From contig CAZECW010000150.1 in the NCBI GenBank assembly GCA_964510585.1, forward strand, positions 4,239 to 36,238: 32,000 bases of DNA, given 5' to 3'. Below are positions 1 to 32,000 of the stretch, one piece after another. The number at the start of each line of letters is the position of its first letter. Position 1 is the first letter of the stretch. A program made the translations under genes and the position numbers. Under the pieces are notes generated by a model. The model saw only the letters and a program-made list of their open reading frames with translations, was not told the origin of the DNA and did not search any database. The stretch is from an uncultured archaeon. Its GTDB lineage: Archaea > Asgardarchaeota > Jordiarchaeia > Jordiarchaeales > Jordiarchaeaceae.

Positions 1-2
1 AT

Positions 3-695
3 GCAGTAGTGGTAGAACACCTAATTCGGCAGTGCATAATGGTGGGAATTAAAAACGGGGACACAATTCAAGTCCAATGCAATGGGTGGGAACCCCTAAA
101 CTTCGCATATTTCTCTCCAATGTTTGGGGCTGCAACTCCTCCAAATGTTGGTGAAATACTAGAACTAAACGTGATTCCCTTGGAAATAATCGTTGTGGAT
201 ATGGCAAGAACCATACATACTGCTCGGTTCTTTCAACCTACCGCAGTGTACACTAATAAGGCTGCCTTAATGTTTATGGAGGACATAATAAACAAAGAAA
301 AGGGCAACCCTAAACAGTTAGGCTACCAACAAATAATTGTGAGAGAAGACAAAGTTACGCCAAGCGCTACAGAGAGAAAAACCCTTACGGATAAATGGGG
401 AGCTGAAGTGTACTCAATGCTGGACGTCCAAGACAACCTATTTTACGCTATGGATTGTCCAGAGCACAAGGGACTACATGTCTGGGAGGATGGATTCATA
501 GTAGAAATCACCGATAAGGAAACAGGCGAACCACTTGAACCAGAAGAAAAGGGAATGCTAACTATAACAAACCTATTCGCTGAAGCAACTCCCCTAATAA
601 GATACCAGACAGACATCGAGGCCACACTAACATTCGAAAAATGCCCTTGTGGGAGAACACATGCCCGAATAATTCCACCAAACTACAATTTATAG
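3..695 (+). CDS. Phenylacetate-CoA ligase (PaaK)-like protein, 5'-partial; lacks the C-terminal small domain
   Basis: Frame open from window edge; motifs CPEHKGLHVWEDGFIVEI, GMLTITNLFAEATPLIRYQTD, CPCGRTHARI; stops immediately after the last motif. Confidence 0.8.
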   Translation, partial: AVVVEHLIRQCIMVGIKNGDTIQVQCNGWEPLNFAYFSPMFGAATPPNVGEILELNVIPLEIIVVDMARTIHTARFFQPTAVYTNKAALMFMEDIINKEKGNPKQLGYQQIIVREDKVTPSATERKTLTDKWGAEVYSMLDVQDNLFYAMDCPEHKGLHVWEDGFIVEITDKETGEPLEPEEKGMLTITNLFAEATPLIRYQTDIEATLTFEKCPCGRTHARIIPPNYNL

Positions 696-708
696 GAGGA
701 AACTAAAA

Positions 709-2058
709 GTGGAAAGCTACAAACAATATTGGAACCCCAACATAGAAACAATGCCCAAAGAGGACCTAAAACGGCTCCAACTAAAACGACTAATTTCACA
801 GGTAGACTACGTCTACAAGAACTCACAATTTTACCACAAATTATACAGTCAAGCAGGCGTGACACCAGAAGACATAAAATCCTTGGAAGACTACCAAAAA
901 AGAATACCCATAATCCAAAAAGATGACATAAGAAAAGATGTGTCGCCAGAGAATCCATTCGGAGGGGTGAACTGTGTACCACCCAAAAAACTAATGATTT
1001 GGGTATCAACAGGAACATCTGGAGTACCTACCTTCGGGGGACGAACCAGAGAAGACTTAATCATTATGATAGAGAATCTTTCCCGTTCATTCTGGGCGAC
1101 TGGCTTTAGACCGGGAACAAAAGTTATTCAGCAATTTGGAAACTGGCACTGGTCACCTTCCAACTTGGTGGTAGCCTGTAACCGGATGGGAGTAAAACAG
1201 ATGATGGTCATTGGTGCTTCGATTGGTCCCTTCGCTCAGAGAGCAGCTGTTCTAACCAAATACTTTAAGCCAGACTTTCTAGTTTTGCCAGCAACTTTCA
1301 CACAACTTATGATTCAGGAGACGATCAAGATGGGTGAAGAGCCCACGGAGCTTTTCTCAGGCATCAAGAAGATTCTGGTTAGTGCCGAGGTGCTAACGCC
1401 TTTGACAAGGAAGAGGCTTAAGGAACGGGCTTTCTGCAATGCTGAGGTTCACTTCTACGCTGGAGGCGGAGAATCTCAGGTTTGGCCTGTGGACAGCTGT
1501 TACCCTGAGTGTGAAGGCGGACACCTTTGGGAGGACTTGGTTCTCTCGGAGCTGATCGATCCCGAAACCCGAGAGTTGATTCCAGGCGCTGAGCGGGGTG
1601 AGCAAGTGACCACAAATATTGCAACAAAGGGTACACCATATGTGAGGTTCGACATGGAGGATCTGGTGGACATGTACTATGATCCCTGCGTTTGTGGAAG
1701 GACACATCCTAGAATTACAATAGTTGAGCGTGCAGATTGGCAGATTAAAGTCGCAGGAAAAACCATTGTGCCTTTTGATGTGCGCACCATTTTTGAGGAA
1801 TTTCCAGAAACCGAGGAGGCAATTTTCAAAATCCAGAAATACTCCCAAAAAATGGATAAGCTAAAAATTGTAGCAGAATATGATAGAAAAAAGACTAAAG
1901 ACCGCAAAGAACTCCGAGAACGTTTACGCCAGAGAATTAAAGAAAAGTTAGGTTTAGAATCAGAAATTGAGTGGGGACAAGTTGTGATTCCCTCCATGGA
2001 TCAGGTGACACATAAAATTGTGCGAATAGAGGATTTAACAAAGGAAAAGAAAGAGTAA
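709..2058 (+). CDS. paaK: Phenylacetate-CoA ligase family protein
   Basis: YWNPNIETMPKEDLKRLQLKRL N-terminus, STGTSGVPT P-loop, HLWED, CVCGRTHPRI; AGGAGG RBS upstream of the GTG. Confidence 0.85.
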   Translation: MESYKQYWNPNIETMPKEDLKRLQLKRLISQVDYVYKNSQFYHKLYSQAGVTPEDIKSLEDYQKRIPIIQKDDIRKDVSPENPFGGVNCVPPKKLMIWVSTGTSGVPTFGGRTREDLIIMIENLSRSFWATGFRPGTKVIQQFGNWHWSPSNLVVACNRMGVKQMMVIGASIGPFAQRAAVLTKYFKPDFLVLPATFTQLMIQETIKMGEEPTELFSGIKKILVSAEVLTPLTRKRLKERAFCNAEVHFYAGGGESQVWPVDSCYPECEGGHLWEDLVLSELIDPETRELIPGAERGEQVTTNIATKGTPYVRFDMEDLVDMYYDPCVCGRTHPRITIVERADWQIKVAGKTIVPFDVRTIFEEFPETEEAIFKIQKYSQKMDKLKIVAEYDRKKTKDRKELRERLRQRIKEKLGLESEIEWGQVVIPSMDQVTHKIVRIEDLTKEKKE

Positions 2059-2109
2059 GTAATAAAAATTTTTGGACATAGTTCAAAATTTTCATTTATA
2101 TTCTGGAGT

Positions 2110-3033
2110 GTGGTGACCTTGGTCATAGATTGCCTAGTCTTCCCCCCAACATTGGAGTGTATGAAGTATAATTTGGAAATACCCCGCGTTCAGTACGGCT
2201 ACATGATACTCTTTGGAAAAAGGTTTTTGGGCGAAGACTTTACTGTTCCAAGAAACATTGACGATATTGCTAAACTCCAGTATCCCTTCAAGGCAGAGGA
2301 TATGGTTATGCCCATGGAAAAATTTGTAGAGATGTTGGACAGCTTGGGCATCGATCACTGTGTTCTATTTGCTATGGATGAAGAAACCAACACTGGGAAA
2401 CCAGTTCTAAATGACCACATAGCGCAGCTAGTGAGGGAGTACCCGGACAAGTTTAAGGGTTTTGGAGGTGCAGACCCCCACAAGGGCAAAAGGGCTGTGG
2501 AGCAAGTAGAAAAAGCATACAATGACGGCCTAATAGGCATAGCAATGAGACCCTTCATTCATAATCTCTACTCCAGCAGCAAAAAGTACTACCCCATATA
2601 CTCCAAGTGTGACGAGCTGGACATGATAGTCTGGTTACATACCTCTATGAACTGGTCACACATAAGGAGAATGGATCTCGGCCGCCCCCTATACCTAGAT
2701 AGGGTGTGTCTGGATTTTCCAGAGCTAAGAATAATTGCTGGACACGCGGGGTGGCCTTGGGTTACTGAGCTTATGGGTGTACTGTGGCGTCACCCCAACG
2801 TCTACACTGACATTACAACCATAAACCCAAAATATATTGGTATGCCAGGTACAGGCTGGGAGCCTCTAATAACATATGGCAACACTCTACTCCAGGACAG
2901 GGTACTATTCGGAACCTCATGGCCATTAATGCCCTTCGACCTATGTATCGAAGAAGTGAAAAAGCTTCCCCTCAAGGACTCAGTAAAGGAAAAATGGCTG
3001 CACAAGAATTCTGAGCGCCTATTTGGATTCTAA
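2110..3033 (+). CDS. Amidohydrolase 2 family protein
   Basis: YPIYSKCDELDMIVWLHT, FPELRIIAGHAGWPW, HPNVYTD, DRVLFGTSWP motifs. Confidence 0.85.
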   Translation: MVTLVIDCLVFPPTLECMKYNLEIPRVQYGYMILFGKRFLGEDFTVPRNIDDIAKLQYPFKAEDMVMPMEKFVEMLDSLGIDHCVLFAMDEETNTGKPVLNDHIAQLVREYPDKFKGFGGADPHKGKRAVEQVEKAYNDGLIGIAMRPFIHNLYSSSKKYYPIYSKCDELDMIVWLHTSMNWSHIRRMDLGRPLYLDRVCLDFPELRIIAGHAGWPWVTELMGVLWRHPNVYTDITTINPKYIGMPGTGWEPLITYGNTLLQDRVLFGTSWPLMPFDLCIEEVKKLPLKDSVKEKWLHKNSERLFGF

Positions 3034-3131
3034 TCTCCACCCACTCACAACCAAAACTTTTACTTTTTACTTCTCCCCCTTTAGAAACAGTAATAAGTAC
3101 ATTCTATGTGTTTTTATTAGTTGGAGGTGAA

Positions 3132-3431
3132 TTGGAGGCGTATCGTATTATAGTTACTGTTAAAGAGGTCAAAGGTCACTGTGGAATTCACAAGGTTGGA
3201 GACCGCTTCATTGTGGAGGAGGGTCAAAACCTCTCTCTTGACACCGCAAAAAGCCTTTGCATCTATGCGCTGGCCGGCTTAATTCCCCTCTTTCCCGCCC
3301 TATCTAAAGACTTGCCTAAGGACGACTGGATGAGTGCAGAAACCCAATACATACAGTGCATAGATCCTGGTCCCCAGTATGGCGGCGGTGGCACAGTCAT
3401 ATTTGAAATCAAGAGAGAAAAAGCGACCTAA
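3132..3431 (+). CDS. TIGR04076-family small Cys-containing protein
   Basis: VKEVKGHCGIHKVGDRF, LCIYALAGLIP, IQCIDPG..GGTVIFEI; start placed at TTG 3132 after the GGAGGTGA RBS. Confidence 0.75.
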   Translation: MEAYRIIVTVKEVKGHCGIHKVGDRFIVEEGQNLSLDTAKSLCIYALAGLIPLFPALSKDLPKDDWMSAETQYIQCIDPGPQYGGGGTVIFEIKREKAT

Positions 3432-3488
3432 CCACTAATTTTTGTTTTCTGAAGACTTTCTTTTTCCCCTTCTTACCGCCACCTTATT

Positions 3489-3670
3489 TTTTTCAGGTTA
3501 TGGTTTTGGGTGTCTCTGTGGGTAGCTTTATAGTGTTTTCCACATCCCTTCAGATCCACCACCTCTACGGGTGAGTGGGTGTATCTGGGTGTATCTTAAG
3601 GGTACACACAAGGGGGCAGGTGGCGACTCCTTCGCGGGCGAGCTGTACTGCAGCTCCATCTGTGGAGCCC
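3489..3670 (-). pseudogene. Decayed duplicate of the 3' end of the M42 peptidase gene (direct repeat of 10198-10367)
   Basis: Aligns to 10198-10367 with 5 substitutions, two 1-nt insertions and a 10-nt tandem duplication (gggtgtatct). Confidence 0.92.
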
Positions 3671-4149
3671 GGAGTCCGTCACTTAGGGAACCTCCAGCCC
3701 TTCAGCCATATGGAATGTGGTCGGTTTTCTAACTTTAGATCACAGAGGAATCTGAGTATCTTACGAATGTTTTGTTGCTTCCCCTTGGAAAAAATTCTGG
3801 GTTTGAATTCTCCTTCTGGGAGAGGAGGGCTTCTGAAGGATTTCTCCAAATGTGGATGGGGGGTGACCGACCCCTAAAACTTTGAAATAATATGCTCCTT
3901 CTTGGGGTTGCTGAAGGATAACCCTGAATTCCCCCGCCAGCTTGGTGAACTGTTCTAAGGGGCGGTTCGCTTAACCAATCTCTGAAACAAAACACCCGCA
4001 TATTTACAGGGAAAGGCTTCCGCATCAAAACTACAAAAGGCGCTAGAAGTGAAGGAATAAGTTGGCAATGATAATAATTCAATCAAAAACTTAAAATATT
4101 TAATTATTTCCACTATTAAAAAATAAAGCGATTTTTAATAGCTCTACGG

Positions 4150-5649
4150 GTGGTGCCTTTAATGGAAGTAAACATAAGAGGCGAATATGATGTAATAATT
4201 TTAGGCGGTGGCGTTACAGGCCTTATTTTAGGAAATATCTTGCAAAAAAACGGTTTTTCCACTCTAATTGTGGAGAAGATGCCTAAACCAGGTGGTAAAT
4301 GTTGTGAACTAAACTGGCATGGCGTAAAATTCGACAATTTTGGCAAATGGGATACGGTATATGGAACAAGTAATCCGAAGGAAAGTTCTTTCTATCGTGC
4401 ATGTAAGGAAGCGGGTCTGGATCTCAAGTTTAAACTGGTGCCTTGGAGAGTGGGTTTCCTCAAGAAGGAAGCTACTAAGCCTGAATATTTGTCAATTGAT
4501 GACTGGAAGGGGGGCAAGGCAATGTTAGACTTTGCTAAAAAGATGACGGGAATAGAACTAACCGAGTCGCAAAAACTAGAATTCACGCAAACACTTGAGA
4601 AGATGCAATCCTATTCTGAAGAAGAACTGACGAAAATGACTCATCTCAGTTTAAAAGAATGGCTAGATCAAAATGTTAAAGACGAACTGGTAAAGCAGTT
4701 TTTTAATCTGGGATGTATTGTAACAGATACTTCACCTGAAGAATATGGTTTTCCTCACAGCGCTTGGACAACAGGAAACTTAATACAGGGGAAGTTTGTT
4801 TATGTAACTGTTGTTGGAGGGTCTCTGTTTAAAACATTGATAACACCTCTGGTTGAGGCAGCCCAAAAAAAAGGTGCGGATATTCTAACCAACTACACTG
4901 CACAAGAAATCGTAATTAAAAACAACTCCGTGGATAGCGTCTGGATTATGGATAACTCGACGCTTTTAAACTATAAAATCAAGGCAAAAAATGTTATTGT
5001 TAATGTACCGCTTTACGACGCTTATCCCCGATTGTTAAAGGACGAAATGTTAAGCAATGACGAGTTAAAATATATTAAGCGACTTATACAAACATATACA
5101 AACGACCTATCATGCTACTTCATATTGAAAAAGGGCACACTAGAAGATCTTCCCGGACATTTCCACTGCTTCGATGTTACTTCAGGCATCCCCATTTACA
5201 TCGGTGAAATCGTCCAGCAAAAGGTATTTGGAGCCATCGTACCTGATAAGTACGATTATCTCCAGATTTACATCCCTGGAGGGCGAGCGGGAGGCTACCT
5301 GATGTATGAAGGTGACCCAAACAAGGTTTCCTACGAAAAGCTGGAAGAAATCAAAAATAAAGTTCTTGAAATCGTCAATAAATGGATGATACCCGGCTTC
5401 AAAGATAATATTCTCTACTCAGCAATTACTTGGTCGCCTAATTTCGGCAGATACTGCCAGATGGCATTCCCCACAAATGTTGAAACAAAATCAAAGAAAA
5501 TCAAAGGCCTTTATTTTGCAAGCGATACAGTCGACATCACTTGTATAGGCAAACTTGGCATAGAAAGATGCGGCGAAGTCGCCCTAAGATGCACAAAAAC
5601 ATTCCTAGAGGATAATAAAGAACCAAAAAGGTACAATAAGCCGAATTAA
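4150..5649 (+). CDS. FAD-dependent oxidoreductase (phytoene desaturase/amine oxidase-like family)
   Basis: YDVIILGGGVTGL Rossmann motif, VEKMPKPGGKC, C-terminal IKGLYFASD; true start may be ATG 4162. Confidence 0.75.
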   Translation: MVPLMEVNIRGEYDVIILGGGVTGLILGNILQKNGFSTLIVEKMPKPGGKCCELNWHGVKFDNFGKWDTVYGTSNPKESSFYRACKEAGLDLKFKLVPWRVGFLKKEATKPEYLSIDDWKGGKAMLDFAKKMTGIELTESQKLEFTQTLEKMQSYSEEELTKMTHLSLKEWLDQNVKDELVKQFFNLGCIVTDTSPEEYGFPHSAWTTGNLIQGKFVYVTVVGGSLFKTLITPLVEAAQKKGADILTNYTAQEIVIKNNSVDSVWIMDNSTLLNYKIKAKNVIVNVPLYDAYPRLLKDEMLSNDELKYIKRLIQTYTNDLSCYFILKKGTLEDLPGHFHCFDVTSGIPIYIGEIVQQKVFGAIVPDKYDYLQIYIPGGRAGGYLMYEGDPNKVSYEKLEEIKNKVLEIVNKWMIPGFKDNILYSAITWSPNFGRYCQMAFPTNVETKSKKIKGLYFASDTVDITCIGKLGIERCGEVALRCTKTFLEDNKEPKRYNKPN

Positions 5650-6204
5650 CAGGGTAAAACTAACCATCCAAACCCTTAAAAAACCATCTCCAATAAAGCT
5701 GAAGTTACTTGAAGCACTGATAATAGCAACCAACCTAGTATGATGAATGAATCCAAAATTTATCTTTTTACTTTATTTTTATTGACGATGTTAAATTAGG
5801 AAATTTCCGTTTTCGGCTTTTAAAAAAGCGAAAAATTAATTTCCCTCACTTGAAAAAATTTTGAAGAACTAAATTGCAACTGAAAAAAACGTTGTCAAGC
5901 TTATTAAAATATCGTTAAGGGTGTAATAGAACTTAAAATTTGCTACTATTTCAAGGAAATTATACGGTGAACTTGTTTTGAATCTTTCATAATTGCTACG
6001 GGCACTTGTCATAATAGTCTATGCACAAAAGCAGAACTATGAAGTTCTCCTCTCAAAAATGAGATACTTAAGATGGGGGTCAATCCTATAATAATTTTTA
6101 AATATTTGAAGAAAAATGAATATATTAACTATACTTTGATACATTTTTATAAGCACTTCAGTTTGAAAGGCAACGTGTATGTTTAGATAATTGGAGGGAA
6201 ACAA

Positions 6205-7155
6205 ATGCGTTCAGAAAAAGAAAGTGCAGAATTATTAGAGAAAACAAAGGAAAAAAAGGTAATCGAAACCGTTATAGTGAAAGAAGCCGAACCTAGAGCA
6301 GCCTTAGATAAGACTAAAATGGCTCCCGAACCTGTGGAAGTCACATATGTTAGGGGAAGACTGTTGGGTAAGGTTGCCTTGGTGACAGGGGGCAGTGTAG
6401 GGATTGGACAGGGAATAGCCCTGCGTTTTGCCCGTGAAGGAGCGAAGGTCTGCTTGACCTATAACACACACAGGGACGAGGCGAGAAAAACTGTTAATGA
6501 GATTAAGGATTTCGGCGGAGAAGCAATGTATACACAATGCGATGTTAGGAACAGCGAACGCATTTTTAAGGTTGTGGAAGAAACCGAGGCCAATTTTGGA
6601 AGCGTAGACATCCTCGTGAACAACGCAGGGATAATGGAGCCATATTTTCTTGTTGACATACCTTTAGAAAAATGGCAAGACATGTTCAGAGTTCATGTTG
6701 AAGCCACATTCTTATTCTGCAAAGCCGTCCTCAAAAATATGAAGGAAGGCGGGAGAATAATCAATATGTCTTCAATCTCGGGAATCAATGGAGATGTGTT
6801 CCTGTCTCATTACAGTGCAGCGAAAGCTGCTGTAGTAGCACTTACAAAATCTCTAGCAATGGAGGTGGCACACAGGAAAATCACTGTGAATGCAATTGCG
6901 CCCGGAATGATACGCACACCCTTATCAAAACCCTTAGAGGCGGCTTTACCAGATCTCTGGAAAAATATACCTGCCAGAAGGTGGGGCGAAGTAGAAGATG
7001 TAGCGGAGGTTGCAGCCTTCCTAGCATCGCCAGGGGCGAGCTATGTAACGGGCCAGGTAATCGTTGTGGATGGAGGATTCAGCATAACGAAAGCTGGATA
7101 TGCAATGCCAGATATACTGGCGGACTCTAGAGGTATATTAGACATAAAGCAATGA
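6205..7155 (+). CDS. Short-chain dehydrogenase/reductase (FabG-like) with N-terminal extension
   Basis: TGGSVGIG, ILVNNAGI, YSAAK catalytic motif, VNAIAPG, YVTGQVIVVDGG. Confidence 0.9.
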   Translation: MRSEKESAELLEKTKEKKVIETVIVKEAEPRAALDKTKMAPEPVEVTYVRGRLLGKVALVTGGSVGIGQGIALRFAREGAKVCLTYNTHRDEARKTVNEIKDFGGEAMYTQCDVRNSERIFKVVEETEANFGSVDILVNNAGIMEPYFLVDIPLEKWQDMFRVHVEATFLFCKAVLKNMKEGGRIINMSSISGINGDVFLSHYSAAKAAVVALTKSLAMEVAHRKITVNAIAPGMIRTPLSKPLEAALPDLWKNIPARRWGEVEDVAEVAAFLASPGASYVTGQVIVVDGGFSITKAGYAMPDILADSRGILDIKQ

Positions 7156-7319
7156 TTGCCCTCTTAGGAGAAGTACAGTCATTTTATTTTTTCCATTATT
7201 TTAACATATGTTTTGTAGTGCTCGTCGAGATAATTTGACCCACATAGTTCTGAGAGTTCCTAGAAAACATTAACTTTGGTAACATAGTCAATGCTTTCTT
7301 GTTTGACGCCAATTGCTGG

Positions 7320-7790
7320 CGGAGGGTTAACTCTATGCCCTCTAGCCCGCGGCTCATCTCCGCGGCATCCACCGCCGAGCAACATGCTCAACCCCGGGTG
7401 GGATAGGATGTAGACAATGCCCTGCGTCGTCGATCCTCAGCTCCGAGGTAGCAGCGGTGTGGGGTGCGACCCACTTGTCAACGGCATTGACTCCTCCAAC
7501 ATCTCCGCCCGACATCCTTCCATCGGTGCCGGAGCGGGGCATCAGGAGTTCGTGCCGGTGCCCGTGAAATGACGAAACAATTTTTTGCACATGCGCTTCC
7601 TTTTTTGTGTCTGCTCAAGCTGCTTGAGCATTTAGCCTTTCACCGTAGCCGAGCGCACCCCCCAGCACAAAAGCGGCAGGCTGATGATCGTTGAAGTGCG
7701 AGAATTGTTTGCCTGTGGACACGGAGGACCTTCGCGGCTTTACCAGTTGACCACATTTTTTCTTCCATTCACTCCACGCAATTAAAAGTT
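7320..7790 (-). mobile_element. Decayed, internally deleted IS607-like element (TnpA N-terminus plus TnpB-like scraps)
   Basis: Minus strand from ATG 7768 reads MEEKMWSTGKAAKVLRVHRQTIL (IS607 TnpA HTH-like); downstream frameshifted MLKQLE, GTNS*CP, LRIDD/QGIVYIL resemble the TnpB C-terminus; locally GC-rich. Confidence 0.6.
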
Positions 7791-8907
7791 TTTATTATCT
7801 ATAAAGATAACAATTCAAGCCAACTGTTGACAAGACCAGCAATGCTTGTAATCTTTGTGCGAAAACAAATATGTAAGAAATATCATGTATTTGGGGCATC
7901 AAGAGAAAATTCGCAGTCATCAAGGCGGCACCGAAGTATGTCCAATTTAACATCTTAGACTGCAAACCTTACTAGGTTCCCATCAAGTAAGAAGAACCTA
8001 ATTCTTCTATATTCCCAACAGAATCTGCGGGATCTACATGTTTTTCTTCGACTATTGAAATTCTCAAGAGTCACTACTATAAGCCCAGATCCTCATTTCT
8101 CCCTATCCGTTATGATTGGAATCAGAAACCCACACTAGAATGGTATAACCTTAAATAAGCTAAGTAAAAATTTAATGGATGGTGTGGAATTAGTTTTTTA
8201 GTTGCGCATATTGAGTAGTGTGATGAGAGAAATAGTGATGGAATGAAGAGGAGGGTAAGGAGAAACCGATGAGTAAGAGGCGAAAGTGATTTTTGAACTG
8301 ACCTGAGCTCCTAAGTAAACCCTGAACCAAACTCTAACTATTTGGGGAGTTGATGAGATCTATATCTAAAGTCGCCTTAGAAACTGCATCTTCTCCCAGA
8401 GGTGAAATATATAATAAAACCAGAATGGTTTCTGTAAGCACTGAGTATACTATATATTACTTTTTGGTGTTTATACTTTTGCTTTTTGATGTTGCTTTTG
8501 AAAGGGAACACCAGTTCAAATTGTTTTTCGGAGGTTGGAAAATAGGGGCTCTCCAAATGATGCGGAGCGCCAAAAAACACTCTTGGGAGGGCAAAGGGCT
8601 CAACATTCAATTTTCAGGATAATGAGAAAATTGCTACATAGGATAGTAGACTTGATTTTCGTGAGCTAAATGCAGACGTTTTTCCATTTCTAAAAAAATG
8701 TACATTATTTTTTTTAAAAATTAAACATTTTTGCAACATAGTTCTTAGAAAGGGAAAAGGTATATAATACTATAATTGAATATATTTAGTGTGCATTAAA
8801 TCTGAAATGGGAAGCGCAAACATCGCTGAAAGAACATTTTGTAAAAAAAGAGCTACATACTGAAGACCTTTTCATCAATATCGAAATGATGCGAGGTGTA
8901 TGGAACA

Positions 8908-9378
8908 ATGTCTTCGAGGTTGGATCCCTTTATTGATGCTCTTATTTTCTGCACCGTTGTAGGCTCTTTGGATAAGATGGGACTAAACCCAATGTTGTTA
9001 GCTCGTCAGGCTGGCAGAGAAATGGAATCCACAATAGGTGCTTCGATTAAACGGCTTTTAGGTGTAAACCCCCCATCAACATTGGAAGAGCACTGCAAGA
9101 TATCTGAAGCGTTTTTTAAACCCGCCCAGACAGCAGACCCTGATAAGACCAAAGTCTCGTGCTCGGGTAATGTTATCATCATGGAGATAGTTGACTGCGC
9201 ATACCTAACCCAAGCTGAGTTGGGAAGAAGCTTAGGATACAACGCCTGCCCACTATGCATTCAAGCCTTCTGCGAATCTGCCTTAACCAAAGCTGTAAAT
9301 ATAGCTGAGATTGAAAGTTTCCAGGTGGAACGCAATAAGGACACTTGCACCGTTAAAATAAAACTGTTAGAAAAATAA
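8908..9378 (+). CDS. Cys-rich V4R/H-NOX-like small ligand-binding protein (paralog 1)
   Basis: IMEIVDCAY...GYNACPLC...DTCTVKI pattern; GAGGTG RBS at 8893-8898 favours ATG 8908. Confidence 0.55.
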   Translation: MSSRLDPFIDALIFCTVVGSLDKMGLNPMLLARQAGREMESTIGASIKRLLGVNPPSTLEEHCKISEAFFKPAQTADPDKTKVSCSGNVIIMEIVDCAYLTQAELGRSLGYNACPLCIQAFCESALTKAVNIAEIESFQVERNKDTCTVKIKLLEK

Positions 9379-9402
9379 AATAGTTGCGAGGTGTACAACA
9401 TA

Positions 9403-9861
9403 ATGCGCGAAGTAGATCCAAGCTACAACGCCCTAATTTTATCCACCCTATTCCGTGCTTTAGACAGGGTTGGTATGAATCCCATGTTAATAGCCCGCAA
9501 TGCTTCCGAGTTGTTATCTAAACTGTTTGAAGGCCCAGCCAAACAGATTTTTTGTGGAAGGCTGCCATCAACTGTGGAAGAGCTCTTAACTCAAATTGAA
9601 AAGCTAGGAATCAGCAGAGCACAAGAAAAGTCTGAACATTCTTTCTCCAACGGCGTTATAACAATGAAGACTGTTGATTGCATATACCTACCCCTAAATG
9701 CCGTGGGAAAGAACATGGGATACAGGGGTTGTCCAATGTGTGTCCAAACTCTCCTACTAGCTGGTTCACTTAAAGCCCTAAATCTGGGTGAGGCTAAAGA
9801 CATTCGCCTAGAAAACAACGAAAACACTTGCGTCCTAAAACTAGAAATGACAGAAAAATAA
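9403..9861 (+). CDS. Cys-rich V4R/H-NOX-like small ligand-binding protein (paralog 2)
   Basis: TMKTVDCIY...GYRGCPMC...NTCVLKL; clear paralog of the upstream gene; GAGGTG RBS favours ATG 9403. Confidence 0.55.
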   Translation: MREVDPSYNALILSTLFRALDRVGMNPMLIARNASELLSKLFEGPAKQIFCGRLPSTVEELLTQIEKLGISRAQEKSEHSFSNGVITMKTVDCIYLPLNAVGKNMGYRGCPMCVQTLLLAGSLKALNLGEAKDIRLENNENTCVLKLEMTEK

Positions 9862-10197
9862 TCCACACCACATACCTTAAGGCAAAAACACTCTTCAAAA
9901 TTACGAAACGTCTCAACATTTCCCTTTTTAGCTAGGAAAAAAGAAATAAGAGGACTAACAGGATAACGAACCCAAAAATGCTCCAATCTTTACCTTTTTT
10001 TACTCCCATTTTCTAAAAAAGGGTGACTGCCCTATATGCCCCTTATTCATCTGAAATAAAGGTTTACCTTTTCTCTGCCACCATTAACTAGGCAAGAGGG
10101 AATCTTTAGGACACACAAGACTGTGGACATCTTCGTCGTGGAAAATAGTCAAAACTCCTTTACACTACAAAGGCTTTTGCGCTTGTACTATTCCCCC

Positions 10198-10367
10198 TTT
10201 TTCAGGTTATGGTTTTGAGTGTCTCTGTAAGTAGCTTTATAGTGTTTTCCACATCCCTCAGATCCACCACCTCTACTGGTGAGTGGGTGTATCTTAAGGG
10301 TACACACAGGGGGCAGGTGGCGACTCCTTCGCGGGCGAGCTGTACTGCAGCTCCGTCTGTGGAGCCC
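10198..10367. repeat. Direct repeat copy (intact 3' end of M42 peptidase) matching 3489-3670
   Basis: Direct sequence comparison. Confidence 0.92.
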
Positions 10368-11239
10368 ATAGCTACTGCCAGTTGGTAGGGGATGTTCATT
10401 TTTTCAGCGGTTTCAATTAGCATTTCTCTGGGCTGCCTATCTGAAACGAATCTCACGTCCACTGCTCGGATTACTGGCCCTTTTCCTAATTCTATGGTTG
10501 TAGTGTAGGGCTTTACTCCCGGGAAATCTGCTGCGCCTGTGGTATCTATCGGGAATGCGATTTCTGGCTTTAGGCTGTAGGCAGATACCGTAGCTCCTCT
10601 TAGTCCTCTTTCTTCTTCTACAGTGAAGGAGTAAAGTAAGTCTGCTGCGATTTCTTGGTCTTTTAGTCTCTTTATGCATTCTATTGCCACGAGGCAGCCT
10701 ATCCTGTCATCGAAGGCTTTACCACAGATGCGGCTTCCTAAAAGTTCATCTAGGCCTCTGTGGAGAGTTATTGGGTCAACCACTCTCACTCCTGCTTCCA
10801 TGGCCTCTTCCCTGCTTGATGCGCCGATGTCGATGAACAAGTTTTCAGCTGGAATCACCTTATCTCGCTCCTTATCGGTGGTGAAGTGTGGTGGGATGAT
10901 GCCTATGCTGCCTTTAATTTTTCCTTTTCTTGTGTGAATGATGACTCTCTGCGCCGGAAGAACTCTGTTATCTATTCCCCCCAAAACTTCAAATCTTATA
11001 AACCCCTTATCATCAATGGCTTTTACGACGAGCCCCACTTCGTCCATATGTGCGTCAACTAGAACCCTTGCGGCTCCCTTTCCCTGAACTTGGGCTAAAA
11101 CGTTTCCCAGTCGGTCAACCTTAACCTCATCTACATAGTCCTCAATTTTGGAAACAATAAGTTGAGCTATTTCTGTTTCAAAACCGGAAACTCCAGGGGT
11201 AGATATTAATTCTTTTATTAGTGGAATCAATTCACTCAT
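10202..11239 (-). CDS. M42 family metallopeptidase (TET-like aminopeptidase)
   Basis: DAHMDEVG, GKAFDDRIG, TVEEERGLRGA, GSTDG, RYTHSPVE. Confidence 0.93.
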   Translation of the reverse strand: MSELIPLIKELISTPGVSGFETEIAQLIVSKIEDYVDEVKVDRLGNVLAQVQGKGAARVLVDAHMDEVGLVVKAIDDKGFIRFEVLGGIDNRVLPAQRVIIHTRKGKIKGSIGIIPPHFTTDKERDKVIPAENLFIDIGASSREEAMEAGVRVVDPITLHRGLDELLGSRICGKAFDDRIGCLVAIECIKRLKDQEIAADLLYSFTVEEERGLRGATVSAYSLKPEIAFPIDTTGAADFPGVKPYTTTIELGKGPVIRAVDVRFVSDRQPREMLIETAEKMNIPYQLAVAMGSTDGAAVQLAREGVATCPLCVPLRYTHSPVEVVDLRDVENTIKLLTETLKTIT

Positions 11240-11397
11240 TTACTATTCCTCTCATACGATGTGCTTAACCTATTTAAATCGGGACTCACACATTTATAGA
11301 TTGTTTTCCACTTCATAATAAGAATATTTGAAGGCTCTCTATTTTCTTATCTATAACAAATTTAACTAAGTGGGCTGCTCCAAAAGAAAGAGTTTTA

Positions 11398-12231
11398 ATG
11401 ACGGTATGTGGAGTATTCTTAGGGATTATTATGGGAGATGGTAGAAGTTCTGGAGCGGGATTGGTGCTCTGTTTAACCATTTTGGGATTTGCAGTGTGTT
11501 TACTTTTTGCCCTCTGGCCGCTGGCATTTATCATACTCTTTTTGGGACTGGTTACCTTCTGCGCCTTGGAATCTAGTAGAAAAGGAACAGTGCCAAGAAC
11601 ACCACAGGATACAAGGCCGAGGAGGTACGAAGTAAGAACTCCACCCACCCCCACCACTGAGGAATATCGCCGCCCCTATTTTAGGGAAACTCCCGAAAAA
11701 CCACAAGTAAAAGTTCCAGTGAAGTATGATGAAGAAGTAACCGCATATGACAGGGCGATTGAAAGAGCCCCGGAGGCAGAGACCGTTGACCTTAGTAGAA
11801 AAGGGGTATATCGTTGGGGGGAGCTGGAAAAAGCCGAGACTTCGACTTTAAGTGAGACTGCTCTGAGGGGAGAGCCTCCTTATGGGGGAGCCGAGGAAGA
11901 AAGCGATTTGTATGGATTAAAAGAAAAATTGGAAAGCACCAAAGCCAAATATAGGTCAATGAGCTACGGAACCGAAGCGGCAGAAAAAGCTAAAAAAGAA
12001 GTCAAAATGCCATCCGTTCCAGAGAAGACACAGGAACAAGAAGATTTAGAGAGTCAAGAGGAGGCAAACCGAATCCTACTGGAAGAATTGAAAAAACGTT
12101 GGATGTCTGGAAAAATAGATGTTGCTATGTACAATAAACTCAAAGAGAAGTACGAAAAGAAAATCGCAGAAATAGAAAAACAGAAGAAAAAAATAGCAAA
12201 AAACAGCTCAACACAAGCCAGCACAAAGTAA
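11398..12231 (+). CDS. Membrane protein with low-complexity linker and C-terminal SHOCT-like/coiled-coil domain
   Basis: Two N-terminal hydrophobic helices; LEELKKRWMSGKIDVAMYNKLKEKY C-terminal motif. Confidence 0.6.
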   Translation: MTVCGVFLGIIMGDGRSSGAGLVLCLTILGFAVCLLFALWPLAFIILFLGLVTFCALESSRKGTVPRTPQDTRPRRYEVRTPPTPTTEEYRRPYFRETPEKPQVKVPVKYDEEVTAYDRAIERAPEAETVDLSRKGVYRWGELEKAETSTLSETALRGEPPYGGAEEESDLYGLKEKLESTKAKYRSMSYGTEAAEKAKKEVKMPSVPEKTQEQEDLESQEEANRILLEELKKRWMSGKIDVAMYNKLKEKYEKKIAEIEKQKKKIAKNSSTQASTK

Positions 12232-12535
12232 ATATTTTTATGGATTTCTGGTGCAACAAACTCTTCAGATTAACTGCCAAAATTAGGCCCTGAACTTGAG
12301 GCTTTAATACCTACCTTAAAGGACACCCCTAACCAAAAAGTACGCATCCAACAGAGAAACGTACCCACTAAAAATTGCTATAAACATAATCAAACCGTAA
12401 AGAATTGGCCCCGTCTAGTCGTGCCAGTTTACATCAATCCTAAAACTTTTGCTGAAACTTGGTGAAAAGATTATAAACCTGATGTTTATACTGATAAAGC
12501 CGTCCTAAATAAGTTTAATAGTGGTGCGATAAAAA

Positions 12536-13789
12536 ATGGGCAAACTGGCAAGAGGAGTAGCGCTCATAGGAGCGGGAATGTCAAAATTTGGAGCATTCCC
12601 CGATAAAACTGGAAGAGAACTATTCGTAGAAGCATACATTGATGCACTAAACTCCGTAGACAAAGGAATAGATAACAAGGATATAGAGGCCATGTTCCTA
12701 GGAAATTTCTCAAGCGACATCTTTGAGGGGCAGGGACATAACGGCCCACTGATGGCTGACTGGGTAGGCTTAACACCCAAACCCGTAACCAGAACAGAGG
12801 GAGCCTGCGCCAGCAGCGGCATCGCCATAAGAGCTGGAATACTGGCTATCGCCTCTGGATTACATGACGTGGTGTGTGTTTCTGGGATGGAAAAAATGAC
12901 CGATCTTCCGACTTCTAGGGTAACTGACGCACTTGCTGCGGCTAGCGATGTTTCATACGAGTTTCCAGCAGGAGCCACCTTCCCGGGACTATACGCAGCC
13001 ATAGCCACAGCACACATGAAAAAGTACGGGACAACCATAAGACAACTTCGAATGGTGGGCATTAAAAACCACAACAACGGAAAACTAAACCCCAAAGCGC
13101 AGTTCCCCATTACCATAAAGGAGCTAATGGAAAGGAGAATAGCGAAATTAAAAGAGAAGGGGGAGCCTGTCCCCTCTTGGAGGGACGAAATGGACTTCCT
13201 TGAAGACCCTGTTTCAAACCCCATAGTAGCATGGCCACTAAGACTCTATGACTGTTCACCTATAACTGATGGCGCGGCAGTATTATTCCTAGCTGCCGAG
13301 GAAGTGGCCAAAAAATTCACCGATACTCCCATACATATAATAGGCACAGGTCAAGGAAGCGCTCCATTCGCCCTACACAACAGGCCAGACATCACATCCC
13401 TAATTTCAGCTAGGGAAGCGGCAAAGATGGCATACAAGATGGCTGGAGTGGACCCCAAAGATATACAGGTGGCTGAAGTTCATGATTGTTTCACAATTGC
13501 AGAAATAGTGGCAACCGAAGACCTGGGATTCTTTAAACCAGGCGAAGGTGGAAAAGCCGCTGAGGAGGGGTTAACAGCACGCGACGGAGAAAAACCCATA
13601 AACACCTCTGGGGGACTAAAATCTAAAGGGCATCCTGTAGGTGCAAGTGGGGCGGCTCAAGCTGTCGAGATTTGGAAGCAGCTCCGGGGCGAAGCGGGTC
13701 CAAGACAAGTTCCCGGTGTAGAGCTAGGGCTTACCCACAATGTGGGTGGAACTGGAGCCACCTGTGCGGTGCATATTTACAGGAGGTAA
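12536..13789 (+). CDS. Archaeal thiolase (acetyl-CoA acyltransferase)
   Basis: EGACASSG, DCSPITDGAA, AEVHDCFT, GGLKSKGHPVGASG, THNVGG. Confidence 0.93.
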   Translation: MGKLARGVALIGAGMSKFGAFPDKTGRELFVEAYIDALNSVDKGIDNKDIEAMFLGNFSSDIFEGQGHNGPLMADWVGLTPKPVTRTEGACASSGIAIRAGILAIASGLHDVVCVSGMEKMTDLPTSRVTDALAAASDVSYEFPAGATFPGLYAAIATAHMKKYGTTIRQLRMVGIKNHNNGKLNPKAQFPITIKELMERRIAKLKEKGEPVPSWRDEMDFLEDPVSNPIVAWPLRLYDCSPITDGAAVLFLAAEEVAKKFTDTPIHIIGTGQGSAPFALHNRPDITSLISAREAAKMAYKMAGVDPKDIQVAEVHDCFTIAEIVATEDLGFFKPGEGGKAAEEGLTARDGEKPINTSGGLKSKGHPVGASGAAQAVEIWKQLRGEAGPRQVPGVELGLTHNVGGTGATCAVHIYRR

Positions 13790-13793
13790 AAAA

Positions 13794-14195
13794 ATGTTGG
13801 TTCCCGAGGCTTCTGTAAAATCGTTTTACAATTTTCTCAAAGAAAAGAAAATTATGGGTACCAAGTGCAAGGACTGCGGTGAAGTATACCTGCCCCCCAG
13901 ACCATTATGTCCCAAGTGCATAAAGTCAAATCTGGAGTGGGTGGAACTTGAGGGCAAAGGGAAACTAGTGGCCTTTACCTCAATAGCTGTGGCTCCAACA
14001 CACATGCTGAATGCAGGGCACTCAAGAGACAACCCATACGTGTACGGCGTGGTCAAACTGGATTCTGGACCGAGCATAAGTGGACTCATTCTTGTGGACG
14101 CTAAGAACCCAGAAAAAATAGAAATAGGTACCCGAGTCACTGCAGAATTCGTTAAGAGAGACGATAGGGTGATTTTAGGATTTAAACCCCCTTAA
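13794..14195 (+). CDS. DUF35 zinc-ribbon/OB-fold thiolase partner
   Basis: CKDCGEVYLPPRPLCPKC, GKLVAFT; AGGAGG RBS before ATG 13794; directly after the thiolase. Confidence 0.9.
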   Translation: MLVPEASVKSFYNFLKEKKIMGTKCKDCGEVYLPPRPLCPKCIKSNLEWVELEGKGKLVAFTSIAVAPTHMLNAGHSRDNPYVYGVVKLDSGPSISGLILVDAKNPEKIEIGTRVTAEFVKRDDRVILGFKPP

Positions 14196-14440
14196 ACCTC
14201 TTTCCTTTCTATTTATTTTTCTTCGGGTTAACGTTTGTTGGAGTGTAAATAGTTTAAAGTCAGCTCACATTGAATTCTTCAGTAAAGTTTATAATGAAAT
14301 CAAGCTTCACTTCTTTGTTTATGCTTAAAAATTTTTGCAGATTAAATATATAATATAGAGTTTCAAAACTTGTGAAGAATACATTCGAACAGTATTTGTA
14401 CAATTAACCTTCAAACGCGGCTTAGAGGTGTGATTTAAAA

Positions 14441-15598
14441 ATGAATTTTGACCTAACCGAAGAACAGGAAATGATAAGGCAGACTGTTCAGGAATTTGCT
14501 CAAAAGGAACTAATACCTAAAGTCAACGAAGCAGAAGAAAAGGGTGAATTTCCTAGGGAAGTCATAAAAAAGGCGGCAGACCTAGGCTTCCTAGGAGCAA
14601 CAATACCCCCCGAATACGGAGGGTCGGGAGTAGACAGTATTAGCGCAGCAATCCTCATAGAGGAGCTCTCCCGCGCATGGACTTCCATCGGAACAATAGT
14701 TCACGTTCACAACTCGGTATGCTGCTGGCCAATTAACCACTTCGGCACAGAGGAACAGAAAAAAAGGTATCTCCCAAAACTTGCCAAAGGGGAAATCATT
14801 GGAGCATTCAGCCTAACTGAGCCGGAAGCTGGTAGTGATGCTTCAAACGTAAAAACCACAGCAGTACTTGATGGAGATGAGTGGGTTATAAATGGCTCCA
14901 AACAGTGGATAACAAATGGACTGGTGGCTGGAGTCTTCCTAGTCTTCGCAGTAACAGACGGTGCAACCGGTGATCCAAAGAGGAAACCCATAAGCGTTCT
15001 GATAGTTGATAGGAATACCCCAGGGCTCAAGATTGGCAAGCCCGAGAGAAAGATGGGAATACACTGCTCTGAGACCGCCAAGTCTCTTACCTTCGAAGAC
15101 TGTAGAATACCAAAAGAGAATGTACTAGGCAAAGTGGGTGAAGGATACAGGGTGGGCATGATCACACTTGACCAAGCCAGAATCGGCATCGCTGCTCAAG
15201 GTGTAGGGGTAGCCCAAGCAGCCCTTGATGAGGCTCTAAAATACTCTCAGCAGAGGGTTCAATTCGGCCAACCCATAGCAAGATTCCAAGCCATACAATG
15301 GATGCTGGCTGAGATGGCCACAGAAATAGAAGCAGCACGCCTACTGACCTACAAAGCAGCTTACCTCAAGGACAAGGGCGAAAGAATTTCTATGGAGGCA
15401 GCTATGGCAAAACTTGCAGGAGGAGAAATCGCCATGAAAGCCGCAAATATGGCCCTACAAATTCACGGCGGATTCGGATACGTCAAAGACTACCCAATTG
15501 AGAGAATCTTCAGAGACGCAAAAATAATAGGAATATACGAAGGCACTAACGAAATACAAAAATTAAGAATTGCCGGCGAACTACTAAAGGGTAAATGA
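14441..15598 (+). CDS. Acyl-CoA dehydrogenase (butyryl-CoA/short-chain type)
   Basis: FSLTEPEAGSDA, NGSKQWITNG, RVQFGQPIARFQAIQ, QIHGGFGY, IYEGTNEIQK. Confidence 0.95.
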   Translation: MNFDLTEEQEMIRQTVQEFAQKELIPKVNEAEEKGEFPREVIKKAADLGFLGATIPPEYGGSGVDSISAAILIEELSRAWTSIGTIVHVHNSVCCWPINHFGTEEQKKRYLPKLAKGEIIGAFSLTEPEAGSDASNVKTTAVLDGDEWVINGSKQWITNGLVAGVFLVFAVTDGATGDPKRKPISVLIVDRNTPGLKIGKPERKMGIHCSETAKSLTFEDCRIPKENVLGKVGEGYRVGMITLDQARIGIAAQGVGVAQAALDEALKYSQQRVQFGQPIARFQAIQWMLAEMATEIEAARLLTYKAAYLKDKGERISMEAAMAKLAGGEIAMKAANMALQIHGGFGYVKDYPIERIFRDAKIIGIYEGTNEIQKLRIAGELLKGK

Positions 15599-15816
15599 TA
15601 AACATTACCCTTATCTAAAATGAACTAGGAATGGGAAAAATGTCAATTTTTTCCCGCATTTCCTCGCAACAAATTCCTAATTTTTTTCAGAATCGTTGCC
15701 ATGAAAATATATTTCCATATTTATATCCGAAACGCTTCTAACATATGGGGGTTGTGGAAAAAGCCCCCCCAACTTAAAGTCGTAGAGAGTGCTAATAACC
15801 AACAAAACCAGAATTT

Positions 15817-17013
15817 TTAGTCTCCTCGAAGTCCTTTACGCAACTCTTTTTCTAGCTCTGGAACTATTTTGAATAGATCTCCAACCACACCATAGTTTGC
15901 TATTTTCAGAATGGGAGCATCAGGATCCTTATTAATGGCTACTATTATGTCTGAAGTTTGCATACCTACAAGATGCTGAATCATACCCGAAATTCCGACC
16001 GCAATGTAGAGTTTGGGAGCAACTGTCTTGCCGGTCTGGCCTACCTGATGCATATGGGGCAGCCAATTTTCATCTACTACCGGTCTTGAACAGCCCAAAG
16101 CGGCGTTGAGAGTCTTAGCTAGAGCTTCAACCACTGGTATGTTTTCTGGTTTTCCAATTCCGCGTCCGCAGGAAACTATAATGTCTGCTTCCTCTAGATT
16201 AACACCCTCCGAAACTTCCCTAACCACATTGACAACCTTAGCCCTAATGATTCTGGGGTTGATATTCGCTTCAACCCTAATAACTTCACCTTTTCTACTG
16301 GGGTCGGGTGGCGCTCTTTTCATAACGTTGGGTCGAACAGTAGCCATCTGGGGCCGCGTGTATCTTGAAAGAATTTGAGCCATAATATTGCCACCGAATG
16401 CAGGTCGAGTCTGTAAAAGCAAACCATCGTCAGTTATGTCTAAGCCTGTACAGTCTGCGGTTAAGCCGACCCTTAGTCTGGCTGCTACTCTGGGTGCTAG
16501 GTCGCGACCGTTAAGTGTGGCTCCATAAAGCACTATGGAAGGCTTATACTGGGATATTACTGCAGTGAGCAAAGTGGTGTAAGCGTCGCTATTGTATCTT
16601 TCGAGAAGTTCATTTTCAATTAAGTAAACTTTGTCTGCACCATGAGCGATAAGAGTGTCTGATAGGTTGGACACATTTTTTCCTATCAGAACTGCTGCGA
16701 GTTCCTGTCCCAGCTTGTCTGCTAGTTTTCTTCCTTCACTCAGGAGTTCCAGTGCCACGTTTTTTATTTTTCCTTCACTTTGCTCGGCATATACCCATAC
16801 TCCTTTATATTCCGCTAGGTTTATTTCTGCGCGTTTAGGTCTTTCAATAATTATGGCTTGGGCGGGGCAGGACTTTTCGCAGGCACCGCAAAGATTACAG
16901 GCTGCTGTTATTTGAGCTTTTTCGTTAACTACTTCAGCTGCGCCGAAGGGGCATATTGAGACGCAAACTTTACATCCAGTGCACTTATCTACTATAACTC
17001 GAATCATTTTCAC
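15817..17013 (-). CDS. etfA: Electron transfer flavoprotein alpha subunit with N-terminal 2x[4Fe-4S] ferredoxin domain
   Basis: CTGCKVCVSICP / CNLCGACEKSCP, then GLTADCT, TRPAFGG, QVGQTGKTV, GISGMIQH, AINKD. Confidence 0.92.
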   Translation of the reverse strand: MKMIRVIVDKCTGCKVCVSICPFGAAEVVNEKAQITAACNLCGACEKSCPAQAIIIERPKRAEINLAEYKGVWVYAEQSEGKIKNVALELLSEGRKLADKLGQELAAVLIGKNVSNLSDTLIAHGADKVYLIENELLERYNSDAYTTLLTAVISQYKPSIVLYGATLNGRDLAPRVAARLRVGLTADCTGLDITDDGLLLQTRPAFGGNIMAQILSRYTRPQMATVRPNVMKRAPPDPSRKGEVIRVEANINPRIIRAKVVNVVREVSEGVNLEEADIIVSCGRGIGKPENIPVVEALAKTLNAALGCSRPVVDENWLPHMHQVGQTGKTVAPKLYIAVGISGMIQHLVGMQTSDIIVAINKDPDAPILKIANYGVVGDLFKIVPELEKELRKGLRGD

Positions 17014-17831
17014 TTCACCTTTTCCCTGAGTTTCTTTATTATGGGTTCTTCAAGTAGTAGCTGGGCTAGTTTCTTGGCGGCGACCGCAGGATCCTCTTCC
17101 TTAATGATTATTCCGCCTCCTCTCTGTTTTGGGGTGAATATTCGCACAACCTCTGTGAAGGAGCCACTCAAACCGTATGACTGGGGTTCTCCCCCTATGC
17201 TTGCAAGGTTGAGTTCCTTAATTTCCTTCTTCTTGGCGAGCATTATTTCTCTGAGTGCCGGAATTCTAGGTTCATTTAAACCTTTAATAGCGGTCAAAAG
17301 GACTGGCAAGCGGCTTTCAATGACTTCGTAGCCTTCCTCAGTTTCCCTATGAACCGTTATTCGTTTTTTCTCTGTATCGATTTCAACCTTCTTAACATAA
17401 GTGATGGGAGTTATTCCCAAGTTCTCAGCCAGTTCTGGTCCTACTTGGGCCGTGTCGCCATCAATTGCTCTTGCTCCACATAATATTAAATCGTACTCCA
17501 TTTTTTTAATTGCCTGGGCAAGTGTGTAGGCGGTCGCCCAAGTATCCGAACCAGCGAATGCTCTATCTGTAAGCAGAATTCCTTTATCTGCACCCATCGC
17601 TAAACATCTCAAGAGCGCCTGTCTAGCTTGTGGCGGACCCATTGTTATCACTGTAACTTCTCCTCCATGTTTTTCTTTTAGCCTCACCGCTTCTTCCACA
17701 GCAATTTCGTCGAATGGGTTAACAATAGAAGGTACTCCTTCACGTATTAGTGTATTAGTCTTGGGATCTATCTTGACTTCGGTGACTTCGGGCACCTGCT
17801 TAACACAAACTATTATCTTCATTTTTGCCAA
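17010..17831 (-). CDS. etfB: Electron transfer flavoprotein beta subunit
   Basis: IIVCVKQVP, NPFD, DRAFAGSDT, AIDGDTAQVGP. Confidence 0.93.
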   Translation of the reverse strand: MAKMKIIVCVKQVPEVTEVKIDPKTNTLIREGVPSIVNPFDEIAVEEAVRLKEKHGGEVTVITMGPPQARQALLRCLAMGADKGILLTDRAFAGSDTWATAYTLAQAIKKMEYDLILCGARAIDGDTAQVGPELAENLGITPITYVKKVEIDTEKKRITVHRETEEGYEVIESRLPVLLTAIKGLNEPRIPALREIMLAKKKEIKELNLASIGGEPQSYGLSGSFTEVVRIFTPKQRGGGIIIKEEDPAVAAKKLAQLLLEEPIIKKLREKVK

Positions 17832-18322
17832 TCCTCTATTACTCTCATCTATTTAACACGCCTGTCTAGGGTAAAAATTTCGGTGTTTTGCTATCCAATC
17901 CTTTTTTTCCAACTTAAAATTTTTGGAGGTTGTACAGTAATCACAACTCAGAAACTAACACCTTCTAGAAAATTTTAAAAATATAATACTCTAAAAACTC
18001 TTATACACTTCGCAACGGTAAATCTTCCCAGTGTTGTACTACCTTTAAGAAAAGCAGTTCAAATAAGGGTTCATTCCCCCGCAATCAGCTTTATCTAAAA
18101 AGCCCAAACAATTCGTCCTTTCTAAATAGAACTCTTACCACACCATTTTTATCACGCGATAAATGCATTCAAACCATAAATTTAAAAGATACAAATCTTC
18201 CAGCTTCCAACAGTAAAGAATAAATTTGCAAAGTTTTCATAAAATATCCTTAGATATGGACTAAACTTACAAAAAAGCACCCGAAGTAAAAGTAAAAGTA
18301 AAACATTCTAGGAGGAATAAAA

Positions 18323-18658
18323 ATACCGAAAATCACAGATAAATTCCTAATAAAAGAACTGGGAATCGACGACCTAAAAACCACAAAGAAGAAGATCATA
18401 GAAGCAGTGACCGAATTAGTCAACAGCTATGAAACCCTCTGGGACCTCCTGATGGGCTGCGTAAGAAGTCCAGAATGCAAAAAAGACCACGAATTAGAAA
18501 TAGCTGATGTCATCGAAGAAGCAATAGGCACCGACTGCGACAGCGTCCACGACTTAGAGGAAGAATACTACGAAGAGTACGAAGAGGAAGAAGAGGAAGA
18601 AGAAGAGGAAGAGTACGAAGAGGAAGAAGAGGAAGAAGACTACGGGGATGAGGAGTAA
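18323..18658 (+). CDS. Small protein with Cys/His cluster and very acidic C-terminal tail; probable ATA start
   Basis: Frame open back to TAA 18299; AGGAGG at 18310-18315 precedes ATA 18323; CVRSPECKKDH...DCDSVH then poly-E. Confidence 0.65.
   Translation: MPKITDKFLIKELGIDDLKTTKKKIIEAVTELVNSYETLWDLLMGCVRSPECKKDHELEIADVIEEAIGTDCDSVHDLEEEYYEEYEEEEEEEEEEEYEEEEEEEDYGDEE
18572..18639 (+). repeat. Tandem duplication (32-nt unit, 36-nt period) in poly-Glu coding tract
   Basis: gaagagtacgaagaggaagaagaggaagaaga at 18572 and 18608. Confidence 0.8.
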
Positions 18659-18728
18659 ACTACTTTCTTTTAATTTTTTATGAGTGCTAATTTTTCTCGA
18701 TATTTAACTCATGTGTTTGGACTACAAA

Positions 18729-19964
18729 TTATGTAACCTCTGGTTTTGTTTCATGTTCACAATATTCGTCTCCTTTGGCAACACATTTTACTTCCTGTGT
18801 TGAGCACTTCCTTCCAGTTAGTATTTCGTAGAGTCCGGATATTATTCCGCTAAACCAGAATCCTATGGGTTTTCCAAAGTTTTGGAATTGGTTGCATATG
18901 GGGGAGTTTAAATGTTTTGTGCGGAGCATGTTAGTTGTATCATTGAGTTCGCCAATGAATCGGCCGAATCCTCTTAGTGAATTAAATTTAGTGTATATTG
19001 GTATCGCTTCGCTTAGACTTGGTTTGAATTGTCTCATGAAGTCTTCAACCACTACTCTGCTTCTCTTTTTGCCTTGATTGTAGATTATTTTGTACGTTTC
19101 TTCGTAGCCGAATTTTTCTATCATGGTCTTGATAAATTGTGCCATGTATCTGGTTTCACTTATAATCACTCTTGCACCTAAAAGTTCAACCACACCTCTT
19201 TCAGGCATCTTTAGGTGTTGCTTCATTCTGTGAAATTCTTCCATTATTTCTGTGCTTAATTCGATTCCTCTTCTCCCCACATTATAGAGAATGAGGTCGT
19301 CTACATAGTCCAGTGTGGGTGATTTGGAGACTCTGAGAAATCTTTTATAACTATTGTCCACCTCAAATATTTTAAGCTCAACAACATAATCAAAGATGTG
19401 CTTTAATGTGCTTATTATCGTGTCATCTAACATAGACTTGTTAAAAACGAAAAGCGATGTACCAAACTCACTTAGTAGAATCTTACTCTTGTATATCCAA
19501 TTAATAATTTTGTCTACATCCCTCCCTTTTGACAGCATAATGTTGCTCAAATAACACACATTAAAGCTATGCTCATATTTCTTCATGAATCGAATAGTCC
19601 CATGGAGATAAACGTCAAGATGAAGAATATCTCTTGGATCATCGATGATGAACTTTTCTTCGGATTGGAGTTTTTCGTACATGTTGGTGAAGCCGTCAAC
19701 CAGGAAAAACTTTTTTTCCTTCTCAAATTCTTCAAACCTAGAATTAAAAAACTTTAACCATTCCCTAATCCGCATTGGTGGTAAATCGAGGTCCAGAATT
19801 AATCCATAGTCTCCTTTTTTTAATCTAAAATCCATTATCTGCAAGGGCAAAATCTCACCCATAGTTCCGGTTTCAGTTAACAGTAGGACTTGGGCATTCT
19901 TCTCAAAACCGCCTCGTGTCAAAAAATCGAAGGCAGGAATGCCTGTACTTAACAACTCCATCAC
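18729..19964 (-). CDS. KaiC/RAD55-like (degenerate ATPase) domain fused to V4R domain, paralog 2
   Basis: LSTGIPAFDFLTRGGF, HIFDYVVEL, RFLRVSKS; C-terminal GFGRF, NSPIC, EVKCVAKGDEYCEH. Confidence 0.8.
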   Translation of the reverse strand: MMELLSTGIPAFDFLTRGGFEKNAQVLLLTETGTMGEILPLQIMDFRLKKGDYGLILDLDLPPMRIREWLKFFNSRFEEFEKEKKFFLVDGFTNMYEKLQSEEKFIIDDPRDILHLDVYLHGTIRFMKKYEHSFNVCYLSNIMLSKGRDVDKIINWIYKSKILLSEFGTSLFVFNKSMLDDTIISTLKHIFDYVVELKIFEVDNSYKRFLRVSKSPTLDYVDDLILYNVGRRGIELSTEIMEEFHRMKQHLKMPERGVVELLGARVIISETRYMAQFIKTMIEKFGYEETYKIIYNQGKKRSRVVVEDFMRQFKPSLSEAIPIYTKFNSLRGFGRFIGELNDTTNMLRTKHLNSPICNQFQNFGKPIGFWFSGIISGLYEILTGRKCSTQEVKCVAKGDEYCEHETKPEVT

Positions 19965-20017
19965 TATTCACCCAGGAAGCAAGTAAAAACTCGAGCCTAC
20001 ATTTTCACCTATAGCTT

Positions 20018-21280
20018 TCATACCCGTGAATGTTTTACGATAAATTCGCAATAATCATCCCCCTTTGCTACACATTTTATCTCTTCACACACGTAATGAT
20101 CTCCAGTAAAGATTTCGAAGGCCCCCGCTATTAGTCCCGCCCTGAGCCAACCAGTAGCCTTACCAAGACCTTTGAAATGTGAACAGAAAGGAGAATTTGC
20201 AACTCTAAACCTGTAACTATTTGTTTTTTCGTCAAATGTGAAGTCTGTGGCCCCCTGTCCCCAGAGCTCTGTTAGTTTAGCCAATGATTCAGCCGCCTTT
20301 TTAAGATCAGTTATTTTGAACTGCTCCCTGAAATCTTTAACTAATGGAAAGCCAACTTTTCCCTGATGGTACATAAACTTACTGGCCTCCTCGTATCCGA
20401 ACTCTTCTATCATCATTTCAAAAACCATAGGATAAAATTTTGGGTCCTGAATAATCACTCTCGATTCTAGAAATTCGAGGACGCCTTCTTCTAGCATTTT
20501 CAATTGTTGACTTATATAATCGAAATCCTCAACGGTTTTAGTACTCAGAGCAAATCCTGTGGGTCTTATCTCGTATGGAACAAAATCATCTCGATAAGTA
20601 GGAGATGGTGATTTAACCACCCTCAAATACTTCTGAAACTTTCTGTTCACCTCAAATATTTTAATGTCTAAAACGTAGTCGAACATATGCTCTAGGATTT
20701 TTTGGCTTCTTTCTTCCAGCATACCCTTATCTAAAACAAAGATACACAAGCCGAGCCGGCTAAATCTTGTTATCGCTTGATAAATGAAATTTATGACCTT
20801 GTCCAGTTGCCGTTTCCTAAATAGGAACAAGTTGCTGGAAAACACAAGAATACAAACATTGGGTTTTCGTTGCTCAATTATTTGTGAAAGTTCAGATAAG
20901 TAAGCATTGATGTGGACAATGTCTCTAGGTTTTTCTATTATATGTTCTTCGTTAGAGAGGGGCCCCTCGTACATCCTCGTAAAACCGTCTATCATAAAAA
21001 ACCGTCTATCTTTTTCCAACTCTTCAACGTTGAACTTTTTAAATTTAAACCATTCCCTAATTCTATTTGTGGGAATATCAAAATCTATTATGAAACCCGT
21101 ATCCCCCAGAAATAATCTATTAGCAAACAAGTTAAGAGCCACTATCTCTCCCATGCTTCCCGCTTCGATCAAAAAAAGAACAGAGGAATGCCTGAGAAAT
21201 CCACCGCCACTCAAACCATCTATTTCTAGATTCCCTGAACTAACTAATTCCACAAGGTTCCCCCTTTTGGAAGCTATCAC
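20018..21280 (-). CDS. KaiC/RAD55-like (degenerate ATPase) domain fused to V4R domain, paralog 1
   Basis: VSSGNLEIDGLSGGGF, LEHMFDYVLDI, KYLRVVKS; C-terminal WGQG, NSPFC, AGLIAGAFE, EEIKCVAKGDDYCEF. Confidence 0.8.
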   Translation of the reverse strand: MIASKRGNLVELVSSGNLEIDGLSGGGFLRHSSVLFLIEAGSMGEIVALNLFANRLFLGDTGFIIDFDIPTNRIREWFKFKKFNVEELEKDRRFFMIDGFTRMYEGPLSNEEHIIEKPRDIVHINAYLSELSQIIEQRKPNVCILVFSSNLFLFRKRQLDKVINFIYQAITRFSRLGLCIFVLDKGMLEERSQKILEHMFDYVLDIKIFEVNRKFQKYLRVVKSPSPTYRDDFVPYEIRPTGFALSTKTVEDFDYISQQLKMLEEGVLEFLESRVIIQDPKFYPMVFEMMIEEFGYEEASKFMYHQGKVGFPLVKDFREQFKITDLKKAAESLAKLTELWGQGATDFTFDEKTNSYRFRVANSPFCSHFKGLGKATGWLRAGLIAGAFEIFTGDHYVCEEIKCVAKGDDYCEFIVKHSRV

Positions 21281-21797
21281 TCTTACTCCTCTATATAGAG
21301 AACAATTAAATAATATAAAGATACTTACTAACTAATTCTTTTCAATTTGGAAATATTAAGGCTAGGGGTGTTATGTGAATTATGGTTTAATATGTTTTTC
21401 TTGGGTGTAGAAGATTTTTGTCGCAAAATCGTGTTTGGGTGTTCTAAGTCATCTTTCAGCTGGAGTCTGACTTGTCTTCCGGTGAACAACTTTTGTTCCC
21501 GTTTTGCAAGAAGGCGAAATATTAAGCCTTTTCCGGGAGGGGGAAAATTAAAAAGTCCTCTCACCTAGGAGACAGAAAACTGCTCCAATCCAAAAAGTGC
21601 ATTTAATTCTTTTATTCCTTCTTTTTTCTTGTTATACTGGTGAGAATGGGTTTATGCAGTCTCGGAGGATCCCCACCTGACTATAACTGATTGGGTGTTA
21701 GAAATCAGTCTTGAAAAATGTGTAGAAAATACTGTTTGTCCTGGGAATTGTTGGAATCAAGGTTGCAGAATGGTTAATTATTAGCTAAATGTCAAAT

Positions 21798-22679
21798 TTA
21801 TTCTTTGGGATTTCTACTTATTTCTTTTTTGATTTGTTGCAGTTTTTGTGCTACATCTTCCTTAAGTGAGTAGGAATATTCTTCTGTGGGAAAAAGCTCT
21901 TTTTCTACTTCCTCCTTGTACTGTAGCACCGCGTTTTTAATGGCTTCTCTTACATTTCCGAACCTTTTTACAAATTTTGGTTTAAAGCCCTGGTTAATCC
22001 CTATGGCATCATGCAATACCAAAACTTGTCCGTCACAGTGGATACCCGCGCCTATTCCTATGGTGGCAGCTTCCACTGATTCTGTTATTAGCTTAGCAAC
22101 CTGCCAGGGTATCCCCTCAAGCACAATCGAGAAGACGCCCGCCTCATCTAGAGCCTTTGCATCTTCAAGTAAAGCTTTTATTGCCCTCTCAGTTCTGGCC
22201 TGAACCTTATGACCTCCAAAAATATGTATGGATTGTGGGGTGAGTCCGATATGCCCCATTACTGGAACACCAAGGTTGAGAATCGCCTTCACCACTTCTA
22301 TTATCCTTTTTCCACCTTCCGGCTTAACGGCTTCGGCTCCACCTTCCTGAACTAGACGCATAGCGTTTTTCGCAGCAATCTCGGGAGTTATGCAGGAGCC
22401 GAAAGGCATATCTCCCACAAGTAAAGCGTACTGAGTTCCCCTCCGTACAGCGGCTGTGTGTCTCACCATATCTTCCATTGTTACGGAAAGAGTATCTTTA
22501 TATCCCAAAACATTGTTTCCTAGAGAGTCACCCACCAGAATTATGTGTACTCCTACCTCGTCCAAAATCTGAGCTGTGGGAGTATCATAGGCGGTTAGCA
22601 TAACGATTTTTTTACGCTCCTCCTTCATTCTCTTAATATCAAGCACAGTTATTTTTTCTCGTTCCATTAAAACCATCAA
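21798..22679 (-). CDS. panB: 3-methyl-2-oxobutanoate hydroxymethyltransferase
   Basis: MLTAYD, ILVGDSLG, GDMPFGS, MGHIGLTPQS, IGIGAG, DGQVLVLHD. Confidence 0.96.
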   Translation of the reverse strand: MMVLMEREKITVLDIKRMKEERKKIVMLTAYDTPTAQILDEVGVHIILVGDSLGNNVLGYKDTLSVTMEDMVRHTAAVRRGTQYALLVGDMPFGSCITPEIAAKNAMRLVQEGGAEAVKPEGGKRIIEVVKAILNLGVPVMGHIGLTPQSIHIFGGHKVQARTERAIKALLEDAKALDEAGVFSIVLEGIPWQVAKLITESVEAATIGIGAGIHCDGQVLVLHDAIGINQGFKPKFVKRFGNVREAIKNAVLQYKEEVEKELFPTEEYSYSLKEDVAQKLQQIKKEISRNPKE

Positions 22680-23031
22680 CCTACTTCACTCTTTAAATTA
22701 AGAAAAAATAAGATCACCTTAAAAAATGTGCTGTACAAAAATATTTGCGTATACTTCTCAGATCAAGAACTGTATGTCTTGGCAACATTTCTCTTTGCTA
22801 TGAAACATATTTTCTTCCTTCACTCGTAGAAACATATGTGGAAGGGTTTGTGTAGAACGATAAAGACCAGAAGGGATGCAGAGGCAAAACTTTATTTATG
22901 AGCGAGAAGCAGATTGAAAACATATTTTTGATTCAAAAACTCTTAACCGTTATATCTTACGAAAAAATTATATCCTCTCTGAAGAATTGTCTCTTGCGAG
23001 TTTATAACACTTTTTAGGAGGTGTTTAAAAA

Positions 23032-24975
23032 ATATCTGAGAAAAGCGATATACGCATAGGTGTCTTTGTCTGCGGCTGAGGCACTAATATATCAGGCGTT
23101 ATCGATGTGAGAGCGTTAAAAGAATACGCTTCTACACTAGCAAACGTTGTTGTGGCTGAGGAGTCAACTTCGCTATGTACAGAAGCAGGCGCAAACCTCA
23201 TCAAAAAGAGCATTAATGAAAATAATTTGAATCGTATAGTAGTGGCGTCCTGCACTCCAATAACCCATGAATCAGTGTTTAAAGCAGTGCTGGAGGATGC
23301 GGGGCTAAATCCTGGATTGCTTGAATTCGTAAACATACGGGAACACGATGCATATGTTCACAGGAATCAACCGGAAGAAGCTCTGGAGAAGGCTAAAGAT
23401 CTAATCAGAGCCGGCGTGGCTCGTGCAAACTTTCTTGAAGAGATCCCCACAAGAGTAATACCCGTGGAGAGAAAATCTCTCGTTATTGGTGGAGGAATTT
23501 CAGGAATTCAAGCAGCTTTGAACCTTGCAAATGATGGTTTTGAAGTCTTTCTAGTTGAAAAGAGCCCTACCATAGGAGGAAAAATGGCTCAACTAGACAG
23601 AATCTTTCCAACGGATGACTGTGCGATATGAATTCTAGGTCCTAAAATGCTTGAAGTAGCAAGAGAACGTAATGTTAAATTATTAACCTACTCAGAAGTG
23701 GAGAAGATAGAAGGGTACTTGGGTAACTTTAAGGTGACAATTAAGAAGAAACCTAGGTACATCATCGCTGAAAAATGCAATGGTTGCGGTGTCTGTGAAG
23801 AGGTATGTCCAGTATTCAGACCAAAAGAGTTTGACGAAAATATGGGAATCAGAAAAGCAATCTACATTCCTTTCCCCCAAGCAGTGCCCAAAATAGCTAT
23901 AATCGATATGGAACACTGTATAAAGTGTCGACTCTGCGAAAAAGTGTGCGAATTTAAAGCAATTGACTTGGACCAAAAGGAAGAAAAAATAGAGTTAAGT
24001 GTAGGTACAATCATAGTCGCAACCGGATATGATCAGTATAATCCAGAAGGAAAATATGGTTATGGCAAGTATGAGAATGTCATTACACAGCTTCAACTGG
24101 AGCGATTACTTGCACCTAATGGACCAACCGGCGGCCACTTGGTGAAATTATCTGATTTGAAGAAACCTGAGAGTATTGTTATGATTCAATGTGTTGGCTC
24201 TAGAGATTTGAATTCCAATCAGTACTGCTCTGACGTATGCTGTATGGTGGCCATAAAGAATGCAAAGCTAATAAAGCAGGAATATCCAGACGTAGAGGTA
24301 ACAATCTGTTACATGGATATAAGGTGCGCAGGGAAGGCTTGGGAAGAATACTATACCAGAGCGAGAGAATATAACATAAAATTCATTAGGGGAAATGTCG
24401 GCTCAGTTAGAGAGAATCCCGAGACAAAGAAATTGATCGTTAGAGTTGAAGATACTCTGAACAGTGAGATAAAAAGGATAGAGGCTGATTTAGTGGTTCT
24501 TTCAGTTGCAATGGTTCCTTCCAAAGACTCCGAAAGGCTAGCAAGCATCCTGCGCCTAGATAGAAGTCCAGGAGGTTTCTATAAAGAGAGACACTCGGTG
24601 CTTAGTCCAATAGATACTAAGGTTCCAGGAATATACGTTGCAGGCGCGGCTCATGGACCCAAATCTGTACCAGAAGCTGTGGCTCATGCCAGTGGTGCAG
24701 CTGCTGCAGCAGCGATACCCCTAATTAAAGGTAGGTACACGATAGAACTCGTATCCGCTACAGTTGATAAAGATCGGTGTAATCTGTGTGAATTGTGCGT
24801 AAATGTATGTCCGATTGGTGCAATTACGGTCAAGGATGGTGCTATTGAGATTAATGAGATAATCTGTAAAGGTTGTGGTTCTTGCGCTTCGATGTGTCCT
24901 TCTAGAGCTATGACTGTGAGGTTTTACAGGCCAAAACAGTTTGAAACGTACATTGATGCTCTGTTTACAACTTAG
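23032..24975 (+). CDS. hdrA: Heterodisulfide reductase subunit A-like selenoprotein (Sec at codons 16 and 200), ~647 aa
   Basis: One continuous frame apart from TGA 23077-23079 (RIGVFVCG-U-GTNISG) and TGA 23629-23631 (TDDCAI-U-ILGPKM), both at conserved Cys positions; FAD motif, QCVGSR, ferredoxin domains; ATA start inferred. Confidence 0.9.
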
Positions 24976-24989
24976 TCGGGGTGTTCTTT

Positions 24990-25421
24990 ATGAGTTTAAA
25001 TTTTGAAGTTTTCACTCCCAAAATTGCTGCGTTCTTATGCTTGAAGTGAGGTTACGGTGCAGCTGATATGGCTGGAACAATCAGAAGCCAATACCCAACA
25101 TCAATAAGAGCGGTTAAGGTTAGGTGTTTAGGCATTGTGCATCCTGACTACATACTAAGGGCTTTATGCAAAGGAGCAGATGGGGTACTTTTAATAGGGT
25201 GACGAATAGGAGAATGCGACTATGAAACAGGGAACATATCTGCAACTAAACATGTGGGATACTTAAAACAGGTATTGCGTGCTATAGGATTAAGTGAAGA
25301 ACGTTTGCAAATTTACTACTGTTCCTCAGCAGAGGGATCATTATTCGCTGAAATAATCAAAAAGGTAACAGAAGTGATCGCGAAACTAGGACCCAATCCA
25401 ATTAGGCAAACTAAAAGCTAA
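24990..25421 (+). CDS. mvhD: MvhD/VhuD [2Fe-2S] subunit, selenoprotein (Sec at codons 20 and 71), 143 aa; absent from ORF track
   Basis: MSLNFEVFTPKIAAFLCLK-U-GYGAADMAG...VRCLG...GADGVLLIG-U-RIGECDYETGN...CSSAEG...LGPNP; TGA at 25047 and 25200, TAA 25419-25421. Confidence 0.93.
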
Positions 25422-25466
25422 GTAGTGTGAGCCTCGTAGGTAAACCTTTGACTATGAGGGGACTAC
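25422..25466 (+). promoter_or_regulatory. Putative SECIS element (eukaryote/Asgard-type kink-turn hairpin) in the mvhD 3' UTR
   Basis: GUAG/CUAC stem, UGU bulge, tandem GA/GA (GUGA...GGAC), CCUCGUAG/CUAUGAGG helix, AAA in apical loop. Confidence 0.75.
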
Positions 25467-25507
25467 CCCCTTAAGGCGAGGGGAAGCTATGACTAATCTA
25501 CTCTCAA

Positions 25508-26623
25508 ATGAAAGTTAATGGAACGGGAATTTCGGAATTGAAGACAGGTGACTATGTAATAGCGAGCAGTAAGGACGAAAGATTATCTGCAACATATGGA
25601 GGAGGAGCCATCCAAACTATTCTCAAAAAAATGCTGGAAAATAAATTTGTGGAAAAAGTTGTGCTTTTTCAAGAAAAAAAGGATAGATACAGTCTGGCTC
25701 CAGTAGTAATAGAAAATCCAGACCAACTAACCTCTATACCTCTTTCTCAATTCAGTGCGTACTACCTTTCTGGACTTAATAGTGTGCCCAAATATATCCA
25801 GCAGAATTTAAAAAACGCTGGAAAAATAGGTGTTATAGCAAAGCCATGCGATATTAGAGCTATGGTTGAACTAGAAAAAAGGAAGCAAGCAAATTTAGAT
25901 AACTTGGTAATTTTGGGGGAGGAATGTCACGGCAAGGTTTCACCAAAAAAGGTTCAAAAAATATTAGAGGAAGAACGGGTTGACGCAAGTAAAGTAATTA
26001 GTGAGATGATAGACGGCAATAAGTTTAATATTAGTTTTGAGGGTGGAAACAAAAATTATATTTTGGGGAAGAAGCTTGATTTGGAAGAGAGTTGTAAAAG
26101 GTGTGGGGAGAGGGAACCAAATATTTCAGACATTTCATTTCAAGTTGTTAAGGACAACGATAAAACAAAAACTTTAATACATATAAACTCAGAAAGGGGA
26201 TTAAAAATTATTAAGTTAAGCTCAGAAGAATTGAACTTGGAAAAAGCAAAGGAAGAAGTGTTGGAACACGCTGAGAGAAATATGGCTCTATCAATTTTGA
26301 AGGCAGAAAGGTACAAATTAAAACAATTTAAAAATTTTGATAAATTATCCGAGGTAGAGGCATATAACTATTTCAAGAAATTAATTGAAAATTGTAGGAA
26401 ATGCGGAAACTGCATAAGGGCATGCCCAATCTGTGTCTGCTTAGATTGTACAGTAATTAAGCAGAGGAAGGAAATAGAACCAACTTTATACTTCCTACTT
26501 AGGATGGGACACATGGGCAAAGCATGCGTAAATTGCGGCATCTGCGATTCATCATGTAATTTTCTGGATCTGGGGCCGAGCCTGATATTCCATAGGCTTA
26601 GCGAAATTTCTAAAAAAGGATGA
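25508..26623 (+). CDS. FdhB/FrhB-like F420-interacting beta subunit with C-terminal 2x[4Fe-4S]
   Basis: GGGAIQTILKKML, KPCDIRAMVELEKRKQ, LGEECHG, CKRC, CRKCGNCIRACPICVC, CVNCGICDSSC. Confidence 0.8.
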   Translation: MKVNGTGISELKTGDYVIASSKDERLSATYGGGAIQTILKKMLENKFVEKVVLFQEKKDRYSLAPVVIENPDQLTSIPLSQFSAYYLSGLNSVPKYIQQNLKNAGKIGVIAKPCDIRAMVELEKRKQANLDNLVILGEECHGKVSPKKVQKILEEERVDASKVISEMIDGNKFNISFEGGNKNYILGKKLDLEESCKRCGEREPNISDISFQVVKDNDKTKTLIHINSERGLKIIKLSSEELNLEKAKEEVLEHAERNMALSILKAERYKLKQFKNFDKLSEVEAYNYFKKLIENCRKCGNCIRACPICVCLDCTVIKQRKEIEPTLYFLLRMGHMGKACVNCGICDSSCNFLDLGPSLIFHRLSEISKKG

Positions 26624-26743
26624 ACATGTAAATAATACTTCGTATTACAAATTTCCTTTCAGAAAGATGTGGTGGGGGGTATTACCTTGAAGGAGAGGAA
26701 TGAAAATTTCAGAAAACTGTTTCAAAAGGTGTCTGTTTCATTT

Positions 26744-27412
26744 TTACTTTGTTGGTTTCTTTAACTTCTCTAAGATCTCGTCCCATATTCGTGTGTGTTC
26801 CCCTGAATAGTGGAATTTGTTTCTTTCTATTTCTATAACATCCTTAACGGGGCAACTGTTAATACAAGCTCCACAAAGAATACATTTTTCTTTGTCAATT
26901 TCAACCTTTCCCGACTTCTCCCAGCTCTTTCTTTTCGGGATACTTAACGCCCCGACTGGGCATATCTCCACACATGTGGAGCATCCTCCTGGACACTTTT
27001 CGTTGTGTATTTTTATCTCTCCCTCGAAAAACTTGTATGCTTTTCGGCCTGTTTTCTCACAGTATACTTCTGTTTTTTCAATTTTGGGCAAGGCTCCTTT
27101 CTCAAGAATTATAAGTTCATGTTCTCCATCTATGGTCAGCTCGAAACACTCAAATGGGCATAATATTTCACAGACACCGCAGAAGGAACACTTTTTTTGA
27201 TCTATTACTACTGTGGGGGCACTTGTTAAACCCTTCAGGGAGGCTCCTACTGGTCCACGCTGTATAGCTTGCTTTGGACAGGCTGTTAAACAGATTCCGC
27301 ATCCAATGCACTTGTTTCGGTCAAATGTAAGTTTTAGGTGTTTTGTCAACATTTTCAATTCAATAACCACTTTGTCAGTGTCTACTGTTTTTGAAAATGC
27401 TGGAATTGCCAA
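26744..27412 (-). CDS. Polyferredoxin (4x[4Fe-4S], FwdF-like)
   Basis: CIGCGICLTACP, CSFCGVCEILCP, CPGGCSTCVEICP, CILCGACINSCP; start placed at TTG 27412 after AAGGTG (alternative starts up to 27463). Confidence 0.8.
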   Translation of the reverse strand: MAIPAFSKTVDTDKVVIELKMLTKHLKLTFDRNKCIGCGICLTACPKQAIQRGPVGASLKGLTSAPTVVIDQKKCSFCGVCEILCPFECFELTIDGEHELIILEKGALPKIEKTEVYCEKTGRKAYKFFEGEIKIHNEKCPGGCSTCVEICPVGALSIPKRKSWEKSGKVEIDKEKCILCGACINSCPVKDVIEIERNKFHYSGEHTRIWDEILEKLKKPTK

Positions 27413-27629
27413 GATAGACACCTTGTAACTTTTCATTATCTTCCAATACATAAAATTGTCCAACCTTTAAAACTATCGAATTTTTTAAGGAATACCAGAA
27501 ATTTTTTATAATCATACTCTAACTGTAAAGTGGAGATCAAGGAAAAGTTATGTATATTCAAATTTGTTTTGGTTAACCATGAATTTGGGGACCGCATAGA
27601 ATAAACTTTTATGTGGATGAGGTGTAAAA

Positions 27630-28286
27630 ATGATTTATGGTGCTGAGAACTCGAAGGAGGAAAATTTAACTAGCGATGGTGAGCAGTTAACAAAAGAAGA
27701 AGGTAAAGATGTCACTAGCTCTATCCCTGAACAACTTGAGTATTTTTTAGGGCAATCTTTGGGGAAAATATTGGAGGAACAGGCAACCAAAATCAAGTTG
27801 ATAGAAATGAAGGTAAAGTCTCCCATGCGTAAACACTTTATAGGAGAAGTAATCAATGGGGTGTGGGTGCCCAAATTCCCTTTAAAGAGCTATAAACGTG
27901 CTGAGTTAATATTTCAACTAAAGAATTTAAAGGAAGCCTACGAGCTTGTAAAAGCCATTAGGGAGGAAAATGAGAGAATCAAAGAGGAACAAAAGTCACT
28001 CGAGGCCTACGATACATTTAAGGGAGGATACCTAATAACTGCAATCGCAGTGCTATTTGATGATCCCTACAAAACATTTCTTTATATCAATTTCAACCCC
28101 AAAAAGAGAGTCTACTTCATAACTTATCTATGCGAAAAATGGCCTACCGAAGGAGTTCCTCTCTTCCACATAGAAATGGAGAAAAGATTTAAAAAAGCCG
28201 GCTACACCAAAATCGAAGACCGCGAAGAAATCCACAAGAGAGTAAAAATGTACTTACCTGATGAAAGTTTCATATATTTCCGCTAG
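27630..28286 (+). CDS. Hypothetical protein
   Basis: 218-aa ORF with GAGGTG RBS; no family recognised. Confidence 0.7.
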   Translation: MIYGAENSKEENLTSDGEQLTKEEGKDVTSSIPEQLEYFLGQSLGKILEEQATKIKLIEMKVKSPMRKHFIGEVINGVWVPKFPLKSYKRAELIFQLKNLKEAYELVKAIREENERIKEEQKSLEAYDTFKGGYLITAIAVLFDDPYKTFLYINFNPKKRVYFITYLCEKWPTEGVPLFHIEMEKRFKKAGYTKIEDREEIHKRVKMYLPDESFIYFR

Positions 28287-28503
28287 TTCAAACAATAAAT
28301 AACATCTAATCCCCACCACTAAATTAAGAAAGTTATTAACCCTGAACACAAATTAAAAAGAAGATTAAACATCATACCAAAAACAGGGAAATTCTAGTTT
28401 TTGTCTTCATAGCGCTTTTTTCATGCCTGTTTCTGTTTTAGATTACGTTTATAATTGATGATTCTAATATTATAAAATACATATTTCTATGAGGTGAGGT
28501 ATT

Positions 28504-30462
28504 CTGCCCACTTTTAGGAACGGTAGTACGTATCTGAGAATAGTTAAACCTGAGAGGCTGACATTGCGTGAGAGGGCTACCCAGATTTTTTCTTATCCCT
28601 TTAATCCTCCTTCGCCTCGGGTTTTGGCTCTGACTGGATTTTTATTGAGTATTGTGATGGGTGTAGTTTCTTATATTCCTGGAGGCAATTTGGAGAGGAT
28701 ATTACTCTATGGGGTTGGGGTGGGTGTTTTTGTGTTTGCGGTTCCAATGTTTATTTCTTCCTATTTACTGTACTTGGTGGGGAAGATTAGGAGCCCCATT
28801 TTTTCACTATCAAGATCATTGTCTTTTTGTTTGATTTTTGTCGCTGTGTGGGAGTTTTTCTTCTTCGCAGGAGCTCTTATTTCCGGAATTATGAACATTC
28901 CCGATCTTTCCTTAATCGCAACATTTTTTGGTGCGGCATTCATTTTTGCACTTTGCCTTGTAATTTTGATAACTATTTCCACCTTTGGAATCCCGCTCAG
29001 TATATTGCTCTCAAGTATTCTCCCCATTACTGGAATAACCTTCCTTGCAATAATTGTGGGCAACCTTAAAACCACTTTCATCGCTCCTTGGCTGGTTACC
29101 TTTATTATCGCAGCCTCTATTCTTGCAACACCCAATTTTGTAGCGTTTCACATAATAGAAAAGCCAATTAAAAAGAGACTAGGAGTTAGTGGTTATGAGC
29201 TGATTCGTGGATTTTTCTTGGAATGGATTCTTAAGGATTCACAAAAGATAGATAGTGTTACTGACAAATTTGGAGAAAAGGCAAGCCTTCCAGCTCTTCT
29301 AGTTGCCTTCAGATCCAAAAAGAACCACAAATTGAAGGGGTTGATATTCTCCTCCTTTATTCATTATGGTCCCTTCAAGGGGGCGGGCTCATCAGCCCTC
29401 CCGCGCCTCCTGGCACAAAAAATCGAGGAGGAAAATGATACTATACTCTCTGTTACTCATGGAGCGTGTACTCACGCCCAGAACCTTTGCAGCGCCAGAG
29501 AAACCCAAAAGGCAATTAAACAGATTGTCGGGAAACTAAAAGAAATCGAATTTAGTGATTCAGCCACACCTTTCCATCGAGTACACGAAAATGAGGCTAA
29601 GATACTCTCTGCGGTCATGGGGAACAGTATAATTATGATTTTCACCCGTTCCCCCGAAATAACAGATGATATCAACCTGAAAGTAGGCTTGTCCGCTTTG
29701 GAAAGAGCCAAGAATGAAATGCAAAAAAGTGGCTTGGAAGGCGATAGCGCGTTCTTCATAGATTCTCATAACTGCATTCTAGACACAGAAGTTCTTGTGG
29801 AACCCAACACTCCTGCAGCTGAAAACATTTTAAACGCTGTTGAAGAATCAATAAGAAAAATGGGATCCCTAAAAAAGGCTACCAAAATTAGATACGGCGT
29901 ATCTAGAACAAGGGTTCCTAGTGTTTATCGTGATTATGGATTGGGGGAGGAAGGGATAACAGTAAACATTATTGAAACTTGGCTGGATGATGAGAAGCTT
30001 GATGTTCCTAAAAGATTCGAGGACAACCATTGGAAGCAGAGGACAGCCTTAATTGTTATTGATGGAAACAATATGATTATAGGGCTGAGAGATAAAATAA
30101 TTAGCCGCCTTCTAGAAGAAAAGCTTGTTGACGAAGTTGAAGTTCTCACCTCTGACACACACACTGTGAATGCACCATCCATCCACCAACCCGACTACTA
30201 TCCCGTAGGCCGAGCAATAAACCATGAAGATTTAATTGAGGAAATAGTGAAAAACACCAGAAGAGCCATCGCAGACTTGGAAGAGGTGGAAATTGGAACA
30301 AAAGTTTTCAACATTGCCAACATTAAAATTTGGACTGATAAAAAGCTAAATGTCTTTTTTAAAGGAATCGAAGAAACAGTAAACACTTTAAAGATAATTA
30401 TCTTACCATTCTTTATCTGCGGAGTTTCTTTAGCCTTAGTATGGCTACTAATCTCAGTTTGA
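28504..30462 (+). CDS. DUF2070 family membrane protein
   Basis: Multiple N-terminal TM helices, IHYGPFKGAGSSALP, HGACTHAQN, IDSHNC, DGNNM, TSDTHTVN; start inferred at CTG 28504 after GAGGTGA (ORF track gives TTG 28564). Confidence 0.8.
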   Translation: MPTFRNGSTYLRIVKPERLTLRERATQIFSYPFNPPSPRVLALTGFLLSIVMGVVSYIPGGNLERILLYGVGVGVFVFAVPMFISSYLLYLVGKIRSPIFSLSRSLSFCLIFVAVWEFFFFAGALISGIMNIPDLSLIATFFGAAFIFALCLVILITISTFGIPLSILLSSILPITGITFLAIIVGNLKTTFIAPWLVTFIIAASILATPNFVAFHIIEKPIKKRLGVSGYELIRGFFLEWILKDSQKIDSVTDKFGEKASLPALLVAFRSKKNHKLKGLIFSSFIHYGPFKGAGSSALPRLLAQKIEEENDTILSVTHGACTHAQNLCSARETQKAIKQIVGKLKEIEFSDSATPFHRVHENEAKILSAVMGNSIIMIFTRSPEITDDINLKVGLSALERAKNEMQKSGLEGDSAFFIDSHNCILDTEVLVEPNTPAAENILNAVEESIRKMGSLKKATKIRYGVSRTRVPSVYRDYGLGEEGITVNIIETWLDDEKLDVPKRFEDNHWKQRTALIVIDGNNMIIGLRDKIISRLLEEKLVDEVEVLTSDTHTVNAPSIHQPDYYPVGRAINHEDLIEEIVKNTRRAIADLEEVEIGTKVFNIANIKIWTDKKLNVFFKGIEETVNTLKIIILPFFICGVSLALVWLLISV

Positions 30463-30469
30463 AAAAATT

Positions 30470-31312
30470 GTGGTCTCCCAAGTGATGAATTTGTCTAATA
30501 ACGAGAAAACATGGTTCGAAAAGGAGTATAAAGTGGCTTGGAAAATAGCTACTGAGGCGATTAACTTAGAGAAAAGGGAGCAATTCAAAGAAGCGAGTGA
30601 GAATTACAGAAAATCGGCTGAAATACTTTCCAAATTACTAGAAAAACCAATAAAGCAAGAATTAGGAAACTCAATTAGAACCAAAATTTATGAGTATAAG
30701 GAAAGAGCCGAACTATTAGAAAGCATTTATGAAAAACAAAAGGAAGGTATGCAACCCCAGAAAACTGAAACCATGAGTATGGTTTTGCACGGACCAGAAA
30801 TCGGCTTAAAGGCAATCCAAATCTTGAGGGAGGCATCAAGCGAAATAATGATTATGAGCTACCTGCTCTTCGAAGTTAAAACCCTAAGGGCAGAAAATAA
30901 AATCTACCGAATCGACCTTCTCGACACCCTTATCCAAAAATCGAAAAACGGAGTAAATATTAGAATAATCACCTCTCCACCAGACGTTCAAGTATTGGGA
31001 AAAAATGCCTGGAAGCAGGGCAACGCCCTCACAAAGCTATTATCCGAATCTAACATACAAATTAAGCTTTGCAGCTTTGCCCACACCAAATTCATAGTTG
31101 CAGACGGATTAGTGGTCTTTCGAGGCAGCGCCAACCTAACCAGCAGCGGTCTTTCCGGTAAAGGAGACGTGGCCGAGGCAACAAATGACGAGCGCATCAT
31201 AAATTACTACTCCACAATATTCGAAGAACGATGGCGCAACACGAGTAAGAGTTGTCAAGATTGTACCGAAAAATCCTGCCTCAAAGAATATCAGATTTCC
31301 AAGCAACAATAA
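30470..31312 (+). CDS. MIT domain + phospholipase D-like (single HKD) domain protein
   Basis: N-terminal AWKIATEAINLEKREQFKEASENYRKSAEIL...IRTKIYEYKERAELL (MIT pattern); C-terminal HTKFIVAD and GSANLT; terminal CQDCTEKSC. Confidence 0.8.
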   Translation: MVSQVMNLSNNEKTWFEKEYKVAWKIATEAINLEKREQFKEASENYRKSAEILSKLLEKPIKQELGNSIRTKIYEYKERAELLESIYEKQKEGMQPQKTETMSMVLHGPEIGLKAIQILREASSEIMIMSYLLFEVKTLRAENKIYRIDLLDTLIQKSKNGVNIRIITSPPDVQVLGKNAWKQGNALTKLLSESNIQIKLCSFAHTKFIVADGLVVFRGSANLTSSGLSGKGDVAEATNDERIINYYSTIFEERWRNTSKSCQDCTEKSCLKEYQISKQQ

Positions 31313-31469
31313 ACATGCTAAAACACCAAACATTTCGACTACACATTGGGGTGCAAAAATTGGGTCTTAGAGTAGATTTAGTTGTGAAAATTTAGCTTGT
31401 TTGAGTTTGCCAATACTTTTAAATAGTATCCTTCAATTTAATGCAGTTGGGCGAGGTGCCATAGGAAAA

Positions 31470-31775
31470 ATGGGCAATAGTTATGGCTTAAAACGCTTAG
31501 TCCTCGACGTTCTTAAACCACATCAACCAGTTTTACCAGACTTTGCAGAAGAGCTGGGAAAAGTAAACGGAGTTATGGGAGTCAACATTACACTCATAGA
31601 GGTTGACGCCGAAACTGAAAGTGTTAAAATAACAATCGAAGGAAACAAGCTAAACTACAATGAAGTTAAGGAAAAAATCGAGAGCCTAGGAGCAGTAATC
31701 CACTCCGTAGACCAAGTGGTCTCTGGAACAATGGTCGTCGAAGAAGTGAAAACAGCCCAAGACAACTATAAATAA
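31470..31775 (+). CDS. DUF211 family protein
   Basis: LKRLVLDVLKPHQP, GVNITLIEVD, GAVIHSVDQV; start at ATG 31470. Confidence 0.85.
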   Translation: MGNSYGLKRLVLDVLKPHQPVLPDFAEELGKVNGVMGVNITLIEVDAETESVKITIEGNKLNYNEVKEKIESLGAVIHSVDQVVSGTMVVEEVKTAQDNYK

Positions 31776-31854
31776 ACTCACCAATCCGGGTAATTGGGCA
31801 AGGTAAACCCTGTTCTTTAAAACAAATATAAATAAACCTAAGTTTTACAAAACC

Positions 31855-31900
31855 TTGGCGAGAAAGCCCCCGACTTCAAGTCGTGGGGATGAATCGCCAA
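31855..31900. mobile_element. IS200/IS605-family-like terminal hairpin (element or MITE probably continues beyond the window)
   Basis: TTGGCGA-gaaag-CCCCCGACT-tca-AGTCGtGGGG-atgaa-TCGCCAA nested imperfect hairpin. Confidence 0.55.
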
Positions 31901-32000
31901 AAAAGTTTATTTGAAAGTAGGGTATGTAAATAGTTGTTGGTAGCTGAAGGGTTTGGCTTGGGCTTTAAGGGGCTAAACAAGACTCAGCCCCCATGAGGGT

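What the first reader, a model, noticed from the sequence alone, without database searches (positions are those of the whole stretch)
23032..24975. HdrA with two in-frame UGA codons, including an N-terminal CxU
Seen: the two ORF-track fragments are in one frame, separated by TGA 23629 in DDCAI-U-ILGPKM; a second TGA at 23077 lies in GVFVCG-U-GTNI. Known: the DCxIU site is the Sec position of methanococcal HdrA, and the N-terminal motif is normally CxC. Inference: a two-Sec HdrA with selenium at N-terminal Fe-S cluster ligand positions; whether the CxU site is already described needs checking. UGA is also an ordinary stop elsewhere here (e.g. 7153, 15596), so this is recoding rather than a code change.
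Basis: partly seen in the sequence, partly recalled or inferred. Interest (0 to 1): 0.8.

Follow-up and report, generated by a model that had tools for sequence, protein, structure and literature searches.

The report
Two-selenocysteine HdrA of Asgard archaeon
This apparently broken redox-enzyme gene of a Jordarchaeia-type Asgard archaeon has two in-frame UGA codons that are very likely read as selenocysteine, a gene type described in 2016 whose N-terminal site is already catalogued, so it is ordinary apart from the untested idea that this selenium binds the enzyme's mobile iron-sulfur cluster.

Summary
TGA 23077 (residue 16, C-G-U) and TGA 23629 (residue 200, C-A-I-U) lie in one 647-codon frame that matches solved HdrA structures. 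The next gene, mvhD/vhuD, has two more TGAs, and a eukaryote-like SECIS with compensatory base changes follows its stop. The genome encodes SelB, SepSecS, a PSTK homologue, a TGA-containing SelD and a tRNA-Sec-like gene with two likely introns. TGA at residue 16 recurs in 41 of 52 non-methanogen relatives and 0 of 28 methanogen/ANME relatives. It is not new: multi-Sec HdrA-VhuD pairs sharing one SECIS were described in Lokiarchaeota (PMC4989117), and the supplement of PMC11227280 shows Sec at this CxU site hundreds of times, including in Jordarchaeia. This scan also found it before on other DNA. Three points remain inferred. Sec16 is probably a ligand of the N-terminal shuttle cluster HA3, contrary to the 2016 statement that these sites are not cluster ligands. 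The gene likely starts at ATA. A syntenic FdhB/ElpB-like gene suggests F420H2 as electron donor. Verdict: real, already known, low interest.

The parts
23017..23023 (+). Shine-Dalgarno-like GGAGGTG
   Evidence: sequence; GGAGGTG kept at similar spacing in the 7 relatives shown
23032..23034 (+). Likely start codon ATA (inferred); in-frame TAA at 23026 just upstream
   Evidence: ATT at the same place in 5 same-genus orthologue loci
23032..24975 (+). hdrA, 647 aa when both TGA are read through: N-terminal Fe-S domain, FAD/thioredoxin-reductase domain, inserted and C-terminal ferredoxin domains
   Evidence: pLDDT 91.5; TM 0.89 to 5ODC and 8RVU
23071..23079 (+). C14-G15-U16 (TGA 23077-79). With C49 (23176) and C74 (23251) these are the only Cys/Sec in the first 140 residues
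   Evidence: all four columns invariant when TGA is read as Cys
23620..23631 (+). C197-x-x-U200 (TGA 23629-31), the canonical Sec site of HdrA
24990..25421 (+). mvhD/vhuD with two in-frame TGA: U20 (25047-49) and U71 (25200-02); stop TAA 25419-21
   Evidence: PF02662, E 2.5e-41; both align to X in VhuD of 9SFI
25421..25476 (+). Eukaryote-like (loki-type) SECIS: RUGA core 25427-30, 8-bp stem 25432-39/25452-59, GUAAA loop, GA 25461-62, short lower helix; followed by a GC hairpin 25467-83
25508..26623 (+). FdhB/ElpB-like (FrhB family) flavo-Fe-S subunit, likely F420H2-oxidising partner (inferred)
   Evidence: 7BKB_E E 1.7e-43; 8RVU_E E 1.7e-35; follows hdrA-mvhD in relatives

Best explanation
The region holds an hdrA-mvhD gene pair with four in-frame UGA codons, which are very likely decoded as selenocysteine with the help of one SECIS hairpin behind mvhD, giving a likely electron-bifurcating HdrA in which Sec16 probably binds the mobile N-terminal iron-sulfur cluster and Sec200 probably helps relay electrons at the flavin. 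Shown: reading frame, codons, hairpin with compensatory changes, Sec machinery genes, tRNA-Sec-like gene, conservation. Inferred: translation starts at ATA 23032. SelB with Sec-tRNA, recruited by the 3' SECIS 2350, 1798, 380 and 227 bases downstream of the four UGAs, inserts Sec. Electrons likely enter from F420H2 through the adjacent FdhB/ElpB-like subunit and pass to the MvhD [2Fe-2S] cluster. They then cross the Cys197/Sec200 pair and MvhD Sec20 (equivalents of the 'additional cysteines' Cys202/205 and Cys16 in PMC13580544) to FAD. The high-potential electron would go to an HdrBC-type acceptor encoded elsewhere, and the low-potential electron to the shuttle cluster HA3 held by C14, U16, C49 and C74. 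The disulfide substrate in this lineage is not known.
For: Machinery: SelB 302 bits, over cut-off. SepSecS 512 bits against a cut-off of 225. SelD over cut-off with TGA in G-U-S-C-K. PSTK homologue E 5.7e-61 in the same cluster as SelB and SepSecS. tRNA-Sec-like gene with UCA anticodon, 9-bp acceptor and 4-bp T stem at G000:C146 about 17103-17256 (-), conserved in G004, G005, G021, G031. SECIS: upper stem 98.3% paired, 8 of 8 pairs with two-sided changes, slid controls 28-43%. The model hits 23 of 41 held-out Sec-type loci at E<0.01 and 0 of 12 Cys-type loci at E<=1. Conservation: TGA at 200 in 52 of 52 and at 16 in 41 of 52 non-methanogen rows, 0 of 28 methanogen/ANME rows. Codons 7-25 show more synonymous than non-synonymous changes in 5 of 5 same-genus loci. 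A second two-TGA hdrA-mvhD pair with its own hairpin lies on C76. The N-terminal domain carries one Fe-S cluster (PMC9012536) and has just four Cys/Sec here. The extra TGAs in relatives fall on three of those four positions (16, 49, 74), never on 14 or 197. cofD and cofE homologues are present.
Against: No RNA, ribosome or protein data for this gene. PSTK scores below its curated cut-off (207 against 290.5). The tRNA gene does not reach the Rfam gathering score: relatives score 27 and 25.9 bits against 47, and the G000 copy was not listed; its introns are inferred. The SECIS model misses 18 of 41 held-out Sec loci, including the genome's own C76 paralogue. I read no text or coordinates naming the HA3 ligand residues (searches found none). 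PMC4989117 states that these Sec sites are not cluster ligands. Residue 16 is Cys in 10 of 55 Sec-type rows of the tree, so Sec is dispensable there. No hdrBC lies next to this gene in the window, and NCBIfam HdrA models score below their cut-offs.
Confidence: 0.88

Rival explanations
1. Sec is inserted at both sites, but Sec16 acts as a redox-active thiol/selenol and not as an iron ligand, as the 2016 paper proposed for the extra Sec sites.
For: PMC4989117 Discussion says the Sec sites are not those of cluster coordination. In the crystal structure one HA3 ligand comes from the partner's Cys197, so only three N-terminal cysteines might be needed.
Against: That statement counted four clusters and predates the 2017 structure, which has an N-terminal cluster. 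In cryo-EM states Cys202/205 hold another ligand while HA3 persists, which leaves the four N-terminal Cys as the likely ligands (inference).
Confidence: 0.15
2. Translation starts at GTG 23107 (codon 26), so TGA 23077 is never read and the protein has a single Sec.
For: No ATG/GTG/TTG lies upstream of TGA 23077 in frame, and the ORF caller starts at 23107. GTG26 is kept in the closest relative.
Against: No canonical start lies in codons 1-30 of L025 and L026, and codons 7-25 are under purifying selection. Starting at 26 would delete C14 and U16. Paralogues with ATG/GTG starts also carry TGA16.
Confidence: 0.04
3. The gene is a pseudogene, or the TGAs are assembly errors.
For: A decayed copy of this operon with frameshifts exists on contig C179. 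One relative (L072) has a TGA at a non-cysteine position.
Against: The frame is otherwise intact; the same codons appear in other runs and in dozens of genomes at the same columns; a SECIS is present.
Confidence: 0.01
4. UGA is reassigned genome-wide to a standard amino acid.
For: Four in-frame UGAs occur in two adjacent genes.
Against: TGA ends 298 of 1457 long frames; in-frame TGAs occur only at cysteine columns of known selenoprotein families; Cys-type hdrA paralogues in the same genome use Cys codons.
Confidence: 0.01

Closest known systems
Multi-Sec HdrA-VhuD tandem genes with one shared lokiSECIS in Lokiarchaeota (PMC4989117, Mol Biol Evol 2016; I read passages and section 10, not Fig. 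3 or the supplement)
   Same: hdrA directly upstream of two-Sec vhuD with a short spacer (14 bases here); canonical Sec at about 200 always present; one RUGA..GA hairpin behind vhuD acting over about 2 kb; extra Sec at conserved Cys. I found five TGA columns (16, 49, 74, 200, 593), the number that paper reports.
   Different: The host is Jordarchaeia/Freyarchaeia-like; loop GUAAA rather than AAAAA, 8 canonical pairs in the upper stem; likely ATA start; FdhB/ElpB-like gene follows.
Asgard selenoproteome survey (PMC11227280, ISME J 2024; passages, outline, and searches plus parts 1 and 99 of Supplementary data 2)
   Same: HdrA rows of Sifarchaeia, Jordarchaeia and Lokiarchaeia carry X (read as Sec; rows are labelled _U) at the CxX site: VCRXG 238, VCEXG 66, ICQXG 56, VCGXG 2 occurrences, sequences being repeated across files. 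G[U/G]AAA loops are described.
   Different: The main text has 0 hits for 'CxU', 'two Sec' and 'multiple Sec'. One Jordarchaeia row begins only at VCGXG, consistent with a missed non-AUG start.
Sec-HdrA and VhuD of Methanococcus maripaludis (PDB 9SFI; PMC13518236, passages)
   Same: Sec197 equals residue 200; both VhuD Sec positions match.
   Different: The methanococcal N-terminal motif is CxC; the electron donor there is Vhu hydrogenase or Fdh.
Elp-Hdr and Fdh-Hdr complexes (PDB 8RVU, 7BKB; PMC12350162 passages; PMC13580544 passages and section 6)
   Same: HdrA + MvhD/ElpC + FdhB/ElpB module, mobile arm with shuttle cluster HA3.
   Different: Those HdrA and MvhD-type subunits use Cys at these sites; no fdhA/elpA or hdrBC lies beside this gene in the window.

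Membership tests
HdrA | FAD-binding thioredoxin-reductase domain with GGGxxG and the C..CxxxCC cluster motif | tested here: met
   VIGGGISGIQ and IQCVGSRDLNSNQYCSDVCC; Pfam; PDB hits E 1e-178 to 1e-228
HdrA | N-terminal Fe-S domain plus inserted and C-terminal 2x[4Fe-4S] domains | tested here: met
   Cys positions; model and Foldseek TM 0.89 to 5ODC/8RVU
HdrA | Score above a curated NCBIfam HdrA cut-off | tested here: inconclusive
   834 against 1100, 668 against 1400, 636 against 1300; these models are 762-777 positions long, longer than this protein
HdrA | Electron bifurcation in complex with HdrBC | not testable with these tools
   CCG-domain genes, including ones next to other hdrA copies, exist elsewhere in the genome; no activity data
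Asgard multi-Sec HdrA-VhuD with shared SECIS | In-frame UGA at canonical position about 200 plus further UGA at conserved Cys | tested here: met
Asgard multi-Sec HdrA-VhuD with shared SECIS | Two-Sec vhuD immediately downstream on the same strand | tested here: met
Asgard multi-Sec HdrA-VhuD with shared SECIS | Single eukaryote-like SECIS (RUGA..GA core, adenines in loop) behind vhuD | tested here: met
   only one model hit in the whole 32-kb window (this element was in the training set)
Archaeal Sec system | SelB, SepSecS, SelD | tested here: met
Archaeal Sec system | PSTK | tested here: inconclusive
   Full-length match E 5.7e-61 beside SelB/SepSecS but below curated cut-off
Archaeal Sec system | tRNA-Sec (UCA anticodon, 9/4 fold, long variable arm) | tested here: met
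   C146 (-) gene with two loop inserts, conserved in 4 relatives; below Rfam gathering score
Selenoprotein | Selenium present in the protein | not testable with these tools
   needs proteomics or 75Se labelling

The most novel reading that the evidence does not exclude
Asgard HdrA-MvhD modules put selenium along the gated electron path of flavin-based bifurcation. Sec16 (and in relatives Sec49 or Sec74) would be a direct ligand of the mobile HA3 shuttle cluster, a natural selenolate-ligated [4Fe-4S] centre. It appears old in the Asgard Sec-HdrA clade and repeatedly swapped for Cys. In this lineage the module would be fed by F420H2 through the adjacent FdhB/ElpB-like subunit and translated from an ATA start. 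I did not find the ligand reading in the papers listed; earlier notes of this scan raised it.
Probability: 0.5. Interest if true: 0.4.

Novelty: already known. Interest (0 to 1): 0.16.

Why it matters
For annotation: gene callers split this gene in two and clip its start, hiding a complete HdrA-MvhD module. [quoted passage not shown] Natural pairs of close orthologues with Sec or Cys at residue 16 (for example L030/L034, L035/L031, L064/L061) offer a ready comparison. The phenomenon itself has been in print since 2016.

Tried and rejected
ARAGORN found 5-6 tRNAs genome-wide at default settings and no credible tRNA-Sec. Rfam RF01852 found none in G000 or in 5 same-genus genomes, and my intron-free descriptor failed. 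These blanks reflect introns, not absence (PMC11291895 reports introns in 92-95% of tRNA genes of related genomes). The first SECIS descriptor missed many close orthologues. The second gave 2 genome-wide hits, both behind TGA-bearing mvhD genes, against 8, 1 and 4 in shuffles, and 27 of 53 Sec against 0 of 8 Cys loci, but it was written after seeing the elements. Folding the single strand gave only z -2.0. The covariance model found no element at selD. Alignment A2 (28 rows) was out of register, so pairs were counted on 15 rows that I chose (A4). No RNA holder was listed. The idea that the non-AUG start is specific to selenoprotein genes was not supported: the C76 Sec paralogue uses ATG, and several non-selenoprotein genes look ATT/ACG/CTG-started. 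A broader enrichment test was inconclusive: 5 of 11 frames without a canonical start, against a 16% per-codon background with about 1.7 codons tested per frame. Searches for a text naming HA3 ligand residues or Sec-ligated cluster potentials gave nothing usable. The supplement of PMC4989117 was too large to read, and Supplementary Data 11 of PMC11291895 was not in the part held; either may name residue 16 explicitly. The careful tree did not finish; the quick tree was used (L024 and L050 left out, L072 not included, no methanococcal outgroup).

Full report
Observation. The frame 23032-24975 gives 647 residues with two internal TGA codons, at residue 16 (C14-G-U16) and residue 200 (C197-A-I-U200). 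Read through, it matches five PDB HdrA sequences at E 1e-178 or better, and its model (mean pLDDT 91.5) superposes on 5ODC and 8RVU with TM 0.89. Residue 200 is Cys197 of 5ODC and the X197 of 9SFI; residue 16 is the second cysteine of the CxC motif. Contigs from other runs agree at both codons. TGA closes 298 of 1457 long frames in the genome, so the code is not changed.

Surroundings. Fourteen bases after the hdrA stop begins mvhD/vhuD (24990-25421) with TGA at residues 20 and 71, both aligning to the X residues of VhuD in 9SFI. Directly behind its stop lies a hairpin with an RUGA core, an 8-bp stem, a GUAAA loop and GA. On 15 chosen homologues the upper stem is 98.3% paired, with two-sided changes in 8 of 8 pairs, against 28-43% for slid controls (kin are not independent). 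A model built from them hit 23 of 41 held-out Sec-type loci at E<0.01 and 0 of 12 Cys-type loci; it missed the genome's own C76 element. Next comes an FdhB/ElpB-like gene. It also follows hdrA-mvhD in 8 of the 20 relatives searched (G002, G004, G006-G010, G017) and lies elsewhere in G001, G003 and G005. cofD and cofE homologues are present.

Machinery. SelB, SepSecS and a PSTK homologue (below cut-off) cluster on C146; SelD on C193 has its own TGA. Standard tools missed tRNA-Sec. A motif search (motif recalled) found a UCA-anticodon gene with a 9-bp acceptor, long variable arm and 4-bp T stem about 1 kb behind SepSecS. It has inserts in the D and T loops and is conserved in four relatives. Rfam scores two relatives as tRNA-Sec only weakly. 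Multi-intron tRNAs are reported for this group (PMC11291895, passages).

Distribution. The closest named relative is a Candidatus Jordarchaeia genome at 88% identity. They are mostly Asgard-labelled, with some unlabelled and two labelled Thermoproteota or Bathyarchaeota. All 52 have TGA at 200, 41 at 16 (one row does not cover it), 4 at 49, 3 at 74 and 1 at 593; 28 methanogen/ANME rows have none. A partly overlapping set of 68 loci, in part chosen for TGA count, gave TGA at 16 in 45, at 49 in 7, at 74 in 9, at 200 in 56, and never at 14 or 197. The dropped row L072 has TGA at 16, 74 and 200 and one on a non-cysteine column. In a quick tree, 55 Sec-type rows are separated from 11 Cys rows (SH-aLRT 97). 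U16 occurs in both paralogue groups and its label needs 8 changes, which suggests an old site with repeated swaps to Cys; there is no proper root.

Start codon. An in-frame TAA at 23026 leaves ATA 23032, 8 bases behind GGAGGTG, as the likely start; same-genus orthologues have ATT there and some more distant ones ACG. Codons 7-25 show 4/1, 8/3, 7/3, 8/4 and 10/3 synonymous/non-synonymous differences in five same-genus loci and 7/7 in L028; the L090 comparison was out of register. This argues against a start at GTG 23107. The habit does not look specific to selenoprotein genes.

Mechanism. Shown: sequence, hairpin, machinery genes, conservation. Inferred: the single SECIS directs Sec into four UGAs up to 2350 bases upstream, as proposed for Lokiarchaeota (PMC4989117). 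Sec200 and MvhD Sec20 correspond to two of the three 'additional cysteines' placed between the MvhD [2Fe-2S] cluster and FAD (PMC13580544 section 6; offsets). In M. maripaludis the Cys-Sec197 pair is proposed as a redox relay (PMC13518236, passages), while in the crystal structure Cys197 binds the N-terminal cluster of the partner subunit (PMC9012536, passages). The N-terminal domain has exactly four Cys/Sec (14, 16, 49, 74) and one cluster, HA3, the shuttle for the low-potential electron. Sec16 is therefore probably an HA3 ligand (about 0.75 on its own); I could not read coordinates. The electron donor is likely F420H2 via the FdhB/ElpB-like subunit; the acceptor is an HdrBC-type partner encoded elsewhere, with unknown disulfide.

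Prior art. PMC4989117 (passages, section 10) describes Loki HdrA genes with up to four Sec at five positions and one SECIS behind vhuD. PMC9723677 (passages) lists HdrA and MvhD as selenoproteins of Jordarchaeia. Supplementary data 2 of PMC11227280 carries X at this CxX site in hundreds of rows, including VCGXG in a Jordarchaeia HdrA. A 2026 review table still lists one Sec for HdrA (PMC13188914, passages), so the multi-Sec form is under-recognised but published. Eight listed earlier notes of this scan were returned, six of them on multi-Sec HdrA in other genomes with the same verdict. PMC6019823 and PMC12350162 were seen as passages only.

Verdict. A correct annotation catch of a known kind. 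Interest 0.16; the residual idea, selenium on the shuttle cluster, is plausible and testable but not shown.

Noticed in passing
G000:C146 about 17103-17256 (-); L174, L175, L177, L178: tRNA-Sec-like gene with two inserts (D loop and T loop, likely introns), missed by ARAGORN and Rfam; it lies in the PSTK-SelB-SepSecS cluster next to a SelD/AIRS-family gene (C146:17586-18236).
   Followed up: partly
window 23032; G000 C20:77568, C12:6640, C37:3112, C64:4939, C110:1298, C210:312 (0-based motif offsets, + strand): Apparent near-cognate starts (ATA, CTG, ACG, ATT) 6-8 bases behind GGAGGTG. Among 69 long frames behind that motif, ATG/GTG/TTG opened 22/12/16 and 19 had none; in a wider set GTG 64, ATG 56, TTG 52. 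Earlier scan notes report the habit in Loki-type genomes.
   Followed up: partly
G000:C76:13316-15800 (L070): Second two-Sec hdrA plus two-Sec mvhD with its own SECIS-like hairpin, in a cluster with hdrC/hdrB-like genes, a 1028-codon double HdrA and a Cys-type mvhD.
   Followed up: partly
G000:C179:283-1131 (L071): Decayed copy of a Sec-type hdrA-mvhD operon (frameshifts, internal deletion joining hdrA near residue 170 to mvhD near residue 48) that still keeps a well-scoring SECIS (41 bits); could also be a small mis-binned contig.
   Followed up: partly
window 25467-25483: A second GC-rich hairpin directly follows the SECIS and is kept in many relatives, even in loci where the SECIS model gave no or weak hits (L030, L031, L034-L036).
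   Followed up: no
L030, L031, L034, L035, L036: Family f2 MvhD has an insertion inside the CxxU motif (LCWK...PQK-U in L030), and no clear SECIS was found behind mvhD in these loci although they carry TGAs.
   Followed up: no
L072 (G128:C125): Sec-type hdrA with a fourth TGA on a non-cysteine column (residue about 163), probably a nonsense change.
   Followed up: no
window 26744-27463 (-): FwdF-like polyferredoxin gene converging on the hdrA-mvhD-fdhB operon (NF042909 E 7.6e-41, below cut-off); a possible low-potential electron acceptor.
   Followed up: no
window 18729-21280 (-); G000:C76:17362-21338 (-): Tandem ORFs of about 410-430 aa that look like KaiC/RecA-type ATPase domains fused to V4R-like domains (by eye, not tested); similar-looking tandem ORFs lie behind the C76 hdrA cluster.
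   Followed up: no

What the first reader, a model, noticed from the sequence alone, without database searches (positions are those of the whole stretch)
24990..25421. Hidden two-Sec mvhD gene
Seen: a complete MvhD frame interrupted only by TGA 25047 (CLK-U-GY) and TGA 25200 (IG-U-RIGEC), so no ORF was called. Known: these match the two Sec sites of VhuD-type selenoproteins. Standard annotation would miss the gene or call it a pseudogene.
Basis: partly seen in the sequence, partly recalled or inferred. Interest (0 to 1): 0.7.

Follow-up and report, generated by a model that had tools for sequence, protein, structure and literature searches.

The report
Two-selenocysteine MvhD of an Asgard archaeon
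This is an intact gene for a small iron-sulfur electron-relay protein (MvhD) whose two internal TGA codons are very likely read as selenocysteine, an arrangement already published for this group of archaea, so the finding is correct but ordinary.

Summary
Confirmed, and of a published kind. Window 24990-25421 is an intact mvhD/vhuD. Its TGA codons 20 and 71 align with the two X (Sec) positions of Methanococcus VhuD in PDB 9SFI. The same two columns are TGA/TGA in 90 and Cys/Cys in 19 of 114 related loci. The genome is Jordarchaeia (Asgard) and holds SepSecS, EFSec, PSTK, Sec-SelD and an intron-split tRNA-Sec. Likely job: relaying electrons from F420H2 to the bifurcating flavin of HdrA, not a hydrogenase subunit. 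Sec-hdrA/Sec-mvhD pairs sharing a SECIS are published (Mariotti 2016; Sun 2021 for Jordarchaeia; Huang 2024). This scan already noted the paralogous pair in this genome, and the three-armed SECIS and FdhB module in another genome. The most interesting by-product is not in the window: in 5 of 5 genomes of the sister family, the orthologous gene carries a 21-22 nt bulge-helix-bulge intron just before the first Sec codon.

The parts
24990..25421 (+). mvhD/vhuD-type gene, 143 aa, predicted [2Fe-2S] adaptor with two Sec
25047..25049 (+). TGA = Sec20 (CxxU motif)
   Evidence: aligns with first X of 9sfi_K; column U/C
25200..25202 (+). TGA = Sec71, in one of four invariant Cys/Sec columns; inferred [2Fe-2S] ligand
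   Evidence: ligand numbering of 5ODC is recalled, not seen in a call (one search found nothing)
24978..24983 (+). Shine-Dalgarno-like GGGGTG in the 14-nt hdrA-mvhD gap
   Evidence: sequence
23032..24975 (+). hdrA, 647 aa, with two in-frame TGA (Sec16, Sec200); best start candidate is ATA behind GGAGGTG
23077..23079 (+). hdrA TGA = Sec16 (N-terminal CxU)
   Evidence: aligns with Cys in 9sfi_A; TGA in most related loci that cover it
23629..23631 (+). hdrA TGA = Sec200 (canonical site)
   Evidence: aligns with X of 9sfi_A; Sec197 in PMC13518236
25427..25462 (+). Type I eukaryote-like SECIS: GUGA core, 9-nt stem strand, 12-nt loop starting GUAAA, GA
25416..25488 (+). Predicted three-way junction around the SECIS: outer helix 25416-25419/25485-25488, extra hairpin 25467-25483
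25508..26623 (+). FdhB/ElpB-like protein (FrhB_FdhB N and C domains, ferredoxin Cys motifs), 371 aa; likely F420H2-oxidising partner
26744..27463 (-). FwdF-like polyferredoxin, convergent with the hdrA-mvhD-fdhB block
   Evidence: NF042909 E 7.5e-41, below curated cut-off

Best explanation
The stretch is an intact MvhD gene whose two TGA codons are very likely recoded as selenocysteine, and whose product likely relays electrons from the neighbouring FdhB-like flavoprotein to the bifurcating flavin of the neighbouring HdrA. Shown: intact frame, MvhD fold, TGA at conserved Cys/Sec columns, SECIS hairpin with covarying stem, decoding genes in the genome, gene order hdrA-mvhD-SECIS-fdhB-like. Inferred: (1) hdrA and mvhD share one mRNA; (2) the single SECIS directs Sec-tRNA/EFSec to all four UGAs, the farthest 2.35 kb upstream; (3) Cys17, Cys46, Sec71 and Cys76 hold a [2Fe-2S] cluster, with Sec20 beside it; (4) the FdhB-like protein takes a hydride from F420H2 at FAD and passes electrons via its [4Fe-4S] chain and MvhD to HdrA, as in the Fdh-Hdr and Elp-Hdr complexes of methanogens; (5) the low-potential branch likely goes to Fwd through a FwdF-type polyferredoxin and the high-potential branch to an HdrBC/HdrD-type disulfide reductase encoded elsewhere, or the flow runs in reverse.
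For: Recoding: (columns); a SECIS-like hit near the stop in 81 of 93 Sec loci vs 1 of 21 Cys loci (loose scan; at least 5 hits are off-register and both closest orthologues were missed because of a bulge); a strict scan finds 4 elements in the 3.78-Mb genome, 3 of them directly behind Sec-hdrA or Sec-mvhD, and 0 in reversed/complemented controls; 95.7% of cells paired, 7 of 8 pairs with double-sided changes, covariation 0.88 vs 0.12-0.29 for slid partners (32 hand-picked sequences). Machinery: SepSecS, EFSec/SelB, PSTK (25, below cut-off), SelD with GUSCK, tRNA-Sec recognised by ARAGORN once two bulge-helix-bulge introns are removed. TGA is an ordinary stop here: 298 of 1457 long stop-free frames end in TGA. 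Partner: best PDB hits of the downstream ORF are FdhB/ElpB chains (7bkb_E E 1.7e-43); in 14 of the 18 other genomes with a hit to it (of 40 searched) it lies right behind a Sec-type mvhD; cofE present. Mechanism: PMC12350162 and PMC6019823 passages.
Against: No RNA or protein evidence of read-through. tRNA-Sec was missed by Rfam RF01852 and rests on predicted splicing. SelD has a 30-nt in-frame insertion with a TAA and needs predicted splicing too. The SECIS alone is only modestly stable (z -1.6 to -2.0). No fdhA/elpA, mvhAG or hdrBC gene is adjacent: molybdopterin genes lie on other contigs. The fdhB link is not universal: only 18 of 91 Sec-mvhD loci with enough downstream DNA have it (duplicates included), and in G001, G003 and G005 the closest Sec-mvhD lies apart from the fdhB orthologue. 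The genome has 12 MvhD-like loci, so partners could mix.
Confidence: 0.85

Rival explanations
1. Recoding as described, but this MvhD works mainly as the adaptor for a [NiFe]/[NiFeSe] hydrogenase (Mvh/Vhu) encoded elsewhere, as VhuD does in Methanococcus; the FdhB-like neighbour is an occasional or separate partner.
For: M. maripaludis VhuD binds both Vhu and Fdh (PMC6019823, PMC13518236 passages). Jordarchaeia are described with HdrABC-MvhADG (PMC9723677). Most Lokiarchaeia Sec-mvhD loci lack the fdhB neighbour.
Against: No hydrogenase gene is adjacent. The fdhB-like gene follows Sec-mvhD in several Asgard families, and the genome has many Cys MvhD paralogues that could serve a hydrogenase.
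Confidence: 0.2
2. Pseudogene or assembly error: two nonsense mutations in a decaying mvhD.
For: A broken mvhD fragment exists elsewhere in the genome (L014, C179), so decay of such copies happens.
Against: Both stops are TGA, on conserved Cys columns, shared with 90 other loci; the SECIS is intact; synonymous changes dominate.
Confidence: 0.01
3. Genome-wide reassignment of TGA (Trp, Gly or Cys) rather than Sec recoding.
For: None beyond the in-frame TGAs themselves.
Against: 298 of 1457 long frames end in TGA; Cys paralogues end in TGA; TGAs in mvhD and hdrA fall only on Cys columns.
Confidence: 0.01

Closest known systems
Asgard Sec-HdrA/Sec-VhuD(MvhD, 'FrhD') tandem pairs sharing one eukaryote-like SECIS (Mariotti 2016 PMC4989117; Sun 2021 PMC9723677 for Jordarchaeia; Huang 2024 PMC11227280)
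   Same: Two Sec in MvhD, multi-Sec HdrA directly upstream ending in TAG, short gap, single type I SECIS behind mvhD, G(U/G)AAA loop variant. Huang's supplement holds a Jordarchaeia Sec-MvhD fragment very like this clade.
   Different: GUGA core (Huang's text names it for Thorarchaeia selD and Methanopyrus selD, not for Asgard hdrA/mvhD; orthologues here have AUGA). The third hairpin and the FdhB-like neighbour do not appear in the passages I read.
Methanococcus maripaludis VhuD (PDB 9SFI chain K; Hdr-Vhu-Fwd assembly, PMC13518236)
   Same: Same fold family and the same two Sec columns; its HdrA Sec197 equals Sec200 here.
   Different: Not in a vhu hydrogenase operon; eukaryote-like rather than methanogen-type SECIS; below the NCBIfam VhuD cut-off (145 vs 215 bits); the host lineage is described as non-methanogenic.
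Fdh-MvhD-Hdr (7BKB) and Elp-Hdr (8RVU, PMC12350162) F420H2-input arms
   Same: FdhB/ElpB-like + MvhD/ElpC + HdrA set; ferredoxin Cys motifs kept in the alignment to 7bkb_E.
   Different: No adjacent FdhA/ElpA or HdrBC; MvhD and HdrA are selenoproteins; activity untested.

Membership tests
MvhD/FlpD (PF02662) | Profile match over the curated cut-off, full length | tested here: met
   140.9 bits vs 22.3, profile 1-123/123
MvhD/FlpD (PF02662) | MvhD fold | tested here: met
   Model pLDDT 90.6; TM 0.86-0.91 to MvhD/ElpC chains
MvhD/FlpD (PF02662) | Four Cys/Sec ligands for a [2Fe-2S] cluster | tested here: met
   Columns 17, 46, 71, 76 invariant in 44 sequences, U read as C; which residues bind iron is inferred and recalled
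MvhD/FlpD (PF02662) | Binds [2Fe-2S] and relays electrons to HdrA | not testable with these tools
   Needs biochemistry
Two-Sec VhuD-type selenoprotein | TGA at both VhuD Sec columns | tested here: met
Two-Sec VhuD-type selenoprotein | Sec machinery in the genome (SepSecS, EFSec, PSTK, SelD, tRNA-Sec) | tested here: met
   PSTK below its cut-off; tRNA-Sec and SelD need predicted intron removal
Asgard type I eSECIS-like element | (A/G)UGA core, 7-15 bp stem, 8-20 nt loop with adenines, GA/AA, near the 3' end of the gene | tested here: met
   model in PMC11227280
Two-Sec VhuD-type selenoprotein | Selenium actually incorporated | not testable with these tools
   Needs proteomics or 75Se labelling
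NCBIfam VhuD NF045873 (Methanococcales hydrogenase subunit) | Score over 215 bits | tested here: not met
   145.1 bits; not filed under this model
Elp-Hdr / Fdh-Hdr complex | FdhB/ElpB homologue next to MvhD and HdrA | tested here: met
Elp-Hdr / Fdh-Hdr complex | FdhA or ElpA subunit in the cluster | tested here: not met
   None in the window; molybdopterin-family genes only on other contigs. It works like this complex but is not filed as a member

The most novel reading that the evidence does not exclude
The Sec-HdrA / Sec-MvhD / FdhB-like trio is an old Asgard electron-bifurcation arm that runs on F420H2 without hydrogenase and without FdhA/ElpA, and feeds Fwd in non-methanogenic archaea. 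All four of its UGA codons are decoded by one three-armed SECIS, and in the sister family the same mRNA must first be spliced by the tRNA endonuclease right at the first Sec codon of mvhD.
Probability: 0.4. Interest if true: 0.55.

Novelty: new member of a known kind. Interest (0 to 1): 0.2.

Why it matters
For annotation: standard gene calls drop this mvhD and cut hdrA to a 442-aa piece, which hides a complete redox module. As biology the recoding is published for this lineage. What adds value is the context: a conserved FdhB-like partner points to F420H2-driven bifurcation outside methanogens, and the intron in the sister-family orthologue would be an archaeal mRNA intron beyond cbf5, placed against a Sec codon.

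Tried and rejected
Rfam scan of the window: no family. RF01852 found no tRNA-Sec in G000 and none over cut-off in 5 relatives; default ARAGORN gave only 6 tRNAs and a relaxed run gave noise. This fits the heavy non-canonical tRNA introns reported for Freyarchaeia (PMC11291895). Sequencing runs: no RNA holder listed, so expression and splicing were not examined. A literature search for MvhD ligand numbers found nothing relevant. Exact look-up of the read-through protein was negative but uninformative, because U is passed as C. Complex prediction of MvhD with the FdhB-like protein was not run, so binding is open. My automatic bulge-helix-bulge finder missed the tRNA and selD introns; these were placed by hand. 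The second SECIS-locating regex returned none for 35 loci and several off-register hits; I chose 32 well-registered ones by eye, so those counts are for a selected set. The tree (56 rows, residues after codon 20 only) separates Sec-type from Cys-type MvhD (100/99), but the fdhB-linked copies do not form one clade. Pseudogene and TGA reassignment were rejected (see rivals).

Full report
Observation. The frame 24990-25421 translates to 143 residues with TGA at codons 20 (25047) and 71 (25200) and no other break. Table 11 lists no ORF of 80 aa or more there. Read through, it is a full-length PF02662 member. Its model (U as C) superposes on MvhD/ElpC chains of 7BKB, 5ODC and 8RVU. Both TGAs align with the X residues of the M. 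maripaludis VhuD chain 9sfi_K and with Cys in 7bkb_F and 9sw2_D. Of 114 distinct related loci other than the window gene (chosen by similarity), 90 have TGA at both columns, 19 Cys at both, 2 TGA/Cys and 3 are fragments or divergent; no TGA occurs in another column. Both closest orthologues keep both TGAs, with synonymous changes in excess in the two long segments.

Organism and decoding. The closest named relatives are Jordarchaeia/Freyarchaeota records at 66-82% identity. The genome (96% complete) holds SepSecS, EFSec and PSTK on contig C146 and SelD with GUSCK on C193. Rfam missed tRNA-Sec. Prompted by an earlier scan note, I found a 154-nt precursor at C146:17103-17256 (minus). After removal of a 28-nt and a 33-nt intron at bulge-helix-bulge cut sites it folds as a 93-nt tRNA that ARAGORN calls SeC(tca); unspliced, nothing is called. 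TGA is otherwise a normal stop: 298 of 1457 stop-free frames of 300 codons or more end in it.

Surroundings. Fourteen bases upstream ends hdrA (23032-24975), itself broken by TGA at codons 16 and 200. Codon 200 is the canonical Sec (X in 9sfi_A); codon 16 is TGA in most related loci that cover it. hdrA lies directly upstream in 96 of 97 Sec-mvhD loci with enough flank (duplicates included). Six bases after the mvhD stop begins a type I eukaryote-like SECIS (25427-25462). A strict genome scan finds 4 such elements, 3 behind Sec-hdrA or Sec-mvhD genes, only one on this contig, and none in controls. So this pair shares one element for four UGAs, whereas the C76 pair has one behind each gene. The stem covaries strongly across 32 selected Asgard loci. 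In 31 of those 32 a constrained fold closes a three-way junction with an extra hairpin, against 18% when the 3' tail is shuffled; earlier scan notes had already reported this arm. Downstream lies an FdhB/ElpB-like gene. In 14 of the 18 other genomes with a hit to it (40 searched) it directly follows a Sec-type mvhD, across several Asgard families. Most Lokiarchaeia Sec-mvhD loci belong to a paralogous group without it (18 of 91 loci have it). In G021 and G028 the trio sits between a fwdF-like gene and ORFs I read by eye as fwdA (and fwdC in G021) (no profile scan). In the window a fwdF-like gene faces it. cofE is present; FdhA-family and HdrB/D-type genes lie elsewhere.

How it likely works. 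One mRNA carries hdrA and mvhD; the SECIS recruits EFSec and Sec-tRNA so that four UGAs are read as Sec (inferred from PMC4989117, passages). MvhD holds a [2Fe-2S] cluster through the four invariant columns 17, 46, 71 and 76 (ligand identity inferred and recalled), so Sec71 would be a ligand and Sec20 a neighbour. By homology with Fdh-Hdr and Elp-Hdr (PMC12350162, passages), the FdhB-like protein would oxidise F420H2 and pass electrons through MvhD to the HdrA flavin, which splits them towards Fwd and a disulfide reductase, or the reverse. My confidence is about 0.97 for Sec recoding and about 0.6 for the FdhB partner as the main one. The rival is a hydrogenase adaptor, as VhuD serves both Vhu and Fdh in M. 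maripaludis.

What is known. Two-Sec VhuD behind multi-Sec HdrA with a shared SECIS: Mariotti 2016 (passages). MvhD, HdrA and Prx as Jordarchaeia selenoproteins: Sun 2021 (passages). Survey of 409 Asgard genomes with the same families and the G(U/G)AAA loop variant: Huang 2024 (parts 1-4 of 7, passages and one supplement search, which shows a Jordarchaeia Sec-MvhD fragment). Sec machinery and heavy tRNA introns in Freyarchaeia: PMC11291895 (passages). Also seen as passages: PMC13518236, PMC13188914, PMC6019823, PMC12397907, PMC13580544; abstract only: PMC2738675. I found no paper on the FdhB-linked Asgard module (search listing) or on an mvhD intron (listings). The library lacks most subscription papers, and the figures and most supplements of the Sec surveys were not seen, so these may show either.

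By-product. In all 5 genomes of the sister family, and in 0 of 6 of the window's family, the orthologous mvhD has a 21-22 nt insertion two codons before the first Sec. It folds as a bulge-helix-bulge with variable but paired inner arms, and the UGA lies in the outer helix. Four of the five insertions shift the frame. Removal at the canonical cut sites restores FLCWKUGYG and an open frame in all five. The window gene has no such insertion.

Verdict. It is a new member of a published kind; interest 0.2.

Noticed in passing
L046-L050 / L173-L177 (G006:C1:441227-441267, G008:C96:3170-3211, G009:C7:13024-13065, G007:C4:86458-86499, G010:C154:8377-8418): Orthologous Sec-mvhD of the sister family carries a 21-22 nt bulge-helix-bulge intron just before the first Sec codon (5 of 5 genomes vs 0 of 6 in the window's family); 4 of 5 are frameshifting and removal restores the frame. 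Likely an archaeal mRNA intron beyond cbf5; not found in searches.
   Followed up: partly
G000:C146:17103-17256 (minus), L144: tRNA-Sec gene split by two bulge-helix-bulge introns (D loop 28 nt, T loop 33 nt), invisible to Rfam and ARAGORN until spliced.
   Followed up: yes
G000:C193 about 53620-53660 (L015): selD has a 30-nt in-frame insertion with a TAA that folds as a hairpin between two bulges, likely another mRNA intron; already noted by an earlier scan report.
   Followed up: partly
window 23017-23034: hdrA has no in-frame ATG/GTG/TTG; the best start is ATA 8 nt behind GGAGGTG, and close orthologues have ATT at the same place (two also have an in-frame ATG/GTG upstream).
   Followed up: partly
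L037-L039 (G005, G003, G001): The closest Sec-mvhD is not next to the fdhB orthologue; in G005 it is fused in frame to hdrA (long read-through frames suggest the same in G003 and G001), and a partial mvhD remnant lies before fdhB in G005.
   Followed up: partly
window 23032-26623 vs L168 (G005): The hdrA-mvhD-fdhB block looks inverted between panB and the fwdF-like gene relative to G005, where fwdF-like and fdhB-like run the same way.
   Followed up: partly
G000:C76:13316-17221 (L167, L010): Second Sec-hdrA/Sec-mvhD pair, each gene with its own SECIS, followed by another FrhB/FdhB-family gene.
   Followed up: partly
G000:C179:776-1036 (L014): Broken mvhD fragment with TGA, TAG and TAA and a degenerate SECIS-like tail, probably a decayed copy.
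   Followed up: no
window 18729-21280 (minus): Two tandem KaiC-like ATPase plus V4R-domain genes; four similar-looking ORFs follow the C76 Sec pair.
   Followed up: no
window 30470-31312: MIT-domain plus PLD-like domain fusion protein.
   Followed up: no

Follow-up and report, generated by a model that had tools for sequence, protein, structure and literature searches.

Lokiarchaeota provide one of the closest described counterparts of the element analysed here. According to the main text of Mariotti 2016 (PMC4989117), a single element 3' of vhuD, the lokiSECIS, is shared by hdrA and vhuD and serves as many as six UGAs across some 2 kb on a probably polycistronic mRNA; in these archaea the hdrA stop is never UGA, and SBP2 was not detected. 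The main text of a later survey of more than 400 genomes, Jordarchaeia among them, reports that almost all Asgard hdrA/frhD share one structure (Huang 2024, PMC11227280). HdrA and MvhD selenoproteins and SECIS elements are described from Jordarchaeia in the accessible text of Sun 2021 (PMC9723677), and eukaryote-like SECIS elements from Freyarchaeia in that of Valentin-Alvarado 2024 (PMC11291895). Fusions of vhuD and hdrA are common according to the accessible part of a 2026 review (PMC13188914), from which the terms "three-way" and "junction" are absent, and in the one test of an Asgard SECIS that we found, made in the methanogen M. maripaludis, a Loki vhuU SECIS is reported as inactive (accessible text of Peiter 2025, PMC11881835). 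Signal sharing is already known, then, from Lokiarchaeota since 2016 (PMC4989117) and across Asgard archaea since 2024 (PMC11227280), and we found no experimental test of it in the literature consulted. What the present locus and its relatives add to the printed record is a third arm of the element, fused sister loci under one signal and a paralog with two signals, of which the third arm or the two-signal arrangement may already figure in the supplements to these papers.

Results

The hdrA-mvhD locus and its host

We analysed a stretch of 32,000 nucleotides (hereafter, the window) from a draft genome of 3.78 Mb that is 96% complete. We infer that the host is a Jordarchaeia-type Asgard archaeon; the closest named relatives of its HdrA are from Jordarchaeia (88% and 81%). 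On the + strand, hdrA (23032..24975) encodes a heterodisulfide reductase A-type selenoprotein of 647 aa, with Sec codons at 23077-79 and 23629-31 and a TAG stop at 24973-75, in a frame that is open solely if TGA is read through. NCBIfam HdrA models match it at E 1e-250, below their curated cut-offs, and Cys (CHCG/CCCG) replaces the first UGA in three orthologues of family f2. The gene likely starts at the ATA codon 23032, 8 nt 3' of an SD-like GGAGGTG (23017..23023, +). No ATG, GTG or TTG lies near this ribosome site: the codon found there is ATA (23032-23034) in the window and ATT in 9 relatives, one of which, L043, also has a TTG option. A GGAGG-type motif followed closely by ATT or ATA occurs in 10/10 loci of clade A (defined below) whose 5' end is present, and non-standard starts are rare genome-wide (2 ATT and 0 ATA among 45 sampled strong-SD starts).

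The spacer between the genes (24976..24989, +) is 14 nt long, contains an SD-like GGGGTG and is too short for a SECIS; with TAG at 24973-75 and ATG at 24990, the sequence-only reading of this DNA was right to see no room there for a separate hdrA signal. The genes are not in frame, and the corresponding spacer measures 11-14 nt in 8/8 unfused clade-A loci. The second gene, mvhD/vhuD (24990..25421, +), encodes a selenoprotein of 143 aa (Pfam PF02662, E 2.6e-41; also NF045873) with Sec codons at 25047-49 and 25200-02 and a TAA stop at 25419-21, and the SECIS core starts 6 nt from this stop. The four in-frame UGAs at 23077, 23629, 25047 and 25200 lie 2350, 1798, 380 and 227 nt 5' of the core. In all five family-f2 loci of clade A (L043, L045, L046, L047 and L048) we also observed a 21-22-nt insert in mvhD, just 5' of the first Sec codon and shaped like a bulge-helix-bulge (BHB), with two 3-nt bulges and a central helix of CUGG with CCAG, CCGG or CUGG. 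It is absent from the window. At 22 nt the insert disrupts the reading frame, and without it the protein reads C-W-K-U-G; it is probably an mRNA intron neighbouring a Sec codon. In these same five loci the mvhD frame enters the SECIS and stops 23-47 nt 3' of the core start.

Downstream of the element lies a FrhB/FdhB-like Fe-S gene (25538..26623, +; Pfam PF04432/PF04422) with a UGA stop and a likely TTG start at 25538, within a longest ORF that begins at ATG 25508. A homologue occupies this place in 8/8 unfused clade-A loci and in 0/3 complete fused loci, and the gene is likely the third cistron of the hdrA-mvhD unit. Read-through of its UGA to U-T-C-K was ruled out, since UAG ends 5/7 homologues checked. 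A search for a TATA-type pattern gave no match, and a sigma-70 promoter scan is uninformative for an archaeal host. Elsewhere in the window we noted two tandem genes for KaiC-like ATPases plus V4R (18729-21280, -) and a MIT domain fused with a PLD-like domain (30470-31312, +), while four ORFs of 156-277 aa (9-695, 8896-9861, 11398-12231 and 27630-28286) matched no Pfam family.

The host encodes SecS (E 1e-153), EFSec (8e-90) and a SelD with an in-frame TGA (1e-67), all passing their cut-offs, together with a likely PSTK (E 6e-61, below the curated cut-off). Neither RF01852, nor Rfam on the Sec-machinery region, nor an anticodon-arm script found tRNA-Sec in the host genome, and the Rfam cut-off for it was reached in 0/11 class genomes. 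ARAGORN found only 5-6 tRNAs, and tRNAs of this lineage are described as heavily intron-split in the accessible text of 10.64898/2026.10.13.758758. A PF01248 search of the draft host genome returned two L7Ae-family matches, in open frames of 123 and 103 aa, and no SBP2-sized L7Ae-domain gene. In the host selD (G000:C193, ~53620-53660; L002), a 30-nt hairpin insert introduces an in-frame TAA; an internal TAA is present in 8/10 selD matches of the class, 7 of them aligned at the same spot, and the insert has a relaxed BHB shape that gave no match in a canonical BHB scan.

A conserved SECIS core behind mvhD

The fold that the sequence-only reading had proposed directly after the mvhD stop is present piece by piece. 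Its core arm (25422..25466, +) consists of a 4-bp GUAG/CUAC helix, a UGU bulge, tandem GA/GA, a G.G pair, an 8-bp stem and a 12-nt loop. The 5' side reads GUAG (25422-25), UGU (25426-28), GA (25429-30), G (25431) and CCUCGUAG (25432-39); the apical loop is GUAAACCUUUGA (25440-51), with AAA at 25442-44; and the 3' side reads CUAUGAGG (25452-59), G (25460), GA (25461-62) and CUAC (25463-66), the 8 bp of the upper stem being formed by CCUCGUAG and CUAUGAGG. Structure prediction for 25416-25488 gives pair probabilities of 0.98-0.99 for its three main helices. The folding energy is not unusual (z -1.46; 15/200 shuffles equally good), and an Rfam scan of the window returned no SECIS family at E up to 5, its sole match (E 1.9) being irrelevant. 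A covariance model trained on 11 other elements, with the window's own left out, found the element as the only significant match in the window (31.2 bits, E 1.2e-5). The remaining 10 matches reach at most 10.7 bits, and none lies on the + strand from 22300 to the mvhD stop.

A strict descriptor run over the 3.78-Mb host genome gave 13 matches, 4 of them directly 3' of Sec genes, the window element included. The sequence-only reading had suggested looking for the same fold behind other Sec genes, and we found it in the host behind the hdrA-mvhD paralog on contig C76 (two copies), behind selD and behind a small gene with a T-U-G-G motif. The latter (G000:C113:49527-49850, L066) is a small ORF with Y-T-U-G-G and a SECIS at 49866; it has one in-frame TGA in 11/11 class genomes, is accompanied by a three-armed SECIS in 8/11, matches nothing in Pfam or NCBIfam, and may be HesB/IscA-like.

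Across 11 elements, 96.6% of the cells of the upper stem are paired and 27 changed on both sides, a result equalled by 0/500 shuffles, on rows whose choice by descriptor and 12-nt loop leans favourable. Cross-class MAFFT alignments were out of register, so core-anchored scripts were used: in these, stem positions 3-5 are paired in 33/33 Jordarchaeia elements and most positions show three to five pair types; position 1 is paired in only 18/33, in keeping with the non-canonical base that a kink-turn would have there. The six closest loci show no significant covariation (29-73 of 500 shuffles) and an invariant GUAG/CUAC helix (6/6), and the close relative L038 has UA instead of GA in its 3' core. 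Run on Loki-type and other loci, whether or not of Sec type, model R1 detected selD alone (E 0.23) and no SECIS of hdrA/mvhD. On these comparative grounds, the fold behind hdrA-mvhD is a real and conserved Asgard type I, eukaryote-like SECIS, and we infer that its GUGA/GA core folds as a kink-turn.

One conserved element behind two genes in clade A

All TGA-containing mvhD matches (21/21) were fetched from 10 other genomes of the class. The midpoint-rooted HdrA tree holds a clade A of 12 rows, the window included (100/99), and a clade B of 11 rows (100/100); L060, whose contig ends inside mvhD, was used in the tree only, and L007/L008 were left out of the tallies. So was G000:C179:280-1160 (L067), the decayed remains of an hdrA-mvhD pair, which has suffered a large deletion and keeps a degenerate SECIS (24 bits); a pseudogene or contaminant, it resembles the fused type by eye.

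A relaxed scan spanned 400 nt 5' of hdrA to 3' of mvhD in 11 clade-A loci, with the 5' flank missing in L039 and only 95 nt long in L048. The element is present in 11/11, between +2361 and +2396 relative to the hdrA start. The 12 other matches are weak, and one of them is an alternative register of the element itself. Four weak matches, from three loci, fall near the ribosome site with differing geometry, and the window has two weak candidates, one overlapping the hdrA start and one 1756 nt inside the gene, each with UA rather than GA as 3' core. A separate SECIS in the hdrA 5' UTR or coding sequence would, by the sequence-only reading's own terms, have contradicted it; no second positionally conserved element appeared in the hdrA 5' region or in either coding sequence of the 11 loci, and the hdrA leaders show no common fold by eye. 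The covariance model recovers the element in 9/10 other clade-A loci (three of which belong to its training set), misses it in L046 and gives it 10.4 bits in L045. With such limited sensitivity to true elements, the model may also have passed over a second signal.

In three loci (L040, L041 and L042, from G006, G009 and G010), hdrA and mvhD are joined in one frame that keeps all four UGAs and ends at the UGA of the SECIS core, the only such element there. The fused subclade is sister to the window's subclade (100/99), and a fourth, truncated fused copy (L060) occurs in G007, a genome that also has an unfused pair. Since the fused loci share the four UGAs and the single element, one signal about 2.3 kb away appears sufficient. 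The midpoint-rooted tree places the unfused state at the base of clade A, which makes the fusion likely derived. The hdrA stop is UAA or UAG in 8/8 unfused clade-A, 11/11 clade-B and 17/17 other loci, all of which are kin and not independent; UGA ends 20.8% of 1849 long frames of the host genome versus 0/36 unfused Sec-type hdrA loci.

Paralogs with two signals

The C76 paralog of the host (L058) is a Sec-hdrA/Sec-mvhD pair with one SECIS per gene, at G000:C76:15266-15301 and 15795-15832. In clade B, to which it belongs, the hdrA-mvhD gap is at least 120 nt and hdrA has a dedicated SECIS in 11/11 loci (a core variant in L056), in addition to the one 3' of mvhD. Signal sharing is therefore not universal, since clade B keeps a SECIS of hdrA's own throughout.

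Outside the class we fetched 18/18 mvhD matches with an in-frame TGA and dropped the Cys-type L092. An element follows mvhD in 17/17 of the remaining Sec-type pairs, which come from three other Asgard families and have 15 short hdrA-mvhD gaps and two of about 146 nt. Visual inspection of the two longer gaps (L090 and L091, from G018 and G028) shows a SECIS-like fold that the descriptors missed, with AGGA/AA as its core and a third arm; two-signal pairs may occur outside Jordarchaeia too.

A third arm and a predicted closing helix

The sequence-only reading placed the core correctly (25422-25466), though not the boundaries of the element, which likely extends over 25416-25488. The revised extent takes in the small hairpin that the reading had correctly reported at 25467-25483 (+) and treated as a bystander. 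CCCCU (25467-71) pairs there with AGGGG (25479-83) around the loop UAAGGCG, which ends in a conserved GC(G/A). A closing helix, P0, may form between AGCU at 25416..25419 (+) and AGCU at 25485-88, in a predicted three-way junction (pair probabilities 0.64-0.88).

An arm with a stem of at least 5 bp lies 0-6 nt 3' of the core GA in 33/33 Jordarchaeia hdrA/mvhD elements, and its loop ends in GC(G/A) across the 33, with GUG once. The rule combining these traits was formulated after inspection of the same sequences; it also holds for 30/988 loose genome-wide core matches, true elements among them, and for 403/20000 random windows (2.0%). The six closest loci contribute one compensatory pair. As a possible further contact we considered kissing between the two loops (CCUU with AAGG in the window), which by eye is not conserved and was dropped. 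A role of the arm in hiding the ribosome site of the next gene was dismissed because the conserved downstream start is likely TTG 25538; the ATG at 25489, which L039 lacks, begins a frame of only 9 codons.

Comparison with described elements

Like the lokiSECIS as presented in the main text of PMC4989117, the element sits right behind vhuD, with none between the genes and a multi-Sec HdrA upstream. Both have a RUGA/GA core, a 9-position stem, an A-rich loop start, a reach of about 2 kb and a non-UGA hdrA stop, and in both the core UGA may double as a stop codon, which in our set happens in the fused sister loci. They differ in that the window core is GUGA whereas that of the lokiSECIS is always AUGA, as it is in the 10 other clade-A loci, and in the loop, which in the window has 12 nt, a G at position 11 and a GA end, against 11 nt ending in G, mostly AG. 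By sequence, the window element thus falls outside the strict lokiSECIS definition and would work like a lokiSECIS, and we file it under the broader Asgard type. The third arm and closing helix are not found in the accessible text of that paper, whose supplement may show them, and the clade-B paralog, with its separate hdrA SECIS, departs from the "all occurrences" given there.

For the Asgard type I, eSECIS-like, the main text of PMC11227280 gives a GA_[G/A]A core, a stem of 7-15 bp with up to 2 mismatches, a loop of 8-20 nt without ministem and adenines early in the loop. The window has GUGA (25427-30, itself a listed core) and GA (25461-62), 8 bp plus G.G, a 12-nt loop and GUAAA, which is the listed variant G[U/G]AAA; its location, directly 3' of a selenoprotein gene and shared by hdrA/frhD, also agrees. 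These traits agree with the eukaryote-like assignment made in the sequence-only reading. The accessible text of PMC11227280 contains no third arm, and its main text neither "fused" nor "fusion"; a third arm or pairs with two signals may appear in its Tables S4-S6 or Fig. S11.

Eukaryotic type I SECIS elements share with the window element a RUGA/GA kink-turn core, unpaired apical adenines, a location 3' of the coding sequence and action at a distance. They differ in the upper helix, which is about 11-12 bp long in eukaryotes and 8 bp here, and in lacking the extra arm and the predicted polycistronic mRNA; the absence of an Rfam SECIS match and of a detected SBP2-sized L7Ae-domain gene in the draft genome also set the window apart. 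The motif of the methanococcal eaSECIS (a GAA/A bulge followed by three G-C pairs) is absent from 25416-25488 by inspection. The sequence has the features of a standard kink-turn, namely the canonical GUAG/CUAC helix, a 3-nt UGU bulge and tandem G.A/A.G. In the window, 4 bp of canonical helix part the core from the junction, unlike in the k-junction of Li 2023 (PMC10573300, accessible text, where SECIS is not mentioned), whose third helix sits opposite the bulge on the non-bulged strand, so the element would be a standard k-turn plus a distal junction. Several relatives, with only 0-2 nt between core and third arm, have a spacing compatible with a k-junction. A literature search combining SECIS and three-way junction gave nothing on Asgard elements by title or the start of the abstract.

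Discussion

We consider it highly probable that the element, on a predicted polycistronic mRNA with hdrA and mvhD, forms a kink-turn through its GUGA/GA core, binds an L7Ae-family protein or another factor, and delivers EFSec-Sec-tRNA by looping to all four upstream UGAs. The bound factor would present EFSec-GTP-Sec-tRNA to ribosomes paused at UGA, and looping of the mRNA would bring it to any sufficiently distant upstream UGA of the same RNA, whichever cistron is being translated. The claim that one element serves both genes, with a reach of about 2.3 kb, is supported computationally by its presence in all 11 clade-A loci, by the fused sisters and by the lack of a second conserved signal.

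It is improbable that the element serves mvhD only and that hdrA relies on a cryptic, differently shaped signal in its leader or coding sequence, or on one acting in trans. Clade-B hdrA does have its own SECIS, and descriptors depend on shape, as the AGGA-core fold that escaped them in the L090/L091 gap illustrates; the window also holds two weak candidates. Yet no candidate occurs at a homologous position in the 11 loci, the leaders share no visible fold, and the fused sisters have the same single element. It seems scarcely credible that splicing or frameshifting joins hdrA and mvhD in one frame, so that no cistron boundary is crossed. This idea draws on the BHB-type inserts in coding genes of the lineage and on a 56-nt BHB-shaped candidate across the hdrA stop in the window and L039, whose removal would be in frame by a manual reading. 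But the central helix of this candidate is UUUU/GGGG, all wobble, the other 6 of 8 loci lack the candidate altogether, and splicing across the hdrA stop was rejected. Loose BHB candidates are moreover common (3 in the window alone), removal would cut a C-terminal segment of HdrA that the fused relatives keep, and in 8/8 unfused clade-A loci mvhD comes with an SD-like motif and a start codon of its own.

As for the small hairpin, its conservation in sequence identifies it as a third arm of the SECIS element, likely folded with the core as one unit through the three-way junction and acting as a docking or stabilising part. That it is instead a separate 3'-end stabiliser, a processing site or a control element for the next gene strikes us as unlikely, even if any mRNA end could gain protection from a 3' hairpin and P0 is weak in clade A (66.7% of cells paired; score of at least 4 in 7/11 loci). 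The arm adjoins the core in all 33 Jordarchaeia elements regardless of the downstream gene, and it is also found on the clade-B element between hdrA and mvhD. In other Asgard families a motif-free score of at least 4 is reached by 16/17 elements (background 39%), and one of at least 5 by 12/17 (background 16%). A closing helix scores at least 4 in 45/50 own pairs versus 547/1848 cross-class pairings, and a scan of bacterial type found no U-run 3' of the hairpin. Going further, we see roughly even chances that the Asgard SECIS is a three-armed RNA of which published models show the upper arm only, with the third arm and its GC(G/A) loop as a required docking site for an archaeal SECIS-binding factor or EFSec.

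A shared long-range signal has been proposed, in print since 2016, as a step from archaeal to eukaryotic Sec coding. The value of our data in this regard is incremental: the fused sister genes offer natural support for a reach of 2.35 kb, and the two-signal paralog serves as an internal control. With the third arm, the element acquires new boundaries, which matters for cloning Asgard SECIS elements in reporters or for seeking their binding protein. Within Jordarchaeia, a single scaffold comes in three natural versions (two genes with a signal each, two genes with one signal, and a fused gene with one signal), through which cross-cistron recoding over 2.35 kb becomes directly testable.

What the first reader, a model, noticed from the sequence alone, without database searches (positions are those of the whole stretch)
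30470..31312. Archaeal MIT-PLD fusion with the architecture of eukaryotic MITD1 but an intact HKD motif
Seen: residues ~20-88 fit the MIT three-helix pattern (A..A...E....A...Y....E.L...K..EY..RAE.L); the C-terminal domain has HTKFIVAD (His205, nt 31082) and GSANLT, then a C-x2-C-x4-C tail. Known: MIT domains bind ESCRT-III tails (Vps4/CdvC), and human MITD1 is MIT + a PLD-fold domain lacking the canonical HKD that acts in cytokinetic abscission; single-HKD proteins dimerise as nucleases or phospholipases. Inference: an ESCRT-III-recruited lipase or nuclease, either a catalytically active MITD1 precursor or a convergent fusion. It lies 7 nt after DUF2070 and is probably co-transcribed.
Basis: partly seen in the sequence, partly recalled or inferred. 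Interest (0 to 1): 0.85.

Follow-up and report, generated by a model that had tools for sequence, protein, structure and literature searches.

The report
Asgard MIT-tethered, zinc-stapled Nuc-like enzyme
An Asgard archaeon encodes a conserved protein that joins an MIT domain (the module that grips ESCRT-III membrane-cutting filaments) to an intact Nuc-like phosphodiesterase domain with a predicted zinc site; it has the layout of human MITD1 but most likely arose independently, and it likely acts as a nuclease brought to ESCRT-III, which is untested.

Summary
The ORF encodes MIT (Pfam 36 bits, cut-off 30) plus a single-HKD PLD domain (69 bits), under purifying selection and present in 6 of 6 genomes of the genus (one copy broken). 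The MITD1-precursor reading is very unlikely. Human MITD1's C-domain matches a bacterial BrxL-type MIT_C profile at 114 bits but not this protein's PLD family, and structurally Nuc scores Z 19.7 against 6.9 for MITD1. A tree test was inconclusive. It co-occurs with the CxxC tail in every motif checked (23 both, 166 neither, 0 single) and marks an unnamed four-cysteine PLD subfamily, widespread in bacteria and Asgard archaea, from which this fusion derives. The MIT surface has Lys/Glu at the VPS4 L64/E68 positions, like Sulfolobus Vps4 and unlike Asgard Vps4, so MIM2-type rather than MIM1 docking is predicted. A second Asgard family keeps a relative with a degenerate active site. Best reading: a dimeric nuclease likely tethered to ESCRT-III tails, convergent on MITD1. 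Binding and activity are untested; the complex predictor was unavailable. The scan noted this fusion before in other genomes.

The parts
30470..31312 (+). MIT-PLD open reading frame (280 aa from GTG; likely 273 aa from TTG 30491)
   Evidence: dN/dS 0.06-0.18 in both domains
30482..30493 (+). GTGAT Shine-Dalgarno-like site, 4-nt spacer and likely TTG start codon (SD role recalled; the 16S tail was not found in the assembly)
   Evidence: kept in 6 of 6 genus genomes
30497..30742 (+). MIT three-helix bundle, residues 10-91 (Pfam match 23-84)
30698..30712 (+). K77 and E81, at the positions of VPS4A L64 and E68 (MIM1 groove); Sulfolobus-like, unlike Asgard Vps4
30767..31243 (+). single-HKD PLD-fold domain of Nuc/NucT type, residues about 100-258
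31070..31072 (+). C201, four residues before the catalytic His; predicted fourth zinc ligand
   Evidence: invariant in 97 of 97 aligned rows; co-occurs with the tail
31082..31168 (+). catalytic motif H205-x-K207-x4-D212-x6-G219-S220-x-N222 and acid D233
   Evidence: H 17 of 18, the others 18 of 18 in the family; the D233 column is E 69 / D 28 of 97
31253..31279 (+). C262-x2-C265-x4-C270 tail; predicted zinc site with C201
   Evidence: ordered in the deep-alignment model, pLDDT 85-91
28564..30462 (+). upstream DUF2070 membrane-protein gene; adjacent in 6 of 6 genus genomes, not in family f12

Best explanation
The gene encodes a soluble protein with a Vps4-type MIT domain fused to an intact Nuc-type single-HKD phosphodiesterase domain that is predicted to be stapled by a four-cysteine zinc site; it likely works as a homodimeric nuclease that its MIT domains would tether to proline-rich (MIM2-type) ESCRT-III tails, and it most likely arose independently of MITD1. 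Shown: the domain layout, intact catalytic motif, purifying selection, fold closest to Nuc/NucT, descent of the PLD domain from a four-cysteine PLD subfamily, and membership of MITD1's C-domain in a different (HDR, MIT_C) family. Inferred: zinc binding by C201/C262/C265/C270; a homodimer with one shared two-His active site and a phosphohistidine intermediate (established for Nuc, recalled); a nucleic-acid substrate; docking through the MIT H1/H3 groove on the LPSAP motif of ESCRT-IIIA; and a role in clearing DNA or RNA at a membrane neck or vesicle. My odds for the steps: not an MITD1 orthologue 0.9, catalytically active 0.85, nuclease rather than lipid enzyme 0.65, binds ESCRT-III 0.55.
For: Enzyme: HxK(x4)D(x6)GSxN plus the acid D233 are conserved. 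dN/dS is 0.06-0.12 in the PLD domain. The pLDDT-95 model matches Nuc at Z 19.7, NucT 19.3, Zucchini 16.9 and MITD1 6.9 among 48,161 chains. No hydrophobic anchor is seen (maximum 19-residue hydropathy 1.29). Among 80 bacterial four-Cys PLD loci, neighbours include WYL regulators (9), DEDDh exonucleases (7), GmrSD-type nucleases (4) and RtcB (4). Zinc site: C(-4) and the tail CxxC co-occur, 23 both / 166 neither / 0 single among 189 motifs in 149 representative hits, and 80 of 80 bacterial members have all four Cys. MIT: the family profile hits Vps4 MITs at 24-31 bits (Sulfolobus at 15-21) and MITD1 MITs at 19-22; hhalign to Asgard Vps4 MIT gives 98%. A27, E75, Y76, R79 and L83 match the commonest residue in Asgard Vps4, and I31 and K72 are similar. 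K77/E81 match Sulfolobus Vps4, which uses MIM2 while CdvBs lack MIM1 (PMC7240154 passages). The genome has Vps4 and two ESCRT-III genes, and the ESCRT-IIIA tail has LPSAP, which fits the MIM2 core of PMC8970359. Loki ESCRT-III binds DNA in vitro (preprint 10.1101/2021.11.29.470303, passages). Origin: the 13 MIT-bearing PLDs form one group (93/75) inside a starred 28-row four-Cys clade (96/94) whose other members lack MIT.
Against: The gene is not near the ESCRT genes: it lies on contig C150, Vps4 on C140 and ESCRT-III on C187. The MIM1 site is remodelled: the L64 position is K/R/Q in 13 of 13 against hydrophobic in 39 of 39 Asgard Vps4, and the E68 position is E in 13 of 13 against K in 35 of 39, while Asgard ESCRT-IIIA tails mostly carry D/E (or Q) at the position where eukaryotic MIM1 has Arg (the pairing is recalled). 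Y76, R79 and L83 may be core residues and so say little about binding. Invariant W24 and aromatic Y74 differ from Vps4 and hint at another partner. Two of 19 human MIT domains bind no ESCRT-III (PMC9477494 passages). The fusion was not found in the five genomes of the sister family f2, so it is dispensable for ESCRT function. Zucchini/MitoPLD shows that this fold can act on lipids as well as nucleic acids (PDB titles). Most bacterial loci have no recurring neighbour, and those loci belong to the sister subclade.
Confidence: 0.35

Rival explanations
1. An active Nuc-like phosphodiesterase whose MIT domain was taken from Vps4 but now binds a partner other than ESCRT-III (for example the cytoplasmic part of DUF2070, a proline-rich tether protein, or its own dimer).
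For: The MIM1 groove is remodelled, and invariant W24 and aromatic 74 are absent from Vps4. The gene is fixed next to DUF2070 in 6 of 6 genomes and is not next to ESCRT genes. The same PLD subfamily is fused to many unrelated N-termini in Asgard archaea. Some human MIT domains bind non-ESCRT partners.
Against: The H1/H3 face matches Asgard Vps4 and the K/E pair matches a known MIM2 binder. The MIT domain is under purifying selection as strong as the enzyme domain. The DUF2070 linkage is absent in family f12.
Confidence: 0.3
2. An ESCRT-III-recruited lipid enzyme (MitoPLD-like hydrolase or transphosphatidylase) that changes headgroups at a constricting membrane neck.
For: Zucchini/MitoPLD is the third-best fold (Z 16.9). 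Lipid PLDs score highest against the family profile, though as two-domain proteins with summed scores. The upstream gene is a membrane protein, and ESCRT-III acts on membranes.
Against: Nuc and NucT fit better (Z 19.7, 19.3). There is no membrane anchor. Recurring neighbours of bacterial relatives are nucleic-acid enzymes and regulators, and no lipid gene recurred among the clusters identified.
Confidence: 0.2
3. A true catalytically intact precursor (orthologue) of eukaryotic MITD1.
For: It has the same domain order and size. MITD1 clusters rank first by language-model features for the whole protein (0.86, below the 0.9 lead threshold). The AU test does not reject grouping with MIT_C (p 0.54 and 0.43). 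Family f12 shows that the active site can decay.
Against: PF16565 is not hit and is over cut-off in 0 of 301 Asgard genomes against 5 of 201 bacterial genomes. A bacterial MIT_C profile hits MITD1 at 113.6 bits, E 7e-32; the query's PLD-family profile does not list it. hhalign MIT_C vs family gives 0.5%, against 99.2% for four-Cys PLDs vs family. VIA Z is 6.9. With the PLD part alone all 30 atlas hits are PLDc_2. Full-length matches occur in only 2 of 30 Asgard family codes, and Heimdallarchaeota-labelled relatives lack MIT.
Confidence: 0.05

Closest known systems
Nuc (Salmonella, PDB 1byr/1bys) and NucT (Helicobacter pylori, PDB 6ehi), single-HKD PLD-superfamily nucleases
   Same: Fold (Z 19.7 and 19.3, rmsd 1.7-1.9 over 142-145 residues) and a single HxK(x4)D(x6)GSxN motif with a downstream acid.
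   Different: About 20% identity and far below the NucT equivalog cut-off (22.7 vs 211 bits). It has an N-terminal MIT domain instead of an export signal, a four-cysteine site, and Asp rather than Glu at the downstream acid (Glu in Nuc is recalled).
Human MITD1 (MIT + MIT_C PF16565; PDB 2ymb, 4a5x, 4a5z)
   Same: Domain order MIT then PLD-fold, similar length, and Glu at the E73/E68 position.
   Different: The C-domain is HDR/GRGLD-type and groups with bacterial BrxL C-termini, with Z 6.9 to this model. The M69 position is Lys here. This protein has an intact HxK and four cysteines.
Vps4/CdvC MIT domains (PF04212; PDB 2w2u, 2v6y, 2v6x, 2jq9)
   Same: Three-helix bundle over the Pfam cut-off; likely source of the domain; Sulfolobus-like K/E pair in helix 3.
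   Different: No AAA ATPase. The MIM1 groove differs from the genome's own Vps4 and from the other Asgard Vps4 sequences examined.
Zucchini/PLD6/MitoPLD (PDB 4ggj, 4gel)
   Same: Single-HKD PLD fold (Z 15.6-16.9). A zinc-bound, dimeric enzyme with nuclease and lipid activities (recalled).
   Different: Zucchini's CCCH zinc wing is an internal insertion and it has a mitochondrial anchor (recalled). Here the cysteines are one before the catalytic His plus a C-terminal tail, and there is an MIT domain.
Defence-system PLD proteins DrmC (DISARM) and DpdK
   Same: PLDc_2-like domain; weak profile hits.
   Different: Far below cut-offs (32 vs 133 and 27.8 vs 100 bits), and no defence genes were found in the window.

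Membership tests
MIT domain (PF04212) | Profile score over the curated cut-off | tested here: met
   36.4 vs 30 bits; 45.7 bits vs best shuffle 10.5 with an Asgard Vps4 profile
MIT domain (PF04212) | Three-helix bundle superimposable on solved MITs | tested here: met
   helices 10-35, 39-56, 63-91; VPS4B MIT Z 12.3, rmsd 2.7, 82 aligned
MIT domain (PF04212) | Canonical MIM1 site (hydrophobic L64 and a charge at 68 that fits the cognate tail) | tested here: not met
   K/R/Q in 13 of 13 vs hydrophobic in 39 of 39 Asgard Vps4; E in 13 of 13 vs K in 35 of 39
MIT domain (PF04212) | MIM2 (H1/H3) groove | tested here: inconclusive
   positions match or resemble Asgard Vps4, but groove-lining residues are recalled and several may be core
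MIT domain (PF04212) | Binds an ESCRT-III tail | not tested
   the complex predictor was not available
MITD1 family | N-terminal MIT followed by a PLD-fold domain | tested here: met
MITD1 family | C-domain belongs to MIT_C (PF16565) | tested here: not met
   no hit at E<=0.1 or in the own genome; positive control 5 of 201 bacterial genomes at 130-166 bits
MITD1 family | HDR and GRGLD motifs in place of HKD and GSxN | tested here: not met
   query has HTK and GSAN; MITD1 and bacterial MIT_C have HDR/HAR and GRGLD/DRGLD
MITD1 family | Groups with MIT_C in a domain tree | tested here: inconclusive
   free trees keep them apart but AU p is 0.54 and 0.43; only bacterial MIT_C proxies, no eukaryotic MITD1 row
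Nuc-type single-HKD PLD nucleases | One HxK(x4)D(x6)GSxN motif with a downstream acid | tested here: met
   H205, K207, D212, G219, S220, N222, D233
Nuc-type single-HKD PLD nucleases | Fold closest to Nuc/NucT | tested here: met
   Z 19.7 and 19.3, ranks 1-2 of 48,161 chains
Nuc-type single-HKD PLD nucleases | Homodimer with a shared active site | not tested
   inferred from the single motif
Nuc-type single-HKD PLD nucleases | Cleaves nucleic acids | not testable with these tools
   needs an assay; gene neighbours of bacterial relatives are only suggestive
NucT, DrmC and DpdK equivalogs (NCBIfam) | Score over the equivalog cut-off | tested here: not met
   22.7/211, 32/133 and 27.8/100 bits

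The most novel reading that the evidence does not exclude
Asgard ESCRT-III tails already recruit enzymes other than Vps4 through an MIT code: this protein is a zinc-stapled nuclease docked on MIM2-type tails to clear nucleic acid at membrane necks. Archaea and eukaryotes independently built MIT-PLD proteins from two different PLD families, and in both the canonical HKD site was later altered (HxN in Asgard family f12, HDR in MITD1).
Probability: 0.3. Interest if true: 0.8.

Novelty: new variant of a known kind. Interest (0 to 1): 0.5.

Why it matters
In the papers I read, the archaeal MIT domain is discussed only as part of Vps4/CdvC, whereas human cells have many MIT-tagged enzymes. An archaeal MIT fused to an intact enzyme makes it directly testable whether cofactor recruitment by ESCRT-III tails predates eukaryotes. 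The result also removes a false eukaryotic-signature call: MITD1's PLD domain traces to bacterial defence-type MIT_C domains, not to this gene. It defines an unnamed four-cysteine PLD subfamily with hundreds of prokaryotic members and no assigned substrate.

Tried and rejected
TPR or generic coil: rejected. MITD1 orthology through the PLD domain: rejected on profiles and structure, but the AU test was uninformative. The search for eukaryotic MITD1 sequences with a bacterial MIT_C query returned 85 proteins, none with a MIT domain, so bacterial proxies were used. Complex prediction of MIT with the ESCRT-IIIA tail was not available, so there is no verdict on binding. Expression: one 248-nt contig in one RNA library covers 30443-30691; the other two runs are probably DNA; this is no evidence of transcription or co-transcription. 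The promoter/terminator scan is bacterial-type and at chance level. The 16S 3' end was not found in the assembly. Defence-system membership was rejected. Two MIT-bearing ORFs of about 285 aa in family f27 proved to be MIT + proline-rich linker + another domain, not PLD. Family f7 hits spanning profile positions 30-239 lack the four cysteines and have a different N-terminus. The careful mixture-model tree did not finish. Four long-branch rows were left out, and the 8 MIT_C rows and 6 more non-Cys rows were left out. Literature: no paper held MITD1+Asgard, MIT domain+phospholipase D+Asgard+ESCRT, Asgard+phospholipase D+MIT+eukaryotic signature, or Zucchini+Nuc+phospholipase D superfamily+zinc+archaea. 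Hadders et al. 2012 is not held. No supplements were read; asCOG tables (for example those of PMC10936438) may already list this family.

Full report
Observation. The ORF at 30470-31312 (+) is real. Pfam gives MIT at residues 23-84 (36.4 bits, cut-off 30) and PLDc_2 at 116-255 (68.9 bits, cut-off 27); MIT_C (PF16565) is not among the six families at E<=0.1, and the TPR hit is below cut-off. A profile of 39 Asgard Vps4 MIT domains scores the N-terminus at 45.7 bits against at most 10.5 for 500 shuffles. The model has three helices there and aligns to VPS4B MIT at Z 12.3. The start is likely TTG 30491, after a GTGAT site kept in 6 of 6 genomes.

Distribution. Seventeen homologues at 60-93% identity were found; six of the seven with a lineage name are labelled Jordarchaeaceae, Freyarchaeota or Freyarchaeum, and one Lokiarchaeia. 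The gene is in 6 of 6 genomes of the genus, always after DUF2070; one copy (G003) has an in-frame TAA. It was not found in the five genomes of the sister family. dN/dS is 0.07-0.18 for MIT and 0.06-0.12 for PLD in the pairs where dS was not saturated (8 and 9 of 10). Among 301 Asgard genomes, 72 had a match to a broader profile, but full-length matches were confined to families f1 and f12 (at most 8 candidates scored per genome). Family f12 (matches in 18 of 19 genomes) has two paralogues. In all 15 ORFs of the first type that I read, the motif is H-F-N and the GSAN motif is degenerate; their N-terminus matches Asgard Vps4 MIT by hhalign (93.8%) but not Pfam MIT. All 8 ORFs of the second type keep H-I-K behind a different helical N-terminus.

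The enzyme domain. H205, K207, D212, G219, S220, N222 and D233 are kept in 17-18 of 18 family members, and the D233 column is E or D in 97 of 97 wider relatives. A 97-sequence model of the domain reached pLDDT 95 and pTM 0.91, with the cysteine tail ordered. Against 48,161 chains it ranks Nuc (Z 19.7), NucT (19.3) and Zucchini (16.9) first, and MITD1 26th (Z 6.9, rmsd 3.9). C201, four residues before His205, is invariant with C262 and C265. Among 189 HKD-type motifs in 149 of the 150 representative hits, 23 have both the C(-4) and the tail CxxC, 166 have neither and none has one alone (kin are not independent). In Asgard archaea the same domain is stand-alone or fused to zinc ribbons, large N-terminal regions or helical domains, including Loki-, Hel- and Heimdallarchaeota-labelled proteins without MIT. 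In a PLD-only tree the 13 MIT-bearing rows form one group (93/75, not starred) inside a starred four-Cys clade (96/94), which suggests one fusion event.

MITD1. PF16565 is over cut-off in 0 of 301 Asgard genomes and in 5 of 201 genomes of a bacterial phylum at 130-166 bits, four of them C-termini of 670-700 aa ORFs. Homologues are annotated as BrxL or Lon-like. A profile of those five hits human MITD1 at 113.6 bits with HDR and GRGLD aligned. The query's PLD-family profile lists 55 PDB sequences at E<=10 without MITD1, and the full family profile hits 2ymb only through MIT, below Vps4. hhalign gives 0.5% for MIT_C vs the family and 99.2% for stand-alone four-Cys PLDs vs the family. Published passages agree: MIT_C's HDR motif occurs in BrxL (PMC12065111; PMC12839542), and DruE has MITD1-like PLD domains with nuclease activity (preprint 10.64898/2026.05.13.724313). 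Against this reading, the AU test did not reject a MIT-PLD + MIT_C clade (p 0.54, 0.43), and language-model features of the whole protein rank MITD1 clusters first at 0.86; with the PLD part alone all 30 hits are PLDc_2. The weight of evidence favours convergence.

ESCRT link. The genome has Vps4 (C140) and two ESCRT-III genes (C187), none on the finding's contig. VPS4 L64/E68 (MITD1 M69/E73) are the key MIM1 contacts (PMC3496609 passages). They align to K77/E81 here: K/R/Q and E in 13 of 13 family members, but hydrophobic in 39 of 39 and K in 35 of 39 Asgard Vps4. Asgard ESCRT-IIIA tails mostly have D/E at the MIM1 position where eukaryotes have Arg (the Arg and its pairing are recalled), so the MIM1 mode looks mismatched. 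The K/E pair is that of Sulfolobus Vps4, a MIM2 binder (PMC7240154 passages). The H1/H3 face, where type 2 motifs bind (PMC9477494 passages), resembles Asgard Vps4, and the ESCRT-IIIA tail has LPSAP, fitting the published MIM2 core. This is sequence inference only; the complex predictor was not available.

Mechanism. Most likely two subunits form one Nuc-like active site and cut a phosphodiester through a phosphohistidine (established for the family, recalled), while two MIT domains give avidity for ESCRT-III polymers. I favour a nucleic-acid substrate. The fold is closest to Nuc and NucT, there is no membrane anchor, and recurring neighbours of the 80 bacterial relatives are WYL regulators (9), DEDDh exonucleases (7), GmrSD (4) and RtcB (4). 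Loki ESCRT-III also binds DNA (preprint passages). The rivals are a non-ESCRT partner (0.3), a lipid enzyme (0.2) and an MITD1 precursor (0.05).

Novelty. Four literature searches found no paper on this fusion or subfamily, and passage searches of two ESCRT surveys found no phospholipase (PMC10936438; PMC8970359). All ten papers were seen as keyword passages only; PMC11962514 added nothing on evolution; no supplement was read. The scan's own notes record the same fusion in other genomes and the degenerate relative; these are unchecked AI notes, one marked as partly fallen. Verdict: a real, unpublished-looking archaeal MIT-enzyme architecture and a new variant of known parts, not an MITD1 ancestor; interest 0.5.

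Noticed in passing
L032:3348-3974 (+) (G000:C187), about 3.7 kb from an ESCRT-III gene: A second non-Vps4 MIT-like protein in this genome (208 aa; Pfam MIT 23.1 bits, below cut-off). An earlier scan note calls it MIT plus degenerate HEPN.
   Followed up: partly
L065:2783-3628 (-) and L066:2318-3190 (-) (family f27): MIT (42 bits in L065) + long proline-rich linker + helical C-terminal domain: another Asgard MIT fusion without ATPase.
   Followed up: partly
Asgard Vps4 loci L012-L064 and ESCRT-IIIA tails: Apparent charge swap relative to eukaryotes: Vps4 has Lys at the E68 position (35 of 39) and ESCRT-IIIA MIM1 mostly has Asp/Glu where eukaryotes have Arg (eukaryotic residue recalled).
   Followed up: partly
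L023:6095-6928 (-) and other f12 loci: The degenerate (H-F-N) MIT-like PLD gene lies between an XPB-like helicase gene (divergent) and a longin-like/wHTH gene preceded by an aminoacyl-tRNA synthetase-like gene and a small GTPase; a catalytically intact paralogue lies elsewhere, a possible heterodimer partner.
   Followed up: partly
L118-L197 (bacterial genomes): An unnamed stand-alone PLD subfamily, mostly about 170-210 aa, with C-x3-HxK and CxxC-x4-C, in at least 575 loci, often near WYL, DEDDh, RtcB or GmrSD genes.
   Followed up: partly
L029:6573-7440 (G003:C88): The orthologue in one sister genome has an in-frame stop near its start and a divergent stretch around residue 160: likely decaying or an assembly error.
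   Followed up: partly
window 18729-21280 (-): Tandem pair of KaiC-like ATPase + V4R domain genes (411 and 420 aa).
   Followed up: no
window 23025-24975 (+): An HdrA-like FAD/4Fe-4S region is split over two ORFs (23107-23631 and 23647-24975); a recoded stop (selenocysteine) or a break was not examined.
   Followed up: no
window 27630-28286 (+): A 218-aa ORF with no Pfam, NCBIfam or PADLOC hit, kept upstream of DUF2070 in at least three sister genomes.
   Followed up: no
window 31860-31900: A short inverted-repeat-like stretch just before the contig end; the laid contigs diverge from the window at 31776, which may mark a mobile-element end.
   Followed up: no
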